From a virus (Duplodnaviria; Caudoviricetes), in the IMG/VR virus record IMGVR_UViG_3300013713_000001, positions 32,001 through 96,000 of that record: 64,000 nucleotides of DNA. One strand, written 5' to 3'. Position 1 is the stretch's first letter; each line of letters starts with the position of its first letter. The notes beneath the pieces are model-generated. The model searched no databases and was not told where the DNA came from. It saw only the letters and a program-made list of their open reading frames with translations. Shown here in pieces: positions 1-64,000 of the stretch. A program made the translations under genes and the position numbers.

Positions 1-294
1 GTTGTTGATCTGCTTCTCGTTGTAGTCGTTGATGCAGTCCCAGACATCCTTGAAGTTCACTGGGAACAGAACACCGCCCACCGACTCAGTCGACAGGTGA
101 ACCTTGCCGTCTTTCAGGTACAGGCGGTTGAGGCTGAAGAAATCAGCGTCATGCAGACCGACCGCGTGGATCTTGTCCCCAGCCACGAGTGCGGCACAGC
201 CCATCAGCTTCGACTCGTAACCGCCGTTGTGGTCATCCCAGATCACGCCGTTGCTTTCGATCAGGGCTTTCTCGATTTCTTTGTAACGATTCAT
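1..294 (-). CDS. Hypothetical protein, runs off window start (MNRYKEIEKALIESNG...)
   Basis: Translated by hand: ATG at 294, GGAGA RBS upstream, open for 98 codons to position 1, strongly C/G-ending codons; absent from ORF track. Confidence 0.75.
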   Translation of the reverse strand, partial: MNRYKEIEKALIESNGVIWDDHNGGYESKLMGCAALVAGDKIHAVGLHDADFFSLNRLYLKDGKVHLSTESVGGVLFPVNFKDVWDCINDYNEKQINN

Positions 295-340
295 AGTTCA
301 TCTCCAGAACAAATGTAAGTAGGTAACTTAGCGAGCCGCC

Positions 341-682
341 TTAGTCAGTAAGGTCGTTCATCTCGTCGGAAAGGGTGTAGTCATGCGGGCCGTTGTCTTC
401 ACGTCCCTTAAGGATGATCCCCCGGGATTGGAGGGGAGTCGGGTCAACTTTGTTTCGCTTGACCCCCGCGTTGGTCAACCCGGCGTCTTTCAGGTAGCGA
501 CCCCACTCTTGGTGACTACGCTTAGCCAGGTCCTCAGCAGCAGCGAGCCCGTGCAGGTTCAAGACCCGTACGTAGCCGTTACCGCCGACGCAGTTGTCGA
601 TGTACCGTTCACGCTTCAACGGGAACTGTGCGCGCATTCGTTCGATCGCTTCTTCCCGCTTCTGTTGCTTGCTCTTGGCCAT
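341..682 (-). CDS. Hypothetical early protein
   Basis: 113-aa ORF with GGAG RBS, in - strand block. Confidence 0.7.
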   Translation of the reverse strand: MAKSKQQKREEAIERMRAQFPLKRERYIDNCVGGNGYVRVLNLHGLAAAEDLAKRSHQEWGRYLKDAGLTNAGVKRNKVDPTPLQSRGIILKGREDNGPHDYTLSDEMNDLTD

Positions 683-708
683 CGAAAAACTCCTTATAAA
701 TCAATGAC

Positions 709-1035
709 TTAGCGCGACATCGCCGCGTTTACCAGAGGACTCGACCAACTGTGGTCCTCAGACATGAGTTTGAGCAGCGACGGACTCGCCTTTACCAGCG
801 GGTTCATGCGCATCTCGAAACGCCCGCCCTTGTGGATGTGCAGGGTCCCGAGTTGGAAGCCAAGGTCAATGCTGGCAAACTCGATGAAGTCGCCTTCGTT
901 GCAGTAGGTAATGGCCAGCTGCAACATACGGGGCATCGCGGTGTCGAAGTAGCTGTAACGACGAACCATGATGACTTTCTTGCTTTGGCCGCGGGTCATG
1001 GTGGCGATGACGCGGCGCTGTACGAATTCACTCAT
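709..1035 (-). CDS. Hypothetical protein
   Basis: ORF 709..1071; ATG at 1035 (MSEFVQRR) is the more plausible start. Confidence 0.65.
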   Translation of the reverse strand: MSEFVQRRVIATMTRGQSKKVIMVRRYSYFDTAMPRMLQLAITYCNEGDFIEFASIDLGFQLGTLHIHKGGRFEMRMNPLVKASPSLLKLMSEDHSWSSPLVNAAMSR

Positions 1036-1088
1036 TTGAAATACCCTAATAGACAAGACGCTAAGCGCCAAAATGTGGGACAGTACGG

Positions 1089-1292
1089 TTAGTTCATCCA
1101 GGGGTGTACGCTTTTAGAGGCGCAGGTCGGATGACGGTGGTAGTAGGACTTCAGCTGGACATCAGCTTGCTTGCTAACCTTGGCACTAGCTTGAATGTCA
1201 CCTTGCATTGCCAGTTGACCTGCCTTAGCAAACAGGCTATCAATCTGAGCGAGTTCACGGGAACGTTGCAACGCTGCTTGTACATTCTGCAT
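1089..1292 (-). CDS. Small hypothetical protein
   Basis: 67-aa ORF, GGAGA upstream. Confidence 0.55.
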   Translation of the reverse strand: MQNVQAALQRSRELAQIDSLFAKAGQLAMQGDIQASAKVSKQADVQLKSYYHRHPTCASKSVHPWMN

Positions 1293-1342
1293 TTCTTATC
1301 TCTCCATGACGGTTTACATGAAACGGTACTGCTAACAACCAA

Positions 1343-1630
1343 CTACTGCTTAATACGACTTACAACAAAGATTTCGAGCCCATCCGGATCAGTAGCGGAA
1401 ACAATCTCGTACCCCCGGGCATTGGCGTAACGGTGAGCCTGCATACGGAGGTCCAGACCCTTGAGAACAGCCCGCTCACGCGCCTGCACCGTTCCGAGAG
1501 TCCTTACCGAACTGTCGGCTTTATACGCCTCACTCAAGAGCCGCTTGATTTCCGCGATAACGACCGCATCATCGGTCTTGGCTGTTGGCAGCTGCTTACG
1601 CCAATCCGCCATGTTGACGACTTTACCCAT
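1343..1630 (-). CDS. Hypothetical protein
   Basis: 95-aa ORF, AGGAGG RBS. Confidence 0.7.
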   Translation of the reverse strand: MGKVVNMADWRKQLPTAKTDDAVVIAEIKRLLSEAYKADSSVRTLGTVQARERAVLKGLDLRMQAHRYANARGYEIVSATDPDGLEIFVVSRIKQ

Positions 1631-1641
1631 TGCTTTACCTC

Positions 1642-1974
1642 CTAGTGAACAGTTACGGTTTTGAAATAATTACCCGGCCAGGTGCGCTTAGTGCGCTTGC
1701 TGCGTTCTCGCAAAATGCTCAACAAGCGCTCACCGTAGATACGTGAAGAAGGACGACTGTATTTGTGCAGCTGCTTGATGTAATGACGCTGTTGATAGAC
1801 AAGAGCAAACACCTTTTCAAACTGACCAAAGACCTCATAGGCCAGGGGGTGCGAAAGGGCGATCCTCCCTGTTCGGTAATTGGCGAAATCAAGTGCCGCC
1901 AGGTCGATGGAGACCAGAGGACGACCATTCAGCGCAAGGGACGCTAACTGCAACAAGCGTTTATGCTTTTTCAT
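1642..1974 (-). CDS. Hypothetical basic protein
   Basis: 110-aa ORF, AGGAG RBS. Confidence 0.65.
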   Translation of the reverse strand: MKKHKRLLQLASLALNGRPLVSIDLAALDFANYRTGRIALSHPLAYEVFGQFEKVFALVYQQRHYIKQLHKYSRPSSRIYGERLLSILRERSKRTKRTWPGNYFKTVTVH

Positions 1975-1983
1975 GGTTACTCC

Positions 1984-2454
1984 TTACTGCAGGGTTGGAG
2001 AGCCAGGGTGGGTAGGTCGCGGGAGCACTTTCCTAGGCTCCCGGGGAATGGGCTTGCCGGTAAGAGAAAGCTCAGCTGGAATGAATGCCGTTACCCGTTC
2101 ATCCCCTTGAGCACGCTCCCAAGGGAAGCCAGACTTCGGGATGGCGTACGAAAGAATGGCCATAAGGTCCTTCGCACTGTTCGCCGGTTGGTTGAGCTGG
2201 TATTCGAAAAAGAACGCCACCGGATCCCAGCTAAATTCCGTACATTTATCTTTGATCTGGTGACGACACTTGAACACCATCTCCAAGACCATTTCAAACA
2301 TGGCGGGACCACCACTGAAGATGGTCGCATACTCACCCCCTTCCTTGCGGTGGTACAGCCATTCCCCCAAGTGCTCGGGTGGTATCTCGTGGTTATCGAA
2401 ATAATCGAGAACCAGTTGCGCAAATAGAACACAACGCTTAGCCATTGAGCACAT
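1984..2454 (-). CDS. Hypothetical protein
   Basis: 156-aa ORF packed in operon. Confidence 0.65.
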   Translation of the reverse strand: MCSMAKRCVLFAQLVLDYFDNHEIPPEHLGEWLYHRKEGGEYATIFSGGPAMFEMVLEMVFKCRHQIKDKCTEFSWDPVAFFFEYQLNQPANSAKDLMAILSYAIPKSGFPWERAQGDERVTAFIPAELSLTGKPIPREPRKVLPRPTHPGSPTLQ

Positions 2455-2671
2455 CCTTCTTAACCGTTACGGGGGCGATCGTATCAAGCTTCGCGATACG
2501 GGCCTGGAGCATTGCAGCCTTGCTTTTCATCGTCTTGCTTTCATCTCGTAGCCAACGGCGTTCGTTAGGACAGGACGAGAAAGTAGCAGTACGCGCAAGC
2601 TTCGCGGCTTCCCGCAGTAGGGCATTGATACGCACGGACATCATGTTCTTTAATTTCTCGGAGCTATCCAT
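2438..2671 (-). CDS. Hypothetical protein, first gene after early promoter
   Basis: 77-aa ORF about 50 nt downstream of promoter motif. Confidence 0.6.
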   Translation of the reverse strand: MDSSEKLKNMMSVRINALLREAAKLARTATFSSCPNERRWLRDESKTMKSKAAMLQARIAKLDTIAPVTVKKDVLNG

Positions 2672-2719
2672 AGGGCCGCCATTATTGGAAATTGATGATA
2701 AGGTTTACTAATCAAAGTG

Positions 2720-2730
2720 GTAATATAGGT
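2720..2730 (-). promoter_or_regulatory. phiKZ-type early promoter
   Basis: ACCTATATTAC on - strand, matches phiKZ early TATATTAC core, intergenic. Confidence 0.8.
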
Positions 2731-2859
2731 TTAAAATGGCCTACAACTTAAATCTAACTAGCACTTTGCTCAGGTAGTAAATAGATTATCCAGTACTATT
2801 TTATTTTAGCAATTTTATGGTCTACCGCTACCCAACCCCTTACCACGGATACCTTCCTC

Positions 2860-3441
2860 ATGGCATTTCCAAATGACGAGTTATTCCTGGAGCGTTTCAT
2901 CGCGTACAACATACGGCGGTATAGCTCCGACCCCGAGTTTGTAGCAAAGCTGCAGACATTAACCCTTACCAACACCACCTTTTTCAACTTCCGTAAAGTC
3001 CAGCTGGCCACTGGCGGCGTAGCCCACTATGTTGATGTCAACTCTCCCGGTATCCTGGAAGGTATTGACCAACAGTACCTCCCGGCGGACTACACAAAGC
3101 ACGGGCCCTCTGAGATAGAGGACGAAGTGCCCTTCCTCAAGGAAGACCTGGAAGTCAAAACCGTTCAAGGGGTTTACTTCCTTGGCACGAGTAAAGAGGA
3201 CTCAGTTGGCGCAGTGGTCATGCTTAATGGTCATGTCAACGCTGCTGAGTTGAAAGCCCTGGTCAAAGAGAAGTGCCTCTTTGTATTGCAGGATAACGAG
3301 ATCGTCGTCAGCAATGACATGACGTATGTCACCATTGATTCACGCACCATCAACGGTGTTTTGAAAGTGGTTGAATCTCTGTACGACGGGGTCCCTCGTT
3401 ATAACGGGGTCTTCCGACACGACGGGACCATCACCTACTAA
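2860..3441 (+). CDS. Putative virion/tail-fibre attachment protein; paralog of 31152..31760
   Basis: First gene of tail operon; C-terminal RYNGVFRHDGTITY; N-terminus aligns with 31152 protein. Confidence 0.55.
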   Translation: MAFPNDELFLERFIAYNIRRYSSDPEFVAKLQTLTLTNTTFFNFRKVQLATGGVAHYVDVNSPGILEGIDQQYLPADYTKHGPSEIEDEVPFLKEDLEVKTVQGVYFLGTSKEDSVGAVVMLNGHVNAAELKALVKEKCLFVLQDNEIVVSNDMTYVTIDSRTINGVLKVVESLYDGVPRYNGVFRHDGTITY

Positions 3442-3456
3442 GGAAAGGTACCAGTA

Positions 3457-6400
3457 ATGGCTATCACAGACGATGCAGTAAAGCCTGGTGATTTGCCGGC
3501 TATTAAAGAACAACCGATTTGGGAAGAACACCTACCTGCGCTTATTTCTGGCGTAAAGGTACAAGGTAAAAGTGATGGTTCCGGGGCGTCTAACTTCCAG
3601 GCCCGTGTTCTGGACAAACGTACCCGCTGGTTGAAAGAAGTAGTCGAAGGCTTGGCGTTGGGCGGTATTATCCTCTTGGGGTATCTGCCTGATGAAGACG
3701 CGCTGAACGAAGTAGAAACAGACAAACTCCAGGTCGGTACTGCTTACTTTGTTGACTTTGCCCTGCGGGTCTGGAACGGACAACAGTGGGCAACCTCTGG
3801 GTCCCTTCGTGGCGAACGCGGTCTTAACCTGCTGGGTGTATGGCCTGAGAAAGTTTCCCTTCCTGAAGTGGAAGAGAACGAGATCGGTGACGCCTACATC
3901 TGGAACCATGACTTCTGGGTGTTGGTTCCAAACCCGCTCCGCTGGGAACCGATGGGTATTCGAGGTCCGGAGGGTAAGTCCGCCTATGAGGTCTGGGAGA
4001 GCCAACCTGCCAACGCGGGTAAGAGTGAAACGCAGTACCTGAAGTCACTCATCGCCAAAGACAACTACCAGATCGCCGTTGAGGAAGGGTTCAAGGGTAC
4101 CCGTAGTGAGTGGGTCGATTCCCTGCGCGCCAAGAACAACTATGAACTGTGGTTGCAGGCAGGTAATAAAGGCAGTCTTGAAGATTACCTGGTTACTTTG
4201 AAGTCCACGGTTCCTGGTCCCAAGGGCGACAACATCAAAGGTGACCCAGGAGATAATGGCAAAGACGGACGTAACCTCTACATCAAGGGAACCGTCCCGA
4301 CCCGTGGGTGGCTCGAGGGGTTACCGACAAAGGAAGACCAGGACGCCTACATCACGGCTGACGATAACCACCTGTGGATGTACTTGGTTCCCGGTGGCTT
4401 TACCGACCTTGGTCCCTTCAGGGGTAGTGATGGTAAAGATGGTAAGAATGGCCGGAACATCGTTCTGCTGGGTGCAGTGGAAGCTATTGCTAACTTGCCA
4501 AAGGGCCCTGTCGACCAGGACTGCTATGCGGTAACAGCGGTCAATGCGGTCTACATGTTTATCTCCAGCCAAGGCTGGACGAACCTGGGGACCTTCAAAG
4601 GCCGGGACGGTACCAATGGGACCAACGGCACCAATGGCACTAACGGGAAGAATGGGACTAACGGTCTTAACATCGTGCTTACTGGCGCGGTTGATAAGTT
4701 CAGTGAGCTTCCGGTCACCCCAGCTGAGCAAGACGTCTACGCCGTTCGTGAAGAGAACCGTCTGTATGGACGTATCAATTCCGTCTGGGTTCACCTTGGG
4801 ACCTTTAAGGGAGAAAAGGGTGATACCGGGGATAAGGGCGAAGACGGAAAGAGTATCAAAGGGGATAAAGGTGAGGATGGTAAGGACGGTCGCAACATCA
4901 TCGTCAAGAACGTCTTGCCAAGTGCTAGTGATCTCCCCGCCACGGCTAACCAGGAGCAGGATTGCTACGCGGTCAATGACACGAACGAAGTGTTCATGTG
5001 GATCGATGCAAAATGGAAAAGTCTCGGCAAGTTTAAAGGACGTGACGGTACTAACGGGGTCAACATTGTTGTAAAGGGTTCGGTAGCCTCATTCGCTGCC
5101 CTTCCTTCTGGTCCTGCGGAGCAGGACGTTTATTCTGTTCAGGATGAAAACGCGCTTTACGCCTTTGTTTCGGGAGCATGGTTAAACCTCGGTACCTTTA
5201 AAGGTAAAGACGGTAGAAACGGCACTGATGGTAAGAACGGTAAAGATGGTGCCAATGGCAAGTCCACTGACATCATCAAAGTCCTTACTGAAGAAGACCA
5301 GACCCCTCCCCCGCTTGATAGCACTACTCTTGGAAAGTCCTACTTGGACTTGAACAACATCGTCTGGATCAACTTGGACCTGAAATGGCAAAAGGTTGGT
5401 CCGTTTAACGGTGAGAAAGGTGACATTGGTCCGGCGGGTCCACCGATGAAGATCCGTGGTACTGTGCCTACTCTAGCGGACCTGCCTGCATTGGAGGACA
5501 CTGAGGAAGGCGACCTCTGGTACACCGCGGACACCAAACTGGCTTACGGTGTTGTTGACGGTAACTGGACTGATGCGATTGACATGATTGGCCCAGAAGG
5601 TAAGCAAGGCCTGGAGGGTCTACCAGGTGCGTTGATGCCGATCCTTGGCCTCTACGATACCTTGCCTGCGTTGATCGCCGATCGCCCCACGGGTTCTAAA
5701 GGGGATGCTTACCTTGTCGTCACCGGTCAAGACAGCCGTAACCTGATCGTCTGGAACACGAACACCAATAGCTGGCAGGACACCGGTCCGGCAGGCTTGC
5801 CAGGTCCACGCGGTCCAGCTGGTAAGGACTCTGTGGTTCCAGGTCCACGTGGTGAGAAGGGAAGTCAATGGCTGATCCTTCCTGCTGACCAGGACGAACC
5901 TTCCGACACGTTTAACGGGCGCACAGGTGACTGGGCGGTTACGAAGAACATGCGGGTCTGGTACAAGACTGCAGAGGGTTGGATCTTCTGGAACTGGATC
6001 GTGGCAGGTGACGTTAACTCACCTTTGAAAGGAGAAGGGATCGTTGCGCGTTATGGGGCTGAATGGGTTCCCCTACCCGTTGACGAGGTAAAGGAGGCTG
6101 TTGCCGGTAAGGTCTACGGTCGTCGTCTGAAAACAGGTGACGATGAAGTGACAGAATGGGTAGAGATTGAATTCCCTGATGTCATGACCAAAGACGGGAA
6201 GCCGTACGCCCGTGTTTGGTTGACCGATGGTGATGCACCCGTCTGGCAGGAGATTCAGTTCCCTAAGGGTATTGAAGATCTGAAGACCAAAGACGGCAAA
6301 CAACATGCACGGGTTTGGGAAGCTGACGGAACAGCACCCGTCTGGAAAGAGATCGTTTTCCCTAAAGGGATTACTGACCTCCTTACCAAGGACGACAACA

Positions 6401-6933
6401 AGCAGTTTGTTCGTGTCTTCAAGAACGGATCAGACACCCCAATCTGGCAAGAGCTGAAACTGCCTGAAGCGGGCATTGCGGACGTTAAGAACCCGGAAGC
6501 CGGTGCGGTATACCTGCGGGATCCAGGAAACAACACGTGGGTTAAATACCTCAAGTCCGCCAGCGATGGTCGTCAGTACCTTCAAAAGGACGGGAGTTGG
6601 ATCCGGTTTGACCGTTACGACCTTGCCATCAAGACGGTTACTGCGAGCTACCAGATTGACCCTGAGGTCGATCAGATCGTTGCAGTGACGAACACTACCA
6701 GCACGGCAAAGGTGATCTCCATCAAGGATTTCCTCTCTGACCGCGCGACAACAGTGATCGTCAGAATCAAGGGGACTACCGGGGCGATCTCGTATGGCGG
6801 AACAAACATTCGCTGGGATACCCGTTTGAATGGTGGTAGTCCGCCTGATTTGAGCACCTACCGAACCTCGCTTGTGTTCTTCTGGGACGGTGAAGTGTGG
6901 ACCGGTAACGTGAGTTCGACCACTAACCAATAA
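3457..6933 (+). CDS. Tail fibre protein 1 (collagen-like G-x-x linkers with repeated ~50-aa modules)
   Basis: N-terminal GASNFQARVLDKRTRWLK fibre anchor motif; repeated GxNIxxxGxV...LP...QDxYAV...WxxLGxFKG modules; followed by chaperone-like gene. Confidence 0.8.
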   Translation: MAITDDAVKPGDLPAIKEQPIWEEHLPALISGVKVQGKSDGSGASNFQARVLDKRTRWLKEVVEGLALGGIILLGYLPDEDALNEVETDKLQVGTAYFVDFALRVWNGQQWATSGSLRGERGLNLLGVWPEKVSLPEVEENEIGDAYIWNHDFWVLVPNPLRWEPMGIRGPEGKSAYEVWESQPANAGKSETQYLKSLIAKDNYQIAVEEGFKGTRSEWVDSLRAKNNYELWLQAGNKGSLEDYLVTLKSTVPGPKGDNIKGDPGDNGKDGRNLYIKGTVPTRGWLEGLPTKEDQDAYITADDNHLWMYLVPGGFTDLGPFRGSDGKDGKNGRNIVLLGAVEAIANLPKGPVDQDCYAVTAVNAVYMFISSQGWTNLGTFKGRDGTNGTNGTNGTNGKNGTNGLNIVLTGAVDKFSELPVTPAEQDVYAVREENRLYGRINSVWVHLGTFKGEKGDTGDKGEDGKSIKGDKGEDGKDGRNIIVKNVLPSASDLPATANQEQDCYAVNDTNEVFMWIDAKWKSLGKFKGRDGTNGVNIVVKGSVASFAALPSGPAEQDVYSVQDENALYAFVSGAWLNLGTFKGKDGRNGTDGKNGKDGANGKSTDIIKVLTEEDQTPPPLDSTTLGKSYLDLNNIVWINLDLKWQKVGPFNGEKGDIGPAGPPMKIRGTVPTLADLPALEDTEEGDLWYTADTKLAYGVVDGNWTDAIDMIGPEGKQGLEGLPGALMPILGLYDTLPALIADRPTGSKGDAYLVVTGQDSRNLIVWNTNTNSWQDTGPAGLPGPRGPAGKDSVVPGPRGEKGSQWLILPADQDEPSDTFNGRTGDWAVTKNMRVWYKTAEGWIFWNWIVAGDVNSPLKGEGIVARYGAEWVPLPVDEVKEAVAGKVYGRRLKTGDDEVTEWVEIEFPDVMTKDGKPYARVWLTDGDAPVWQEIQFPKGIEDLKTKDGKQHARVWEADGTAPVWKEIVFPKGITDLLTKDDNKQFVRVFKNGSDTPIWQELKLPEAGIADVKNPEAGAVYLRDPGNNTWVKYLKSASDGRQYLQKDGSWIRFDRYDLAIKTVTASYQIDPEVDQIVAVTNTTSTAKVISIKDFLSDRATTVIVRIKGTTGAISYGGTNIRWDTRLNGGSPPDLSTYRTSLVFFWDGEVWTGNVSSTTNQ

Positions 6934-6940
6934 AGGTACA

Positions 6941-6971
6941 GAGTGAGGAGGGTACGTGCCCTCCTTTACTC
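6941..6971 (+). terminator. Stem-loop between fibre 1 and its chaperone
   Basis: AGGAGGGTA/TGCCCTCCT inverted repeat. Confidence 0.5.
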
Positions 6972-6986
6972 CTTAAGGAAATTATC

Positions 6987-7673
6987 ATGGAAAACGCAGA
7001 GGAAGAAGTTGTAGGGTTTCCGGTAACACGAGATACCCCGCTCATCGACGTTAACACCCTCGAGTACCCGATCTACATCAAGGACCTGAACGAGCGCCTG
7101 GAATACCCGACGTCATTTGGTCCTACCGTTAACAGTGAGACCCTTCGGCATTTCGGTTATGCTCCGGTTGAACACAGTGCGATACCAGACAAAGAAGTTG
7201 TGACCGAAGGCCAGCCTAAACTGGTTGATGGGACATGGCAACGCACCTGGATAACCCGTGAATACAGCGAACAGGAAATGGCTGACCAGCTAGGTCGTCT
7301 AAAGGAAGACCTGTTGGTGGCAATTGAGCAACTGCGCGAGCAGCAATTCGCAATCGGCTTCCCGTATCAGTTCGGTGATGGTCAGACCTACCACGTCCAG
7401 ATCCGCGACGGTGACCGGGCTAACATCCTGGCCAAGCGAACCCGTGCTAAGGAATCCCTTGGAGAAGGTGATGGTAGCTACACCGTTGACTTCCAGGTCT
7501 ACGAAAACGTTGCAGTGACCCTGAACGCAAAAGAGATGGTGGCGATGAGTAACGCTGCTGATGATCAAGCCAGCCACGGTTACAAAGCGATCTGGGAACT
7601 CAAGAATGCTGTAAAGAAAGCAGGTAGTGTCTCTGAATTGCCTGAACTTCCAGCATCGATTTTCGTAGTTTAA
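6987..7673 (+). CDS. Tail fibre assembly chaperone-like protein (DUF4376-like C-terminus)
   Basis: GFPYQFG..YHVQIR..DRANI, ENVAVTLNAKEM, WELKNAV pattern; downstream of fibre; paralog of 14026. Confidence 0.65.
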   Translation: MENAEEEVVGFPVTRDTPLIDVNTLEYPIYIKDLNERLEYPTSFGPTVNSETLRHFGYAPVEHSAIPDKEVVTEGQPKLVDGTWQRTWITREYSEQEMADQLGRLKEDLLVAIEQLREQQFAIGFPYQFGDGQTYHVQIRDGDRANILAKRTRAKESLGEGDGSYTVDFQVYENVAVTLNAKEMVAMSNAADDQASHGYKAIWELKNAVKKAGSVSELPELPASIFVV

Positions 7674-7687
7674 CCGGGGTATAGACA

Positions 7688-8158
7688 ATGAGTACCTTTA
7701 CACAATTCAGCGGTGAAGAACAGTTACGTTACAACAGAGTACTGAGTAAATTGGCCGGGGTAAGTTTGTGGGACACCTTGCCGGGTTTCCGGTACTACCT
7801 TGGTGAAAAGGATTCCAATCGCTGGGTGGACGTGGAAAGCGGATTCATTACCGATGGGGCCACTATCCCACGTGCTTTCTGGTGGCTCCTTCCCCCTATC
7901 GACGAATACACACAGTGCACCACCCTACACGACAAGCTCTGTACGACGTACACCATCACAGAGCTTATCAACGGTGTAGAGCACCAGGTACCAGTGACAC
8001 GTAAACAAATCGATGCGATTCTCCAAGAGTCCATGGTTGTTCTTAATGTCACCCCCTGGAAAAGAAACTTCATCATGACAGGCGTCAATCTCAATAGGCG
8101 GGTTAGAAACCCCACTAAACCTAAACCCGTGTACTCGTTACTGGCCGGGATGGGTTAA
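7688..8158 (+). CDS. DUF1353-family phage tail-associated protein
   Basis: GFITDGATIPR..W and LHDKLC motifs, RKQIDAIL. Confidence 0.75.
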   Translation: MSTFTQFSGEEQLRYNRVLSKLAGVSLWDTLPGFRYYLGEKDSNRWVDVESGFITDGATIPRAFWWLLPPIDEYTQCTTLHDKLCTTYTITELINGVEHQVPVTRKQIDAILQESMVVLNVTPWKRNFIMTGVNLNRRVRNPTKPKPVYSLLAGMG

Positions 8159-8174
8159 TGTAAGGAGTGTTACT

Positions 8175-9110
8175 GTGATTGAATTATTGTCGTGCGGGAA
8201 CAGTAAGCCCCGTGTCGAATACCCTGATTCTGGTCCGGGACCCATTACTCTCTCCAAGGGTGATGAGACGCTTGGATTATTTGGTATCGTAAGTTATTCA
8301 GATTTCTTTACTGGGACCGAATTAATTAAAGCCACCGGGTCTCCGGCTAAAACCAGTCCTACAGATACTACGGACTGGGTAAAGATGATGGTAGACAAAC
8401 AAGTTCTGTTTATTCCTAGACGGCCGCTAAGCTCGGGCGGTAACTGGAATGAGTTTTACGAGAGAGGGCTCGTTTACGGGGATGGGACTGACGGTAAGTA
8501 CCCCTCAGTCACCCCCGTAAAACAGCAATCGCTGGTTGTAAAGGCTGGAAGTATTTTTAGGGTAAGGCTTTTCGGAAAGGGTGATCCGGATCCAATAACG
8601 GTGCCCGCTGGCGCTTCTAACACCCAGTTGTTAAAGGATTTTGAGCTAGGTCGTTTCTTGGCGGCCACTCACTACATGCCAGGTAACAACCATGAGCAAC
8701 TAAGCAACTCATGGAGGCTCTACCCCATGGACAGTGGGGTCACTTGGATATCTAGAGCGATATGGATGATGGAGACCTATGGCAGTAATGTTAGTCAAGC
8801 ACTTTCTTACTACCTGCGGTCATTCCCTGCTCCAGAGCCGATGTACCTTAATAAAAGCATATCTTCCACTAACAGCTATCTTTGGTGGCCCGTGCTTGAG
8901 GTAATGCCGGTCGATACATTGTTTGCAATTGATACGCCTTCCAATCTCGTCATAGACGAAACAGTTCCCGCTCCGATAGCGGTTACCTCGACTGATTATG
9001 AGGAGGCTACCGAAGCTGACATGCTGAAACCCATCTCTCTTCAGGGAGTCCGTTACGACACGACAGACCCTAAAGCTGTCGCGATCACTTCGCTTGATTA
9101 TGAAGCGTAA
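8175..9110 (+). CDS. Virion structural protein, DSGPGP/GxFG paralog family
   Basis: YPDSGPGP..L..GD...G.FG and terminal WWPVLE shared with neighbours. Confidence 0.65.
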   Translation: MIELLSCGNSKPRVEYPDSGPGPITLSKGDETLGLFGIVSYSDFFTGTELIKATGSPAKTSPTDTTDWVKMMVDKQVLFIPRRPLSSGGNWNEFYERGLVYGDGTDGKYPSVTPVKQQSLVVKAGSIFRVRLFGKGDPDPITVPAGASNTQLLKDFELGRFLAATHYMPGNNHEQLSNSWRLYPMDSGVTWISRAIWMMETYGSNVSQALSYYLRSFPAPEPMYLNKSISSTNSYLWWPVLEVMPVDTLFAIDTPSNLVIDETVPAPIAVTSTDYEEATEADMLKPISLQGVRYDTTDPKAVAITSLDYEA

Positions 9111-9121
9111 GGATAAAGAAC

Positions 9122-10102
9122 ATGCGAGTAAGACTTCGTTGGAAAGATCAAAACTCTAAACCTCACGACACCCTTATTTACCGTAGTGACACGCGGCCTA
9201 CTGCTGACCCTACAGGGACCCCACTGGTAAAACTGAGCAATGGGGAAACCGTTTGGGAGGATGTGACTGTAGTGAAGGGCGCAACCTATTGGTACACCTT
9301 TGTTGTCGCTAACAAAACCAATCGGGTCGTAAGTACGCCTGTCCAGGTTATCGCTCTTCCTAGAACTGGACATGGCCCTCAGGAAATAGTCTGGGGTGAT
9401 CAAGACTGGGGAATCTACGGCTACGTGGATGAAAACCTGTTTATCACTACCGCAAAACTGTTCTCACTGTTTGAGCCCGGTGGAAGCTTTTTTACAACAT
9501 CGGGTACTGTCGCCAATTACTGGAACAAGTTTGTGCGTAACGGCAAGACTCTATTTGTCCCGAGAAAGGCCGTTTCTTTCAATACGAATTGGAATGATCT
9601 CTATTTGAAAGGCTTGGTCTTTGGTGTTAATGGACCCGGCCCTCAAACAGGAGGCAACCCAGAAACCAACCAGCTGCGTACAGTTATCATTGATGGCGAT
9701 GAGTATATCGTCCGGCTCCCTACCGGATTTGACGATCGCGATAACCCAACGCGTGTTATCCCGGGTGAACTGACCCCTAGTAACGGAGGCCCTTTCCGTA
9801 AATACAGTGAGTTGGCCGATTTGTTCTGGTCGACTATCCCTGCATTTCCGCCTGACCGTAACCGCGCCATGAATGGACTATTAATGTGGTATTACCCGTT
9901 GATAGGATCATCAGGAGGGTCGATTATCCCCCAGGAGATTAATCCTAATAACAATTCCATCATGGCCCCTCTAGGGTTTACCGCTAACACGGATGTTCAG
10001 CCATTCTTCCGTTCAACACAGTACGCAAACGCGTCTCGTTACGCTGCCTGTGGGTGGTGGCCAATTCTTGAATTGATCGAAACGTTGGAGGTCGTCGTAT
10101 GA
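9122..10102 (+). CDS. Virion structural protein, N-terminal FN3/Ig-like domain plus family domain
   Basis: RVRLRW..IYRS..WED..YWY N-terminus; TGHGPQ..GD..G.YG; WWPILE. Confidence 0.65.
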   Translation: MRVRLRWKDQNSKPHDTLIYRSDTRPTADPTGTPLVKLSNGETVWEDVTVVKGATYWYTFVVANKTNRVVSTPVQVIALPRTGHGPQEIVWGDQDWGIYGYVDENLFITTAKLFSLFEPGGSFFTTSGTVANYWNKFVRNGKTLFVPRKAVSFNTNWNDLYLKGLVFGVNGPGPQTGGNPETNQLRTVIIDGDEYIVRLPTGFDDRDNPTRVIPGELTPSNGGPFRKYSELADLFWSTIPAFPPDRNRAMNGLLMWYYPLIGSSGGSIIPQEINPNNNSIMAPLGFTANTDVQPFFRSTQYANASRYAACGWWPILELIETLEVVV

Positions 10103-11004
10103 GTGTTCGAGTTAAGTGGTTGAACCGGAACGCTAGCTACGATTCCATTACTGTTTACCGAGATACAAAGAAAATCAGTCCGGATTCTCTGCCTGCGCCC
10201 ATTGCAACGTTAACCGGGGGCGAGAAGAGTTACCTTGATACGACAGCTCCAACGAAAACCTTGCTGTATTACCTCATTGCGTTAAAGAAAGGCTCGTCAA
10301 CGATATACTCTAAGCCCAAGCCTACCGTCAACGTAGGGTACACGGGACCTGGTCCGCAAGCTATTCAACTAGGCGATTGGCGGTTCGGTTACTTCGGGAC
10401 GTTAACTGAACTAGAATTTTTTAGTGCAGCCGAGGTAACCGCCCAGACAGGCATTACGAACCCCACAACCTCTACAACCACCTGGTACAAGTTTGCTTTC
10501 AGGGGAAAGGTCCTTTACATCCCTAACGGGCACCTGAGCACTGCTGTAGGGTGGAATCTTCTCTACTCCAAAGGGATGGTGTTTGGGATTGATGGCCCGG
10601 GGCCGACTGGTCACCAGAACACACCCGTGACGCAGATGCAAACGGTGACCAAAGGCGATGATCAGTTCATTGTTCGTTTACCGCGTTCCAACAACACCCC
10701 GGGCTACGTAGCGGGAACTACAGACTTTGCGTCAGGAGAGGGGATTGCCGAATATGCGCTTCTTATCTCCTTAGGAAATAAACCCACTGGGGAGGAAAAC
10801 CCTATCCTCGGCAACGCGGGGTTCTCTGGAGTTCCTGCGGTGGCCCCACTTGCTGAGTTTCAAGCTGGAGCACCAGCTTCAACCGGATGTAACCACGTTT
10901 ACGCGAATGGCGGAACAAATGTCAACATCACGCAGCTAACTAACTGTAACCGAAATACGTCTACCTACTGTTGGAGACCTGTCCTGGAATGGGTCATGCG
11001 CTAG
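10099..11004 (+). CDS. Virion structural protein, paralog of 9122..10102
   Basis: Same architecture: VRVKW..VYR..YLD..YY; TGPGPQ..GD..GYFG; WRPVLE. Confidence 0.65.
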   Translation: MSVRVKWLNRNASYDSITVYRDTKKISPDSLPAPIATLTGGEKSYLDTTAPTKTLLYYLIALKKGSSTIYSKPKPTVNVGYTGPGPQAIQLGDWRFGYFGTLTELEFFSAAEVTAQTGITNPTTSTTTWYKFAFRGKVLYIPNGHLSTAVGWNLLYSKGMVFGIDGPGPTGHQNTPVTQMQTVTKGDDQFIVRLPRSNNTPGYVAGTTDFASGEGIAEYALLISLGNKPTGEENPILGNAGFSGVPAVAPLAEFQAGAPASTGCNHVYANGGTNVNITQLTNCNRNTSTYCWRPVLEWVMR

Positions 11005-11028
11005 ATAACCTTTGATAGGACAATGTAG

Positions 11029-13980
11029 ATGGCTATTACTGATGATTCTGTTAAACCAGGTGACCTTCCTGGTATTGTTGAAGAAGCCGAATGGGAGGAA
11101 CACCTCCCCGCTCTGGTGACCGGCGTTAAGGTTCAGGGTAAACGCGATGGCACAGGGGCTTCCAACTTCCAGGCTCGGGTATTCGATAAGCGTACCCGTT
11201 GGCTGAAAGAGTTGTTCGAAAACTTCCAGCGTATCAACGGCACTGGGGTTATCCTCAAAGGGGTGCTCTACACCGAACAGGCGCTGGCCGCGATTCCAAC
11301 CGATGATCTCCTGATCGGGACCGCTTACTTCCTCAATTTCGAACTGAGGATGTGGAACGGTAAGGAGTGGGCGTCCTCGGGTTCCTTGCGTGGCGACCGG
11401 GGTATCAACATCCTTGGTGTCTGGCCGGATGAGGTAGAGCTCCCCGACTATAAACAACGTCAGATGGGCGATGCCTACATCTACAAGCACGACATCTGGG
11501 TACTTGTTCCTGACTTCGATTACTATGACACCAACCCTGACCCCAATGCCCCGCCGGTCTGGGAAGAACTGGGGATTCGCGGTCCAGCAGGGGCATCGAC
11601 CTACGAAACTTGGAAAGAACAGCCGGGTAATAAGGATAAGGGCATTGATGCATTCCTTAGTGCCCAGAAAGGGGAGAAGGGTGACGATGGTTTCGAGACC
11701 TGGAAAAAGATCCCAGGTAACGCAAAGAAAACCATTGAGGATTGGGCCGAAGCAATGCGCGGCAAGCAGGGGATCCAGGGTGACCCTCGTGCCCCGTTCA
11801 CTGTAGCCGGGTCCAAGGAAACGATTACCCAGTTACCCTTCCCAGGTGATGAAAAGAAGGCCTACTACGTTGGCATTGATCTCTACGTTTGGGTAGAAGG
11901 CATTCAGGACTACTTCGTGGTACCCGGCCTTAAAGGGATGAGCGCTTACGAAGACTGGTTGGCATCCGACCCTGAGCATGCTGGCTTGAGTGTTGATGTG
12001 TTCCTTAACTCACTTATCTCCCAGGTCCCCGGACCACGAGGCTTTAAGGGCGAAGATGGTAAGGACGGTCGCAACCTGCGAGTGAAGGGAACTGTTAGCA
12101 ATGCTGGTAATCTCCGGGAAATCCTGAAGCCGGAGGACCAAGACGGTTACGTGGCATCCGATACCGGTCGCCTGTGGATGTGGCTACCGAACGACCCTGA
12201 GCCTGGTTGGGTAGACCTCGGGCCTTACCGCGGGGTTGATGGTCTGGACTCCTACCAGGTCTGGAAGAAGAACGTCAATCCTGAAGGGACCATGGGTGAA
12301 TACCTGGCGTCCATCAAGGGTAAAGACGGGATCAACATGAAAGTTAACGGGATCGTTGATACCCTCAACGACCTTCCGATTAACGCTCAAGAGCAGATGT
12401 TGTACGCTGTTATTGAGGAACACTCGTTCTACATGTACCTGGACGGCGCCTGGGCCAACATTGGCAACTACGGGATGGATGGCAAAGACGGTATCGACGG
12501 GAAATCCCTCGACATCATCAAGGTCTTTACCGAAGCTGACCAAGTCATTCCTCCTGCCGATGCCAGTACCAAGGGTAAGGCCTATGTCTCCCTTAACCCT
12601 CGCGATGTCTACGTCAACGTCAGCGGGTACAACTGGATCAACGCAGGTCCCTTCATGCCTGAGGGCAAGCAGGGGATCCAGGGCGTGGCGTTCCGTCCGA
12701 AGGGTACGGTCACCTCGTTGCAAGAACTTCCAAGGATTGGCGGGAAGGATGGGGCTCAAGAAGGTGACAGCTACTCGGTCATCTCCGAAGCCAAGAAGAT
12801 GTGGACAGTTATCGAGGGGCGGTGGGAAGGTCCTATCGATATCGTTGGTCCCCAAGGTGATCAAGGCATCCAGGGTATCCCGGGTGCACTGATGCCGATC
12901 AAGGGCGTCTACAAGAGCATGCCCCTGTTGCGTGCCGCTAAGCCGACTGGGTCACTCGGTGATGCTTACATGATCATCGACCTTGACGCCAAGCCTGACC
13001 CTATCCGTAACCTGGCCATCTGGTCTGAAGAAGGCAATGACTGGGTCGACACGGGACCTGCAGGGGTTAAGGGTGAACGGGGTCCAGCGGGTCCAGCCTC
13101 TACGATCCCAGGTCCTATCGGTAGCCAGTGGCTGATCCTCGACACCCAGGATGCCCCTTCCAACGTCTTCAACGGCCGTGAGGGGGATTGGGCAGTTAAC
13201 CGGTTGATGCGAGTGTACTACCGTACTGCTACGAGCTGGGCATACTGGGGAACACTGGTCGCAGGTGACGTTAACTCGCCGCTGCAGTCTGAAGGTAAGG
13301 TGGTTCGTTACGGTGACGTCTGGGTCCCTCTTCCTGTTGACGAAGTAAAGAACGCAGAGCAAGGTAAATTCTACGGTCGGACGATAGTAGGGCAAACTGA
13401 AAGTGGGGGTAACGTTCTCGATTGGTCGGAAATCAAGACCATCGAGGACCTCAAGACCAAGGATGATGTCAAACAGTTCGTTCGGGTCTTCAAGAAGGAC
13501 TCGTCGGTTCCCGTCTGGGCTGAACTGGATGGTATGCAGGACCCCTTGAACCCAAAGGACGGTGCCTACTACCTGCGTTTCAGTAAGAACAAATCGTGGG
13601 TCGAGTTTAAAGTAGCGCCATCTGACGACAAGTTGTACATGTCGAAAAATGGTGACTGGGTAGCCTTTGACCGCTACGACGTTCTCATGAAGAAGATCAC
13701 TACCACGTACCAGATCGACCCGTTGGTCGAGCAGTTCGTAAAACTCGACAACACTGCTGCAACAGCTAAGACCATCAGTCTCAAAGCGGGTCCTAAAGAC
13801 CGCGGAATGGTTGTTGTACTGGTCGTTGTTGGTATCACGGGTGGTCTTCTCTACGACAGCACAAACATCAAGTGGGACCTTAACACCATCCCCTCGTTGA
13901 GCGGAACTCGCAACGTCATCTCCTTTGTGTGGGACGGCGAGTTCTGGCTCGGTGCGAAAGGGGCAAACCCAACTACTTAA
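11029..13980 (+). CDS. Tail fibre protein 2, paralog of fibre 1
   Basis: Near-identical N-terminus (MAITDD.VKPGDLP), collagen linkers, shared VAGDVNSPL and C-terminal F.WDGE.W. Confidence 0.8.
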   Translation: MAITDDSVKPGDLPGIVEEAEWEEHLPALVTGVKVQGKRDGTGASNFQARVFDKRTRWLKELFENFQRINGTGVILKGVLYTEQALAAIPTDDLLIGTAYFLNFELRMWNGKEWASSGSLRGDRGINILGVWPDEVELPDYKQRQMGDAYIYKHDIWVLVPDFDYYDTNPDPNAPPVWEELGIRGPAGASTYETWKEQPGNKDKGIDAFLSAQKGEKGDDGFETWKKIPGNAKKTIEDWAEAMRGKQGIQGDPRAPFTVAGSKETITQLPFPGDEKKAYYVGIDLYVWVEGIQDYFVVPGLKGMSAYEDWLASDPEHAGLSVDVFLNSLISQVPGPRGFKGEDGKDGRNLRVKGTVSNAGNLREILKPEDQDGYVASDTGRLWMWLPNDPEPGWVDLGPYRGVDGLDSYQVWKKNVNPEGTMGEYLASIKGKDGINMKVNGIVDTLNDLPINAQEQMLYAVIEEHSFYMYLDGAWANIGNYGMDGKDGIDGKSLDIIKVFTEADQVIPPADASTKGKAYVSLNPRDVYVNVSGYNWINAGPFMPEGKQGIQGVAFRPKGTVTSLQELPRIGGKDGAQEGDSYSVISEAKKMWTVIEGRWEGPIDIVGPQGDQGIQGIPGALMPIKGVYKSMPLLRAAKPTGSLGDAYMIIDLDAKPDPIRNLAIWSEEGNDWVDTGPAGVKGERGPAGPASTIPGPIGSQWLILDTQDAPSNVFNGREGDWAVNRLMRVYYRTATSWAYWGTLVAGDVNSPLQSEGKVVRYGDVWVPLPVDEVKNAEQGKFYGRTIVGQTESGGNVLDWSEIKTIEDLKTKDDVKQFVRVFKKDSSVPVWAELDGMQDPLNPKDGAYYLRFSKNKSWVEFKVAPSDDKLYMSKNGDWVAFDRYDVLMKKITTTYQIDPLVEQFVKLDNTAATAKTISLKAGPKDRGMVVVLVVVGITGGLLYDSTNIKWDLNTIPSLSGTRNVISFVWDGEFWLGAKGANPTT

Positions 13981-13983
13981 GGC

Positions 13984-14015
13984 AGAGAAGGGGCGGTACC
14001 TCCGTCCCTTTCTCT
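13984..14015 (+). terminator. Stem-loop between fibre 2 and its chaperone
   Basis: AGAGAAGGGGCGG/CCGTCCCTTTCTCT imperfect inverted repeat. Confidence 0.45.
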
Positions 14016-14025
14016 GGAGGTTTAT

Positions 14026-14682
14026 ATGACTACGGTTATTGTTGATGAAAACACTCCGCTCATTCATCCGGAAAGTGGCGAGTTTCCTATTTTCCTTAGT
14101 GAGTTCTCTTCTCGGATGATCGGTTCCTTTCCGCCGGTCATTGAAGCATCGGTGCTTGAAGGCCTGGGGTACTTTCCAGTATCTCCCGGTGTAGTGCCTG
14201 AAGGTGACGTGGTTGAAGCGGGTCGTCCTGTTCTTGAAGACGGCGTCTGGACTCGCACCTACACCAGCCGTTCATTCTCGAAAGAAGAACTCAACCGTAA
14301 GTTGCAGTTGGCCAAGGCTGATCTTAACCGTCTGGTGGACGAACACTGTCAACGGGTCCTGGATGAAGGGTTCCCTCACACGTTTGGGAGCAAGGGCATC
14401 TACCATGTTCAGATCAACGAGTCTGGGCGTGCAACGATCTCTGACCTTCGGATGTTGGCACGCGAGTTCATTGACGCCGGTGAAGAAGGCGAGTTCACCT
14501 TCCGGGTCTACGAGAACCAGATGATGACGCTTTCTGCCAAAGAGATGGTCGCGCTGGGTCGTGAAGCCATCCTGAACCACCAGCTGGTAAAGAAGAAAAG
14601 CTGGGAGCTCAAGGAAGCTATCAGTGCCGCGCAAACAACTGAAGAGTTGCCAGACATCAACATCGCCTGGTTTTCTGCTTAA
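14026..14682 (+). CDS. Tail fibre assembly chaperone-like protein 2
   Basis: Paralog of 6987..7673 (TPLI, YHVQI, VYEN..TL.AKEMVA, WELK). Confidence 0.65.
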   Translation: MTTVIVDENTPLIHPESGEFPIFLSEFSSRMIGSFPPVIEASVLEGLGYFPVSPGVVPEGDVVEAGRPVLEDGVWTRTYTSRSFSKEELNRKLQLAKADLNRLVDEHCQRVLDEGFPHTFGSKGIYHVQINESGRATISDLRMLAREFIDAGEEGEFTFRVYENQMMTLSAKEMVALGREAILNHQLVKKKSWELKEAISAAQTTEELPDINIAWFSA

Positions 14683-14727
14683 CGGTATGCCAGGGGAAAC
14701 CCTGGCGTAGACAACAGGTACTCTCCC

Positions 14728-17700
14728 ATGCTCGAAGCAATCAATATCGCCTCTGCAAAGGCTCAAGACGATCGTGAGTTGCCCTTTCCGAAAGGGACTC
14801 CTTATAAGGGCATCGTTCCTGCGAAGGGCTTTTTGACCGGTACTCAGTTGGCCTCCATGATTGGCCTGACCGACGGTACCGCAATTAACGACGATGCTGG
14901 CTGGCTGCACTACATTGAAGATTCTGGGCTTGAGCTGTATATCGCTAAAAAGCCCCTCCGGATAAACACCACGTGGGAACTTATCAACACGGCCCAGGGT
15001 GGTAACAAGAAGGTTGTAGAAGTAAACGGTGAACGTTATGTGGTCCGGTTCATCGCAGGTAACGCCGGTGCCTACGACTACGCGTGGGATCGGTACATTC
15101 TCGGCGTGTACAACAGTGCTGACCGAACAGGGTTCCCAGCCGGAGTTCCTTACTGGGGTGACTACACTGCCTCCATGCTCGGGGTAGCGGTCACGAATGA
15201 ATTGTCGGATGGCTCTCACACCATTTGTGCTGAGCCGGATACGAGTCGGGGCGGTTACGTCTGCCGGGGTAACGGGGGGAGTGCTGCTGTTCGCGGGGTT
15301 ACGGCTAACTGGTATCTTCCAGCCAACACCCGTTACAAGCACTACGGTTGGCGTCCAATGCTTGTAAAGGAATCTACCATTCCGTCGATCCCCTTTAAAG
15401 GTGAGGTAGAACAAAAGGACTTCATCACTGACATTGAACTCGCAGCGCAGCTGGGTGTAACGGGCGGTAGCCGGATCAACGCAGGTGTTCAGTGGCTCCA
15501 CTTTGTGTTCGATAAGGGACCGGAACTCTATGTCGCTAAAAAGTCGATGCGGAGTAACCTGACCTGGGAGTTTTACAATAACCTGGGACTGGCTCTTGGT
15601 AAGCGGCTTATCCAAATTGGGGATCGATACTTTAAAGTACGGTTCATCCTGGGGGCGGACAAGGAGCCTGCTAACGCCACGCTTGGACGAGAGTGGATGC
15701 AGCTTTTCCCGCCCCTTACTAATGGAACTTGGGCAAACTACCTTTACAGTGATCTTGGCGTAGGGACCGGTACCAGCAATGGTGAACTGGCCATGTTCCA
15801 AGAGATCTCCATGAGGTCGGATAAGGCCCACGCTGCGGGACCCTATTCAGGAACCTCGAACCTCTGGTACCAACCGGCAGGGGCTACCAACGGTGGATAC
15901 GGCTGGCGTCCGGTACTGGAGCTCGTAAAGGATCTTCCGGTCTATCCAGATTCCGGTCCTGGTCCTAAAGTGTTGATGTCTGGGACTGAAGACCTGGGTT
16001 ACTTCGGACAGGTCACTGCCACTGAGTTGTTTGGCGCAAAGGACTTCTTGACGAGGGCTGCCATTGCGGGAACTACTCTTGTAGCAAGCGCTAACACCCA
16101 GGTCTACACCTGGCTGAAGTTCTTCTTCAAGAGGAAAGTCATCTATATTGCGAAGATTCCGTTTGCCTCTGGGCTCACCTGGGAGAACGCATATAAGGCG
16201 GGCTTGGTGTACGGTGAGCGCGGAACCGGACTCTTCCCGGTCGCTGGATCCCCTACTGATCAGTACCGGCCCATGACAAAACAAGATAATGGGAAAACCT
16301 GTTACCTTGTTCCCCGCCTTATCCATGGACTTGCCATGGACAACTATGCCTCGAAAGATGACGACCAATACGCAGGAAGTGAATGGACTGAGCTGCTGGG
16401 CCGAACGGTTATCGAAGCGAACCGACCAATCACCGAGAAGTGGGATAACTTCTTTATGGTGGATATTGGGTCCGGTGGATCAGAGTATACCCTTGGGCTG
16501 GAAACGAATAGAAATAACCTCAATACTGCGGTTTACATGACCGACCCCAACAGTGTTGTAAACCGGTTCACCCACCGTGACAGTGTGTCAAAAACACAAA
16601 ACAACCTCTACTACCGCCCAGTGCTTGAACTTGTTGACCTCGCTGCAGCCAGATCCATCCCTGGACTTGAAAAGGTCATGGACATGCCAGTAGCGCTGTC
16701 GAACCTTGCGGCGGGCGCGTCTGGGGTTAGTCTATGGACGTATGGCGGACAGGGTGTTTCGGCCCTTAGTGGCGACAGGTACCGTTTTGACCTCGAGAAG
16801 TATACAAGTATTAAGGGGACTTACGGCGTATACGGATGGGGAGGTAGCTGCTGGCTATCCGGCCTATGGATGCTGGGAGGGACCGACGGGACCTACAAGA
16901 ACACCCTTTACAAACTCGACACCAGTTCAGGGTCTCGATCGGCCACAGGGAAAGCGCTTCCTGGACCTGTGCGGGGTCAAGTAGCAATGGCAACGATTGA
17001 TAACTACAACTTCCACGCGGTAGGAGGGATCGACACCACAACTGGTAAAACAACCGCGTTGCACTACCGTTATCGGATTGTTCTTGATTACTGGACCCAG
17101 TTGGCAGATCTCCCGCAGCCAATGACCGGGCATTCGGCAGGTTGCTACAATGGCAAGTTCTACGTGGGGGGTGGCTGGAATGAGACTGCCGGTAACCTTG
17201 CTGAGATCTACGAGTACACCCCATCAACCAACAGCTGGGCTGAGATCACCAAGTGTCCGGCAAAGACTGCATGGGTTGGCGGCGGGATCTTCAAGAACTT
17301 CTTTGTGCTTGGCGCAAACGAGAACGGTCGTTTGGTTCTCCATGTCTACGATATCGATGCCCAGAAGTGGGGACGTGTCTACACGACGGCACCGGCCCGG
17401 TGGGGTGCGATGTTTGCACCAGAGACAGCGTCGATGCTTATTGTCGGGGGTTGCGCTAACGGCAACGTAGGGACTGACGAGTACCTTGCAGCGCCTCGCT
17501 TCACGGATATCCTCCGGTTCAGCACACTGGATATCCCAGTAGAAGAACTTGGCCCAAGGATGGTAAACGCGGAGCGTGACGGGGTGTTTAACTACATTCC
17601 TGAAACCGATCGAGACCTTGTTACCGGCACCGTGATTTCCACGCTTGCTGGTGGGGCCATAAAGGATACCACACGGCTTATCGACGGGAAGCCCTCCCTT

Positions 17701-18768
17701 CGCTTGGCTAACGGCGCCTCAGAAGTATCACTTAAGCCTGCCGGCGGTATCTCACTTGATGATTACCTTGAGTGGACGCTTGAGTGGACAAGTCTTCCAG
17801 AGACTATCGCAAATGGCAGCTTCAAGAACGAACTGATGATCCGGGGCAGTTCAATGCTCATGGGGACTCGTTGGACCAATACTGCGCTTGGTGACTGCCT
17901 GCAAATTTCCTTTGCAAACTTTGATGCACTTGATTCCTGGAGGGTTCCATTAGTCAAAACTGATGCTGTTGGGAAGGTGCTGAAACACGCACTTGTGTTC
18001 AAGAACAACCGTATCAGCTACTTCCTTAACGGGACGAAACAAACCTTGCAAAACCGTTCTCCAGGAGACAGCAACGCAATCTCTCGGGACTATATCGAAA
18101 AAGTAAGTCCCTTTGGAAAAGTGACCAACTTCTCCTTGGGCTACTTTAGCGATACCTATACCTCCTACACCGGTAACTTCGGGGCGGTACGGTTTGTTCC
18201 AGTAGCCTTGTACTCCAAAGACTACGTCGCACCGGGCATTTATGAACGTGGGTTGGTAACTGATGACGGTAAGTTTTACAAACGTGCGCACCCTGTCTTT
18301 ACCGGTAATGTGACCGATGGGTATCAGGCGACGGCAACATCTGCGTATGACAACGATATCTATGCAGGATTCCGGGCTCTTGACTTTAAGCCACAAAATA
18401 CTGATTCTGTCGTTGTTAATAACCATCCGAGGTCAGTGTGGCTTGCAAGTTCGCCGGCGCTACCTCAGATGCTATCCCTGAGTATGCCAGAAGCTAAGCG
18501 CATCACGGGTCTTGTGCTGCGAGCTTACACGACCCCAGCCATTGGTGGCGGTGTAGTACAGTTTGACATCGAGACTTCGGTGGACGGAGTCACCTGGACA
18601 AAGGTTTACAGCAGTCCAGCACGGTCTAACACCAGTGTGGCTGATGACATTTACAGGGACGTGTTTGATGTAACCACGCGTTATATCCGTATGAAAGTAA
18701 ACACAACACAAGGATCGGCGTACAACGCTAGTGTGTTTGACATGTTCTTCCTTGAAAGAGGAGTGTAA
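14728..18768 (+). CDS. Large mosaic virion protein/adhesin: three family repeats, Kelch repeats, LamG-like and F5/8C-like domains
   Basis: Three W/YRP.L-terminated repeats; Kelch GG..Y..W motifs; WTLEW..HALVF..YFLNG (LamG-like); ATATSAY..FDIETSVDGVTW..TRYIRM (discoidin-like). Confidence 0.7.
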   Translation: MLEAINIASAKAQDDRELPFPKGTPYKGIVPAKGFLTGTQLASMIGLTDGTAINDDAGWLHYIEDSGLELYIAKKPLRINTTWELINTAQGGNKKVVEVNGERYVVRFIAGNAGAYDYAWDRYILGVYNSADRTGFPAGVPYWGDYTASMLGVAVTNELSDGSHTICAEPDTSRGGYVCRGNGGSAAVRGVTANWYLPANTRYKHYGWRPMLVKESTIPSIPFKGEVEQKDFITDIELAAQLGVTGGSRINAGVQWLHFVFDKGPELYVAKKSMRSNLTWEFYNNLGLALGKRLIQIGDRYFKVRFILGADKEPANATLGREWMQLFPPLTNGTWANYLYSDLGVGTGTSNGELAMFQEISMRSDKAHAAGPYSGTSNLWYQPAGATNGGYGWRPVLELVKDLPVYPDSGPGPKVLMSGTEDLGYFGQVTATELFGAKDFLTRAAIAGTTLVASANTQVYTWLKFFFKRKVIYIAKIPFASGLTWENAYKAGLVYGERGTGLFPVAGSPTDQYRPMTKQDNGKTCYLVPRLIHGLAMDNYASKDDDQYAGSEWTELLGRTVIEANRPITEKWDNFFMVDIGSGGSEYTLGLETNRNNLNTAVYMTDPNSVVNRFTHRDSVSKTQNNLYYRPVLELVDLAAARSIPGLEKVMDMPVALSNLAAGASGVSLWTYGGQGVSALSGDRYRFDLEKYTSIKGTYGVYGWGGSCWLSGLWMLGGTDGTYKNTLYKLDTSSGSRSATGKALPGPVRGQVAMATIDNYNFHAVGGIDTTTGKTTALHYRYRIVLDYWTQLADLPQPMTGHSAGCYNGKFYVGGGWNETAGNLAEIYEYTPSTNSWAEITKCPAKTAWVGGGIFKNFFVLGANENGRLVLHVYDIDAQKWGRVYTTAPARWGAMFAPETASMLIVGGCANGNVGTDEYLAAPRFTDILRFSTLDIPVEELGPRMVNAERDGVFNYIPETDRDLVTGTVISTLAGGAIKDTTRLIDGKPSLRLANGASEVSLKPAGGISLDDYLEWTLEWTSLPETIANGSFKNELMIRGSSMLMGTRWTNTALGDCLQISFANFDALDSWRVPLVKTDAVGKVLKHALVFKNNRISYFLNGTKQTLQNRSPGDSNAISRDYIEKVSPFGKVTNFSLGYFSDTYTSYTGNFGAVRFVPVALYSKDYVAPGIYERGLVTDDGKFYKRAHPVFTGNVTDGYQATATSAYDNDIYAGFRALDFKPQNTDSVVVNNHPRSVWLASSPALPQMLSLSMPEAKRITGLVLRAYTTPAIGGGVVQFDIETSVDGVTWTKVYSSPARSNTSVADDIYRDVFDVTTRYIRMKVNTTQGSAYNASVFDMFFLERGV

Positions 18769-18893
18769 CTAACTAAGCTGTGCTCGGCGGGGACCTTCCG
18801 CCGGGCCGCTTAACACCTGGACTCCAAAAGAGAAAGCAGGAGGTTACTGAAACAAAGGCCTATTACTAAATTTCGATTTGAGGATGGACTCCT

Positions 18894-19268
18894 ATGGATA
18901 AACCTATCGACCCGTTTGATTTCAACAAACCCCCCTTCATGAGCTTGATGCTACCCCTTACGGAGCCAGGGGTAAACGGACCATTGCAAGTGGTTCACGA
19001 GCGTTTGAATATCCTGAAAAACATGATTCACGGGGGAGTAGGTCCTTCTCTCCATTTTATTGGGACACTGCCTAATCGAAATGCCTTAGACGGTATCGAT
19101 ACCACCTCCCTTCCAGAGAACAGTGCTTACTTTGTAGGTCCTGCTATCGCGGTATGGAACAAAGAGGAATGGGTTGTGTCCGACTCCCTTCAGGGACCCC
19201 CCGGGGATGGCGCTAGTGATGGTGATGATTCTGACTTGCTTCTTATCTATCAAACAGCCAAAGGGTAA
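18894..19268 (+). CDS. Short fibre-anchor-like protein (cassette gene A)
   Basis: GTLP..AL..I.T..L...AYFV..I.VWN..EW..S.SL.G matches first module of both fibres; ends DLLLIYQTAKG. Confidence 0.7.
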   Translation: MDKPIDPFDFNKPPFMSLMLPLTEPGVNGPLQVVHERLNILKNMIHGGVGPSLHFIGTLPNRNALDGIDTTSLPENSAYFVGPAIAVWNKEEWVVSDSLQGPPGDGASDGDDSDLLLIYQTAKG

Positions 19269-19274
19269 CACATC

Positions 19275-19862
19275 ATGTCTTCTGCCAATCTGATCCTGCT
19301 TGCTGGTGCCATCGGTGCCGACGTCAAACTGCTGCGCCAGGTCCAAGGTGATCTGACCAAGCTCCCCACCACCGCCAAAGACAACCTGGTCAATGCGCTC
19401 ATCGAGCTGCACGCCCTGGCCAGCGCTCCGAAAGGCGCCCAGATCGATGACACCGCTACCAACGGCGACGTCGATGTCACCTGGTCCGCCGACAAGATCT
19501 TCGACTCCATCGCTCAGGCCATCGTCACCGCCAAAAGCGAAACCAAGAACGAACTGCTCGACGGCGCCGGCGCGGCCTACGACACCTTCAAGGAACTCCA
19601 GGACCTCCTGGTTGGCCAAGAAGATGCCGTCTCCGCTCTGACCACCGCTGTCGGCAACCGCGTTCGCTTCGACCAGGCGCAAGTCCTGACCGACGAGCAG
19701 AAAGGCATCGCGCGTTCGAACATCGGTGCGGCCAGCACTCAGGACGTTACCAACGTCACTGCTCAGATCACCACCGTGAGCGACAACCTCGCTGCCCTGG
19801 TCGACTCCCTGGGTGACGTCGACGCCGACCTGGTCGCTGCCTACAACGCTGCCAAGGCGTAA
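19275..19862 (+). CDS. Coiled-coil fibre subunit, probably high copy (cassette gene B)
   Basis: Fibre motifs GAGAAYDTFKEL and QVLTDEQKGIARSNIGA; extreme C/G-ending codon bias; starts LAGAIGADVK, ends DLVAAYNAAKA. Confidence 0.75.
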   Translation: MSSANLILLAGAIGADVKLLRQVQGDLTKLPTTAKDNLVNALIELHALASAPKGAQIDDTATNGDVDVTWSADKIFDSIAQAIVTAKSETKNELLDGAGAAYDTFKELQDLLVGQEDAVSALTTAVGNRVRFDQAQVLTDEQKGIARSNIGAASTQDVTNVTAQITTVSDNLAALVDSLGDVDADLVAAYNAAKA

Positions 19863-19865
19863 TAG

Positions 19866-20042
19866 GTGAGCTCGAGCGCCAGAGCAGTTGCACTGGCTGA
19901 GGCCGTAGGGGTGGATATCAAAGACCTCACTGCGCAACTGCAGGCGAGCAACCAGCAAATCACCGATCTTCAAGACGCCCTGGTCCAGGCAAACGCCAAG
20001 ATCAAGGAACTGACGGAACGATTGGACGCAATGACCAACTAG
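19866..20042 (+). CDS. 58-aa coiled-coil protein (cassette gene C), absent from ORF track
   Basis: GTG start directly after TAA TAG of gene B; LAEAVGVDIKDL resembles gene B N-terminus; heptad-rich. Confidence 0.65.
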   Translation: MSSSARAVALAEAVGVDIKDLTAQLQASNQQITDLQDALVQANAKIKELTERLDAMTN

Positions 20043-20074
20043 CCCCTTGGTCAAAGCAAAAAAAAAGTAGTAGC

Positions 20075-20110
20075 TAACCCTACCCAGCCTTTCAGGGCTG
20101 GGTAGGGTTA
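20075..20110. terminator. Bidirectional terminator hairpin between convergent operons
   Basis: 15-bp stem TAACCCTACCCAGCC/GGCTGGGTAGGGTTA, A-run on left side. Confidence 0.8.
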
Positions 20111-20120
20111 TGTTCGCAAC

Positions 20121-20789
20121 TTAGAGTTTTTCCCGAATGACCCGGTAGAACACGATCTCAAAATCGCGGGCTGAGTAATCGTAGCATTTATCTGGAATAG
20201 AAGGGTCCCTGGAATATTTGTTAGGATACCACTCAATACGATCAGTGGCTTCTTTCCTGAAGTGCTTATTAGCCGCCCTCTCGGACGCTGCGTGGTAGGT
20301 ATTTTCAATCGGGTAGAAGGGTAAGGCATTGCGATACCAGGTAATCCACTCCCCAGAGATCGCGTAGCGGTTACCGTGGGGGGTATGTGTCACCAGCAGC
20401 ACTTCAGGTTCAGGAATCTTGGATGCGTTCAACTGATCGCAGTATGTCTGAAGAACGCTGATCGCACCGCGGAACCCGGCCATAGGGTCCATGGAGCTGT
20501 CTAGCCTAATAGTTCTCGTCAAGACCTGGAGATCCTCTACAGTCCCTCCTTTATTGGGTCCCAGTCGTAGCCCTACAAAGATCGACGAACCATGCGAGGA
20601 AATACGGAACCCGCCTACCTCAACAATAGAGTCGATAGTGACTGCGACGCGTTCAGCGATAGGTTCGTAGAGCTCCTTATGGCGCTTGTGCAGTTCCAGC
20701 AGTAACCCAAGGAACTCATCGAACTTGTCGTACAGTTCCTTCGGTGGTTCAAGATAGCGTGGTGTTGGGATATTTCCTTCCAGAGACAT
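20121..20789 (-). CDS. Hypothetical protein
   Basis: 222-aa ORF. Confidence 0.7.
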   Translation of the reverse strand: MSLEGNIPTPRYLEPPKELYDKFDEFLGLLLELHKRHKELYEPIAERVAVTIDSIVEVGGFRISSHGSSIFVGLRLGPNKGGTVEDLQVLTRTIRLDSSMDPMAGFRGAISVLQTYCDQLNASKIPEPEVLLVTHTPHGNRYAISGEWITWYRNALPFYPIENTYHAASERAANKHFRKEATDRIEWYPNKYSRDPSIPDKCYDYSARDFEIVFYRVIREKL

Positions 20790-20790
20790 G

Positions 20791-21180
20791 TTAAACGTTC
20801 TCCCCTTCGCTCTGTTGAGTGTTTTTCTCTAACCAGTAGTCTCGGTAGGCTACGGTTACGATCATGCGCCGTAGCGCCGTTTTGATGTGGTCAATGCGCT
20901 TCTTCTTCTCCATCGCCACACGGGGAGAGAGATCAAGGGTCACCTTGCGGTTACCATCTACGGTGGTGACCTTTAGTCCTCCGACATAATCCTTAGCCGG
21001 AAGGGTCATGACTTGGAAATGCAACTCGTCTCCAGTACGAGTCACGTTAACTTGATAGCTCTTGGGCCAATAGATGTCTGACCTGTACTCGCACTTGTCC
21101 AGGAACAGACCCAAAGCTTCAACCGTCTCAGCGGCCGACAGTTGAGGGTAACCTACTTTGTCTACTGCTTGCATGTGCAA
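20791..21180 (-). CDS. Hypothetical protein
   Basis: 129-aa ORF. Confidence 0.65.
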   Translation of the reverse strand: MHMQAVDKVGYPQLSAAETVEALGLFLDKCEYRSDIYWPKSYQVNVTRTGDELHFQVMTLPAKDYVGGLKVTTVDGNRKVTLDLSPRVAMEKKKRIDHIKTALRRMIVTVAYRDYWLEKNTQQSEGENV

Positions 21181-21191
21181 ATCCTTATTGC

Positions 21192-21497
21192 TTAGATAAC
21201 ACGAAAAGAGAAGAGATGGGTCAGGAAGCCAAAGATCCGGGACTCAAGCGAAGGAGGCTCAACCAGCACTACTCGCAAATCCGAAACAAGGGTCGCGCAA
21301 AACTTAAGCCGTAGCTTGTTGAACGCGATACAGTTCTTTAAGGCCATGGCCTTAAAGCAACTAACAGGATGAAGCCTATCTGCAAGCTCCTTCTCCAGGA
21401 TACGAATGTTACTGTTGTACCTCAGGATATCCCTTCGTAACTGCTCTACCAGCTTTGAACAACTCTCTGCTTCTTCTTCAGACATTAACACCAACAT
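21192..21497 (-). CDS. Hypothetical protein
   Basis: 101-aa ORF after promoter. Confidence 0.6.
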   Translation of the reverse strand: MLVLMSEEEAESCSKLVEQLRRDILRYNSNIRILEKELADRLHPVSCFKAMALKNCIAFNKLRLKFCATLVSDLRVVLVEPPSLESRIFGFLTHLFSFRVI

Positions 21498-21553
21498 GCT
21501 ACTTACCTATTGTTAATTATTAAGCGCCCATCACCGGGACGATTATCCAGCCA

Positions 21554-21564
21554 GTAATATAGAT
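21554..21564 (-). promoter_or_regulatory. Early promoter
   Basis: ATCTATATTAC on - strand, intergenic. Confidence 0.7.
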
Positions 21565-21592
21565 ACGTAATTCGGTTCAATAAAAATGAATG

Positions 21593-21620
21593 CCCTACTA
21601 GCCCGTGAAGGCTAGTAGGG
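21593..21620 (-). terminator. Terminator hairpin
   Basis: CCCTACTAGCC/GGCTAGTAGGG stem, T-rich downstream on - strand. Confidence 0.75.
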
Positions 21621-21633
21621 TTAATTCGTCAAG

Positions 21634-21831
21634 TTATTTTGCCACGTAGGTCGGCTTGGGGAGTCCAAGGAAATGGTTCTCGATGGCTTGTTCCAGCCAG
21701 TCACGATGACCTTGCTCCCCGTGAGCGATAGAGCCGAACAGTTCAGTGATCCGGCTCAATGCTTCCTTTGTCTCCTGGCAATCACTGCGATCGATCAGGA
21801 CCTGCAAATGGTCTTTCAGTGCTGTAGACAT
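21634..21831 (-). CDS. Small hypothetical phage protein
   Basis: MSTALK start with GAGG RBS; IAHGEQGHRDWLEQAIENHF. Confidence 0.6.
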   Translation of the reverse strand: MSTALKDHLQVLIDRSDCQETKEALSRITELFGSIAHGEQGHRDWLEQAIENHFLGLPKPTYVAK

Positions 21832-21866
21832 TGTGCTTCCTCGAGCTAAGGGTGTCCTTAGTATGC

Positions 21867-22070
21867 TTAGAGGAACGGAAACGACAACGCCATGCCAAGC
21901 ACGACACAACCAAGAGGCCCGAGTCGTGTAACCACCACAGCGAACAGGTAACCGATAAGGAACAGGAAGGGTCCGCGTGACCCTGACTGAATACCGAGTA
22001 CCAGTATGAAGATCACCGACACTATCACGACAGCTTGCGTCAATCGAGTCTTGGCGGCTTCAGTAATCAT
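21867..22070 (-). CDS. Small membrane protein
   Basis: 67 aa, almost entirely hydrophobic helices. Confidence 0.6.
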   Translation of the reverse strand: MITEAAKTRLTQAVVIVSVIFILVLGIQSGSRGPFLFLIGYLFAVVVTRLGPLGCVVLGMALSFPFL

Positions 22071-22387
22071 TTGTCTTCGATTACTCCGCGCAGGTCGGTC
22101 GGGACTTCACCGAACTCTGGCAGCGGGACGCCCGGACGACGGTGAGTCGGGATCCGCATGTCCGTCAGGTAGCCTTCGATCTCTTCCCGGTCACTGACTA
22201 CCATGAAGGGATCGTTGGTGTGACCCTGGTTATTCACGAGGGTGCAGCGATCTTCGAAAGATAACTTTTCCAGATCGAGCTTTTCCCGCGGGTTAAAGAA
22301 GAACCCAGGCAGTGCACTGAGCTCATTGTTCGTTCGTCTTGCCATATCCTTTATTTTGAAACCTAACGTAGAAATGATACTTGCCAT
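22067..22387 (-). CDS. Hypothetical protein
   Basis: MASIIS start with AGGAG RBS. Confidence 0.65.
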   Translation of the reverse strand: MASIISTLGFKIKDMARRTNNELSALPGFFFNPREKLDLEKLSFEDRCTLVNNQGHTNDPFMVVSDREEIEGYLTDMRIPTHRRPGVPLPEFGEVPTDLRGVIEDK

Positions 22388-22397
22388 ACAGGACTCC

Positions 22398-22802
22398 TTA
22401 AAAGGGGAACCGTGACCCAAATACACGAACCACCCAAAGCTTGGGCGTTCTCTGCAGTACTGCTACTTCATCAACCAGCCAATTGTTAGAGAAGGTCTGT
22501 AAGATGTCATGATTCTCAGCCATCAGTTCAGACAGCAATGCCTCTGCATCGAGCGCAGCCGCTTCTACAGCGTCTTCCAGATCATCTGGACACCCTCGCT
22601 CCTCTAATAACTCATACGCTCTTGAAGCGTAGGATTCTTCCATGTAGCAACCAGCAACGCCGTCATCCATGATCTCGCCGAAATCGCGAATTACCGACTT
22701 CAGCATCCCTTCAACAATGGTTACCGCTTCATCACTGGGCGCGACAGTTGAGTTGCACCTGAGAAGCACCAACGGGGTTTCGTCTAAGAGGTCTTTCATC
22801 AT
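22398..22802 (-). CDS. Acidic hypothetical protein
   Basis: MMKDLL start with GGAG RBS. Confidence 0.65.
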   Translation of the reverse strand: MMKDLLDETPLVLLRCNSTVAPSDEAVTIVEGMLKSVIRDFGEIMDDGVAGCYMEESYASRAYELLEERGCPDDLEDAVEAAALDAEALLSELMAENHDILQTFSNNWLVDEVAVLQRTPKLWVVRVFGSRFPF

Positions 22803-22818
22803 GGAAGTCTCCGGTCGT

Positions 22819-23298
22819 TTATTGGTTAGCTTCAAGTTCCTTAACCCGTCGTTCCAGAGCAGCGTTAGCAGCCAGCGCTTTTTCCAGGTGACGGGACAGC
22901 CAGCGAATGCGTTCTTTGCCAGCGGTAAGATAGGCGATGTCCATGATCTCACCTTTCATCAGTCGCTCATGCTTTTCACGGTCAGAGGGGTTGCCGTACA
23001 TGAAGACTGCGTTCGCAAGCTCGTCGTCTGTGTAGCTCCCCATCATCAGCTCACCCCGTTCTTTGTCGATCAAGTCGGGGTGGTAATCCGGCTCCCCTTG
23101 CTTCGACCAGTTCGACGAAGGTGTAGAGGGGCTGTTCAGCTCGGAGATACCCAAGTGCTGGATAACCTTACCAAACATCTCCCGCATCGAGGGTTCTTTG
23201 GGTTGCATGGTGCCCAGGGCCTGCTGAATGCGGTGCTGGACTTGTGCTTCGGTGTAAACAGTTTCACCACGGACGGAATAACGACGCTTGAGATCCAT
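22819..23298 (-). CDS. Hypothetical protein with Ead/Ea22-associated-like segment
   Basis: TDDELANAVF..YLTAGKERIRWLSR motif recalled from temperate-phage accessory proteins. Confidence 0.5.
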   Translation of the reverse strand: MDLKRRYSVRGETVYTEAQVQHRIQQALGTMQPKEPSMREMFGKVIQHLGISELNSPSTPSSNWSKQGEPDYHPDLIDKERGELMMGSYTDDELANAVFMYGNPSDREKHERLMKGEIMDIAYLTAGKERIRWLSRHLEKALAANAALERRVKELEANQ

Positions 23299-23308
23299 AC
23301 TTTACCTA

Positions 23309-23920
23309 TTAACGGAATTGAGAAAGGGAGTTGTTACTTTTAAACGGCTGTTCTTTAGGACCTTCCACCCACTCATAGCGGACGGTATCGGGTCCCGCAC
23401 TTTCCAAGCCAAGCCTGCGATCGCCAAACGGATGGATCATTCGTGTTTTGGCTTTGTTCGTGTTGTAGACCTTAACTTCACCCAAGCGCTCCATCTGGAC
23501 CTTATCCAGAATGCACCACTCGCCGGTCACAATGGCATCCCACACCACACGGTCATCTGTGAGTGTGGTGTTGGTGATAATCCGCTCGTTTCCCTTGAAT
23601 ACGGGTGAGTAAACCGAGAGGTTCATCCAGGGAAGGTTTTCTTCCTCAAACAACTTAGCGACGTTTGGAAAGATCCCAATAAAGCAGCCTTCGATGCTCC
23701 CGCCTACCGAGATACGGGTAATGGATGGTTCTGGGTAGGGGAACTTGTCCTTGTCAGGAATCTCCTCTTGACCTTCAAGATCTGACCCGTCGGGTTCCCG
23801 AGGGGTCCAGACCCCTTCTAGATCGTCTCGGAAGCTTAGGTGGTACAGCCTGGGCAGAGGAACACTGCGCGACCGTACGCTCCGAATGTCCTTCGACGTA
23901 TTGCTTTTCCAGACTGTCAT
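23309..23920 (-). CDS. Putative ADP-ribosyltransferase-like fold protein
   Basis: LYHLS ... RISVGGSIEGC ... TGEW motif spacing; family call tentative. Confidence 0.4.
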   Translation of the reverse strand: MTVWKSNTSKDIRSVRSRSVPLPRLYHLSFRDDLEGVWTPREPDGSDLEGQEEIPDKDKFPYPEPSITRISVGGSIEGCFIGIFPNVAKLFEEENLPWMNLSVYSPVFKGNERIITNTTLTDDRVVWDAIVTGEWCILDKVQMERLGEVKVYNTNKAKTRMIHPFGDRRLGLESAGPDTVRYEWVEGPKEQPFKSNNSLSQFR

Positions 23921-24705
23921 GACCGACGGCCTCGACCCCGACCCTCTTCCCAGACCCGCAAGGAGTAACCGCGAGCAATATGCTTGGCGGGGTACTGGTT
24001 AAGGTTGATGTGCCAGCAGTAGTTGTTACCACTGAGGATGTTGCGATCAGGGTTGTCTGGGTACAGGTAAAGTTTCAGGCTGACCTGCACTCCTTTAGTG
24101 TGCCAGACCTGGTACTGGATCTCGGTGGGTTCATCAAAGCCCACGTAAAACAGCTTATAGAACAGGTCCGGAAGCATCTGGACAAAGGCGTTGAACCCTT
24201 CGCTTTCTTTCTCCAGGGCATTGCCATAGAGCGTTGCTACTGCTGCTCCCGTGCTGTCGACGACCTGAGGAACTTCCAGGGTAAACGCCAGGTCATCAAC
24301 AATGAAGAGGAACGTTGTTCCCTCCTCGGTTCCCACCGTGATCATGCGGAAGGCTGTGGGGTCTTTGCGATCCTCGATCACAGAGTACAGCGTTAGCGGG
24401 GCTTTCAGTGTGAGGGTTGCCAGATTACTTCCCTCATTGCTTGGTTGGGGAAGTCCGGTGTTCATGTCAATCACCAGTTCCCGCTCACCCTCATCTTCCC
24501 AGACCGGCGGTGACGTTACAAAGGAACCCTTGAGCTCAGGAAGTACAAGACCTTGAGCCACATTGGGCGCTGTCAGCTCAAACGCTACAGTGAACTGATC
24601 GATGTCCTTTACATGGATAGGGGGATTCGGAACCAGTGGACGGGTGCTGTCGAGTGAACGCTTGTCACCCTTGATAAAGCCGCTGACAATATTCGCGTTG
24701 TTCAT
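23917..24705 (-). CDS. Hypothetical protein
   Basis: 262-aa ORF. Confidence 0.7.
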   Translation of the reverse strand: MNNANIVSGFIKGDKRSLDSTRPLVPNPPIHVKDIDQFTVAFELTAPNVAQGLVLPELKGSFVTSPPVWEDEGERELVIDMNTGLPQPSNEGSNLATLTLKAPLTLYSVIEDRKDPTAFRMITVGTEEGTTFLFIVDDLAFTLEVPQVVDSTGAAVATLYGNALEKESEGFNAFVQMLPDLFYKLFYVGFDEPTEIQYQVWHTKGVQVSLKLYLYPDNPDRNILSGNNYCWHINLNQYPAKHIARGYSLRVWEEGRGRGRRS

Positions 24706-24707
24706 AA

Positions 24708-25163
24708 TTAGCTCCAGCGAGGTTCTTTAGTGAGAAGGGCTTTCAGTGGAAAATTCTTGTGCAACGGGTTGGCTTTCAACAGGTCTTCAAAGGCAGCGAA
24801 CTCAACGGGGTTCAGGATAAAGGTAGGGCCATTATCCACCAGGTTACGGATATCCCGAATCTCTTCCATTGTGTAGCGCGGACCTTGTGGGGTAAAGTTC
24901 ATCCCCAGGTTGTCGTCATCGACAAGTGCCAAGTTTGTGATCATTGGGGTATTGGCATAACCCCGTCCAATCAACACACCCCTGTCAACAGGGGTTACGA
25001 TCCAGGCGCCTTTGCTGCCGCCATGAAACGTTAATTCATCATGGTAGTTCAGCATGCTGTGCGGTGCCAGCCAATCAAGAAGCCTGACCTTTCGACCAAT
25101 GTTTGCTTTGACTGGATTACTTTCATTGATAAAGACTTCCGTACCTTTAACGTGTCTAAGCAT
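24708..25163 (-). CDS. Hypothetical protein
   Basis: Likely start MLRHVK (AAGGA RBS), avoiding overlap with GNAT gene. Confidence 0.6.
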   Translation of the reverse strand: MLRHVKGTEVFINESNPVKANIGRKVRLLDWLAPHSMLNYHDELTFHGGSKGAWIVTPVDRGVLIGRGYANTPMITNLALVDDDNLGMNFTPQGPRYTMEEIRDIRNLVDNGPTFILNPVEFAAFEDLLKANPLHKNFPLKALLTKEPRWS

Positions 25164-25179
25164 GGCGCTGTCCTTTGGT

Positions 25180-25650
25180 TTAGTAGCTAACCAGTGCATC
25201 TTCCATTGTTGCAAGGATGTAGGGGTACTCTCCCTCTTCTTCATAAAGCTTGAGGGTAAAGCCTGCCGACTTATAGAAACGACGGGCAGCGGCATTTCCA
25301 GGTGTAACAATAACAAAAATAGGTTCCGGTGAAATAGACTTGAAGACTTCAATCAAGCGACGCCCATAACCTTGGCCGCGGTGGTCACTGTGAATAACCA
25401 ACTTATCGACTTCATTAAGAACGCCGGTGTTGTTGGCAATGAACCCCACAATGGTTTCGCCGACGTAAGCGAACACGATATCTTCCAGCTTGCTGAAAGC
25501 CGAATCCAGTAGTCCTTCGTGTCCACCGTAATGCAGTGCAATGTGTTCGAGGAATGGTTTCTCAATTACCCACAGGTCATCCAGCATCTGGCGGATAAAG
25601 GCTTCTTGTTCTTTTGTAAGTTCAGACTTCTTAACAATGCGCGTGTACAT
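25180..25650 (-). CDS. GNAT-family acetyltransferase
   Basis: HRGQGYGRRL acetyl-CoA motif A; NAAARRFYKSAGF motif B. Confidence 0.85.
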   Translation of the reverse strand: MYTRIVKKSELTKEQEAFIRQMLDDLWVIEKPFLEHIALHYGGHEGLLDSAFSKLEDIVFAYVGETIVGFIANNTGVLNEVDKLVIHSDHRGQGYGRRLIEVFKSISPEPIFVIVTPGNAAARRFYKSAGFTLKLYEEEGEYPYILATMEDALVSY

Positions 25651-25722
25651 GGTGCTCTCTATCCCTTGTTTATAAAACCTAGGGGATTCACCCTAGGCTT
25701 CCTTCAGTCTTCAGCGGAATTA

Positions 25723-26430
25723 TCAGCCCTTTAATACCATACCTTCGCCAGTAAAGTAGAACTTGTCTCTTAACGCCGTTTCAGCCTTTTCTGCAGCGTG
25801 TTGCATGGCGTAATCAACGAGTTCCACAAGAGTTCCGATATCACCATTACTAGACGTCATCCGGAACTTAGGGCGGTTAGCGGAACCCAGGGAATACTGC
25901 TTGGCCGAAGCCTTTGTGGTACACAAGGTTGTTAGCGAGTCATGCGCACTCTTTCCATGGAAGCCATTTCTGAACAGCTTTGTTTTGCTATTGAACGGGA
26001 CCTCTAGTGTTTGTGCGGCAAACATTTCCGAGTAATACATAGACGACCTACGATAGATGTTCCACGGATCCAGAATGGTCCGCTGGATACGGTCCATGTC
26101 CTCCTTCGTGGGTGCCTTTCCGTTCGTGAGTTTGTTGGCCCTCCGGAGCGCTAGCAGGTGTTCAGTAAAGTTAAAGAAGTGACTACGGTACGCTGGGGTG
26201 AACGCACTGATCATGTTTACGTCAGTTCGATTCTGGATAAGTATGCGGTCGGCCGGGAAACAGTTCCAGACCTCACTGTCGACGTCAGCACGGATCATGT
26301 TCGAAAAGGTAAAGATGATTGCCTGTCCGACCATCACCGCCATACGTCGATAACCGACTTCAAAGCTAAGCCCGATGTAGGGGCTTTCTTCAGTAAAGAA
26401 CTTGGGCGGGAGTGGGGTAGAGATGCTCAT
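25723..26430 (-). CDS. Hypothetical early protein
   Basis: 235-aa ORF after promoter, GAGG RBS. Confidence 0.7.
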   Translation of the reverse strand: MSISTPLPPKFFTEESPYIGLSFEVGYRRMAVMVGQAIIFTFSNMIRADVDSEVWNCFPADRILIQNRTDVNMISAFTPAYRSHFFNFTEHLLALRRANKLTNGKAPTKEDMDRIQRTILDPWNIYRRSSMYYSEMFAAQTLEVPFNSKTKLFRNGFHGKSAHDSLTTLCTTKASAKQYSLGSANRPKFRMTSSNGDIGTLVELVDYAMQHAAEKAETALRDKFYFTGEGMVLKG

Positions 26431-26478
26431 GGGTAATTCCTCAAAGGTAGATGTACAGTCGGATGACTACACAACCTG

Positions 26479-26489
26479 GTAATATAGGT
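26479..26489 (-). promoter_or_regulatory. Early promoter
   Basis: ACCTATATTAC with T-rich upstream. Confidence 0.85.
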
Positions 26490-26519
26490 TTTAAAAGAAA
26501 TAGAAAAAAAAAGACATAG

Positions 26520-26548
26520 CTAAGGTAGGGGCAATGCCCCTACCTTAG
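26520..26548 (-). terminator. Terminator hairpin
   Basis: CTAAGGTAGGGGC/GCCCCTACCTTAG followed by CTATGTC and T-run on - strand. Confidence 0.8.
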
Positions 26549-26556
26549 TTCAGTGC

Positions 26557-27108
26557 TTAAGCTTCAGCTTGCTCGTACTGCAGGTCGAGGATCTTGAAGA
26601 AGGTCTCGTAGTCCATCCAGCCTTCACGTAGGCGCGAGGTATCGAACAGAGCACCGCCCGAGAGGTCATCCAGGATGGCGCGAGTCGTCACCGCCCCGTC
26701 CTCGTAGAAGATCCCGGTCTCGAGGGTGTAGGGTGATGGGAAAATGCCCTTGAACGTGAAGGTCTCCGGGAACTTGTCGATACCCTCACGCCGCAGGACT
26801 TTGACGGTGATCAGTGCTGCCTGGTTGCCCATGTGCATGACCGTGTCGAACGCCATGCGCTCGTTCTTTTGAACGAACCCTTCCAGGAGCCCATTACGGC
26901 AGCGGTCCCGCCAGTTGACCGGGTCCTGCAGGTAGTGGTTCAGGGTGAAGTGCAGAACAGTGGCTTGTTCCGTCTCACTCTTGAACGGGATGTTGTGCCC
27001 CCGCAGGCGCAGTGCGTTGGCCACGGCACCGCAGTGGAAGTTTGGACGACCAAGGATCTCGATCAGGTCATCGTCCAGAGCCGGAAGTTGTTTGATAGTC
27101 TCGTTCAT
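26557..27108 (-). CDS. Hypothetical protein
   Basis: N-terminal LIEILGRPNF.C...EQATVLHF segment. Confidence 0.65.
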   Translation of the reverse strand: MNETIKQLPALDDDLIEILGRPNFHCGAVANALRLRGHNIPFKSETEQATVLHFTLNHYLQDPVNWRDRCRNGLLEGFVQKNERMAFDTVMHMGNQAALITVKVLRREGIDKFPETFTFKGIFPSPYTLETGIFYEDGAVTTRAILDDLSGGALFDTSRLREGWMDYETFFKILDLQYEQAEA

Positions 27109-27181
27109 ATCAGATTCCAAAAATAAAGAAAGGGGGTAGACCTAAGCGGTGTTACCCGCTTAGGCTATTACAGAGTGCTGC

Positions 27182-28171
27182 TTACTTCTTTTTCTTCTTG
27201 CCGTCTTTCGGAGCCTGTTCCTTCACCTTGGCAGCTTTCGCTTTCGAAGGCTTCTCCTGGCCGAGCTCGTGAGCGCGTTCACGAACCGACTGCAGGGTAC
27301 GTTGCAGGTTTTCGGTGTTCTTCCTGCGGTCTTCTTCGCTGACGACCACCGCCTTTTCCGAACGCTTCTTCTGAGCAGGCTTGAACTGCGCAGCTTTGTC
27401 CATGATGAGGCCGGTGATCTTGTGGTTCAGCTTGCCCTGGCCGGCCTTGGCGCGCTTGAACGCGTCTTGGTAGTACTCAGGGTAGGTGGCGAAGTCGAAA
27501 TCGTGGCAGAAGCCGCCGATGCTCAGCACGGTCTTCGAAACGTCGTCCGAGTAGAAGAACAGTTTTGCCGGGACCTTCGTGGTATCGTTGCGCTCACCGC
27601 TGGACAGCTGCAGTTCGATGACTTCTTCTTTGCCGCAGACCGACCGGATCAGTTCCCAGAAGAACCGCGCTTTCGGGTACAGGCGGTCCGCCGACTTGTG
27701 GAAGGTTTCCTTGCCGCGAGCCAGGTTGTTCACCAGCAGGCCGACGACCGCTTCCTTGGCGTTGGTGGTCGCACCCGCGATGTAGAAGCCGAACTGCTTC
27801 TGACCAGGCATGAGGGTGAAGTAGGTGCGCGACGTGGCATGGATGACGAGGATCTTGTAATCCAGTTCCTTGCTCACGAAGGTCGAAGCACCGAGGATTT
27901 CACCTTCGATGAGGACGTCACGGATACGGCCCTTGACGTTTTTCCCGAAGACCAGCTGGCCGGTGACGGCGTCGAAGGGAACCATGCGTTCTTGCTTCTG
28001 ACCGAGCTCGGCTTCGGTGGCACCGGAGGCCAGGAGGTCTGCACGGTTGAATTCGATCACGGGACCGAAGAGAGGACCGTTCTTCACGATGCTGAGGACC
28101 GGGGTCTTGGCAGGCTCAGCAGTAACAGCGGCATCAGCTTTCTTGGAAACAGCAACATTAACGTCTTTCAT
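27182..28171 (-). CDS. Probably abundant hypothetical protein with Lys-rich tail
   Basis: Start MKDVNV (AAGGA RBS); strong C/G-ending codon bias; ends KKKK. Confidence 0.75.
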   Translation of the reverse strand: MKDVNVAVSKKADAAVTAEPAKTPVLSIVKNGPLFGPVIEFNRADLLASGATEAELGQKQERMVPFDAVTGQLVFGKNVKGRIRDVLIEGEILGASTFVSKELDYKILVIHATSRTYFTLMPGQKQFGFYIAGATTNAKEAVVGLLVNNLARGKETFHKSADRLYPKARFFWELIRSVCGKEEVIELQLSSGERNDTTKVPAKLFFYSDDVSKTVLSIGGFCHDFDFATYPEYYQDAFKRAKAGQGKLNHKITGLIMDKAAQFKPAQKKRSEKAVVVSEEDRRKNTENLQRTLQSVRERAHELGQEKPSKAKAAKVKEQAPKDGKKKKK

Positions 28172-28214
28172 CGGGAGTTCCTTCCTAGTTAGGGTGTACT
28201 TGTAGCAACACTTG

Positions 28215-28964
28215 TTAGTCGGCTTTTTGTTGGGGTCTACCGAAATAGCCCCGTTGGATTTGCTCAGAGGGGTAGCTGTCCAGGTCCAGGTGATGAACCC
28301 AACCACACACACTGATCATGTTGTTCTTGCTATTCTTACTGTCAACGTAAATCCGTACACTTACCGCGGTGTCACCAAAACTCTTCACCGTGAATTGGTT
28401 GATCAAGAGATCATCGCTGATGCACTTGAACAACCCGCTGAACAGCCCTGGGATAGGGTCTACCGTGCGATTGAATACCGACGAACCTTTGTTAAGGCTG
28501 TTGGCATACAGGTTCAGCACGCCTTCTTTAAGATCCACCGAACTCTGGCAGATAATGAAGTAGTAACCGCTGCTCTCTCGGCAGATGGCAAAGTACGTCT
28601 GATTCGTCGTACCGATCACCGCAATGCGGAGATTGCGATCCACCGCTTTCAACACAGCATACATGATGATGGGGTCTTCGAACGGCATCATCAAGTTGCT
28701 TTTGCTTGCCCGGTAAGATGGCTTACCGGTTACAACGTCAACACACAAGTACCGGCGTGCGTCGCCCGCTACGAATGACGGCATCAAGCCGAGCTCATCA
28801 CCAATAACGGCATGGAAATCCTTGCCGTGTACAAGTGCATTGATTTCGAATTCGACTTCAAACTCAACTTTAGCTTCGTTCATGATAGCGAGCACCGGTT
28901 CAGGAAAGCGCTTACGAACTGTTACAGATTGAATCGACGGGACAGCGGCTTGAAGGAGGGACAT
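28215..28964 (-). CDS. Hypothetical protein
   Basis: 249-aa ORF. Confidence 0.7.
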   Translation of the reverse strand: MSLLQAAVPSIQSVTVRKRFPEPVLAIMNEAKVEFEVEFEINALVHGKDFHAVIGDELGLMPSFVAGDARRYLCVDVVTGKPSYRASKSNLMMPFEDPIIMYAVLKAVDRNLRIAVIGTTNQTYFAICRESSGYYFIICQSSVDLKEGVLNLYANSLNKGSSVFNRTVDPIPGLFSGLFKCISDDLLINQFTVKSFGDTAVSVRIYVDSKNSKNNMISVCGWVHHLDLDSYPSEQIQRGYFGRPQQKAD

Positions 28965-28973
28965 AAGAGCTCC

Positions 28974-29594
28974 TTACCGAAGGCATTGTTTGTGCACCTC
29001 GGCAATAGGATGTGTAAAAAGTGAAACTTTACGGGACTGCTCTTTGTCCAGGGTGCTTGATACAAGCAACTCACCGGGGCAACCGCGAGACCATGCAAGC
29101 TCGGCGACGTAGTGTTCGCCCGTTTGCTTAAACATACCCTCTACCGTAAAGGACTGATTAATTTGTTCCGTTAAGAAGTACGCAAGGATCAAGTGTGCGA
29201 CGCTGGCATAAAAGGCGCTGTGGGACGCACGCTCGTCCAGAACCAAACCGCAGAAAAGGTTCTTGATAGCCTGCGCGAACGATTGACTTGGAGTGTCAAA
29301 GATTACCGTTTCGCGCTTGACTCTACCAAACCAATAGTACCGGGTCTGGGATCGATCTGACATGCACACAAGGGTGCCCAGTTCTGTGTGGAGTACACCG
29401 TAGAAGTTCATTCCGGAACTCAAGCCCGGGCGAACGGTGATCCAACGGGGCAACTCCACCTCACCTGGGGGTAGCCCAACGACCAGCCGTTTATAGGCCG
29501 TCTGGGGCATTCCCGTGCTGCGGTCGAGCTTAATGGCTCCGGTTGTGTAGAACGATAAATCCATGGATGTTGCGATATAGCCAAATTTGAACAT
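28974..29594 (-). CDS. Hypothetical protein, possible paralog of 28215
   Basis: 206-aa ORF; D..TG.P and INQ(S)FTV shared. Confidence 0.65.
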   Translation of the reverse strand: MFKFGYIATSMDLSFYTTGAIKLDRSTGMPQTAYKRLVVGLPPGEVELPRWITVRPGLSSGMNFYGVLHTELGTLVCMSDRSQTRYYWFGRVKRETVIFDTPSQSFAQAIKNLFCGLVLDERASHSAFYASVAHLILAYFLTEQINQSFTVEGMFKQTGEHYVAELAWSRGCPGELLVSSTLDKEQSRKVSLFTHPIAEVHKQCLR

Positions 29595-29618
29595 AGTACA
29601 ATCCCCGTGACGCTAAAA

Positions 29619-30371
29619 TTACTTGCAGAATTCGGTGTGCTGAATCACGGTAGTTTCTTTGAAATTCTTACCGATGATCCAGTAAGTGGCGGAGAGCGGT
29701 AACTTCGCGGTACCAAACTCACCTTTAGTAAATTCTTTTCGCCACTTCTTTCCTTTGTTGCTGATCCCGACGAAAATGATAGGGTCCCCCTTGAGGACAA
29801 CCTCAACCTTCTCATCGACTTCGGACCATGGCGGTGTCCAACGCCATCCCTCGAGCGATTTAACCGGGAAGCTTAGGTAGCGATGCCCCTCAAGCTCACT
29901 GTTACCGTACGGGATCTTGCAGGTGTACGGAACGGTGTAGCGTTCGTGGGTGATGTGGTTCATCGCATACAGCCACCCCAGGTAACTCAATCCCGAGAGC
30001 AACAAGATGAAGAATAGCCAACCCGACCAGAACATCAGTCTTTTACGGCGGTTATTGCGTCTGAGCTGTGTGTGGATCTCCAGGGCCAGTCGTGCACGTT
30101 CCCCCGCATCTACGGCTGGGTCGGCCTTTAGAACTTCGGCAAGGTCTTTGTCGGACGTTTTACGACTGATTTCGATATTGCGCAAACGTCGTCGAGCTAA
30201 AGCACTCTTGAACCGCTTTTCTTCTGGAGAGTCGATCGCTGGTGGAGGTTTCGGGAAGGAGTACCGCTCTAGAATTTCTTCATCGGTTTCTTGTCGACCA
30301 AAACCCGCACCAGGATAGTTAACCTGGTCGCTCAAACCAACAACAGTGTCTTCCGCAGGTGGCAAATTCAT
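29619..30371 (-). CDS. Single-pass membrane protein
   Basis: RRNNRRKR followed by one hydrophobic helix. Confidence 0.7.
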   Translation of the reverse strand: MNLPPAEDTVVGLSDQVNYPGAGFGRQETDEEILERYSFPKPPPAIDSPEEKRFKSALARRRLRNIEISRKTSDKDLAEVLKADPAVDAGERARLALEIHTQLRRNNRRKRLMFWSGWLFFILLLSGLSYLGWLYAMNHITHERYTVPYTCKIPYGNSELEGHRYLSFPVKSLEGWRWTPPWSEVDEKVEVVLKGDPIIFVGISNKGKKWRKEFTKGEFGTAKLPLSATYWIIGKNFKETTVIQHTEFCK

Positions 30372-30404
30372 CTGAACAATCCTTTTGTAAGTTAGGTGAA
30401 GGTG

Positions 30405-30974
30405 TTACAACAGCCGGTTGATGAGGAACGGGATATGAAGTCCTGGATCCCCATCCTCCTTATCAAAAACACGGTAGGACAGGATACCAAACCGTGCATG
30501 ATTCGTCTGGTACGTTATCCCTACAAAAGCAGGAACGTCATCCAGCACGAAACTGACCCCACGCATCTTGAACTTCTCCAAGACCATGTGGATTGTTTTG
30601 ATGTACTTCATGTCGAAGAATTCCTGAACGTTGTTCAGTACCGCTTCGTTTACCGCCACACCTCGAGCCACCTCTGGACTACTCGAGAGAGCCAATACCG
30701 CCTGCTCTCCAAAGTTGATAACGTCAGGAGTGGTGATCAAACGATCCGTAGGAAAGTTATCCATCTCGATAATGTTGTCGAGGTGTTCGATCGCATGTGC
30801 GAATTCAACCAACAAAGCCTCGGGAAGTCCCGTACGTTGGAAGCGGGAGACGAATTCAGCATTGAAGGCTCCAAGAGTCTTGTCAACATCTTCCGACGTT
30901 ACATCGCCATGGATATTGTCGAAACTCTTCTTCTTGATTCGGCTCTCCTGAAAATCGGGTAAAATAGCTTGCAT
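30405..30974 (-). CDS. Hypothetical early protein
   Basis: 189-aa ORF downstream of promoter. Confidence 0.65.
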   Translation of the reverse strand: MQAILPDFQESRIKKKSFDNIHGDVTSEDVDKTLGAFNAEFVSRFQRTGLPEALLVEFAHAIEHLDNIIEMDNFPTDRLITTPDVINFGEQAVLALSSSPEVARGVAVNEAVLNNVQEFFDMKYIKTIHMVLEKFKMRGVSFVLDDVPAFVGITYQTNHARFGILSYRVFDKEDGDPGLHIPFLINRLL

Positions 30975-31057
30975 GGTAACAGCCCCTTGAAAAACGCAAA
31001 TTGGGTTTGCAAAATATACTCCGGCGAGTTATTTAATACCAGAGTCTAGTCACCTGG

Positions 31058-31068
31058 GTAATATAGGT
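31058..31068 (-). promoter_or_regulatory. Early promoter
   Basis: ACCTATATTAC. Confidence 0.8.
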
Positions 31069-31108
31069 GTCAAGAATTGCTTACCTTAATTAAAGTTGCA
31101 TACATAAC

Positions 31109-31142
31109 CTACTATCCAGGGCTTGGTGCCCCTGGATAGTAG
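31109..31142 (-). terminator. Terminator hairpin
   Basis: CTACTATCCAGGG/CCCTGGATAGTAG stem. Confidence 0.75.
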
Positions 31143-31151
31143 TTGTAACCG

Positions 31152-31760
31152 TTACGGGACAGTGTATGGGAACATGTCCTCGGGATGGGTCAGTTGCTTG
31201 TAGTTCGTTGGTGGAATCGTCATCAGCCCACCAGGTGCCACCGTCAACGGGATAGACCCACGGGTGTAGGCGTTCATGGTAATCGATAACGTGTTGCCAT
31301 TGACGGTCAGCTCATCGTTACCGATCTTGTACATAAAGCTGCTCTGGAACACTGCACGGGCGTTTGCCTCCAGGGTTTCTGGCATGGTCCGATTCGACAG
31401 TACCATCCCTGGAAGGATCTCGCCTTTAGACAGGTAACCGTAGACCCCTGGCTCCGTTTGCTCCGCCAACGCTTCAATGTTTGGCAACGGCGCTTTAGGG
31501 TTCTTTAATGCGAAGGGTTCCTTCTTTGCCAGGAACGCAGGTAGCCAACGTTGCTGGATACCTTTGAAGTTCCGGTTCTCGGAAGATACCGTGGCGATCT
31601 GAGGTTCAGGAATCCCAGGGACCAGATCCGAGATAGTGATATCCCCAAGTTCAAGCCCTTGGAACAGGACCAGCATCTTGGGGTCGTTCTTGTAACGTTC
31701 TAAGTTGACTTCAACAAACTTGTTAAGAAAAAGGGTTTCGAGTGGAATGATCCCGGCCAT
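31152..31760 (-). CDS. Putative virion protein, paralog of 2860..3441
   Basis: LFLNKFVEVNLERYKNDP vs LFLERFIAYNIRRYSSDP; similar length; AGGAGG RBS. Confidence 0.65.
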   Translation of the reverse strand: MAGIIPLETLFLNKFVEVNLERYKNDPKMLVLFQGLELGDITISDLVPGIPEPQIATVSSENRNFKGIQQRWLPAFLAKKEPFALKNPKAPLPNIEALAEQTEPGVYGYLSKGEILPGMVLSNRTMPETLEANARAVFQSSFMYKIGNDELTVNGNTLSITMNAYTRGSIPLTVAPGGLMTIPPTNYKQLTHPEDMFPYTVP

Positions 31761-31848
31761 AATGGGTGCCTCCTATTCAGTATAAGATTGACCCGTGCAG
31801 GCAACAAAAATAAAAGAAATGGAGAGGGTGTTACCCCTCTCCTATAAC

Positions 31849-33501
31849 TCAGTGTCCGGTCAGGACAGAACGACCATGCAGCTTGCTCGTATTGAATACC
31901 GAGCTTGCGGTTGCCAGGTACTGAGCGGTCTGGAACCCGCCCTTCAGTGCCGTGATGGTGGCGTACGCGGTATCCCAGACTGCCAGGGCTTCCAGGTCTT
32001 CAGAAGTCATCTTCTCGCCAGTGGCGATGTTGATGATCGGGAACTCCTGATCGATGTCCTTGATGTTGAAGGTCGCAGACACATGGCCCCACATGAGTGT
32101 TTTCCAGATGGAAGTACCCAGCTCCAGCAGCACCTCTCGCTCTGCGGGATTTTCCAGCTCTTTGTTGACCGCACGAGCCGCATTGATCAGACCCAAGCCA
32201 CAGCCCGGCAGTACACCGTTCTCCAGTGCACTACGAACAGCCTTCACAACGTCCTGGTAGCGGTCTACGCGCTCTTTGATCTCTTGGTTGGTCTCACCGC
32301 CCACAAGGATGGTTACCACCTCACCACGAAGCTTACGGATGCGACGTTCGTTGATACGAGCCCGCGGGGTGAACTTGTCGCTGTAGCTGTAGGTGGCGAT
32401 CTCTGCTTCGATCTCACCGATACGACGTTCGATGCGCGCTACCCCTTCTTCGTCGAGCTCATGGACCGAAGAACGTGTGAACCCGAGCACCAGCGGACTA
32501 CGACGGATTTCGACGTTGGTCACGTTACGCAGTGCTTCAATGCCATTGGCATACGGAGCGCCGAGCATGCTGCCAATGTCCACCATCTCCGCAGCGCCCA
32601 AACCGCCGCCGAGGTTGGTCTGCGCGACGACCACGCCAGGCAACCCGTTGACGTTGTACTTCTTCAACGAGTCCTGCTGGAGCAGGATGTGACTGAGGGT
32701 ATTGATCGGATCTTTCTCGATGCTGCGAACCACAAGAACGATCGTGGCCAGCGACTTACCGTCATCCATCTGCTTGCGGATGTTGGTAATGCCGTCAAAG
32801 AAGTCCTGCGGGTTAGCCCGGAGGATACGGTCATCGACCACCACCGGAACGTATTCTTTCAGGGTCACCTTGCTCGCGTTGTTCGTCCCTGCGAACCAGG
32901 GGTCGGCGAGGTACATGTTGATTGCCCGACCTTCGAGACGTTCGGTCTCGTCAACCGACCCACGACCTGGCTTGATGTCGACGTCTGGGTAACCCTTCTC
33001 GCAGCTGCGGTAGATGTCCATTACCTGCTGGGCAAGGGACTCATCCTGGTTGGATGTGGTGAGGGCCACCTTGTAGAGCTCTTTGTCATTGAGCGCTACA
33101 AACTTGGCGGTTTGTTTCAGCGCTGCAATGAGCTTGTTCACCACCCGCTCAACCAGACGACGGTTCTTGAAGGAGCTGTCCCGACGCAGGATGGCATGAA
33201 TGACAGAAGTCAGCAGAACAGTGGTGGTGGTACCGTCCCCGCATTCGTCATCGGTCTTGATGGCAGGTTCCGAAATGATGCGGTTAACGATCTCTTCCTC
33301 AACAGTACCAAACTTGATGCTCTTGGCAACGGTAACGCCGTCTTTGGTGGTCCAGCTCGAATCACCACTGCCGATGAGGGCTACCTTGCCGTCTGGACCC
33401 ATGGTCGAGACTACCGCTTGCACCACACGTTCGAGCACACTGTCAATGAGACCGTCAGCTTCTTCACCCAGGTAAATTTTGTCAGCCATCTTAATCTCCA
33501 C
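31849..33501 (-). CDS. groEL: Phage-encoded GroEL-like chaperonin
   Basis: STMGPDG, TKDGVTVAK, GDGTTTT, catalytic Asp in RYQD, VLPGCG, WD; no GGM tail. Confidence 0.95.
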   Translation of the reverse strand: MEIKMADKIYLGEEADGLIDSVLERVVQAVVSTMGPDGKVALIGSGDSSWTTKDGVTVAKSIKFGTVEEEIVNRIISEPAIKTDDECGDGTTTTVLLTSVIHAILRRDSSFKNRRLVERVVNKLIAALKQTAKFVALNDKELYKVALTTSNQDESLAQQVMDIYRSCEKGYPDVDIKPGRGSVDETERLEGRAINMYLADPWFAGTNNASKVTLKEYVPVVVDDRILRANPQDFFDGITNIRKQMDDGKSLATIVLVVRSIEKDPINTLSHILLQQDSLKKYNVNGLPGVVVAQTNLGGGLGAAEMVDIGSMLGAPYANGIEALRNVTNVEIRRSPLVLGFTRSSVHELDEEGVARIERRIGEIEAEIATYSYSDKFTPRARINERRIRKLRGEVVTILVGGETNQEIKERVDRYQDVVKAVRSALENGVLPGCGLGLINAARAVNKELENPAEREVLLELGTSIWKTLMWGHVSATFNIKDIDQEFPIINIATGEKMTSEDLEALAVWDTAYATITALKGGFQTAQYLATASSVFNTSKLHGRSVLTGH

Positions 33502-33536
33502 TTACAGAAATAAACAATAAAGGTTACTACACCCAA

Positions 33537-33547
33537 GTAATATAGGT
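33537..33547 (-). promoter_or_regulatory. Early promoter upstream of chaperonin
   Basis: ACCTATATTAC about 40 nt before chaperonin start. Confidence 0.8.
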
Positions 33548-33557
33548 GTGAGTTTTT

Positions 33558-33749
33558 CTACTTGTGCACGTAATCCAGAACGAGCATGACAAGCATTGGA
33601 ACACCCATCCACACAAACACCATAAACAGCCTGAAGAAGTACCCTCTCCACCGGCGCTTACGTTTCTCTCGTTTCAGAAATGTGTTCCAGTACTCATCTG
33701 CAAACAACCGTGCTTCGGCAACACTGTCGGGTTTATTAGGGTCTAGCAC
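33558..33749 (-). CDS. Small membrane protein
   Basis: Basic stretch then C-terminal hydrophobic helix; GTG start. Confidence 0.5.
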   Translation of the reverse strand: MLDPNKPDSVAEARLFADEYWNTFLKREKRKRRWRGYFFRLFMVFVWMGVPMLVMLVLDYVHK

Positions 33750-33753
33750 GGGA

Positions 33754-33858
33754 TCACCACTGAGAGGTGACGTGACTGACCACGAAGAAAGCAACCCCCA
33801 ACACAACCACCTTCATCAAACTGTGTATCAACCCAGGGACAACGTGTTTCCGGTACAT
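33754..33858 (-). CDS. 34-aa hydrophobic peptide
   Basis: Hand translation MYRKHVVPGLIHSLMKVVVLGVAFFVVSHVTSQW, AAGGA upstream. Confidence 0.4.
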   Translation of the reverse strand: MYRKHVVPGLIHSLMKVVVLGVAFFVVSHVTSQW

Positions 33859-33860
33859 TC

Positions 33861-34550
33861 CTATTCCTTGATTACTTTTATGTCACTGTCTTGGGGGAGT
33901 AGATTATGCAACTCACCTGCCTCGTGACGGTCGTTTAACTTCTTGACGGACGCCAATGCATTTTCCAGCGATTTTGCAAGGCCTTCCAGCCAAGCCCATT
34001 TACTCTCCAGGTTACTGATCTGGGTCTTCTCCATAAAGCTGTCAGTGTAAGGACCGTAATAGTCCAACCACAGGTGAATAGAGCGTGTACAGTCAGCAAC
34101 GTAGAATTTACCTCCCCCTTTTGCGGTAATCTCGTAAAAACAATAACCGGTATAGGGAGTCTCCGGAATGTTTTCGTTGAGCCAGAACCGCTTCTGTTCC
34201 TCAGGGTATTCACCTGGGTTCTTGACGCGGTTACGGCATTCCTTGACCACGTACCGAATGGCGTCTCGAACAAGGGTCAGCTTGTTGCTAAACCTTACGA
34301 GCCCTTCGTCGTGTTCATCCGAGTGCAAACGAATAGTCGTATTGCCGTAGCGGATGTTAAAACTTGCACCCCAACGAAACCTCCGCTGGCCTGGTTCAAT
34401 CATGTTGCCTTCTCGGTCGTAACGAGCCTGTTTAAAGGCAGGAGAGATGGACATGTTGTAAAAGGTGCAGTCTGCACTCATTTCGTCGTGGAGGTAGGTA
34501 ATACTGGGTAGCCATTCTTTCTTGAGCTCTAACAACGAGGGCCCTGACAT
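33861..34550 (-). CDS. Hypothetical protein
   Basis: Likely start MSGPSL with GGAG RBS. Confidence 0.7.
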   Translation of the reverse strand: MSGPSLLELKKEWLPSITYLHDEMSADCTFYNMSISPAFKQARYDREGNMIEPGQRRFRWGASFNIRYGNTTIRLHSDEHDEGLVRFSNKLTLVRDAIRYVVKECRNRVKNPGEYPEEQKRFWLNENIPETPYTGYCFYEITAKGGGKFYVADCTRSIHLWLDYYGPYTDSFMEKTQISNLESKWAWLEGLAKSLENALASVKKLNDRHEAGELHNLLPQDSDIKVIKE

Positions 34551-34573
34551 AACGTGTACTCCCAACTCTGCAT

Positions 34574-34693
34574 CTAGGGGAAATGCCGAATGATCCAAAT
34601 CAGTCCCCCTACAACATAGGCGAATGCAATCACCCCAAAAGTGTTAGACCAATAGACCTCAGCAGTAGTTCTTCTTGTTTTGTGCGTGTTCAT
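34574..34693 (-). CDS. 39-aa membrane peptide
   Basis: Hand translation MNTHKTRR...FGVIAFAYVVGGLIWIIRHFP. Confidence 0.45.
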   Translation of the reverse strand: MNTHKTRRTTAEVYWSNTFGVIAFAYVVGGLIWIIRHFP

Positions 34694-34763
34694 GTTAAAC
34701 CTTGATAAAAAAGGATACACCACCCTTCCTAGCGGGTTAGGCTAGGAAGAGTAATGAATTCAC

Positions 34764-35024
34764 TTACTTCGCCACCAGGTAGTATGCGTTGCCCAGTTTT
34801 TCGAAACGGCTGTTCTCACAGCTGACGTTGGTGTCCGTGTGGATCTCGATCTTGGCACCGAGGTTGAACGCCGACACCACGCGCCCGACGATATGCTCCT
34901 GCTTCACTTCACCGGTCTCGAAACGCGCCCGGGTGATGATGTGAATCCCTTCTGCTTTCAACTGACCGCTGATCAGCTTGAAGGTGTTCATTGGGATCTT
35001 TTGTTGAATCTTGACTTTGGACAT
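34764..35024 (-). CDS. Small hypothetical protein, biased codons
   Basis: 86 aa, AAGGA RBS, followed by hairpin. Confidence 0.7.
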   Translation of the reverse strand: MSKVKIQQKIPMNTFKLISGQLKAEGIHIITRARFETGEVKQEHIVGRVVSAFNLGAKIEIHTDTNVSCENSRFEKLGNAYYLVAK

Positions 35025-35058
35025 TTCTGTTCCTTAGTGAGCGCATCGCGCTGGGTGG

Positions 35059-35337
35059 TTAAAGTAAGCCTTTCGAATGCGGAACGGCGTAACCGTAGGT
35101 AAACAACAGCAGGCTGACAAAGGTGACCACCAACCAGAACATGGTCGGAAAGGTGGCGGCCCTTATCCGTTTAGTCAGGTCTTTCAGCTCATCAACCTGC
35201 CCCTTAGATACCAGGGGGTCACGGTTGAAAACCTGGGTGAACTTTGTCGTGAGCCTGAAGAACAGGAAGCAGTAGAACAGAAACCATGCGAAAGACACGA
35301 AGTGCGCGATTTCAAGCAAGATGGCCCATACCGGCAT
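35059..35337 (-). CDS. Two-helix membrane protein
   Basis: Two hydrophobic segments. Confidence 0.65.
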   Translation of the reverse strand: MPVWAILLEIAHFVSFAWFLFYCFLFFRLTTKFTQVFNRDPLVSKGQVDELKDLTKRIRAATFPTMFWLVVTFVSLLLFTYGYAVPHSKGLL

Positions 35338-35340
35338 GGG

Positions 35341-35997
35341 TTATTCTCCTTTGCCCTGAGGGCCAGGGCGTTTGCGGAAGAACACCGAGTCCGGGTTCAG
35401 GATCGGCTTCCACTGTGCGGCATGGGTCTCGCAGAACGTGTGGGTATCCTGTTCCCGGGTCTCGGAGACCAGGCATTTCCGGCAAGTGCGCGAAGCTGTT
35501 GATCCGGCGTACTTTACGTTCTCCCAGTTGGTCCACGGGTGTCCGAAATGACGGCAATAGAAGAAACGCCAGGCCAGGCGGTAGAAGGCGTTCGTCACCG
35601 GGTATTCACGAGCCAGGGTAAACATGAAGTGCGACCGCGTTACCTTGCGGAGCCAGATCCCATGAAGTTTGCTGGAAGAGGTGTACGTTTTGAAGTACTG
35701 GTAGATGTAAGGCAGGAGACTGCGGTAGCTGGAGATCAGTCCCAGTACGATCGTCAGCAGCCACCCCCACAGAGGCACGATGAACACCCCGGTCTCTTGG
35801 AACAGCAACGCCAGGAACTGAGGGGCCATGAAACGAACAACACCCAGCCAGGGAGAGAGCTGAGTGACAAGATTAGCAAGTTTCAACCAATCATCCCGCC
35901 GCTGGCCCATCACCAGGAGGCTTTGCCGGTGCATCACCAGCTTGTAATAGTAGAGCTCGAAGACAACCATGGATGTCAACGTCCAAAGAGCAAGCAT
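35341..35997 (-). CDS. Membrane protein with C-terminal Cys/His Zn-binding-like motif
   Basis: Hydrophobic N-half; CRHFGHPW...CRKC...CETH. Confidence 0.6.
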   Translation of the reverse strand: MLALWTLTSMVVFELYYYKLVMHRQSLLVMGQRRDDWLKLANLVTQLSPWLGVVRFMAPQFLALLFQETGVFIVPLWGWLLTIVLGLISSYRSLLPYIYQYFKTYTSSSKLHGIWLRKVTRSHFMFTLAREYPVTNAFYRLAWRFFYCRHFGHPWTNWENVKYAGSTASRTCRKCLVSETREQDTHTFCETHAAQWKPILNPDSVFFRKRPGPQGKGE

Positions 35998-36049
35998 AAC
36001 GGTGTTCCTTATAGTGAGCGAATAAGATACGGCGGTTTGCTAAAGAGTG

Positions 36050-36502
36050 TTATTGGAGCTCGTCGACAATGGCTTTGTTGACCTGTCTGAAACAGAGTGC
36101 CTTCTGACCTTCGAACACGGGCCAGTTAAGAATCCATACAGGATGCCAGGTTTTAACCTCGGTCACGCCGAATTTGACCGTAGCGTCCCCGCGGGTGGTA
36201 GCAGTCAGGCGGACCATGTTTGGATAGTCCGTGTAACCCCTGGTCAGGTTCTCGTAGATCTTGAAGAGACGTGCTAGTGCATCCTGGTCCTTTACCCCAA
36301 CCATGATGTAACCCATCCCAGGCGTCTTACCCTTGGGATGACCCTCGCACGACCAGATCGAAACCAGCCCAGCCATGCGATTAAGTGCGATCAAGCCTTC
36401 CATCACCCCTTGGTCATGGTCGGGATTGCCTTGTATCTCGCCCTTGGCTTCAGCCCATCGTTCACAGAGCTTAACAAACTTGTCGGGTGGCATAAAGTTC
36501 AT
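36050..36502 (-). CDS. SCEGH-motif protein (TYW3-like fold, tentative)
   Basis: LN..GLVSIWSCEGHP..GYI. Confidence 0.55.
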   Translation of the reverse strand: MNFMPPDKFVKLCERWAEAKGEIQGNPDHDQGVMEGLIALNRMAGLVSIWSCEGHPKGKTPGMGYIMVGVKDQDALARLFKIYENLTRGYTDYPNMVRLTATTRGDATVKFGVTEVKTWHPVWILNWPVFEGQKALCFRQVNKAIVDELQ

Positions 36503-36508
36503 AGCAGA

Positions 36509-36955
36509 TTACTCCAGTACAGTAAGGGAGGCAGTGTTGATATGTTGGAAGATCTGGGGGACCTCACGGAAGTCGAAGCCCCATTTCAAAGTCCAGACAG
36601 GGTAGGACGCTGCATTAGGTCCTTTCTCCCGTAAGGTGATGTCGTGTTTGTATTCGGTCATTAGTACGCTTTCGTACGCCTTTCCGCGTAGTTCGATAAG
36701 CCGTGACTGGAACTTGAACAGTGCGGCCAGACCCTGTTCGCCCAGAACGCCAAAGGTGATGTAGCCGTAACCACGCCCGGCGGCGTTCAGAGTCCCCTGG
36801 CGGGAATTAACCGTAACGAGCTCAGGGTGCTTATTGACAGTAATAATCGCCATCAGGATCTCAGGATCAAACTGGGATCGGTCTTCGAGAAAGATCGAGG
36901 CTTTGTCGTAGCGGTATTCCAACCGCTCAAAGGTGTCCGGGTGCATGAAGTTCAT
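36509..36955 (-). CDS. Tandem paralog of 36050 lacking the SCxGH motif
   Basis: Shared MNFM.PD.F, GYI..GV, L..LFK, PVW.L.W. Confidence 0.65.
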   Translation of the reverse strand: MNFMHPDTFERLEYRYDKASIFLEDRSQFDPEILMAIITVNKHPELVTVNSRQGTLNAAGRGYGYITFGVLGEQGLAALFKFQSRLIELRGKAYESVLMTEYKHDITLREKGPNAASYPVWTLKWGFDFREVPQIFQHINTASLTVLE

Positions 36956-36958
36956 GGC

Positions 36959-37366
36959 TTATTTCTCCCGAGGACTGGATGGTGGAAACGGAGCATGTCT
37001 CTTGTAAAACGCGTGAACTGAGAGCATGTTGTCTAACATCCGTTTAGTAGCGGCTGCCACCCGTGGGTCCATGTAGATACTTGTCATTTCGCCATGGTCG
37101 TTTTCTTCATCCACCGAGATAATTCGGTTATTTACCACCGCCAGTTTGTAGCGGCGGTGGTACTCGGTTTCATCTTCACCGTAGAGCTCAAAGCACAGTT
37201 CGTTGATCACAAGGTCAGGATCACCCGGTTTACGGATATAGCCATCCTTGTCGATGTTCAGGATCGCAAGTGTGCAACCCAGCGTATTGCTCTGGTAAAA
37301 GTCTTTTGGTGGAATGATCTTTACCTTGCTGTCTCTGTCTACTGTTACTTCGTCATAAAGTCCCAT
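36959..37366 (-). CDS. Hypothetical phage protein (MGLYD..YQS..C type)
   Basis: 135-aa ORF after promoter, GAGG RBS. Confidence 0.65.
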   Translation of the reverse strand: MGLYDEVTVDRDSKVKIIPPKDFYQSNTLGCTLAILNIDKDGYIRKPGDPDLVINELCFELYGEDETEYHRRYKLAVVNNRIISVDEENDHGEMTSIYMDPRVAAATKRMLDNMLSVHAFYKRHAPFPPSSPREK

Positions 37367-37404
37367 AGTACAATCCTCAAAACAAATGATGGTTATTCAA
37401 CCTA

Positions 37405-37415
37405 ATAATGTAGGT
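37405..37415 (-). promoter_or_regulatory. Early promoter variant
   Basis: ACCTACATTAT in the same flanking context (TTCAA..., GGTTGAATA). Confidence 0.7.
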
Positions 37416-37475
37416 TTGAAGAAATATAGAAAACAAAAAAAATAAAGCAGGCGGTTAGGCCTGCTTTAGCGGTGG

Positions 37476-37973
37476 TTAGGCTAGGGAGTCCAGCCTCTGA
37501 ACAATCCCGACTCCCCCTGACCGGAGTTCAGATGTCCAGGTAACCAGTTCCCCTTTGCTGTTGGGCATTGCAAAGAAGGACCGGTTATAAGGGATCTCGG
37601 TGGACCCCCAGGAGGCACTGGTCCGGTAGAACCTTTGCTCATGCCGTACCGACCGCTGAAAGAACCACGATGGTTTAGGAATCATCACTGCCAATTGTGG
37701 TTCCAACACGCACGTCAGCGTGGAATGGGCAGTTCTCTCCTGAAGGACCAGCTCGAAGAGGTCTTTGTCCTCGCGGATGACCTCATAGAGCTTGTTGTGC
37801 TCCACGTAAGCCCTGACCTCATCTACCAGGTGTTCCGGGCGCTGAATGACCGGCCACCCTGCCACAAAAGAAATAAACTTGAAACGCTGGTAGAGTTGAT
37901 ACCAGAGTGTATCGTTATTGGCCTCTTGGATAAACAAGCTGTTGAGTTCGAACACTAAGCGGTTAGTCTTCAT
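37476..37973 (-). CDS. Hypothetical protein
   Basis: 165-aa ORF. Confidence 0.65.
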   Translation of the reverse strand: MKTNRLVFELNSLFIQEANNDTLWYQLYQRFKFISFVAGWPVIQRPEHLVDEVRAYVEHNKLYEVIREDKDLFELVLQERTAHSTLTCVLEPQLAVMIPKPSWFFQRSVRHEQRFYRTSASWGSTEIPYNRSFFAMPNSKGELVTWTSELRSGGVGIVQRLDSLA

Positions 37974-37985
37974 GGCTGTATCTCG

Positions 37986-38438
37986 TTAAGGGATCTGGAG
38001 CTTGCGGTTCTTTTCTTCCTTCGAGACAATCTGTAACGACCAGCGGGATATGGGCGCAACAAGGGTCTTCCCGTAGGCAGTCTTGGTCTCGTCCATGAGG
38101 TGTTCGTTACCCGGACGAATGATGAGAAAGACCTCGTCTTCCCCTTTCTCGAGGATGTCGTAGTACCGCGGGTTGTCCCGGAACCAGCGACGGATGACCC
38201 CGATCAGACCCGACGGATGACCCATGTCCATCGAGGTGTGGTAGAGTCGCTTTGCTTCAATCAACGCAGCGCCGGCCAGGTTCCAGCCGTTGTCCGAGTC
38301 CTGCTTGAAGTACGACGACAGGGGGAGAACAACCCAGCCCTCTTGGGTATGTTCGTTGATTTCGTAAACCATAGCACCCAGAGCGAGTGCTGCTTCTGGC
38401 TTACCTTCTGGAATAATGAACTTTTCAAACGTCTTCAT
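37986..38438 (-). CDS. Hypothetical protein
   Basis: Start MKTFEK with GAGG RBS. Confidence 0.65.
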   Translation of the reverse strand: MKTFEKFIIPEGKPEAALALGAMVYEINEHTQEGWVVLPLSSYFKQDSDNGWNLAGAALIEAKRLYHTSMDMGHPSGLIGVIRRWFRDNPRYYDILEKGEDEVFLIIRPGNEHLMDETKTAYGKTLVAPISRWSLQIVSKEEKNRKLQIP

Positions 38439-38448
38439 TGGAAAATCC

Positions 38449-38676
38449 TCAGTTATAGAGCGGTTGCTCCTTGGGCACAAGCAAATCGGTATACCACGTC
38501 AGCGTGTCACCTTTCCTTATCCCCGTGTGTTCTCCACGAAGAAAGAAACAAAGTGTACCGTGGGCGATGAGAACCCCGGAGGGTCTCACCGCCTTTACCT
38601 TAAAAACGGTATACTTGCTGACTGCGGCGTATTCCCCCGGCTTCAACTGCAAACAGTGATTCGGAAGCAACGACAT
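38449..38676 (-). CDS. Small hypothetical protein
   Basis: MSLLPN start; overlaps end of upstream ORF. Confidence 0.4.
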   Translation of the reverse strand: MSLLPNHCLQLKPGEYAAVSKYTVFKVKAVRPSGVLIAHGTLCFFLRGEHTGIRKGDTLTWYTDLLVPKEQPLYN

Positions 38677-39079
38677 GTTGGCTTCCCCCTTTTGGCTTCT
38701 CGAAACTGCAATCGGAGAACAGCTCTTTGTCCCCGAAGAAAGCATCGCTATTGGTAACCAGGTGACTGATCCCCACCTGGATAGCGCCTTTTTCTTTGTA
38801 GATGTACAGCAACTCCAGACCCATCTGGTAGGTCTGAACCTCTACATCCCCCAACCCCACATCTTCAGGGTTGACTTTGGCGAAACGCTGACCGAGCGGG
38901 TATTGCAAGACCTCTTCAGCGTCCACCGAGAATTTGCTTTCCTGAGGCTCCAGTTTAATGTCGTGGAAGACCTCAGGTGAGTTCGCGTAACCCCACTGTT
39001 TACAGATCAGGGTTTCGGCTTGAACGTTAAGGGAGAACAGTACGATAAATGCAGCAGAAATCAACTTCATGTGAATCAT
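38600..39079 (-). CDS. Exported (signal-peptide) protein
   Basis: MKLISAAFIVLFSLNVQA/ETLIC; two Cys. Confidence 0.65.
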   Translation of the reverse strand: MIHMKLISAAFIVLFSLNVQAETLICKQWGYANSPEVFHDIKLEPQESKFSVDAEEVLQYPLGQRFAKVNPEDVGLGDVEVQTYQMGLELLYIYKEKGAIQVGISHLVTNSDAFFGDKELFSDCSFEKPKGGSQHVVASESLFAVEAGGIRRSQQVYRF

Positions 39080-39104
39080 CCTTTTCAGGCAAATAGGTTA
39101 CAGA

Positions 39105-39650
39105 TCAGTTACCAGCAATTTCCAGCAGGTCGGTCATCTTCAGGTTAGCCACTTCGTCCAAGTGGGTCTTGAAGTTGTCAATGATCCCGCCGACTTCTTC
39201 GGCCCAGGTCCGGTAGCCTTCCGAACGGTCCTTACGGAAGCCCAGGCATGCGTCGAGCAGGTTACGACCGTACATGTGAATCTCGAGGCGGTTGTTTGTC
39301 TGCACGGCATAAAACATGGTGGGCCATTCCTGTTCAACCACCCAGGTCTTGCTCACCGATTCGCCCACTGGCACGTGGATGCTGCGGCGACGCTCACACC
39401 AGTCGCGTGCTTCGGTAAGTGCGCTGCACAGCTCGAGTACTTCGTTAGCGTGAAACGCCAGGGAACTGGTGATGGATTTGATGTCGGTCCCATCAAACGT
39501 CAGCACGTTGGTGCGGAACAGTCGACCTTTCTCTTGAAGGCGGACACCCACGCTAACAGCAATCTTGCCTTTACCGCACTTGATGGCAGAGGATTGAACC
39601 ACGTTGGAACGACCAGTCAATTCACTACGGCTGAACAGTTTCATAAACAT
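39105..39650 (-). CDS. Hypothetical protein
   Basis: 181-aa ORF. Confidence 0.7.
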   Translation of the reverse strand: MFMKLFSRSELTGRSNVVQSSAIKCGKGKIAVSVGVRLQEKGRLFRTNVLTFDGTDIKSITSSLAFHANEVLELCSALTEARDWCERRRSIHVPVGESVSKTWVVEQEWPTMFYAVQTNNRLEIHMYGRNLLDACLGFRKDRSEGYRTWAEEVGGIIDNFKTHLDEVANLKMTDLLEIAGN

Positions 39651-39677
39651 ACCCCTATAGGCAAATGAGAAGCAGAA

Positions 39678-40232
39678 CTAGATGATGGCAACCGCGTCGT
39701 TAATGTCGATCGCCATGAATTGGTCACGGTATCCAACAAGACACTCACGAAGCTCGGTGAGCCGTGCGATTCCATATTTCAGATGATCCGGTTTGGTCAA
39801 CTCGAACCCCAGGTTTAAGCCTGAAGAGTTACGAGAAAAGATGTCAATGCGAACTTCGGTGGCTGATCGGCTGCCATGAATAAAGAGCGGGTTGTGGCCA
39901 ACGATGGTTGACCCATGGAACCATCGATCACTGGTCCTTAACCACTCAATAGTCTCGTCGAACGCGGCGATGTGCTCGTTGACTGCCCGGTAATGTCCCA
40001 TAAGCTTTTCTACAACCGCGGTATACTCCTTAGCGTAGATAGCCTTGTCCTTCAGTCGCGCCAGGGACTGGAGGTTGATAATGGTCTTCAACCCGATAGC
40101 CCCACTGGACCCAAACTCCAGGTCCACCCGGGTCATAAAGGTTCCATTGTCAACGTTAGCGCGATTGCTGTAGACAACAGAACGATTTCGAAAAGAGTGT
40201 ATCAGCCGACGTTCGGTAAAAAGAGTAGCCAT
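39678..40232 (-). CDS. Hypothetical protein
   Basis: Likely start MATLF. Confidence 0.65.
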   Translation of the reverse strand: MATLFTERRLIHSFRNRSVVYSNRANVDNGTFMTRVDLEFGSSGAIGLKTIINLQSLARLKDKAIYAKEYTAVVEKLMGHYRAVNEHIAAFDETIEWLRTSDRWFHGSTIVGHNPLFIHGSRSATEVRIDIFSRNSSGLNLGFELTKPDHLKYGIARLTELRECLVGYRDQFMAIDINDAVAII

Positions 40233-40234
40233 GC

Positions 40235-40480
40235 TTAGTGCCTGTTCGTGAAGTGGAAGTCTTGCAGTGTAGTAATCGATTCGTACGTGGACCACGCCAG
40301 GGTAAAGAGGAAGAGGGCCAGAAAGACCACACCCCAGCGCAGATGGACCCGCTTAAGTTCGAATGCGTGCTTAGGCAGTCGGTCCAAACAACTGACCTGC
40401 ATCCATAAGCACATCAGCAGTACCGGAAGCGGGGAAAGGCAGATGAGTATGTTAAGCGTTACCATCGTCATGACAAGCAT
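40235..40480 (-). CDS. Small membrane protein
   Basis: Two hydrophobic helices. Confidence 0.55.
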   Translation of the reverse strand: MLVMTMVTLNILICLSPLPVLLMCLWMQVSCLDRLPKHAFELKRVHLRWGVVFLALFLFTLAWSTYESITTLQDFHFTNRH

Positions 40481-40677
40481 CCTTTATTTTCTCTGCCTAC
40501 CAACAGCGCTGTGTTACGCTCGTCAGCCGGCAAGGTACCAAGGTAGTCCATGTAGGCCAGGGTTTGTTTAAGTCCTTTAGCAATCTCCACAAGCTTGAGC
40601 TTACCCCAGCTTACCACATGGGTATCGTGAAGCAGGTGATCGTTCCCCTTCAAATTAGCATTGAAGTCAAGCGCCAT
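40468..40677 (-). CDS. Small hypothetical protein
   Basis: First ORF after promoter, AAGGA RBS. Confidence 0.6.
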   Translation of the reverse strand: MALDFNANLKGNDHLLHDTHVVSWGKLKLVEIAKGLKQTLAYMDYLGTLPADERNTALLVGRENKGCLS

Positions 40678-40705
40678 ATTAATTCCTTTGTATTAATCTA
40701 CCCAA

Positions 40706-40716
40706 GTGATATAGGC
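40706..40716 (-). promoter_or_regulatory. Early promoter variant
   Basis: GCCTATATCAC followed by TTGGGTAGATTA. Confidence 0.65.
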
Positions 40717-40723
40717 TTAAAAA

Positions 40724-41197
40724 CTACTTGAACTTAACTTTGGTGTAGCCCACCAGGTTCGTAGGGAACCGTGCTTTGTCAACGAACTCAAAGCCCAGTT
40801 TACCGTAGAACTCCAGAGCATCCACGTTACCCCGCAGGCACTCTACCTTTAACGGGAAATGCACCGAACGGGCAAATATGTCCACGAGCCGAGTTCCTAC
40901 GTGACCCTTGCGGTAGGTTTCTTCTACCCAGAGCATTTGAATCTCTCGAGGATCAGTTGGCGATACCGCCAATACCCCAGCCAACTTCTCGCCATCCAGT
41001 GCAATAACAAACCTACGGGTAATGTCAGTGAGGTCACCGCAACGCTTCTCGATTTCCTCCTTGCCAAAGCTGTGGGGATCCTTTCCAAGCAACCTGGCTT
41101 CAAGAAGAAAGGTCTGGTAGAAGCCGTGATCCAGGTGTTTGGACAGCAGGCAGCGTGTCAGTCCATCGTTGTCAAGCAGTTGGTAGGTAATGGTCAT
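40724..41197 (-). CDS. GNAT-family acetyltransferase
   Basis: LWVEETYRKGHVGTRL; NVDALEFYGKLGF. Confidence 0.85.
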   Translation of the reverse strand: MTITYQLLDNDGLTRCLLSKHLDHGFYQTFLLEARLLGKDPHSFGKEEIEKRCGDLTDITRRFVIALDGEKLAGVLAVSPTDPREIQMLWVEETYRKGHVGTRLVDIFARSVHFPLKVECLRGNVDALEFYGKLGFEFVDKARFPTNLVGYTKVKFK

Positions 41198-41251
41198 AAG
41201 TCCTCCACAAAAAAAAATAAAGGGTGGGGGAGTGTGACCTCCCCCGGTTTA

Positions 41252-41686
41252 TCAGCTGGCCTTGCAGTGACCCAGCGTGACCACGCGATCGATTGGATTG
41301 TCCTGGATCTTCTGGCCCGGCGTTTCGTCTTTCGAGGTGGTAAAGATCATAAAGAAGGGCTGGCCATTGCCGTCCCGTTTCTTGAAGATCATGCCACGGT
41401 CGTTTTGAGCAAAGTTGTTTACCAGGTCATACTCGGCCTTGGTAAACGTCAGTTCCTTGTTGAACGCTTTGCTCTTTTCCACGGTAAGCCCACCCGCGGT
41501 TACGCTGACCCTGTTCTCTTCCGACTGAATGGGGTTGTCAGTCTTGTAGACGTCAGCGGGATGCTTGGCTGCCATGTCTACAACGTTGTCGGTGTACTGC
41601 TGGCAGACAAAGCTGTTAGCCAGAGCGCCCATAGAGAATACGGAGGAGAGTACTACAACAATCAGCTTTTTCATAAGGGTATCCAT
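41252..41686 (-). CDS. Exported (signal-peptide) protein
   Basis: MKKLIVVVLSSVFSMGALA/NSFVC; C-terminal Cys. Confidence 0.7.
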   Translation of the reverse strand: MDTLMKKLIVVVLSSVFSMGALANSFVCQQYTDNVVDMAAKHPADVYKTDNPIQSEENRVSVTAGGLTVEKSKAFNKELTFTKAEYDLVNNFAQNDRGMIFKKRDGNGQPFFMIFTTSKDETPGQKIQDNPIDRVVTLGHCKAS

Positions 41687-41724
41687 TCTTAGGTTAGGGT
41701 GTTGGTTGTGACAACTACTGGGGG

Positions 41725-42069
41725 TTAGTGCCGGGCACTCAAGAACTCACTGACGTTCTTTTGAGCCAGCCACTCGGTCATCTTTTTGTTGGGCATGTAC
41801 GTCCCGTTGATCTTGGCCTTACAGACCGCCACTGCAATGTTGCGACTACAGGCCTTGTGCGCTCGCCACCAGGAGACCCAGATAGGACTGGGCGCGCCTG
41901 AGGGGGTTGCACGGATGGGTTCTTCCATCATCCTCAACTTGGCCCACCAATCGTAACGGGCTTGGTTGGTACTGCAGTTGTTGGCGTCCATGTACCAACG
42001 CAGCCATTCCGGGTTGGGTTCGCCGTTCTTAAGAAAGAAGACGGGTTCCTTTTTAGTATTCATTCCCAT
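41725..42069 (-). CDS. W-x-x-W repeat protein
   Basis: Two P.P.W..W....CS repeats. Confidence 0.65.
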   Translation of the reverse strand: MGMNTKKEPVFFLKNGEPNPEWLRWYMDANNCSTNQARYDWWAKLRMMEEPIRATPSGAPSPIWVSWWRAHKACSRNIAVAVCKAKINGTYMPNKKMTEWLAQKNVSEFLSARH

Positions 42070-42887
42070 TAACCTTCGATAATAAAGCGTAGGCTGGTGG
42101 CGGTGCTTGGTTGGGTCAGTTCCAGGTAGTGAATCGTCAAACCTGTCACGAACTCCTCGTGGAATTCCAAGAACAGATCCCCACCGTGGAGTTTGAGCGC
42201 CAGCTCAGGAAACGCCATACGGGGAAGAAGGTATTGATCCTTATGGATTCCATAACGCCGGATGTGCGCGAGTGCCCACGAAGGGTTACCAACGCAGTAA
42301 TCCGTTATCCGTGACTCGCCAAAGAGCGCCGTGACCTTGTCCTGGACCGCCTCGGGAAGACTTATCCCGTAGAACGAAGCGTCGCCGGTCTGTTGGGCAA
42401 TCCAGCGCGTTCGGAAGAACTTAGTGTAGTCCGTCCAGACAAATCTGGTAACCCCCTTGGGCAGCTCCTCCTCGAACAACTTCACCAGAGAAACTATCCA
42501 CCCTATTAGCGTGCGGATCCCATCGGCGCTGAACCGGTCCATAGCCAAGCGCTCAATCGCCGAATGCCGGTGTTTCCCGTTGATGATATCGCTGTACTTG
42601 GCGTAGGGGTAGTCCTCGGTGACGTCCTCGAAGTAGGTGGGATGAACCAGCGCCTTCCTGAACTTATCAGAGAGCCGCGTACTGGCGGTTAGCTCCTCGA
42701 GCCGGGCAAGGCTATGCTGAATCTCTTCCCCGCGAACCTTTTCAGCTGTAGCTCCGTCAGTCTGAAAGTTGTAGATGTGTATGAGACGAGCGATCTCCTC
42801 CTCCACTGGACTTAGGACCCGAGGTGGGAACGAATTGCGGTCACTGTAGACCACCACTTTCTTTTCACGTTCTGTAAGGTAATCCAT
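42069..42887 (-). CDS. Hypothetical early protein
   Basis: 272-aa ORF after promoter, GAGG RBS. Confidence 0.7.
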   Translation of the reverse strand: MDYLTEREKKVVVYSDRNSFPPRVLSPVEEEIARLIHIYNFQTDGATAEKVRGEEIQHSLARLEELTASTRLSDKFRKALVHPTYFEDVTEDYPYAKYSDIINGKHRHSAIERLAMDRFSADGIRTLIGWIVSLVKLFEEELPKGVTRFVWTDYTKFFRTRWIAQQTGDASFYGISLPEAVQDKVTALFGESRITDYCVGNPSWALAHIRRYGIHKDQYLLPRMAFPELALKLHGGDLFLEFHEEFVTGLTIHYLELTQPSTATSLRFIIEG

Positions 42888-42931
42888 TAAACAATCCTCA
42901 TTAGAAATTATTGCAAGGTAAATACACCCTA

Positions 42932-42942
42932 ATGATGTAGGT
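42932..42942 (-). promoter_or_regulatory. Early promoter variant
   Basis: ACCTACATCAT followed by TAGGGTG. Confidence 0.65.
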
Positions 42943-43025
42943 TCAGAAAAGAATAGAAGTTAAATCCTTTGCGTTCTTCTCGCTGATATAGATTGTGTCG
43001 GGTGTCAAAAAATAAAGCCGTATAG

Positions 43026-43054
43026 CTACCTACCAGCCAGTGGCTGGTAGGTAG
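43026..43054 (-). terminator. Terminator hairpin
   Basis: CTACCTACCAGCC/GGCTGGTAGGTAG stem. Confidence 0.75.
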
Positions 43055-43060
43055 TAAGGG

Positions 43061-43258
43061 TTATCGCAGGTCTTTGTCTCGGTCGAATGCAGCGGCCTTT
43101 TCTGCTTCCCATCTCGCATGGCAAGCGGAGGTGTCGTAAACTCCCCAGCACCAGGTAACCGCAAAAGAGCGAAACGTCTTGCTTATCATCCCTGTTCCAT
43201 AGACTACAAAGAGCACAAGAAGGAGGTAGATAAAAGCAAGTTTCGTGTATTTAGTCAT
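43061..43258 (-). CDS. Small membrane protein
   Basis: N-terminal hydrophobic helix. Confidence 0.55.
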   Translation of the reverse strand: MTKYTKLAFIYLLLVLFVVYGTGMISKTFRSFAVTWCWGVYDTSACHARWEAEKAAAFDRDKDLR

Positions 43259-43267
43259 TACTTGTCC

Positions 43268-43723
43268 TTAAGTAGGTCGCATGGAACAACCCAGCGCTAC
43301 TGCTTCGTGAATGGGCATACTGTCCCGCCTTGCGATGTCAAGTACCCACGCATGGGAGATATACCGCCCATTGGTGGTAAACAACGAAGGGGGCTCTGGA
43401 GGAAGGGCAATGTCCGCGGCAATATCTGCAGTAATGGCCTCGCCTAGCTTCTGGGCGATCAGCTGGATCTTTCCCAATGAGGTATCATCTGCTGTGTGGA
43501 TGAGATGATGAAACTCATCACCCTTGCTAGGACCGTTCCTTAATACGAAATCCAGCCAGTCACACCAGATCCGGTTGTAATGCCCCTCTTTGCGGCTGAA
43601 CAGCGGAGGCTCAGATGCATGGGGGACGTAGGGCCCGCCTTCAATAAAGGAACGAATGAAGGGGAGTTCTGCCATATGGGGGTTTAGTGCAGCTACCCCC
43701 AATGAGTTTAGTAAGTCACTCAT
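43268..43723 (-). CDS. Hypothetical protein
   Basis: 151-aa ORF. Confidence 0.6.
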   Translation of the reverse strand: MSDLLNSLGVAALNPHMAELPFIRSFIEGGPYVPHASEPPLFSRKEGHYNRIWCDWLDFVLRNGPSKGDEFHHLIHTADDTSLGKIQLIAQKLGEAITADIAADIALPPEPPSLFTTNGRYISHAWVLDIARRDSMPIHEAVALGCSMRPT

Positions 43724-43849
43724 CTCGCCTACCCTAGATAAGAATCCAAAGACAGGTCCCAGTAAAACCAGAACACGCCATTGATCGTCACACCATACTC
43801 AACCCCAAAGGAGTGAACAAAGGCGTAAATAACTCTGCCCTCGTGATCC

Positions 43850-44110
43850 TTACCAACTGGAATTAAGGGAGTGTCCATAAAGCGAATGCTCCAAGGGTTT
43901 AATCCAGTCAAAACTACGTTGAGGTTTAATAACGGTCCTGATAGGAGTGTACCAGATGTAACCAACGCGCTCCTCCCCCATGTAGAACCGAACTAGCTTG
44001 TCGCATTCTTTCGTTACAATCCACTGGTTAGGACCCGGTGGGTGTATTCTTGCGGTTACGGCTAATTCTCGGTCCACAAAGGGCCAGCCAATTACATCGT
44101 GGCAACTCAT
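43850..44110 (-). CDS. Small hypothetical protein
   Basis: 86 aa, AGGAG RBS. Confidence 0.55.
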   Translation of the reverse strand: MSCHDVIGWPFVDRELAVTARIHPPGPNQWIVTKECDKLVRFYMGEERVGYIWYTPIRTVIKPQRSFDWIKPLEHSLYGHSLNSSW

Positions 44111-44122
44111 TACCTTTTCTCC

Positions 44123-44701
44123 TTACAGGGCCATTAGTCGTTTGATTTCATCGGTGGTTTTCTTGTCTTTCACTTCTTCCCAAGAAGCTTCGTCCATCGT
44201 AATGTCCATCTTGATGGAGACGCCAGAGAACCCGAATTCTGAGAACAAGACAATCTTGTCGTTGAAGTGCTTGACTCGGTTCTCGATCATCCACTGGACA
44301 ATCGCCTGGTCAAGGATTTCGCGTTCCTGATCAGGGGTCCAGATGTCCGTTTTCTTTTTGTTCAGCCAGGATGGCATGGTCTTCAAACTGATGCCGTAGA
44401 ACTGTTGTTTGTAGATCACCATGCCGTGGTTGCCCTCGGCTTTCAACTGGTGGATCAGTTGGGGGACATTGTCCAGTTCGTAGATGAACTGTGCCAGCGT
44501 TTTCATTTTGTCCTTTACCTTGGGGTTCAGCAAGGTATCGCAAAACGACCGCTGGATAAAGTCGGGGACCTGACTATAGATCTGCCTGACTCGCTCCAGG
44601 AGTTTCTTGGCATTCTTTGGCGGGTAGTCCCGGAACCACGCGATGACCTGCTGTTCTTGTTCTACTGCTTCCGCGTTGGGATTGAATTCAAAATTTTTCA
44701 T
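44123..44701 (-). CDS. Hypothetical protein
   Basis: 192 aa, GAGGAG RBS. Confidence 0.75.
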   Translation of the reverse strand: MKNFEFNPNAEAVEQEQQVIAWFRDYPPKNAKKLLERVRQIYSQVPDFIQRSFCDTLLNPKVKDKMKTLAQFIYELDNVPQLIHQLKAEGNHGMVIYKQQFYGISLKTMPSWLNKKKTDIWTPDQEREILDQAIVQWMIENRVKHFNDKIVLFSEFGFSGVSIKMDITMDEASWEEVKDKKTTDEIKRLMAL

Positions 44702-44786
44702 AAATGTGCTCCTCAGACCTTAAAGATGAATCGGCAAGTAATATTTTATGTCAACCATTAACACATCAACAGACTAGGGGTACTAC

Positions 44787-45884
44787 ATGGACATGGCAGC
44801 TGATTCCGACAATACTGAACTTTACGAGGACGATCACATCGAGGAAGTGTTTACTGCCCTCGACGATACGCTCGATGAGGTTGCCGGTACCGAAGGTCTG
44901 ACGAAAGCGCAAACCTACATGTGGAGTGTTCTGAACGCCAACGGTGACGTCTCCTACCAGCAGCGGGTAGCCGGTAACGAAAGCTTCTTCTCGAAGGTTG
45001 GTGACGGCCTCGCTAAGGTATGGGCGTACATCAAGAAGATGTTCAACGGCATCCTGAACTTCTTTGGTCTCGGTGAGAAGAAAGAACCCGGGATGAGTAT
45101 TACCGAACAAACCGATGCCATCTTGAAAGCCAACCAGGAAAACCTGGCTGCGTTGACGGGTGCTCGAATGAACTTCGGTGAGCAACTGAAGCGTCAGGTG
45201 GTGCGTTCGCAAAGCGAGCTCGATGCCTTCATGACCGCGCCGAACGTGACCACGACGGAACGTAAGGAAGCCGAAGACCTGAAGGCCAAGCTTCACGACA
45301 TCAAGGCCCTGCCAGCGCCTGAGCAACAGCGCGTTGTCAAAGAAGTCGTTGAACGTTTCGTCAAGATCAACTCCCGGATGCAGCGTGCACTCGACGATCA
45401 ATGCCAAAAGGCGTTGGACGAGTACAAGCGTTATCAGGAACAGGTGACCTTTGACAACAGTTCCCACTTTGCTGGGACCGCCTTCCTGGGCATGTACAAC
45501 ATCTACCATGCGGCGATGAAGCACAACGCCAGTCATGAGATCGCCCAGTTTGTTCGTATTCCTCAAGGCATGCGCACTCTGAACGATGCGGCGCGTGCTC
45601 AGGAGTCGTTGGCCAAAGCGGTCAAGGAACTGGAAAGCGAATCCGCGTCGATCAGCCGCGGGATCAAAGCCGACGCAATCAACCAGATCAAGAGGCTGCA
45701 AGAGCTGGTTGAGCGGAAGGACCTGCGCGATGCCAACCGCGACAAGTTCAACAAGGACTTGAAGGCCTGCCAGCTGATCCTTAAGCTGACCACCAACGCC
45801 ATCCGCCAGTTGCGCGCCACCTGCGAGAACATCCGCAAGATCAGCAACATGATCAACCGTATGTTCGGTGTAGTCACCGGTTAA
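44787..45884 (+). CDS. Putative internal head (ejection) protein with acidic propeptide
   Basis: Acidic N-terminus with AGTE and AGNE (S/A/G-x-E protease-type sites), then amphipathic FFSKVGDGLAKVWAYIKKMF; biased codons. Confidence 0.65.
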   Translation: MDMAADSDNTELYEDDHIEEVFTALDDTLDEVAGTEGLTKAQTYMWSVLNANGDVSYQQRVAGNESFFSKVGDGLAKVWAYIKKMFNGILNFFGLGEKKEPGMSITEQTDAILKANQENLAALTGARMNFGEQLKRQVVRSQSELDAFMTAPNVTTTERKEAEDLKAKLHDIKALPAPEQQRVVKEVVERFVKINSRMQRALDDQCQKALDEYKRYQEQVTFDNSSHFAGTAFLGMYNIYHAAMKHNASHEIAQFVRIPQGMRTLNDAARAQESLAKAVKELESESASISRGIKADAINQIKRLQELVERKDLRDANRDKFNKDLKACQLILKLTTNAIRQLRATCENIRKISNMINRMFGVVTG

Positions 45885-45895
45885 AAAGAAACTCT

Positions 45896-45937
45896 CCTAC
45901 CGCACCCCTGGGGTGCGGTAGGTAGGGTCTATTATGC
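45896..45937 (+). terminator. Hairpin plus conserved 17-mer
   Basis: CCTACCGCACC/GGTGCGGTAGG, with GGTAGGGTCTATTATGC at 45921-45937. Confidence 0.75.
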
Positions 45938-46288
45938 ATTTCCTGCTAAACGCTTCTTAACCTTTGCTCGACCCACCAACAGGGTTTCGGCAAGGCTAAC
46001 CTTGTGCTTCTCGCGATACCACGTGATCCAGGCGGGTGAGGGGTTGAACCGGCTCAGGTTACTCAGGACCTCGGGTTCTTTAGGATCTTTATCGGGATCC
46101 TGTCCCTTTACCGCGGCTCGATAACGAGCCTCGAGACGGCGCTTACCTTCTTCCAGGGCATCCCGTAGACCGCAGTCATGGTTGATCCGGTACCACTCCA
46201 GCCAGTCCTTACTCAGACCCACCGACAGCGGGCGGTCGCCCCGCAAGTCAGGTTCCGGGGTACCCTTAAGTGGAGATACTTCTTCCAT
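45932..46288 (-). CDS. W-x-x-W repeat protein
   Basis: WLEWYRINHDCGLRDA and WITWYREKHKVSLAET; start MEEVSP, AGGAG RBS. Confidence 0.65.
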   Translation of the reverse strand: MEEVSPLKGTPEPDLRGDRPLSVGLSKDWLEWYRINHDCGLRDALEEGKRRLEARYRAAVKGQDPDKDPKEPEVLSNLSRFNPSPAWITWYREKHKVSLAETLLVGRAKVKKRLAGNA

Positions 46289-46298
46289 AACGAACTCC

Positions 46299-46718
46299 TT
46301 ATTCTCGATGAGTGATACACACCGCAGTTTGGTGAGCTTCTTCGAAACTAACCCCAAAGCTGTAGCTGTACCAGATAACCCACTCCAGAGAGATAACCTT
46401 GTTGGGACCCACCAATACCGGAGGGAGATAACCATTGCAGTAGTGACGTGGTGGTTCTAAGGCCAGTCCCTTCTTGATATCGTCCACAGCCTTAAGGGCG
46501 GCTGGGTACCCGAGGGTAATGTTTCGTTTCAGGAACCACGCTAACCAGCGGGTATTAACGCCGTGGGGCTCAGCGCCAAACACAGACGGTTCATCAACAG
46601 CAGGGATGTAATGCACCCGAGGAACAGCAACAAAGCCACTCGGAATACGAGGCTCTGCTTCGGGAGGCAGGATGTACAGGGAGAAGAGACGCTTGAGGTG
46701 AAGGATCATCCGCTTCAT
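46299..46718 (-). CDS. W-x-x-W repeat protein
   Basis: WLAWFLKRN and WVIWYSYSFGVSFEEA. Confidence 0.6.
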   Translation of the reverse strand: MKRMILHLKRLFSLYILPPEAEPRIPSGFVAVPRVHYIPAVDEPSVFGAEPHGVNTRWLAWFLKRNITLGYPAALKAVDDIKKGLALEPPRHYCNGYLPPVLVGPNKVISLEWVIWYSYSFGVSFEEAHQTAVCITHRE

Positions 46719-46783
46719 GCGGGTATACTCGACAAGAGGGTTAAGGATAAGGGGGTCCGTACAATGACCCCCTAGGTTGGAAC

Positions 46784-47641
46784 TTAGTACAAGACGTTCG
46801 TGACAGTGGTCGGACGGCCTTCGTTCTCACCGTAGAGTACATCACGGAAGGCCAAGATAACTTCGGTAACGAGCATCTTTTCCATAGGTGTCTGCTCGTC
46901 TCGCCCTTCGTAACGGATTTCAAGACCCCCTCCATCTTCCTCACTCGCGTTCAGAGTAAAGAGGTGAGGTGGAGAGATCTCCAGCACGTCCGTTTCGGGG
47001 GTGTGTTCCCGCACGTGGATGACCACCAGACGATCCCCGTTTTCACGGGTAATGCGACTCAGTGAAGGTGAGAACCGCTTCTTCTTGAAGTAGCTGGGAA
47101 GTTCGACTGTGTCTTTGAATTCCACCAGGGGCAACGCCCGATGCTTGGCATGGTAAGACTCCAGGCCATAGAACAGGTCCCGGACCATGAGGTTAGAAGT
47201 CTTTCTCCGAATACCCTCTTCGACGTCAAAGTACTCGCCAATATTCATGGAGACCTTGATGGGTTCTCCGGGAACCTGTTTCAGTACAAAGACCACGGTC
47301 ATCAAGGGGTGAGGTTCCTTGCTGTCCTTCGTGTACCCCACTACTGCAAATTCACCAATGCCGTTGATCGTCCCGTTTACTTCTGGAAGGAACAGTTTGG
47401 CAAAGTCAGGGTTTAATTCACGTGACGCAGTCCCCAGAAGCCCAGTCATCAGCCCCATCCTGGCCATACCCGTTTGGTAGTTTACAGCCTTGTCGTTCTC
47501 GCCGTAGGTTTCCCCAGCCAGGACAATGCCGTTATCGACCATTTCGGACCAGGTGGTCTTTTTGCTCTGCAGGTCCTCGGTCTTGATCGAGCAGATGATA
47601 TCAAACGAGCTGCAGTCAGTGGCCATGATGTGCTTGTTCAT
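46784..47641 (-). CDS. Hypothetical protein
   Basis: 285 aa, AGGAG RBS. Confidence 0.7.
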   Translation of the reverse strand: MNKHIMATDCSSFDIICSIKTEDLQSKKTTWSEMVDNGIVLAGETYGENDKAVNYQTGMARMGLMTGLLGTASRELNPDFAKLFLPEVNGTINGIGEFAVVGYTKDSKEPHPLMTVVFVLKQVPGEPIKVSMNIGEYFDVEEGIRRKTSNLMVRDLFYGLESYHAKHRALPLVEFKDTVELPSYFKKKRFSPSLSRITRENGDRLVVIHVREHTPETDVLEISPPHLFTLNASEEDGGGLEIRYEGRDEQTPMEKMLVTEVILAFRDVLYGENEGRPTTVTNVLY

Positions 47642-47652
47642 GGGAGGTACTC

Positions 47653-48123
47653 CTAGTTGAGTTGATGAGTGTTGGGGGATTCGACGCTAAGCATGAAGAG
47701 TTTGAGCCAGTTGATGCAGTATTCAACAAGCTCTATTTTGTACTCATCCATGACGTCAGTCGCCTCATGGAGCATGATAATGGTTTCACCCTTACCGTCT
47801 TCTCGGGCCATGATACTGAAGCAGTTAGGGCCGGTTGGCCCAGGTCCCGTTTTGAATGCCAGCAGGCAGTACTCGATATTGTCCTCACGGGATTTCCAGA
47901 ACCCTGGGTAAGGATACATCATGATGCTCCGCTCACCGGTTGCCGGGTCAGGTGTCTTAGTCTTACCCTCAAACATCGGGAGGTTGTTGGTATCGCGGAT
48001 AAAGGTGTAAATCGACTGCCACAACAGCTTGAACGCGATAGGACCAACCAGCTCTCCTGGCGCGATGTAAGTGTGTGAGTCGGGAAGGTGTTCAGAAGGA
48101 GTTGTCTTGTAACTATCGATCAT
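47653..48123 (-). CDS. Hypothetical early protein
   Basis: 156 aa after promoter. Confidence 0.7.
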   Translation of the reverse strand: MIDSYKTTPSEHLPDSHTYIAPGELVGPIAFKLLWQSIYTFIRDTNNLPMFEGKTKTPDPATGERSIMMYPYPGFWKSREDNIEYCLLAFKTGPGPTGPNCFSIMAREDGKGETIIMLHEATDVMDEYKIELVEYCINWLKLFMLSVESPNTHQLN

Positions 48124-48165
48124 AGTGAAGCCCTGTAGATAAACAATATGCGTGGTTACACAATG

Positions 48166-48176
48166 GTAATATAGGT
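48166..48176 (-). promoter_or_regulatory. Early promoter
   Basis: ACCTATATTAC. Confidence 0.85.
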
Positions 48177-48204
48177 TTCAGAAAAAATAAGTAATTTAGA
48201 GAAC

Positions 48205-48232
48205 GCCTACCTGGGGTAATCCCCAGGTAGGC
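48205..48232 (-). terminator. Terminator hairpin
   Basis: GCCTACCTGGGG/CCCCAGGTAGGC stem. Confidence 0.75.
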
Positions 48233-48276
48233 TAGGATCATTGGAGGTTGGTGTTATCCCTTATCCAAACTTCCAG

Positions 48277-48693
48277 TCAAGCAAAGTCAGCGATGATGAT
48301 TTTGAACTGATCCTTTGCAGGAAGCTTTTCCATGCAGATCAGTGGCCCCGGTGTTTCTTCGACAACCGAGACTTCCAGGTCATCTGTCTCGATGCTGACT
48401 GCAACCACCTGGATGAACTGCACCTGCTCGTTGCAATGATGACGGGCAAACAGATCGTTCCGGAACTCACTGCTGCCTTCGTGGAGAATCGCGTTCGTGA
48501 CCGTATTGCAAATCGCCCGTGGACTTTTGAACCGAGAAGCTAGCCAGAGTTCAGGTGTCAAGTCGAGTATTTGAGAGGCAGCAATCGACATTCCCTCTTC
48601 CAGTGTGACAAATAACCGTTGCTCACCTTTGCTGTTCTTTACACGAACCTGTACAACCGAAAAAGACTGAATCATAATAAACCTCTTAGACAA
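48277..48693 (-). CDS. Hypothetical protein
   Basis: 138-aa ORF. Confidence 0.55.
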   Translation of the reverse strand: MSKRFIMIQSFSVVQVRVKNSKGEQRLFVTLEEGMSIAASQILDLTPELWLASRFKSPRAICNTVTNAILHEGSSEFRNDLFARHHCNEQVQFIQVVAVSIETDDLEVSVVEETPGPLICMEKLPAKDQFKIIIADFA

Positions 48694-48743
48694 AAAATAA
48701 GGGAACCCGGAGGTTCCCTGAACAGGGGATTGGAAAGCTTGGA

Positions 48744-50009
48744 TTACAGGCCGAGTGCGGAGAGCAGTGCAGCGGAGTTACCGACCGATGGGACGTCTTG
48801 CTGAGGAACCGAAACGCCCGGGATCTTCTCGATGAGGGCGATGGTCTCGGCGGATGGGTTGTTGTACTCTTCCTGTACCGCACGACCAGCACGGCTACCG
48901 ATGCCGCCTGCAGCAACGCCGATGGCACCGGCCAGCAGGTAACGACCGGTTTCGCTTTCCATCAGGTTCTCGGTAGCACCGCCGAGGAAGTAGGCACCAG
49001 TAGCACCGACCGCAGTACCGACACCGGCACCGAGGCTGACGCTGCCACGGGAAACCATTTCCAGACCACCGCCGACAACGGCTGCAGCAGCAGCGACAAA
49101 GGCGCTGGAGAAGCCGCTGTCACGCTTGCCTCGAACGGTGGTCATGATGCGCTCGCTCAGGCCAGGGGTTTGAACTTGGACGTCGACTGCCAGTTCGGGT
49201 TTGACAGTGCCGAGGTCGCCGACCGGGGAGACGGTGGCTTGGGCGGATTGGACTTGGTTCAGAACGGGGGTAACGAAGGCTTCGAACATTTTGCGATTCT
49301 CCAGATTCATGTTGAGGAACATTGCGAGGGTACCAGCGATCCCGTGACCGCCGTTGGGGTAGCCCTTCATCAGGTTCCAGGTAGGAACGATGCTTGGGTA
49401 GTTGGCGATAAAGCCGTCGACGATCTTGGCCCGCGTCTCTTCGCTGTCAGCGCCGAGCTTGGCGAGGATGTCCTGGACTTCCTGGACGTGGCTTGCGAAA
49501 ACGTCTTCGGTTTTCGCTGCCGGGGCTTTCGGTGCTTCGACGTTGATGCGCTCGGAGACGGTTTCCAGGGTTTCTTTGACGTTTGGCATGACGGTGGCTT
49601 CCTGAATGGTAGAGGGAACGGTAGCAGTGGGTTGAGTTTCTTCCGGCTGTTCTGCCGGCGCTTCTGGAGCAGGTGCTTGAGCTTCGGCAGGGGCAGGCTC
49701 TTGAACCTCGAGCTTGGCGCTGCCGCTGAGAGAATCGACAGGAGTCGCTTTCTCGGCCGGTGCGGTGTTCACCGTTTTGATGGCCCGCTTGATTTCGCTC
49801 ATGGTCGTGTTCAGCTTGAACACCTTGTTCACTTCCCGAACGACGATGGCCCGTTGCTTCTGCGAGAAGAGTGAGGTGTCCTGGATAAAGCCATTGAGCT
49901 CGACCAGGATTGCCGCACGGGAACTCTTCTCGTCTTGCATCTCCTTGATGCGTGCTTTCACCACTTCCAGCGATTCATTCAGAGTGCTGGTTGCCTTGGT
50001 AGCGGTCAT
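48744..50009 (-). CDS. Probably abundant early protein with C-terminal glycine-zipper membrane helices
   Basis: Ala/Pro/Glu linker; three Gly/Ala-rich hydrophobic segments; strong codon bias; own promoter and terminator. Confidence 0.75.
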   Translation of the reverse strand: MTATKATSTLNESLEVVKARIKEMQDEKSSRAAILVELNGFIQDTSLFSQKQRAIVVREVNKVFKLNTTMSEIKRAIKTVNTAPAEKATPVDSLSGSAKLEVQEPAPAEAQAPAPEAPAEQPEETQPTATVPSTIQEATVMPNVKETLETVSERINVEAPKAPAAKTEDVFASHVQEVQDILAKLGADSEETRAKIVDGFIANYPSIVPTWNLMKGYPNGGHGIAGTLAMFLNMNLENRKMFEAFVTPVLNQVQSAQATVSPVGDLGTVKPELAVDVQVQTPGLSERIMTTVRGKRDSGFSSAFVAAAAAVVGGGLEMVSRGSVSLGAGVGTAVGATGAYFLGGATENLMESETGRYLLAGAIGVAAGGIGSRAGRAVQEEYNNPSAETIALIEKIPGVSVPQQDVPSVGNSAALLSALGL

Positions 50010-50071
50010 AACAATTCTCCAATACGGTTAACAGTCAATGAAGTAAAACATTGCATTGTTTATTCACCCGA

Positions 50072-50082
50072 GTAATACAGGT
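50072..50082 (-). promoter_or_regulatory. Early promoter variant
   Basis: ACCTGTATTAC followed by TCGGGTGAATA. Confidence 0.75.
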
Positions 50083-50113
50083 CTGAACTTATCTGCAACT
50101 TAAAAAATAAAAT

Positions 50114-50153
50114 GCATAATAGACCCTACCCACCTCCCGTAGGAGGTGGGTAG
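50114..50153 (-). terminator. Hairpin plus conserved 17-mer
   Basis: CTACCCACCTCC/GGAGGTGGGTAG, with GGTAGGGTCTATTATGC on - strand (50114-50130). Confidence 0.8.
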
Positions 50154-50160
50154 TGCGTCT

Positions 50161-50589
50161 CTATGGATTACCAAACTGTTCTTCGCTAAAGGTTAGGCGC
50201 CGTCCCGCCCAATTAGCAAATAGGAAATCTGCTTTTAGGACGGCGTACTTATCAAACTCATAGGTCAAGGACATATGGGGGAGATACTCCGGATAAACCG
50301 GTACATAACCTCGTTCTTTCAGACGTTGGTGTTCTTCTACCAGGCCTGGCGAGATCAGGTGAAACACCAGGCCTGTACCCAGGACTTCAACGTTCTGGAT
50401 AGTGCCCTCATAAACCTTGTTAGCGTTTACAGAGCACAGCGGCGCCGAGAGATCTCGTTCGTCATACATCAACGTACAGTGTAACGGGTACTTGGGCATT
50501 GCAAAGCCGGCTTGCACCAACAAGCCTAGGATTTCACTTCTTTCCGGATCCTGGAGGAGGACCTGGACGTAACCTGTATCACTGGCCAT
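50161..50589 (-). CDS. 2H phosphoesterase, T4 gp57B/Acb1-like
   Basis: HCTLMY and YLPHMSLTY (two HxT/S motifs); GYV N-terminus; LVFHLISPGL..H..L...G. Confidence 0.75.
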   Translation of the reverse strand: MASDTGYVQVLLQDPERSEILGLLVQAGFAMPKYPLHCTLMYDERDLSAPLCSVNANKVYEGTIQNVEVLGTGLVFHLISPGLVEEHQRLKERGYVPVYPEYLPHMSLTYEFDKYAVLKADFLFANWAGRRLTFSEEQFGNP

Positions 50590-51512
50590 TCTGGCTCCTG
50601 GCGACCGCGCTTAAAGAGGTTGAGGACCTTGTTCCAATAAAATCCTTTGGACCTCAGCTTCTTGTGGGACGCGGTAAACCGGGAATCGTTGTAGGGGAGG
50701 GTAAACGCAGCAGCCTGTACATGACCGCCACCTCCGAACCGTTCAGCAATAACATTTACCGGATAAGCATCCGAACGCAACGAATAATAACGACTGTCTC
50801 GACCATTTGCATAAACCGCTACTGGGTAACCGTGGTGTTTCAGTGCATCCCCAAGATCGGATGCAAAACAGTAGTTCGCGTTAACGGCAGCAAACGTAAC
50901 ACCATCAATATCCAGCAAGTGAAAGGTCTTAGCAATCTTGGCAACCTCTAGTTCCTGTTTCCGTAAGAGCGCGTCACCGATTTGCTTTACGGTATAGGGA
51001 TCTGTTGCCATCAAGGTGTCAATACTTTCAACAGTCAGCGGGTAACTAAAAGCAGCGGCAGTCCAGCTCTTGGTCAAGGGATTTTTGAACTTCCACAAAT
51101 CCCGATCCTGTACCAACTCAATACCGAGAGGAGGTTTCACAAGCGGGTAGAAGTAATCCCAAGCCATGCCAGCGCCCGAACGCTTCATATCAAAGATAAC
51201 GTTCGTTTCGTATTCACTGCTCGGATCCAAGTGCGTCCGCAGGTCAGCACAGACTCGCTCAGCAGTGTCGTGGTGATCAAGAACCACCAGGTGACACATA
51301 CTTGCCAATTCAACCATTTCAGGAAGGGGGTAGCTGAAGTCCACAACAAAGACATTCTTCCCTTCAAGACCCTCTGGGAGTTTGCTCTTGTACTGGGCGG
51401 AGATAAGTTTCACATTTCCGTCAAAGTACTTCCAAACCACCCAAGCTGCTGCGATGCCGTCCAAGCAGTTTGCGTGGTAAATGCAAACATTCTTGTGCTC
51501 ATGCATCGGCAT
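50526..51512 (-). CDS. DHH/DHHA1 family phosphoesterase
   Basis: YHANCLDG, VDFS, LDHH, DRDLW, SLRS, GGGGH; start MPMHEHK. Confidence 0.9.
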   Translation of the reverse strand: MPMHEHKNVCIYHANCLDGIAAAWVVWKYFDGNVKLISAQYKSKLPEGLEGKNVFVVDFSYPLPEMVELASMCHLVVLDHHDTAERVCADLRTHLDPSSEYETNVIFDMKRSGAGMAWDYFYPLVKPPLGIELVQDRDLWKFKNPLTKSWTAAAFSYPLTVESIDTLMATDPYTVKQIGDALLRKQELEVAKIAKTFHLLDIDGVTFAAVNANYCFASDLGDALKHHGYPVAVYANGRDSRYYSLRSDAYPVNVIAERFGGGGHVQAAAFTLPYNDSRFTASHKKLRSKGFYWNKVLNLFKRGRQEPEWPVIQVTSRSSSRIRKEVKS

Positions 51513-52245
51513 CGTCCTGCTCGCGGTTCTCCGGGGCATCAGAAGCACCAATGATGTCAATGCAACGCCACACACCCCAGGCCTCGCCGTTCTCTTCACG
51601 GAGGCGGTGCGCTTCTTCAAAGGCCAGGGCCTTCGTCTTCAGGCGGGTGGGTGAACGGGTAAAGACGGTGGCTCCGTTCTCAAAGACCTTACCGATGATG
51701 TAACTGCCGAGGGGCTTGTGATACGGCTCACGGAAGTCAGCACGGCGGGCCTGGGTCATCTTCTGGTGGTAGAGGTTGAACCCAAACCAGAGCAGACGGA
51801 TACGGCTGTTGATATAACGGCCATTGGCGTCTTTTTCGAGCTCCATAGGGCTAGCCCCTACATCTGACTCGAAGAGGACGTTTTCGAACTCTTCCTGGAT
51901 GGTAGTTGGTGCTTCGTGGGGGCGACCAGGTGTCGGGAGTACATCAGCCACTACTGCGGGTGCTACTGTATCCAGGGTTTCCGGTTTTTCCGCAATAACC
52001 AGAGGAACCGCAACGATGTACGGATCCGTGTCAGTCGATGGCTGGTAGAGCGCCAGATCACGGGACTCGTCCAGGTTGTCACCAGCCTGTTCGACAAACT
52101 TGTCAACGATCTCACTCAGGGCGCCTTTGACATCAGGACGCTTGAGACCACGGTTATCAGCCAGCTCCCTGGCACGTTGGTTGACCCAGGTGGAATCGAC
52201 AGGGTGCAGGGCCAGCGGAAGGTTTTCAGGAACAGTCACAGGCAA
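51499..52245 (-). CDS. Hypothetical multi-module protein
   Basis: 248-aa ORF, AGGAG RBS. Confidence 0.65.
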   Translation of the reverse strand: MPVTVPENLPLALHPVDSTWVNQRARELADNRGLKRPDVKGALSEIVDKFVEQAGDNLDESRDLALYQPSTDTDPYIVAVPLVIAEKPETLDTVAPAVVADVLPTPGRPHEAPTTIQEEFENVLFESDVGASPMELEKDANGRYINSRIRLLWFGFNLYHQKMTQARRADFREPYHKPLGSYIIGKVFENGATVFTRSPTRLKTKALAFEEAHRLREENGEAWGVWRCIDIIGASDAPENREQDDADA

Positions 52246-52324
52246 TCTCCTTGTATTACTTTTTTAATTTACTTCGTGTAAAGGATGTTCAAACAGCACC
52301 ATTCACAAAATTAAAAACAAGGTT

Positions 52325-52780
52325 TCATGACACCACCCCGCCAAAAACGCGGGTATTGGAACCAGACGATCGAGCCAGTTGCTGCAGCACCACCTGCCCG
52401 TCTTTATTGAGGCCAAGGGTGCTACGGATGTCGTCGGCTGGTATTGGTGGCGGGAGCAGCTGGGGTATAACCGAAGGCTGCTGCCGACCGTGACGAAGGA
52501 CTAACGTTTGCATAATGGGAAAAAGCGCGTCCAGGATCTTTACAAGGTGACCAACCTTAGTTCCCAGACGCAAGAGGACCTCTTCACCGGCTCCACGAAC
52601 AACCGCAATAGGCATCTCTGCAATGCTGTAGTTGTAGACCAGGATCTCCTCGCGCTCACGCAAAATCCCTACCGCGTACTTCCGGTTAACCGTAAAGTGT
52701 TCACGGTTAATAGCGACCCCCACGATACGCCCGTAGAGGTCCTTCAAGCGGGTGTTGCCAGTAACTACTACTTGGTCCAT
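52325..52780 (-). CDS. Hypothetical protein
   Basis: 151 aa, AGGAG RBS. Confidence 0.65.
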   Translation of the reverse strand: MDQVVVTGNTRLKDLYGRIVGVAINREHFTVNRKYAVGILREREEILVYNYSIAEMPIAVVRGAGEEVLLRLGTKVGHLVKILDALFPIMQTLVLRHGRQQPSVIPQLLPPPIPADDIRSTLGLNKDGQVVLQQLARSSGSNTRVFGGVVS

Positions 52781-52811
52781 TACAGCGCTCCTATTCTTAT
52801 AGAAAAGGGGC

Positions 52812-53303
52812 TTATATCGCCCCTATCATCCGCAAATACTCTGTATCTTGTAATTCTGGTTTAGCGCAGGCATCTGAAGCCAGTTTGTCTGCACGTTCGT
52901 TGCCGAGAACGCCCGAGTGACCCCTCACCCAGTGAAACTTAACCTTGTTCTCTTTCAGCAACTCGTTAAGGACGATGCAGAGGTCCCGGTTCTTGACCGG
53001 TTGCCCCGTGTTGTAAGTTAGCCAGTTGTTCCTGGCCCAACCCCTGATCCACTTCGTCGCGGCTTTGATGGTGTAATCCGAGTCAGTGTAGATATCGACC
53101 TTGATGTTAGGACCGAACTCTTCCAGTGCTGTGATTACTGCCAACATCTCCATTCGATTATTGGTTGTATAATGGTAGCCCTTACTCAACTCGGTCACCG
53201 TATCACCGAGTTGAGCAAAGATGCCATAACCACCAGGACCTGGGTTGCCCTTACAAGCACCATCCGTATAGATTACATAATGGTCTTGCTTGGCTTTGGA
53301 CAT
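52812..53303 (-). CDS. rnhA: Ribonuclease HI
   Basis: YTDGACKGNPGPGG, TTNNRMEM, TDS, WVRGHSG..GNERAD. Confidence 0.97.
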   Translation of the reverse strand: MSKAKQDHYVIYTDGACKGNPGPGGYGIFAQLGDTVTELSKGYHYTTNNRMEMLAVITALEEFGPNIKVDIYTDSDYTIKAATKWIRGWARNNWLTYNTGQPVKNRDLCIVLNELLKENKVKFHWVRGHSGVLGNERADKLASDACAKPELQDTEYLRMIGAI

Positions 53304-53315
53304 TTAAACCTCGTG

Positions 53316-54614
53316 CTAGAAAGTTGCTCCGTCAATATAGATGGTCTGCTCGTTTTCATTTGCTAGATAATCAAACGCACTTTTATCCGGATAGCTCAGG
53401 TGCGCATTACCCTTTGGGCTCGTGGAGAGCATAAGGTCTTCTCTCTCCTTAGGTGGGTATTTGACCGTTAGCAGTTCATTGTTGATCAACCGTCGAGCGG
53501 TATCCAGCAGGTTGATCATGCTGCAACGGGAGGTAATCGAGTCGACCAGGTAGTCAACAAGGCTCTCTTCGACTGCACTGGGTTCAACATCACCAAAGAA
53601 GGCCTGGCAAGCCTTACGGCGAATCGACCGACGGGAATCAGGGTTACGGAACGACATGGTAAAGAGAACGGTATACTGCTGGTCGAAAACATTGGCGCTT
53701 TCTTTCGGAACGAACAGAGCCACGTTATTCTCGTCGACCCGTACCAGGTGAGCAGGACGTGGCGCGCCGATATTGATAACTGTGAAGTCATAACGGCTCG
53801 TCAAGTAGATGCCCGGGCAGTCTTGACGGAAGTTTTGGGAATTGAACCTAATTCCTTTGAGGGTCACATTACCTGTCAAGAAGAACCCACAGCCGATCAG
53901 TCTGGAATCCTCAATGTCAATCTTCCCCTCTCTGAAGTTACAGTGTCGAAGGTCAGAGTTGTTAACAGTGACGAAACTGTCAGGAACGACCCCGCGAACG
54001 AAACTACAATGCTCGATAAGAGAATCGCAGTAATACCCCGAAGGAAGACTAGTCCCCTGGAAGTTTAGCGTATCCGCATCTACTCCACTCAGCGACAGAC
54101 GACCTTCGGGACGGCGCACCACGCCATAAAAGCCATTGCGCACGATCGACTCGTCCCACGCATTTTCTGTACTGTCAATCCCCATCAAGACTGACCGACC
54201 AGCAAAGTAATCAGACTTGCTATGGGAGTCGATCAGGCAAATAACCACCAGGGGGTCTTTTGTTCCGTACGGAGTATAACTGGAGAGCCCTGACAGATCC
54301 AGAGACGAGCTTTCGTCAGCCAGGATGTAATGGAGGGGTGCACGGAGCCCGTTTCGTTGCTCGATATCGTGCAGGTACCGGTATACCTTTAGAACAGGGT
54401 AAGCTCCCTTAGGTCCTATACCTGGAACGCATCGGATCAACGGAAATCCGTTATGACTCCACCACCCATCAACCAGTTCCGCTTCACCGATAGCGGTTAA
54501 GATCTCACCATTGACCGCAATCACGCCAGGCTGACCAATGATTGGAGTTTCCTCAACAACAGCAACTTCTTTGCTAACAGTCTTTGCTTCAGTCTTCTTC
54601 GTCATCTTTTCCAC
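53316..54614 (-). CDS. Hypothetical protein with beta-helix-like repeats; paralog of 54667
   Basis: Pentapeptide-like central repeats; YLVDSITSRCSMINLLD. Confidence 0.7.
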   Translation of the reverse strand: MEKMTKKTEAKTVSKEVAVVEETPIIGQPGVIAVNGEILTAIGEAELVDGWWSHNGFPLIRCVPGIGPKGAYPVLKVYRYLHDIEQRNGLRAPLHYILADESSSLDLSGLSSYTPYGTKDPLVVICLIDSHSKSDYFAGRSVLMGIDSTENAWDESIVRNGFYGVVRRPEGRLSLSGVDADTLNFQGTSLPSGYYCDSLIEHCSFVRGVVPDSFVTVNNSDLRHCNFREGKIDIEDSRLIGCGFFLTGNVTLKGIRFNSQNFRQDCPGIYLTSRYDFTVINIGAPRPAHLVRVDENNVALFVPKESANVFDQQYTVLFTMSFRNPDSRRSIRRKACQAFFGDVEPSAVEESLVDYLVDSITSRCSMINLLDTARRLINNELLTVKYPPKEREDLMLSTSPKGNAHLSYPDKSAFDYLANENEQTIYIDGATF

Positions 54615-54666
54615 CTTTCAACAAAGCTGAGTAACCCCACAAGGGGTTACTCAGTACACCGGTTAA

Positions 54667-56109
54667 TTATTCGAAGAACGAGGAACTTTCCCCTTCCGAT
54701 GAGATCCCCATCTCTTCGGCCACGTCCTCAACTTCATCCAAGAGGACGATCATCTTCAATCGAGAAACAACTTGGTCGACCAGGTATTGGAGGATCTGCC
54801 CCTTAACCGTTTCGGTTCCCTGGTGACCTCCGTAACCAGGGAACCCTGGTCGCTCCCATGGCGGGGTATAGCCGAGAGGACCCGGACCCGGTCCTGGGAT
54901 CAGACCAAACGGTTTCAATACCCCCTTACCTTTCTCACCGAGCAATTCCTGGAGCTGCTCCTCGATGACATGCCGAGGTGAATCGATAGGGAGTGGTTTC
55001 TTTTCCGCGGGCAGAGACCATCGATCCGTGGTGAGATACACTTCAGTTGGGGAAGTTCTGATCATCATCAGTGCACGATCGTGCCGGCTCAGGTAGTCGA
55101 GCTGAGTAAAGGCGAAACGGTTAGTGACGTGAATACTTGGAACGCGCCAGTGCTGGCCATTCAACCCACCGACGCCACGGATCAGGATATCCTTCTCCGT
55201 CTCAGCAACAAACTTCTCTGCCGTCAGTTTGCTGACACTAACCTTACCCCCGTTAATCACGCACTGGGTCAGGTAACTGTTGGTTACCTTTACCGGACTG
55301 GGGTTACTTGGCTTCAACCCCCCAACGGTCGACTTGGTGATATGGGAGTTGCTATAGCGACCGCCTGACAGGATCGAGTCGACGACCGAACAGGCCAGCA
55401 GGTAGAGGTTGTCGTATTCCTGGCGTTTGCTGATCCCCGGGCGGTGAGGACCACTAGGACCCCAGCCGTTACTGGCCCCTACATCCCCCGAAACAATCAC
55501 GAGGTGGCTCTTGTTGAGAACGGTGTTCTTCACCGCCACGTTGACCAACGAGCAATCGCCAAGGAAATGGTTATCCATGCTGGCCGCGTTGATCATGATG
55601 AGGTTACCGCCACGAGCCGTGCGGAAGTAGAAGTCATCGCTCAAGACAAACGAGGAACGGTCGTCCATCAGCAAGTGGTATTTGACTCCACTAAAGCTGA
55701 AGATAAACAACGACATCTCAGGGAAGTCAAAATTGGTGGGGTCTTCCCATGGGGCATTAGTGGACTGCGTCCGGGTGTACTCGTTATAGAGCACCTGGTG
55801 GGGTAGCTGGAAGTGCTGGTCTTCGTAAACGTAGACCTCGCCCCCTGGACCAGTGGGTTTCAGCCCGGTGGCCACGGGACCAATGCGAGTCCCTGCAATA
55901 ACGACAGTAGGTCCCTTTCCGGGAAGGAGGGCTTCTGTCTTACCGCCATAGCGTTGAGCTGACTCGATCACCTTTCCCAGGCGACCTCTGGGCTTCATAC
56001 CCAGTTCGTCGAACTGCAGGACGATGTCTTTGGCGATTGCTTGAGCCTCGGCAACCTGCGGCTCCTCTTTTGGTTCCTTGGTGTCCTTTACAACCTTCTT
56101 ATCGGCCAT
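54667..56109 (-). CDS. Hypothetical protein; paralog of 53316
   Basis: YLVDQVVSRLKMIVLLD; same central repeats. Confidence 0.7.
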   Translation of the reverse strand: MADKKVVKDTKEPKEEPQVAEAQAIAKDIVLQFDELGMKPRGRLGKVIESAQRYGGKTEALLPGKGPTVVIAGTRIGPVATGLKPTGPGGEVYVYEDQHFQLPHQVLYNEYTRTQSTNAPWEDPTNFDFPEMSLFIFSFSGVKYHLLMDDRSSFVLSDDFYFRTARGGNLIMINAASMDNHFLGDCSLVNVAVKNTVLNKSHLVIVSGDVGASNGWGPSGPHRPGISKRQEYDNLYLLACSVVDSILSGGRYSNSHITKSTVGGLKPSNPSPVKVTNSYLTQCVINGGKVSVSKLTAEKFVAETEKDILIRGVGGLNGQHWRVPSIHVTNRFAFTQLDYLSRHDRALMMIRTSPTEVYLTTDRWSLPAEKKPLPIDSPRHVIEEQLQELLGEKGKGVLKPFGLIPGPGPGPLGYTPPWERPGFPGYGGHQGTETVKGQILQYLVDQVVSRLKMIVLLDEVEDVAEEMGISSEGESSSFFE

Positions 56110-56112
56110 GCC

Positions 56113-58101
56113 TTAGTGCTCCTTGATGTACTTGATGAGGGATTCAATACTCGCATACTTGTTGACGTCCAACGTAGGAATAGAGTACTGGGTTGCTTTT
56201 AACAGTTTGCTCTTGCTAGCACGGTCACTGATCACCAGGTATTTGCAATCGACGGTAAGCTTATCAGAGAGCTCTATACCGCGTTCTGCAAAGTACCCCA
56301 CCAGTTCATCATGGGTCTGATCAAACGAGCCCGTAATCGACACCTTGAAGCCTGTAGTGTCTGCTGGAGGGAGGGTCAGTTCGATTTCTCGAGCCAAGGC
56401 CTCAAAGTTCTCATGGAACGTTGGATTCGCCATCGTGTTCACAACTGCCATGGCAATGCCGTTAGAGATCCCCTTAACCTCGGTCAGGAACCGCACGTTT
56501 GTAAACAGATGCTCGAGCAACGCAATGCGCTCATCCTTGCCAATACTGAAATCGGCAACAAAGTACACATTACTGGCCAGGGCATCGGCAATGCGTTTCG
56601 AGAGGACCACCCCAACATCCGGGAAGCAGAGGGCCTTGATAAAGCGGTCAAGCGTCTGAATACGCGCCCCGTCGATACGTTCTTTCAGATCCGTCGAGAT
56701 AAGGTTCAATGCCCCTGTATTCAGGCTGAACAGATCTGCCGGCTTGGTGAGGTAGCCGCGGTGGACCAGGTCTGCCACTACCACGGGACCCAACCCTTGG
56801 ATGTCAAGACCAAACTTGTCACCCATCAGGATCGTGCGGTGGATCAACTGCGCAGGGCACGCAGAGACGTTGTTACAGACGAGTTCTGCGCTGGTCTTAC
56901 CGATCCTTGTCTCGAGGATAGAAGAACAGCTAGGGCACTCGCCAGGGGCTTCCAGAGGCTGTGCATCTCCCGACTCAAGAATACCGCTGAGTACGGGGGT
57001 GGTTCGGTTGGTACGCGAGATCGAAACAACGTCACCTGCCCCCAAGCCGAGTTCCATGAAGTTCCCGTAGTTATCGAGCGTAACACTCGAGTACAGCACG
57101 CCACCGATTTCAACGGGGGTAAAGATCGCCTTCGGGATCACACGTCCATAACCAGAGGTACTCCACTCGACGTCCTTTAATACGGGAGTACCTTCCGCTG
57201 GGGGGAACATGTACGCCACGCTCCAGCGGGGATGCAGGTTGCTGACCCCAACCTCTTGCTGCAAGGCGAGGCTGTTCAGCTTCACCATAATCCCGTTCGA
57301 AGGGACCAGGTCACTGCGCATGTTTTTCGAGATGTAGCTAGCCGACACCTCTGGCGGGGTATCAAACTTGAACTCTCGCAGCTTTTCTTTCAGTCCCTGG
57401 TACGTGGTGGCCCCGAAAGGCTCACTTGACCAATGTGCAGAGAACTGCAGGGTATTCAGGATACGTTGGTCCAGGTGTTCTGGGTGAGCACGTACCCAGC
57501 CACTCACGGCACTGCGCGGGTCTCTCTTTTTCTCACTCAGGGATTCGTTATAGGTCTCGAAGTCATGGATCCCGATCCAGGCTTCACCACGGATCTCAAC
57601 CGTGTCCAGCATGGTGTCGATCTGGATGGGAATAACACCTTTAACAAACAGGGGATGGGCATGTACAACTTCTTCCCCAACCAATCCAGCACCGCCGGTG
57701 GCCATGCCGGTGAGGAGACCTTTGGTGTAGATCAAGCGGAGACCGATGCCCTCGAGCTTCGCTTCGTAGATGAACTCAGTGCCCTCAGGGAACTTGCCAC
57801 GAAACGCCTCGACTTCTTCTTCGCTGTAGACCTTGCGGACGCTTAGCATCGGCTCCGTGAAGCGGATCACGTTCAGAGGTCCTGCATTGGGGATCTCGAT
57901 CGGGACGGGGTTACTGACGTGGGTTTCGAACTGGTGACCCAGTGCTGGATACTGATCACACAGCCCCCGAAATTCTCGCTCCAGGTTATCGAATTCTTCG
58001 TTCGACAGCTCGGGTTCCTGTTTGACATGATACAGCCAGCTGTGATGCCGAAGGGCTTGATCCAGCAGTTTCATGCGTTCAATAGGGGAATTCTTAGCCA
58101 T
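56113..58101 (-). CDS. ligA: NAD+-dependent DNA ligase homologue with degenerate active site
   Basis: Ia, adenylation, OB, Cys4 Zn finger, HhH and BRCT domains present; KLEG, RGE, PR, MVK. Confidence 0.85.
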   Translation of the reverse strand: MAKNSPIERMKLLDQALRHHSWLYHVKQEPELSNEEFDNLEREFRGLCDQYPALGHQFETHVSNPVPIEIPNAGPLNVIRFTEPMLSVRKVYSEEEVEAFRGKFPEGTEFIYEAKLEGIGLRLIYTKGLLTGMATGGAGLVGEEVVHAHPLFVKGVIPIQIDTMLDTVEIRGEAWIGIHDFETYNESLSEKKRDPRSAVSGWVRAHPEHLDQRILNTLQFSAHWSSEPFGATTYQGLKEKLREFKFDTPPEVSASYISKNMRSDLVPSNGIMVKLNSLALQQEVGVSNLHPRWSVAYMFPPAEGTPVLKDVEWSTSGYGRVIPKAIFTPVEIGGVLYSSVTLDNYGNFMELGLGAGDVVSISRTNRTTPVLSGILESGDAQPLEAPGECPSCSSILETRIGKTSAELVCNNVSACPAQLIHRTILMGDKFGLDIQGLGPVVVADLVHRGYLTKPADLFSLNTGALNLISTDLKERIDGARIQTLDRFIKALCFPDVGVVLSKRIADALASNVYFVADFSIGKDERIALLEHLFTNVRFLTEVKGISNGIAMAVVNTMANPTFHENFEALAREIELTLPPADTTGFKVSITGSFDQTHDELVGYFAERGIELSDKLTVDCKYLVISDRASKSKLLKATQYSIPTLDVNKYASIESLIKYIKEH

Positions 58102-58158
58102 TGAAATTTCTCCGTTGCACTATAGGGGTAGGGGCCAGGGGTTGCCCCCTGACACCTG

Positions 58159-58638
58159 TTAGGCGACTTCCTTCACCTTGTTCTTTGCAGCGTGGTAATC
58201 GTTCAAGACACGAATGTCTTGTATCACTTGCTTAACCTCTTCCTCAGAGGCCGACGCAGCGGTCAATTGTGAGAACTCGAACCGCTTCTGGATCAAGAGC
58301 GTGAGGTTGTTGAACACGCGCACTGGGTAGCCCACGTCCGGGTATTGGACGGTGTTGAACTCGAAGTACGGGTTGAACTCACGAACCTCAACGCGTTGGG
58401 AATCTTTGCTAAGGACCACCAGCGTATCCGTCATGGGATGGTTGGTGACCGCATGGGTCTCACAGAGAGCTTCGAAATGGCGCTTTTCCAGCCATACACT
58501 TAAAACCGGGCAAGAGTCACGGAGTCCCTGTAAAACCAACGCCGAAGAACTACCCACCACAAACGCCTCATGGGGAATCTCTTCGGTAGCACAGACGGTT
58601 CCCAAAAGTACTGCAATGTTTTCTGCTTTAAGAGTCAT
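58159..58638 (-). CDS. Nucleotidyltransferase-like protein lacking DxD
   Basis: VVGSSSALVLQGLR; paralog of 58643. Confidence 0.55.
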   Translation of the reverse strand: MTLKAENIAVLLGTVCATEEIPHEAFVVGSSSALVLQGLRDSCPVLSVWLEKRHFEALCETHAVTNHPMTDTLVVLSKDSQRVEVREFNPYFEFNTVQYPDVGYPVRVFNNLTLLIQKRFEFSQLTAASASEEEVKQVIQDIRVLNDYHAAKNKVKEVA

Positions 58639-58642
58639 TTGC

Positions 58643-59092
58643 TTATGCCATTATGCGAGCTACGTGCTGCCGCTCTTTTACTAACTTTTCCAACGCGTCG
58701 ATGTCTGCAAGATCAGCAACCCGTTGACTTTCATCGCGTTCCATTACCTTCGAGAGGTAGCGTTTCTGCGTGAGCAAGGCACTTGGACTGTACGACCAGA
58801 CCCCGCCCACACAAACAACCCCACAGTCGGTATTGAGAACACCCAACTCTACATCTTTATCGAACTTCAGAAGTTTTTCTACGCCGGCAGCAGCGGGAGA
58901 GACCCGGAATTTGTTGCTCCGCTCATACAAGCGAAACACGTTTTCTGGAATACCTGCATCCAGATCATCCGTTGTCTCCCGTACCCCTAAGAGTACCAGT
59001 GCACTCGTCGACGACAACACCACATTCTGGGCTGGTTCGTCGAGTTCGTTCAGCAGTACTCTGTAACGTTCAATAACTCCCGCCTTGTCCAT
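58643..59092 (-). CDS. Pol-beta-superfamily nucleotidyltransferase-like protein
   Basis: SSTSALVLLGVRETTDDLD; start MDKAG. Confidence 0.6.
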   Translation of the reverse strand: MDKAGVIERYRVLLNELDEPAQNVVLSSTSALVLLGVRETTDDLDAGIPENVFRLYERSNKFRVSPAAAGVEKLLKFDKDVELGVLNTDCGVVCVGGVWSYSPSALLTQKRYLSKVMERDESQRVADLADIDALEKLVKERQHVARIMA

Positions 59093-59102
59093 AATTGTCA
59101 CC

Positions 59103-59396
59103 CTACATTGATGGGACCAACCCGCTAAGTTGCTGCATGATGTTACACACGGAGCGTTCCACAAACATATCTTGCGCAACGCCGTACAACGAATAACTCA
59201 CTGGAGCAGTACCGAACGCATCAAAGGTTACCAATGCCTGGTTACGACCGCCAAACGCAATGATAGCGGTCAATTCGTTTTGCGGACTCCGTGCAAAGTT
59301 GATGGTGACTTGGCCTTCGCCGCCTGCGTGCTGAGGCACGATCATCAACCCCCCGTTGGGGGCCATTACTGCTGGATGAAACTGTTGGGATACCAT
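59103..59396 (-). CDS. Hypothetical protein
   Basis: 97 aa directly after promoter. Confidence 0.6.
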   Translation of the reverse strand: MVSQQFHPAVMAPNGGLMIVPQHAGGEGQVTINFARSPQNELTAIIAFGGRNQALVTFDAFGTAPVSYSLYGVAQDMFVERSVCNIMQQLSGLVPSM

Positions 59397-59412
59397 TGCC
59401 TGAATCCTGCTA

Positions 59413-59423
59413 ATAATGTAGGT
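59413..59423 (-). promoter_or_regulatory. Early promoter variant
   Basis: TTCAAACCTACATTATTAG, core identical to the 37405 copy. Confidence 0.7.
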
Positions 59424-59429
59424 TTGAAA

Positions 59430-61892
59430 TTAGTTGATGGTGTTGTTCCGGTTGGGTTCCGCTGGTAGCGTCAAGCCATCGTGTTTCATGGCGACCACAT
59501 TCGGGTTCGAGAACACACCAAAACTAGAAAGATAGTGGCTAACACAGAAGATCTGCCGCGCGTCTTTCTTTTGAGCCAACTCTCGGACAAAGTTGAAGAA
59601 ACGAGTTCGCTTAACCTCGTCGAGGTTGGTCCCCACTTCATCCATAACTAACGGGAAGTACCCATGGTAGATCAACGCAGTAAGACGCACCGCAAAATCA
59701 ATGATACCAGTCTGACCCAAACTGCAATCAGAAATGTCCGGAACCGGCTTTGAGTCACCTACAACAACCGGAAACTTGTAGGTCAAGTCACCGTTAGCTT
59801 TGTTGCAAGGTTTCACATAAAGTGGCGTGTTCCAAACGCTTTGGATCATGGCGTTTGCGTTACCGCAAAAGGTCTTGATAAAGTCAGTCAACAGTTTGCC
59901 GATAAGTCCCTTGTTTGGGCAGAGGCGGTCCATCCATGTTTCGACGATAATGAGGCGCTTACGTAAGCGTTGAACTTCCTCATGAATCGACTCCACAACA
60001 GAGGACAGCGAGCGACTGTTAATGATGGAACGGAGGTAGTCTTCTTTCTCTTCAGTCAAGATGCTGATACGTTCGTCCAATTGTTTACGGAACTTCACGT
60101 ACCCTTCATCGAGCAGACTTTGGAAGATCTCCTCCTTTAGCGCCTCGAGCTTGGCGAGGTCTGCTGCGTAGTTACGGATGATCAAGAGTCGGTTGTTAAA
60201 CGTCTTCAAACGACGGTTGTAAAACCTCAACCGATTCTGATCCACCACAAGTTCACGCTCCCAGTTCTCAACGAACGCTGCAACGTCCAAGACATTGTCG
60301 CGGTTCATAAGTCCTATACGGGTCTCTATGAGATCTTTCTCTTCCAGGAGTGACTCTATACGCCGTGTAGCGTCAAAACGTCCCTTAAAGGCTCTCAGGG
60401 CGTTCAGGATGTTGGATATCTCATTCTTGCCGACGTTGAACTCCTTCACCAGATAGCTCAGGCAAGGAACATCGCTTCTCAGACGACAGAACTGGTGCAA
60501 GGCCACCATTGACTCGTACCAGCTCCGATCATTGTCGAGGCGGTCAGCCAATACATCGCGTTCCTTCTCCATTCGTTGAATTGCTTCACCCCACAGAGTT
60601 ACGTCTTTGCGAAGAGAGAGCACGTCTTTATCGTTTACCCCTACTTTGAAGTTACGCTTGCAGTCTGGACACTCCACCGACTCAGCATTGTCATAATGCT
60701 TAAGCTGGTGGTTGGCTGCAGAGATCTTTCCTTCAAACTCCCGGATGCGGTTGTTGACCTGGTTCAACTGGTTTTCGAGCTGCTTGTACGTCGCCCCGTT
60801 GATCGAGGAGTCGTTTGCATTAACAACACAGTGGAGCTGAGCCACAAACGAATCGTAAACCAGTTCCAGTCCTTTGAAGTCGTAGCCTTCTTCACCAAAC
60901 ACGGGTTGGTCAGCCAGAACAGTGGTATGTTCTTTGATCGACTGTTTCAACTCGTTGATCTCGGTCTCCAATTGGTCCGCTTGGTTCTGGAACAGGAGGG
61001 GATCTTGGATGTATTCCTCAACCCCTTCTAACAGACCGGCGTGTTCACCAATGGTGTGTTGAAGGGACGAGATGTTTTCTTCGTAGTTACTGATCAACCG
61101 CTCGGTGATCTCAATGCCTTCAACAAGTTCGTCTTCGGTGTTGATAAACCCGCTGACCTTGTTTACCGTCAACGCGGTGGAAAGCATCTCGAACTCTTCA
61201 ATCTTGCGACGAAGCAAGGGGTTGATCTTGTACTCTTCCAACGAACCCCGGAGCAGCAGGGACTTACGCAGATCTTCATCAATGAACTTGATACGGTTCT
61301 CAAGTTCTTCAACCCCACATTCGGTAATGCGTTTCAGCTTTTCGCTTTCGTCCGCATAACGAGAGACCTGGTTCTTTAACACCGCTTTGAGTTCGTTACG
61401 CTCAGTTTTCAAGCGGTTGAATACATTCATCGCCATGCTCGTATCGTTGGGATAGAGCCACAGCAAGATCTCTTTACGTCGGGTAGGGGTCAGGTTGCTA
61501 AAGAGGTCATACACCTTTAGCCCTGACAGGAACCGTGCACGAGGACGGTCCAGTTTAAAGTGGGTCCAGCACAGCTCTTTCTGAGCCATAAAGGTCCCGC
61601 CTTTGTTTAGTTCTTCACCGTTCAGTTTAAACGAATGACCATCGGCTACGCCGGTACGTGAATCGAAGATGTAGTGCTTACCTTCGATCTTCCACTCACC
61701 GTATTTACGGCCGCCGGTATCAAAATCAGCGCTTTCGGGTGGGAGTTGGTTAACCTCTTTAAGAATACTGGTTTTACCTACACCGTTCTGAGCCACGAAC
61801 AAGTTGACCATGTGCGCAAGGTCCAGCTCAACATAGGTAATACCGTTTTTCTGCAGCGGTATATAGTTTTCGAGGATCAGTTTAATCAGCAT
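59430..61892 (-). CDS. SbcC/Rad50-like SMC ATPase
   Basis: Walker A QNGVGKTS, coiled coils, CPDC zinc hook, signature CSLGQ, Walker B VMDE, VSH. Confidence 0.9.
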   Translation of the reverse strand: MLIKLILENYIPLQKNGITYVELDLAHMVNLFVAQNGVGKTSILKEVNQLPPESADFDTGGRKYGEWKIEGKHYIFDSRTGVADGHSFKLNGEELNKGGTFMAQKELCWTHFKLDRPRARFLSGLKVYDLFSNLTPTRRKEILLWLYPNDTSMAMNVFNRLKTERNELKAVLKNQVSRYADESEKLKRITECGVEELENRIKFIDEDLRKSLLLRGSLEEYKINPLLRRKIEEFEMLSTALTVNKVSGFINTEDELVEGIEITERLISNYEENISSLQHTIGEHAGLLEGVEEYIQDPLLFQNQADQLETEINELKQSIKEHTTVLADQPVFGEEGYDFKGLELVYDSFVAQLHCVVNANDSSINGATYKQLENQLNQVNNRIREFEGKISAANHQLKHYDNAESVECPDCKRNFKVGVNDKDVLSLRKDVTLWGEAIQRMEKERDVLADRLDNDRSWYESMVALHQFCRLRSDVPCLSYLVKEFNVGKNEISNILNALRAFKGRFDATRRIESLLEEKDLIETRIGLMNRDNVLDVAAFVENWERELVVDQNRLRFYNRRLKTFNNRLLIIRNYAADLAKLEALKEEIFQSLLDEGYVKFRKQLDERISILTEEKEDYLRSIINSRSLSSVVESIHEEVQRLRKRLIIVETWMDRLCPNKGLIGKLLTDFIKTFCGNANAMIQSVWNTPLYVKPCNKANGDLTYKFPVVVGDSKPVPDISDCSLGQTGIIDFAVRLTALIYHGYFPLVMDEVGTNLDEVKRTRFFNFVRELAQKKDARQIFCVSHYLSSFGVFSNPNVVAMKHDGLTLPAEPNRNNTIN

Positions 61893-61942
61893 GGTATAGG
61901 TCTTCTAAAAAGTGTACATCTCTAGATAATGGGTGTCTGTGT

Positions 61943-62935
61943 ATGAACTTAATTAATTGGCTTGGTGTGGGGATTGTTGCTGCCACCAAGCAGACCGATA
62001 CAAAAGAAATCATGGTTCATATGCCAAAGGACTCTCCTCTAGCAGATGGACGAACAGTAGCTCAAGTTGAGACCCAAGAACAGGAAGCAGTAAACGCTAA
62101 CGGGGAACCGGTTAAGGTCACGTCCCTTATCAGTAACACCCGCCCCGCCAAGTGGAACTCCCTTGGTGAACCTAACCGTCTCACAGCACCTGACGTTAAG
62201 GAGGGTAGCCAGGTCTCCCTTTACCAGGTACAGGGTCAAAGCACGCTCTACTGGACCACCAATGGATTCAGTGCTGAAACCCACCGCCTGGAAACGATTG
62301 TCTGGGGGTTCCAAGCAAACCCAGCGGTTGACGAAAACACCGAGTTCAACGTCGATAACTTCTATACCATCACCCTGGATACTCGTCGGGGAAAGATGGC
62401 GTACCGTGCTTCCCAAAGTAATGAGGAGAAGTCAGGGTTCGAAGTGGTCATTGATGGCGGTGAAGGTCGGGTCGAGGTAGTTGGGACGAACCAAAGCGCA
62501 TTGGTAGTGGATGACTTCAACAGCAAGTTCATTTACACCAACAAGGAAGGTACCCTTATTGGGGTGGATAAGAAAAAGGTGGCCATTCATGCACCTGATT
62601 CGATTATCTTCGATGCTACCGAAAGTGTCAGCGTTTCCACGAAAGTCCTGAACGTTCAATGCACCGACATCAACGTCCAGGCGAAGAAGGCAAAGATCGA
62701 GATCACTGAAACCGAGTGGGAAGGTGACGTTAAATTGAAGGGTGAGTTGGAGCACACCGGCAGTACCCATCAGAAGGGCAATACCGTTAGTACTGGCGTT
62801 ATCCAGGGCCTTAGCGGGGTCAAGTCGGCCATGACCGACCTTGATACTCACACCACGTCCTTTGTCGAACGCGGCAAGGATACTTCGGGACCACCCGTCC
62901 CAGTTCCACAAGAGCCGGTTGAAAGCACACCTTGA
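61943..62935 (+). CDS. Putative baseplate central spike / puncturing protein
   Basis: N-terminal OB-like region (APDVKEGSQV..YW), C-terminal beta-strand repeats; beside SbcC-like gene, as recalled for phiKZ. Confidence 0.65.
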   Translation: MNLINWLGVGIVAATKQTDTKEIMVHMPKDSPLADGRTVAQVETQEQEAVNANGEPVKVTSLISNTRPAKWNSLGEPNRLTAPDVKEGSQVSLYQVQGQSTLYWTTNGFSAETHRLETIVWGFQANPAVDENTEFNVDNFYTITLDTRRGKMAYRASQSNEEKSGFEVVIDGGEGRVEVVGTNQSALVVDDFNSKFIYTNKEGTLIGVDKKKVAIHAPDSIIFDATESVSVSTKVLNVQCTDINVQAKKAKIEITETEWEGDVKLKGELEHTGSTHQKGNTVSTGVIQGLSGVKSAMTDLDTHTTSFVERGKDTSGPPVPVPQEPVESTP

Positions 62936-62941
62936 GACTTA

Positions 62942-62986
62942 CTACCCCTACTCCGGAGTCCGGAGTAGGGGTAGGGTCTATTATGC
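62942..62986 (+). terminator. Hairpin plus conserved 17-mer
   Basis: CTACCCCTACTCCGG/CCGGAGTAGGGGTAG, with GGTAGGGTCTATTATGC at 62970-62986. Confidence 0.8.
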
Positions 62987-64000
62987 TTAACTCATGTCAC
63001 GCTTGGTAAAGAAGTTGTTTGTTCCCAGTCCGCCATTGTCCTCAAACACAGGAATGGCCGAACCACGACGACCACGACGAAGGACGTGCTTGTCCATCAC
63101 GATATACGACTCGTCAACCGTCAGCACGCCATTGACCGCGGTCCCAAACATCACTTCACCGTTGTTGACTTCCCGCAGGACATCAGACGCAATGGCCTCG
63201 ATGTTGTCACCAAAGCGCCGCAGGTAGCAATACGACGTACCGGTGGGGTTCACCTTTACCGCATACTCCCTGTCGAGCAGGTACACCCGACCCAGCAAGA
63301 CCACTTTGGAACCGGCTGGAATACGAACCCAGCCTTCCTCGTTGATGTTGTAAGGATCGACAACAGTGGTTCCACCGACTTCCTGCATGTCAGTGGAATA
63401 GACCGAGCTCCCTGGCTTGACCTGGTACACCCCTTTGTTAGCGAGCAAGATGGGTGGGTGTAGCTCGTCCACCGCATCAATGGTCAAGGTCCCCGAATAC
63501 AAGCGAGCAGGGTTAACAGCGCCTGGGGTAAACGTGGGAAGGTCATAACCGAAGTTACTTACCCGGAATGACAGGTCACCGTAGACTTTGCCAAACGGAC
63601 GACTGACCACCACATCATAGCCACTGGAGTCGATCTGCGAGGCAAAGAGGTCACTCCCGGTGTTCCAGACCCCGTCTTCCGACTTCGACGCGCGATTGGT
63701 CCCAGCAGGGACGTTACTTGTCTCGGTCAGTCTTACCAGTGTCATCCCGGTAGACCCAATAAAGTTCAGGTCAAAGGTTCCGCTGTTGACGTTGTACGAG
63801 AGCGCACCACCTTCAGCGTAACTGTAACCATCGGTGAGGATAACCACAGCCTTACTGAGGCTCAGGGCATAGACCTGGATCTGTGGATCCCGCAAGGCGT
63901 CAGGAACCGCAGGGTTGCGTGCCTTGGCCCTGGTCATGACGTCTTTCACCAAGCCCTGGAGACGGGAAAGGGTCGCTGTACCAAGGGTTACTTGCGCTCC
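62987..64000 (-). CDS. C-terminal part of a putative virion structural protein (starts beyond window)
   Basis: Frame stays open to 64000 (GAQVTLGTATLSRLQGLVK...). Confidence 0.65.
   Translation of the reverse strand, partial: GAQVTLGTATLSRLQGLVKDVMTRAKARNPAVPDALRDPQIQVYALSLSKAVVILTDGYSYAEGGALSYNVNSGTFDLNFIGSTGMTLVRLTETSNVPAGTNRASKSEDGVWNTGSDLFASQIDSSGYDVVVSRPFGKVYGDLSFRVSNFGYDLPTFTPGAVNPARLYSGTLTIDAVDELHPPILLANKGVYQVKPGSSVYSTDMQEVGGTTVVDPYNINEEGWVRIPAGSKVVLLGRVYLLDREYAVKVNPTGTSYCYLRRFGDNIEAIASDVLREVNNGEVMFGTAVNGVLTVDESYIVMDKHVLRRGRRGSAIPVFEDNGGLGTNNFFTKRDMS

Follow-up and report, generated by a model that had tools for sequence, protein, structure and literature searches.

Multi-segment tail fibres and swappable receptor-binding tips are already known in phages. 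In the long tail fibre of T4 (gp34-gp35-gp36-gp37), separately encoded segments are joined end to end, from a proximal one that is anchored on the baseplate to a distal one that binds the receptor. The exchangeable tailspikes of T7-like and SP6/K1-5 phages and the anchor-branch receptor-binding proteins of Klebsiella phages have a short conserved N-terminal docking part followed by C-terminal receptor-binding domains that are swapped, and their attachment is mediated by an adaptor. Docking elements of receptor-binding proteins are usually recognised as a conserved N-terminal peptide in front of C-terminal domains that are exchanged freely. We found no description in the literature of a portable plug-and-socket pair that joins separate fibre segments, which is what the three genes discussed here may encode.

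Thin filaments of other kinds have also been described. Proteins of the DUF7941 family (Goslar gp22/gp23) are proposed to form head-to-tail filaments on the baseplate, with hundreds to thousands of copies per virion; some members are fused to binding domains, and filaments have been seen by EM (bioRxiv 10.64898/2026.04.21.720040). The podophages GP4, VP1 and A1002 have chain-like fibres made of many copies of subunits of 140-170 aa, which are dimers attached to a separate ‘rope’ protein by β-sheet augmentation (PMC13730344). Phage PMBT3 carries up to three collar whiskers of 154 ± 13 nm with cylindrical distal ends, to which no gene has been assigned (PMC8421299).

The DNA analysed (the window) is a stretch of 64,000 nucleotides, comprising bases 32,001-96,000 of a single contig of 229,109 bp. 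The genome encodes chimallin, a phiKZ-type major head protein and a tail sheath, and the major head protein is 57% identical to its counterpart in Pseudomonas phage EL. These proteins identify a nucleus-forming jumbo phage of the EL/RisingSun type, and the source is therefore an EL-like chimallivirus of 229 kb. The three genes, designated A, B and C (Table 1), close a plus-strand fibre module, which also holds two long tail fibres and their DUF4376 companion genes, several paralogues of a virion protein family found only in chimalliviruses, and a 1346-aa protein with Kelch and discoidin domains. They follow a 125-nt gap and are all in one reading frame, with 6 nt between A and B and 3 nt between B and C. 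The genes beyond the hairpin that follows C are on the minus strand, and this hairpin is likely to be the end of the A-B-C transcription unit; it was absent from a simple terminator scan because it is not followed by a T run. The multi-copy family adjoining A-B-C (phrog_1062) may be the DUF7941 family.

Table 1. Features of the A-B-C cassette and its surroundings (positions within the window).
Feature	Position	Strand	Description
Long fibres	3457-6933 / 11029-13980	+	Two long tail fibres of the module
Gene A, 124 aa, putative anchor/adaptor	18894..19268	+	Fibre N-terminus paralogue, short Gly-Pro stub, C-motif
C-motif of A, last 12 residues	19230..19265	+	Matrix score 26.1; no unrelated ORF scores above 6.7
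Gene B, 195 aa, putative shaft module, both motifs	19275..19862	+	phrog_4757, E 1e-36; AlphaFold2 rod
N-motif of B, residues 2-20	19278..19334	+	Matrix score 47.5; within predicted helix 3-24
C-motif of B, residues 183-195	19821..19859	+	Matrix score 34.5; predicted terminal helix 186-194
Gene C, 58 aa, GTG start	19866..20042	+	N-motif (19869-19925), then coiled coil of ~40 residues
Inverted repeat, perfect 15-bp, 6-nt loop	20075-20110	.	3′ of C, 100% complementary, between convergent gene blocks

Sequence comparison makes A a paralogue of both long tail fibres over their N-terminal ~120 residues. Residues 28-104 of A align with residues 46-122 of fibre 1 at 35% identity (BLASTP, E 1e-13), and the match to fibre 2 is at 31% identity (BLASTP, E 1e-7); there is also a match to the tail fibre family phrog_3904 (E 8e-5). 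The first 27 residues of A differ from those of the long fibres. The original prediction for this locus held that A carries a degenerate fibre anchor, the first fibre module and a collagen stub. The alignments bear out the anchor. The stub consists of G-P-P-G-D-G alone, where a collagen-like segment would have a run of Gly-X-Y triplets, and lies at the place where fibres 1 and 2 run on into collagen-like repeats; its description as collagen was generous. The C-terminus of A reads D-L-L-L-I-Y-Q-T-A-K-G. A has no match in Pfam or NCBIfam, and no sequence match in the PDB.

B has the N-terminal helix L-A-G-A-I-G-A-D-V-K and the C-terminus D-L-V-A-A-Y-N-A-A-K-A. It is a member of PHROG 4757, which is labelled ‘unknown function’; residues 8-194 match profile positions 17-184 of 359 (E 1.1e-36, 127.8 bits). 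AlphaFold2 was used to predict its structure from a 149-sequence alignment, and the prediction was confident (pLDDT 89.5). It is an extended all-helical rod, with helices at residues 3-24, 38-50, 72-94, 105-127, 140-150, 155-179 and 186-194, and both of the terminal motifs fall in predicted helices. Hydrophobic residues of the N-motif are spaced in a heptad-like manner and flanked by Ala and Gly, and further helices could pack onto this surface. No Pfam or NCBIfam model matches B, the only sequence match in the PDB at E≤1 is a chance one, and Foldseek returned nothing at E≤0.001. A wide PDB search with VIA-align gave only generic long coiled coils (Z≤4.1).

The original prediction held that B-like genes probably occur in other phages, and the family of B is large: in an exhaustive HMMER search, 1,334 representative clusters matched at E≤1e-3, and the length of most lies between 160 and 200 aa. 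The homologues occur mostly in Gordonia, Pseudomonas siphophage, Caulobacter, Ralstonia and rhizobial phages, and the closest named one is in PMBT3 (47.5% identity). Relatives at ~65% identity are found both on contigs of 30-100 kb and on contigs of ~230-240 kb.

The codon usage of B stands out. Its GC content is 62% compared to ~50% in the surroundings, with a GC3 of 0.78. When the capsid, sheath, tube, chimallin and internal head protein are used as reference, B has a CAI of 0.72 and ranks 7 of 206 ORFs; its neighbours score 0.20-0.43 (A 0.21, rank 201; C 0.43, rank ~53), and the long fibres rank 52 and 85 of 206. The codon usage of B is thus that of the most abundant virion proteins, and is unlike that of all the other genes in the fibre module. 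In this genome the difference could be due to high expression, but could equally be due to a cassette that circulates among high-GC phages. The extreme bias had been read as an indication of high copy number. The bias itself is confirmed, but it is no marker of an excess of B, because across loci the GC3 of B is the same as that of tips of at least 100 aa (+0.01, not significant), although it is higher than that of the adaptor (+0.09, p 8e-5).

C starts with a GTG codon directly after TAA TAG. C scores 47.0 with the N-motif matrix described below and -17 with the C-motif matrix; it has no C-motif and no recognisable receptor-binding domain. The protein has a weak match to the trimeric matrilin coiled coil, below the Pfam cut-off. 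The N-motifs of B and C are identical at 10 of 19 positions. A related contig (L003) carries counterparts of all three genes; the identity is 53% for A, 62% for B and, over 47 aa, 47% for C, and its C-type gene also starts with GTG. L003 and a second contig (L004) keep a C-type gene of 62-74 aa with this start codon, and GTG is found again in L012. The closest relatives, which are the jumbo-size contigs L003, L004 and L011, all keep an A-type adaptor with a fibre-like N-terminus.

The two motifs have the consensus sequences D-[LFP]-[LV]-x-x-Y-x-x-A-K (C-motif) and L-A-x-A-[IV]-G-x-D-[IV]-K (N-motif). Position matrices were built from more than 40 loci and scanned over the 2,574 ORFs of the 229-kb genome. 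The matches were confined to the A, B and C ORFs: the N-motif scored 47 compared to 12.9 for the next best ORF, and the C-motif scored 26-34 in A and B compared to 6.7. Other loci were collected from IMG/VR, 49 by searching with B and 54 by searching with the C-terminal 50 residues of adaptors, many contigs being in both sets. A protein with the C-motif only, a protein with both motifs and a protein with the N-motif only follow each other in this order on one strand in all of the ~45 complete loci from the B side, and in 43 of the 48 complete loci from the adaptor side. In total the triad is present at ~90 phage loci, each with exactly one B; among phages with a name, PMBT3, CcrBL9, SM1 and Cygsa01 have it too. 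The original prediction is therefore upheld on several points: A has only the C-motif, B has both and C only the N-motif, as confirmed by the sequence and the matrix scan; C is a real gene of 58 aa with a GTG start after TAA TAG and has a conserved counterpart in L003; and the search of other genomes for the same gene order and motif distribution was positive.

The third gene varies greatly between loci. It encodes from 58 to ~790 aa, and all that the tips have in common with B and with one another is the first ~20 residues. Beyond the N-motif are found tail Collar domains, BNR propellers, a Gp34_trimer domain (L019) and Spherulin4-like hydrolases, and in most loci the third gene is a receptor-binding tip. 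One locus, found twice with the same genes (L112/L113), has the order [C][N][C][N], with the tip directly after the adaptor and no B. There are also natural fusions: in P0131 and P0170 no more than ~8 residues of the same chain separate the C-motif from an N-like region after it, and in P0121 the C-motif leads into a Gly-rich linker and a tip. The length of proteins with both motifs varies from 163 to 799 aa owing to inserted repeats and coiled coil (P0123, P0125, P0142, P0147, P0165), which means that the length of the shaft is set in the gene.

The genes are closely coupled. In most loci 2-4 nt separate a stop codon from the start of the following gene, and in nearly all loci the Lys-Gly or Lys-Ala codons that end the C-motif provide an AAGG 11-12 nt before the next start. 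In the window, the final codons of A (AAA GGG, 19260-19265) lie at -14 to -9 relative to the start of B and form its Shine-Dalgarno element, and AAGG at 19854-19857 in the C-motif of B does the same for C, at -12/-11 of the GTG. This arrangement suggests coupled translation and roughly equal synthesis of the three proteins. The role of the terminal codons as a ribosome-binding site explains part of the conservation of the C-motif, and its spacing also accounts for the common 3-nt gap between B and the tip. The upstream part of the motif (Asp, the hydrophobic pair and Tyr) is conserved at the protein level, past what a ribosome-binding site needs. Two other origins of the arrangement were considered and rejected, namely stop-codon read-through or a broken single gene, since A and B are usually in different frames at other loci, and a recent DNA duplication of the joint or recombination linkers, since there is no DNA repeat between the two junctions.

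The two joints carry different signatures. Adaptors have hydrophobic residues at positions 6, 8 and 9 of the C-motif (typically Tyr, Ile and Leu), whereas B has polar or small ones there (Asp/Ala, Thr/Asn and Ala/Thr). On the other side, position 6 of the N-motif is Ile or Val in 25 of 31 B proteins, while in tips it is mostly Thr and is hydrophobic in 9 of 29 (raw counts of related sequences). Ignoring kinship, both sides are hydrophobic in 36 of 48 joints from A to B, and both are non-hydrophobic in 33 of 49 joints from B to tip. The two joints that run from adaptor directly to tip are both hydrophobic on both sides, and the tip in L112 has the B-type hydrophobic residue at position 6. Throughout the family the N-motif of B is almost the same as that of tips, and in the jumbo group the C-motif of A resembles that of B. 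Covariation between position 11 of the N-motif (basic) and position 8 of the C-motif (acidic) is strong in the raw counts (13/5/3/127) and suggestive, but is based on ~3 of 6 independent contrasts, which are too few, and is not significant once relatedness is allowed for.

We propose that A, B and C together make up one thin, short accessory fibre, in which they would be the proximal, middle and distal segments, assembled non-covalently, each present as one trimer and hence in a 1:1:1 ratio, and we put the probability of this reading from the comparative data at about 0.55. A would be a baseplate anchor copied from the long tail fibres and sited where these anchor, B would be a helical rod of ~20-25 nm (as estimated from its 195 mostly helical residues), and C would be a short terminal coiled coil. 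At each joint, the last ~12 residues of the upstream protein (the C-motif) would pack on the amphipathic, Ala/Gly-rich first helix of the downstream protein (the N-motif). Such a joint would serve as a portable connector for many unrelated phages, in which exchangeable tips are mounted on a resident adaptor and B is an optional spacer. Comparative genomics gives good support to modular head-to-tail docking. Tips that are otherwise unrelated keep the N-motif, as they would a docking peptide; the C-motif, at the end of the preceding protein, is the one other conserved element in a suitable position; and the strict order of C-only, both and N-only, together with the strictly terminal positions, is hard to explain without a joint. 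Some observations count against an ordered fibre. The near-identical N-motifs of B and tips are not what an enforced order would suggest, the CAI of B (0.72, compared to 0.21 for A and 0.43 for C) is not explained by equal stoichiometry unless the cassette came from high-GC phages, and the C protein of this phage has no recognisable binding domain that would point to a target.

The original prediction went further, and had B polymerising head to tail through its own motifs to give virion-A-(B)n-C, with C as the cap and a length set by the B:C ratio. We regard this as unlikely. B does carry both motifs, its N-motif is almost that of C and other tips, and the C-motif of A resembles that of B here and in the jumbo relatives; set against this, the joint-specific signatures argue that the C-motif of B is matched to tips rather than to B. 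B shares its codon usage with the capsid, sheath and chimallin genes, and C starts with GTG here as well as in L003, L004 and L012; both would fit an excess of B, but coupled translation would give about as much B as tip, and GC3 does not distinguish them across loci. A polymer of variable length is also not expected from the single B gene at each of ~90 loci, nor from B-type proteins that lengthen by internal repeats up to 799 aa, and most of the proteins in the position of C are receptor-binding tips, which need a defined geometry, rather than caps. A head-to-tail filament of small subunits has a precedent in this virus family, having been proposed for the unrelated DUF7941. The whiskers of PMBT3 are relevant to both sides: the cassette of that phage (98+164+495 aa) is too short for 154 nm at 1:1:1, but the narrow length distribution (SD 9%) is unlike that from stochastic capping, and a 1018-aa GH18 protein is an alternative candidate. 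The claims of a polymer and of a cap are thus not supported. There is a similarly small chance that B is self-joining, its C-terminal helix fitting its own N-terminal helix, with A priming and C or a tip ending a filament of several B trimers; this could explain both the PMBT3 whiskers and the codon usage of B and, if true, would mean that phages widely make their long, thin appendages out of a protein of ~170 aa.

Two further readings do without an ordered fibre. In one, the motifs are folding or trimerisation elements, the end of the C-motif being partly a ribosome-binding site, and the proteins attach separately or act as assembly factors. The terminal Lys-Gly/Ala codons do double as Shine-Dalgarno elements in nearly all loci, and B-like domains are annotated as ‘head fiber’ in Gordonia phages and ‘capsid-related’ in phiM7, and adjoin capsid genes in CcrBL9. 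We nevertheless consider it improbable: it leaves the strict order and terminal positions of the motifs without an explanation, nothing else that is conserved in tips and short C-like proteins could attach them, the Asp, hydrophobic pair and Tyr of the C-motif are conserved as protein, and the fused forms keep the two motifs adjacent. The other reading is a branched assembly, in which A docks either B or C, and B docks C, to give a mixture of short A-C and longer A-B-C fibres. The similarity of the N-motifs of B and C (10 of 19 positions here, and near identity throughout the family) and the natural adaptor-to-tip pair without B in L112/L113 are in line with it. That same pair speaks for matched rather than promiscuous joints, as is suggested by the B-type residue at position 6 of its tip, and we consider branching the least probable of the readings.

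The proposed A-B-C fibre resembles the T4 long tail fibre in being built from separately encoded segments, and the tip at one related locus (L019) carries a Gp34_trimer domain as in T4-type gp34, but neither A, B nor C has a match to gp34, gp36 or gp37 in Pfam, PHROG or NCBIfam. It differs from T4 in that there is no monomeric hinge protein, both joints use the same short terminal motif pair, which is portable across phage types, and the segments are tiny (124/195/58 aa). Compared to anchor and tailspike systems, docking here appears to be onto the final 12 residues of the segment before rather than a T4 gp10-like or gatekeeper domain, and there is an optional spacer with both plug and socket. 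DUF7941 occurs in the same virus family, and a polymer of B would work in a similar way; however, DUF7941 is specific to chimalliviruses, while B is predicted to be an all-helical rod and is found mainly outside them. The subunits of GP4 (gp80), VP1 (gp11) and A1002 (gp40-41) are not self-joining trimers, and B has no sequence match to them in the PDB. T4 fibritin (wac) and the PMBT3 whiskers are, as here, thin and mostly coiled-coil fibres with no receptor domain, but there is no fibritin or foldon homology in A, B or C by Pfam, and the anchor of A resembles the N-termini of tail fibres and not a neck protein.

Head fibres were also considered. The phi29-type head fibre PF11133 gave no Pfam match at E≤0.1; it is a language-model neighbour at 0.87, which is below the level that counts, and Gordonia homologues are labelled ‘head fiber’. 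The phiCbK head filament as a product of the B cassette is at most a lead, since phiCbK itself has no match and the literature candidate is gp76. The capsid fibres of 7-7-1 and the fibres of JBD30 showed no link to the cassette.

If the joint is real, it provides a simple annotation rule by which ‘hypothetical’ phage genes can be assigned as adaptor, shaft or tip, a pointer to host-range cassettes, and a natural connector by which foreign binding domains could be mounted on phage fibres in laboratory phage-host systems. The triad also yields candidate genes for appendages with no known gene, such as the PMBT3 whiskers. The fibre-like genes left over in PMBT3, a phage of a non-pathogenic dairy Pseudomonas, are the B cassette at 30,348-33,584 and the gene for the GH18-domain protein, and the assignment of the cassette to the whiskers is a conjecture.

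The putative joint pairs the C-motif (the last ~12 residues of the adaptor or of B, the predicted helical shaft) with the N-motif (the first ~20 residues of B or of the tip). The gene order in one locus found twice, as L112 (on an IMG/VR contig of 162,860 bp) and as L113, indicates that a complete B would be dispensable for joining adaptor to tip, because L112 encodes, in order, a C-motif adaptor, an N-motif tip, a C-motif protein and a further N-motif tip, and the third of these carries the C-motif together with the C-terminal two thirds of B.

Locations of the features discussed (L-numbers are related loci, with local coordinates)
Feature	Location	Remarks
A-B-C	window 18894-20042	
phrog_1062/3589 virion protein paralogues	window 2860-3441, 8175-11004, 14728-~15900	
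Perfect 15-bp inverted repeat	window 20075-20110	arms CTACCC/GGGTAG; between convergent genes
Two successive two-part fibres	L112 3617-6232	same gene set in L113; from motif order
~100-aa pre-adaptor genes: phiM7 gp77, SM1_068, Cygsa01_00055, PMBT3 102-aa ORF	L062 3369-3913, L063 3222-3822, L064 3429-3937, L001 5352-5953	
PMBT3 cassette, products in gene order: 102, 98 (with C-motif), 164 (B), 495 (N-motif tip) and 217 aa	L001 5352-8588 = L117 30348-33584	
B-like domains in head/capsid context		Gordonia phages (e.g. OlgasClover gene 8, Pherobrine gene 5); phiM7 gp75; CcrBL9 gp128-130

Codon adaptation rises from 0.21 in A (rank 201 of 206 ORFs) to 0.72 in B (rank 7) and is 0.43 in C. GC3 in the A-B-C of the related contig L003 shifts in the same direction (0.42, 0.69 and 0.62). 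The inverted repeat after C was missed by a simple terminator scan because it has no T run.

The phrog_1062/3589 family is restricted to chimalliviruses, where it occurs in 119 phage records and at as many as 9 places in one genome, and its paralogues in the window have low codon adaptation (0.20-0.35). They may belong to the DUF7941 family, for which head-to-tail baseplate filaments have been proposed in phage Goslar (preprint 2026, bioRxiv 10.64898/2026.04.21.720040).

In non-jumbo phages, a ~100-aa gene regularly lies 5' of the small C-motif adaptor, and its product may attach the fibre to the virion. Some records annotate a B-like domain as 'head fiber protein' or as 'capsid-related protein', and other B-like domains adjoin capsid genes; the mounting place of the B-type module on the virion seems to differ between phages.

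Pseudomonas phage PMBT3 has collar whiskers of 154 nm, described without gene assignment (PMC8421299). Candidate whisker genes are the B-containing cassette, located downstream of the lysis genes, and the gene for a 1018-aa GH18 protein.

Follow-up and report, generated by a model that had tools for sequence, protein, structure and literature searches.

A full-length LigA homologue with four replaced catalytic residues in an uncultivated EL-like jumbo phage: a candidate pseudo-ligase

A gene of an uncultivated virus was found to encode a full-length homologue of the NAD+-dependent DNA ligase LigA, here called P0001, in which four catalytic residues and part of the OB loop are replaced. These replacements (D117E, R136G, D285N and K314M, together with D382R-V383T-I384T; substitutions are given in E. 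coli LigA numbering) occurred in P0001 alone among the homologues compared. No other ligase was detected in the genome by profile search. The catalytic residues have been lost and the fold-defining residues and the open reading frame have been kept, which is the pattern by which a pseudoenzyme is recognised. The best explanation, held with about even confidence, is that P0001 is a retained LigA-derived pseudo-ligase, which would be folded but unable to seal nicks. We infer that the protein is inactive, that it is still under selection and that its role is non-catalytic.

Results

The LigA homologue and its domains

The gene was located at 56113-58101 on the minus strand of the window, that is, the whole stretch of 64,000 nucleotides that was analysed, and it forms a single intact ORF of 662 codons (Table 1). 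A plus-strand reading of the same interval was rejected because it contains stop codons throughout. The protein had originally been predicted to be a full-length LigA homologue, and all of the domains were indeed found by Pfam, by phrog_3869 and by alignment with E. coli LigA. The Pfam matches were DNA_ligase_aden (PF01653; 9.5e-28, 97.8 bits), the LigA OB domain (PF03120) and Nlig-Ia (PF22745). The family phrog_3869 (NAD-dependent DNA ligase) matched P0001 over its whole length at 3e-127, and E. coli LigA (2owo) was aligned end to end (residues 11-646, 7e-51) with approximately 28% identity. The set of modules is complete and consists of Ia, NTase, OB, the Cys4 zinc finger, HhH and BRCT. An AlphaFold2 model of P0001, built with 48 homologues, had a mean pLDDT of 86.3 with all domains confident, and in a fold search with this model the best PDB matches were LigA structures; the model and the search confirm the LigA fold only and are silent on activity. 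By homology and fold, P0001 is a member of the NAD+-dependent DNA ligase (LigA) family.

Table 1. Positions of the LigA homologue, its domains and replaced codons, and the neighbouring features. Coordinates are counted from the first nucleotide of the window.
Feature	Position	Strand	Remarks
SbcC-like ATPase, 820 aa	59430-61892	-	Upstream neighbour, 85-86% identical to relatives
Early-promoter-like box AATTTCAAACCTACATTATT	59412-59431	-	Near-match to the putative promoter annotated at this position in EL
97-aa protein, first gene of the early operon	59103-59396	-	phrog_16812, no assigned function
149-aa minimal Pol-beta-type NTase-like protein	58643-59092	-	GS...DLD...DVE; start set from homologues
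159-aa NTase-like paralogue	58159-58638	-	phrog_12854; acidic DxD motif lost
Hairpin in the 58-nt leader 5' of the ligase ATG	58130-58157	-	
LigA homologue P0001, 662 aa	56113-58101	-	SD GGAG 9-12 nt 5' of ATG
Domain Ia, residues 1-75	57877-58101	-	Y22, H23 and D36 equivalents retained
NTase domain, residues 76-300	57202-57876	-	Carries all four unique core changes
E117 (D117E) codon	57751-57753	-	NTase domain of P0001
G136 (R136G) codon	57694-57696	-	NTase domain of P0001
N269 (D285N) codon	57295-57297	-	NTase domain of P0001
M298 (K314M) codon	57208-57210	-	NTase domain of P0001
OB domain, residues 301-384	56950-57201	-	
OB loop, residues 363-372	56986-57015	-	RTNRTTPVLS; relatives RNNDVIPRLN
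Cys4 zinc finger, residues 385-415	56857-56949	-	C389, C392, C409 and C415 all retained
HhH (residues 416-575) and BRCT (residues 576-662)	56116-56856	-	
480-aa ORF, no assigned function	54667-56109	-	Downstream of the ligase; distant paralogue of the 432-aa ORF
432-aa ORF, no assigned function	53316-54614	-	Distant paralogue of the 480-aa ORF
RNase HI	52812-53303	-	End of the same-strand block 52812-56109 downstream of the ligase

Genome, operon and supply of ligase

The window belongs to a virus record of 229,109 bp, which is rated complete by CheckV. A 666-aa ORF of this genome (G000:185935-187935, minus strand) shares 48% identity with the 'nuclear shell protein' (chimallin) of Pseudomonas phage EL. 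The order of the genes around the ligase is the same as in EL, RisingSun and FishSpeaker, namely, SbcC-like, small ORF, two small paralogues, ligase, one or two ORFs and RNase H. Considering the shell-protein homologue and the EL-like gene order, it may be concluded that the virus is a nucleus-forming jumbo phage of the EL type, known only in uncultivated form.

Two NTase-like genes and an early promoter had been predicted upstream of the ligase. Both were found: the genes are Pol-beta-type paralogues, of 149 and 159 aa and both assigned to phrog_12854, and the promoter box is of the EL type. The model of the 149-aa protein (pLDDT 86.5) matched the Pol-beta-type NTases TM1012, ANT(2'')-Ia, LnuA and MenT1. 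The leader of the ligase gene is 88% identical across six phages, and the z-score of its hairpin is only -1.2. The leader was also considered as a repeated promoter, which was ruled out since TATAGTGCA is not enriched in the window. The expression signals of the ligase gene, comprising the early promoter box, the conserved leader and the SD sequence, are intact. The next gene starts 3 nt past the ligase stop codon, and translational coupling could help to keep the frame open.

A search for a second, intact ligase had been proposed as a check on the original prediction. Six-frame profile search of the genome revealed none: PF01653 matched this gene only, and PF01068, PF09414 and PF09511, which cover ATP-dependent DNA ligases and Rnl1- and Rnl2-type ligases, gave no match. 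No ligase-like protein was found among the ORFs that are absent from the sister genome G001; these ORFs include a DHH phosphoesterase and an HNH/NUMOD4 endonuclease.

A LigA-type gene was present in each of PhiPA3, 201phi2-1, Goslar and G001, and in PhiPA3 the ligase, gp257, is found within the phage nucleus (PMC10643120). No match to PF01653 or PF01068 was obtained in phiKZ. Because phiKZ lacks a ligase gene, a phage ligase is common but not obligatory in this group, and loss of catalysis would therefore be tolerable. Nuclease-dead Rhc has been reported to rescue phiKZ replication (PMC13648698), which may be regarded as a conceptual parallel in that it suggests that replication enzymes of these phages can have structural roles.

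Substitutions unique to P0001 and substitutions shared with relatives

P0001 was compared with three sets of sequences: 45 aligned phage and bacterial ligases, 120 proteins from a word-index search and 151 representatives of 50% clusters from an exhaustive HMMER search. D117, D285 and K314 were invariant in all three sets (45 + 120 + 151 sequences), with P0001 as the sole exception. R136 was arginine or lysine throughout the three sets; it was arginine in 149 of the 151 cluster representatives and lysine in the other two, and glycine was found at this position in P0001 alone. The 25 nearest relatives, which are 55-61% identical to P0001, all keep D117, R136, D285, K314 and DVI. No relative above 61% identity was found in IMG/VR, in a set of 5.8 billion proteins or in JGI metagenome contigs. 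When near-universal columns were defined by leave-one-out (n=70), P0001 violated 11 of them, compared with 0-2 for the members of the nearest clade (P0002-P0026) and two for EL gp122. This pattern of substitution is far beyond chance.

All of the substitutions listed in the original prediction (KLEG, TGGAG, NG, AYMF, N..FD, SGYG and TNRTTP) were present in the alignments. Motif I reads KLEG where KxDG is expected, with K115 present and D117 replaced by E, and the TRGDG segment is TGGAG, which comprises R136G and D138A. Motif III is intact (IRGE, with E173 kept), and R196 and R204 align to R200 and R208. Motif IV is NGIMVK where DGxxxK is expected (D285N, with K290 kept), and motif V is AYMF (K314M), the codon being ATG in P0001 vs AAR in relatives. 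In the OB loop (R379...D382-V383-I384), the arginine is kept, DVI is changed to RTT, and six of the 10 loop residues are changed. One base change is sufficient for each core substitution (GAC to GAG, CGN to GGC, GAY to AAC and AAR to ATG), and several OB-loop codons differ from those of relatives at two or three positions. A compensated frameshift was considered as the cause of the loop change and was rejected, since the other frames fail to restore DVI.

The catalytic loss had been described as systematic. This description held for D117E, R136G, D285N, K314M and the OB loop, which are unique, and did not hold for approximately half of the list, which proved to be clade-wide or common. D32N, D138A/S, R333G-T334Y (SGYG) and G381N are found throughout the 55-61% clade, in which every core catalytic residue is retained, and Y35F is present in 28 of the 151 cluster representatives. 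When the listed substitutions were sought in relatives with all core catalytic residues in place, the four core changes were absent, and D32N, D138A, SGYG and Y35F were present; the latter are therefore no argument for inactivity.

The residues retained in P0001 are K115, E113, G118, E173, R200, R208, K290 and the four zinc-finger cysteines, together with three glycines of HhH and four residues of BRCT that nearly all of the compared sequences share. It had been claimed that the adenylated lysine, the Cys4 finger, the HhH and BRCT domains and the open frame are intact, and each of these was confirmed by K115, the four cysteines, the conserved HhH and BRCT residues and the 662 uninterrupted codons.

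Decay or retention of the gene

The identity of P0001 to its counterparts in five syntenic relatives is 57-60%, and the corresponding values are 85-86% for the SbcC-like protein and 81-85% for RNase H. The ligase is fast-evolving in every member of the group, with 65-80% identity among the relatives that keep the catalytic residues. When distances from the window to four ingroup phages were expressed relative to those of lineage L010, the ratio was 1.28x for the ligase and 0.71-1.04x for six neighbour genes; thus, the acceleration of P0001 in comparison with its neighbours is mild. Comparison with the sister genome G001 gave 362 reciprocal best hits with a median identity of 64%. The ligase, at 57%, was at the 36th percentile genome-wide, and its divergence is therefore ordinary for this genome.

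It was considered whether P0001 is a dispensable gene on its way to loss, which was inactivated in a phage relying on a host or other ligase and which is drifting, unbroken as yet. This is the main rival explanation, and it is judged rather unlikely. The lack of a ligase gene in phiKZ is in its favour, since it means that the function can be supplied otherwise, as is the fact that a single genome is known. Changes at clade-invariant sites also favour drift, being three times as frequent in P0001 (47 of 290 sites) as in the comparably deep lineage P0003 (16 of 306). The distribution of these changes, however, argues against it. In Ia, NTase and OB, 36 of 181 clade-invariant sites were changed in P0001 vs 10 of 191 in P0003 (p=1.5e-5). 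In the zinc finger, HhH and BRCT, the difference was not significant (11 of 109 vs 6 of 115, p=0.21), that is, the C-terminal half was not significantly accelerated, and HhH and BRCT had the lowest share of changes at such sites, 9% each. Raw distances by domain were uniform at 1.28x, and the two halves separate only by the conserved-site counts. Drift is further opposed by the 27 columns that are invariant in all 45 other ligases: four of the nine side-chain columns were changed, whereas all 18 Gly/Pro/Cys columns were spared (Fisher p=0.007). Decay of P0001 does not look random.

The state of the reading frame was also evaluated. When random mutation of a relative's gene was simulated to 11% amino acid change, the frame remained free of stop codons in 3.7% of runs, which speaks against neutral drift; at a smaller neutral excess of 5% amino acid change, which is more favourable to drift, this was the case in 23% of runs. 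The OB-loop change is not very recent because its codons carry two or three differences each, and such multiple hits imply a long time since relaxation, during which neither a stop codon nor a frameshift arose. Pairwise NG86 dN/dS was 0.10-0.18 for all pairs, which would resemble purifying selection, but dS was saturated (1 to >3, with one pair undefined). The ordinary overall divergence is a further point against drift, as is a comparable dead LigA paralogue that is stably kept in two other phages, 201phi2-1 and Viktualia. The P0001 lineage consists of one metagenomic genome. Taken together, these comparisons favour a protein in which the fold and the C-terminal half would still be constrained and the chemistry would not, and a fairly recent loss would be compatible with them.

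Roles of the replaced and retained residues

In NAD+ ligases, residues from motifs I, III and IV, which correspond to D117, E173 and D285 of LigA, hold a single catalytic metal via waters (PMC7470946). The lysine of motif V, K314 here, contacts and reorients the AMP phosphate, adenine N1 is read by the motif IV lysine and N6 by the motif I acid (K290 and E113 here), and domain Ia positions the NMN leaving group (PMC7470946). Mapped onto P0001, the substitutions D117E, D285N, K314M and R136G would affect metal and phosphate chemistry, and the adenine and NMN contacts and K115 would remain.

Alanine changes at D117, D285 and K314 of E. coli LigA are said to abolish nick joining in work by Sriskanda in 1999 and by Zhu and Shuman in 2005, and the same mutants reportedly lose their function in vivo. 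R333, T334, R379, V383 and I384 are said, from work by Wang, Nair and Shuman in 2008, to be essential OB contacts of the E. coli enzyme. It is from this mutagenesis that P0001 is expected to be inactive. The probable pseudo-ligase of the original prediction stands as regards lineage-specific catalytic loss with the fold residues kept, and P0001 would probably be inactive.

That P0001 is a working ligase, perhaps slow or specialised, appears improbable. In such an enzyme, D117E would keep a carboxylate, and other residues would compensate for D285N, K314M and R136G. P0001 keeps its nucleophile and most of its nucleotide pocket (K115, E113, E173, R200, R208 and K290), it is the only ligase homologue in a genome rated complete, and the gene lies in a conserved early operon with a predicted promoter, all of which is in line with activity. 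However, a change at D117, D285 or K314 was found in none of approximately 270 homologues, and the alignment shows no new lysine or arginine beside those that were lost. The OB loop, which contacts DNA, is rewritten too, and the alanine mutants at these three positions of E. coli LigA reportedly neither join nicks nor function in vivo. An assembly or sequencing artefact in the metagenome-derived contig is hardly credible, although the protein is known from one contig only, since at least 11 independent codon changes, several of them of two or three bases, fall at near-universal positions with the frame open, and the neighbour genes look normal (83-86% identical to relatives).

Discussion

According to the pseudo-ligase explanation, P0001 would be unable to seal nicks because the two aspartates that serve the metal site in motifs I and IV, the lysine of motif V and R136 have been replaced and the OB DVI loop has been rewritten. 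It would be kept for a non-catalytic job in an early replication/repair operon that comprises the SbcC-like gene, the NTase pair, the ligase homologue and RNase H. The most plausible job would be binding of duplex DNA or partner proteins by the C-terminal half, and binding of NAD+ or AMP by P0001 may persist. A host ligase or an unrecognised enzyme would seal nicks in this phage, as must hold for phiKZ. Retention of K115 is a point against a pseudo-ligase, since a pure scaffold would need no catalytic lysine.

Two roles suggested in the original prediction were also considered. The idea of a nick- or end-binding clamp is weakened, since the OB loop is rewritten and R136 and K314 are gone. As for a decoy for defence sensors, the ligases mentioned in the Avs5 paper are all reagents or unrelated host or tool enzymes (biotin ligase, tRNA ligase), and Avs5 is activated by a different protein.

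A broader possibility, which is put forward tentatively, is an exaptation of the LigA fold by nucleus-forming phages, in which it would serve as an NAD+-responsive factor for DNA binding or scaffolding and sealing would be left to another enzyme. P0001 would then keep the adenine/NMN pocket together with the HhH-BRCT half, which would bind DNA or partners, and the same exaptation would have occurred independently in gp332 of phage 201phi2-1.

LigA has been studied in depth and serves as a target for antibacterial drugs; its catalytic residues are taken to be inviolable. No natural full-length LigA with four catalytic residues replaced and all else kept is known to us, and a literature search for such a protein found none. 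The phage nucleus is a compartment that excludes most host proteins. If P0001 is inactive yet retained, it becomes testable how nucleus-forming phages seal Okazaki fragments and what non-catalytic work the LigA scaffold performs with DNA, BRCT partners and NAD+. There is also a practical point of annotation, in that P0001-like entries and 201phi2-1 gp332 are annotated 'NAD-dependent DNA ligase' from homology alone.

Comparison with known systems

The six-module architecture is common to E. coli LigA and P0001. P0001 differs in D117E, R136G, D285N, K314M and the change of OB DVI to RTT, and, unlike E. coli LigA, it is predicted to be unable to carry out adenylyl transfer. EL gp122 (41% identical) and the uncultivated clade P0002-P0026 (55-61%) are orthologues of P0001 and lie in the same syntenic block. 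The EL-like phage ligases share the clade traits D32N, D138S/A, SGYG and G381N with P0001 but, unlike it, keep D117, R136, D285, K314 and DVI.

A precedent is gp332 of 201phi2-1, a LigA paralogue of 308 aa that consists of Ia and NTase only, is annotated as an NAD-dependent DNA ligase and is encoded directly upstream of the canonical full-length ligase gp333. It has Y at K115, N at D117, K at R136, V at E173, S at D285, T at K290 and L at K314. Its counterpart in phage Viktualia is 72% identical, and this conservation indicates that dead LigA-derived proteins can be kept in nucleus-forming phages. Both gp332 and P0001 are LigA-derived proteins of nucleus-forming phages in which catalytic residues are replaced and the ORF is kept. 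However, P0001 spans the full length of LigA, retains K115 and has no second copy, whereas gp332 sits beside intact gp333.

Non-ligase use of the LigA Ia+NTase module, which binds NAD+ with a conformational change, is represented by an NAD+ sensor engineered from the Ia+NTase domain of E. faecalis LigA (bioRxiv 10.1101/2022.05.20.491061; PDB 8jyd). The sensor is an artificial construct; P0001 keeps the residues that contact adenine and NMN, and its NAD+ binding is putative. E. coli LigB is a naturally degenerate NAD+-ligase paralogue with weak activity, which lacks BRCT and two zinc-finger cysteines and keeps the nucleotidyl-transferase motifs. In P0001, all of the modules are present, and the motifs are broken.

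Ligase homologues in related phages

In phage 201phi2-1, gp332, annotated as 'NAD-dependent DNA ligase', was found to be a LigA paralogue comprising only the first two domains (Ia and NTase), in which the nucleophile and every core catalytic residue were substituted (K115Y, D117N, E173V, D285S, K290T and K314L in E. coli LigA numbering). The full-length ligase of this phage, gp333, was located directly downstream, and phage Viktualia harbored a gp332 orthologue with 72% identity.

In some phage-type LigA homologues, E113 was replaced with S, T, M or A together with replacement of K290 with V, R or T, and all catalytic residues were retained. This subset includes the ligase of Klebsiella phage Miami and the cluster representatives P0132, P0135, P0149, P0151 and P0191. 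The two positions changed at once are the adenine-reading residues, and their joint replacement may reflect the use of a different nucleotide cofactor.

A LigA-type gene was present in each of PhiPA3, 201phi2-1, Goslar and the sister genome G001. In contrast, a six-frame search of the whole phiKZ record (NC_004629) revealed no match to the adenylation domains of NAD-dependent (PF01653) or ATP-dependent (PF01068) ligases, which implies that nicks in phiKZ must be sealed by a host or unrecognised enzyme. The genes of the studied phage without a counterpart in G001 included one for a phosphoesterase of the DHH/DHHA1 type and an ORF resembling NUMOD4/HNH homing endonucleases.

Genomic surroundings of the ligase gene

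Coordinates of the described features
Feature	Position	Strand	Remark
Gene absent from G001	window 50526-51620	-	
Gene absent from G001	whole virus record 165671-166645	-	
ORF between ligase and RNase H	window 53316-54614	-	distant paralogue of the next
ORF between ligase and RNase H	window 54667-56109	-	
Ligase leader, 58 nt	window 58102-58158	-	NTase paralogue to ligase ATG; same gap in L009-L013 (syntenic relatives)
NTase-like paralogue	window 58159-58638	-	minimal Pol-beta-type nucleotidyltransferase fold, tandem
NTase-like paralogue	window 58643-59092	-	as above
gp332, 201phi2-1	L023:1258-2196 = NC_010821 243107-244033	+	
Miami ligase	L006:489-2393		E113 and K290 both replaced

The NTase-like pair was located immediately ahead of the ligase gene; the GS...DLD...D motif was intact in one paralogue, and the acidic residues were gone from the other, making this a pair of an active-type and a degenerate member. 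Both genes were kept in all clade members and in Pseudomonas phage EL (gp120 and gp121). A mechanically called 178-aa TTG-start ORF (window 58643-59179, - strand) overlapped the upstream 97-aa gene. Because the homologues begin with MDK..., translation most probably starts from the ATG at position 59092, giving 149 aa.

The ligase leader showed 88% identity over six phages, whereas the flanking proteins were only about 57-60% identical. It contained the hairpin CAGGGG-GCAA-CCCCTG, whose stem was retained in the relative L010 with a different loop, and no further copy of the motif was found elsewhere in the window. This leader may serve as an element for regulation or processing.

The two ORFs that separate the ligase gene from the RNase H gene matched each other in BLASTP as distant paralogues (E 2e-7). 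Neither belonged to a Pfam family, and both evolved very fast (35-44% identity to relatives). In EL, a single gene, gp123, is their counterpart.
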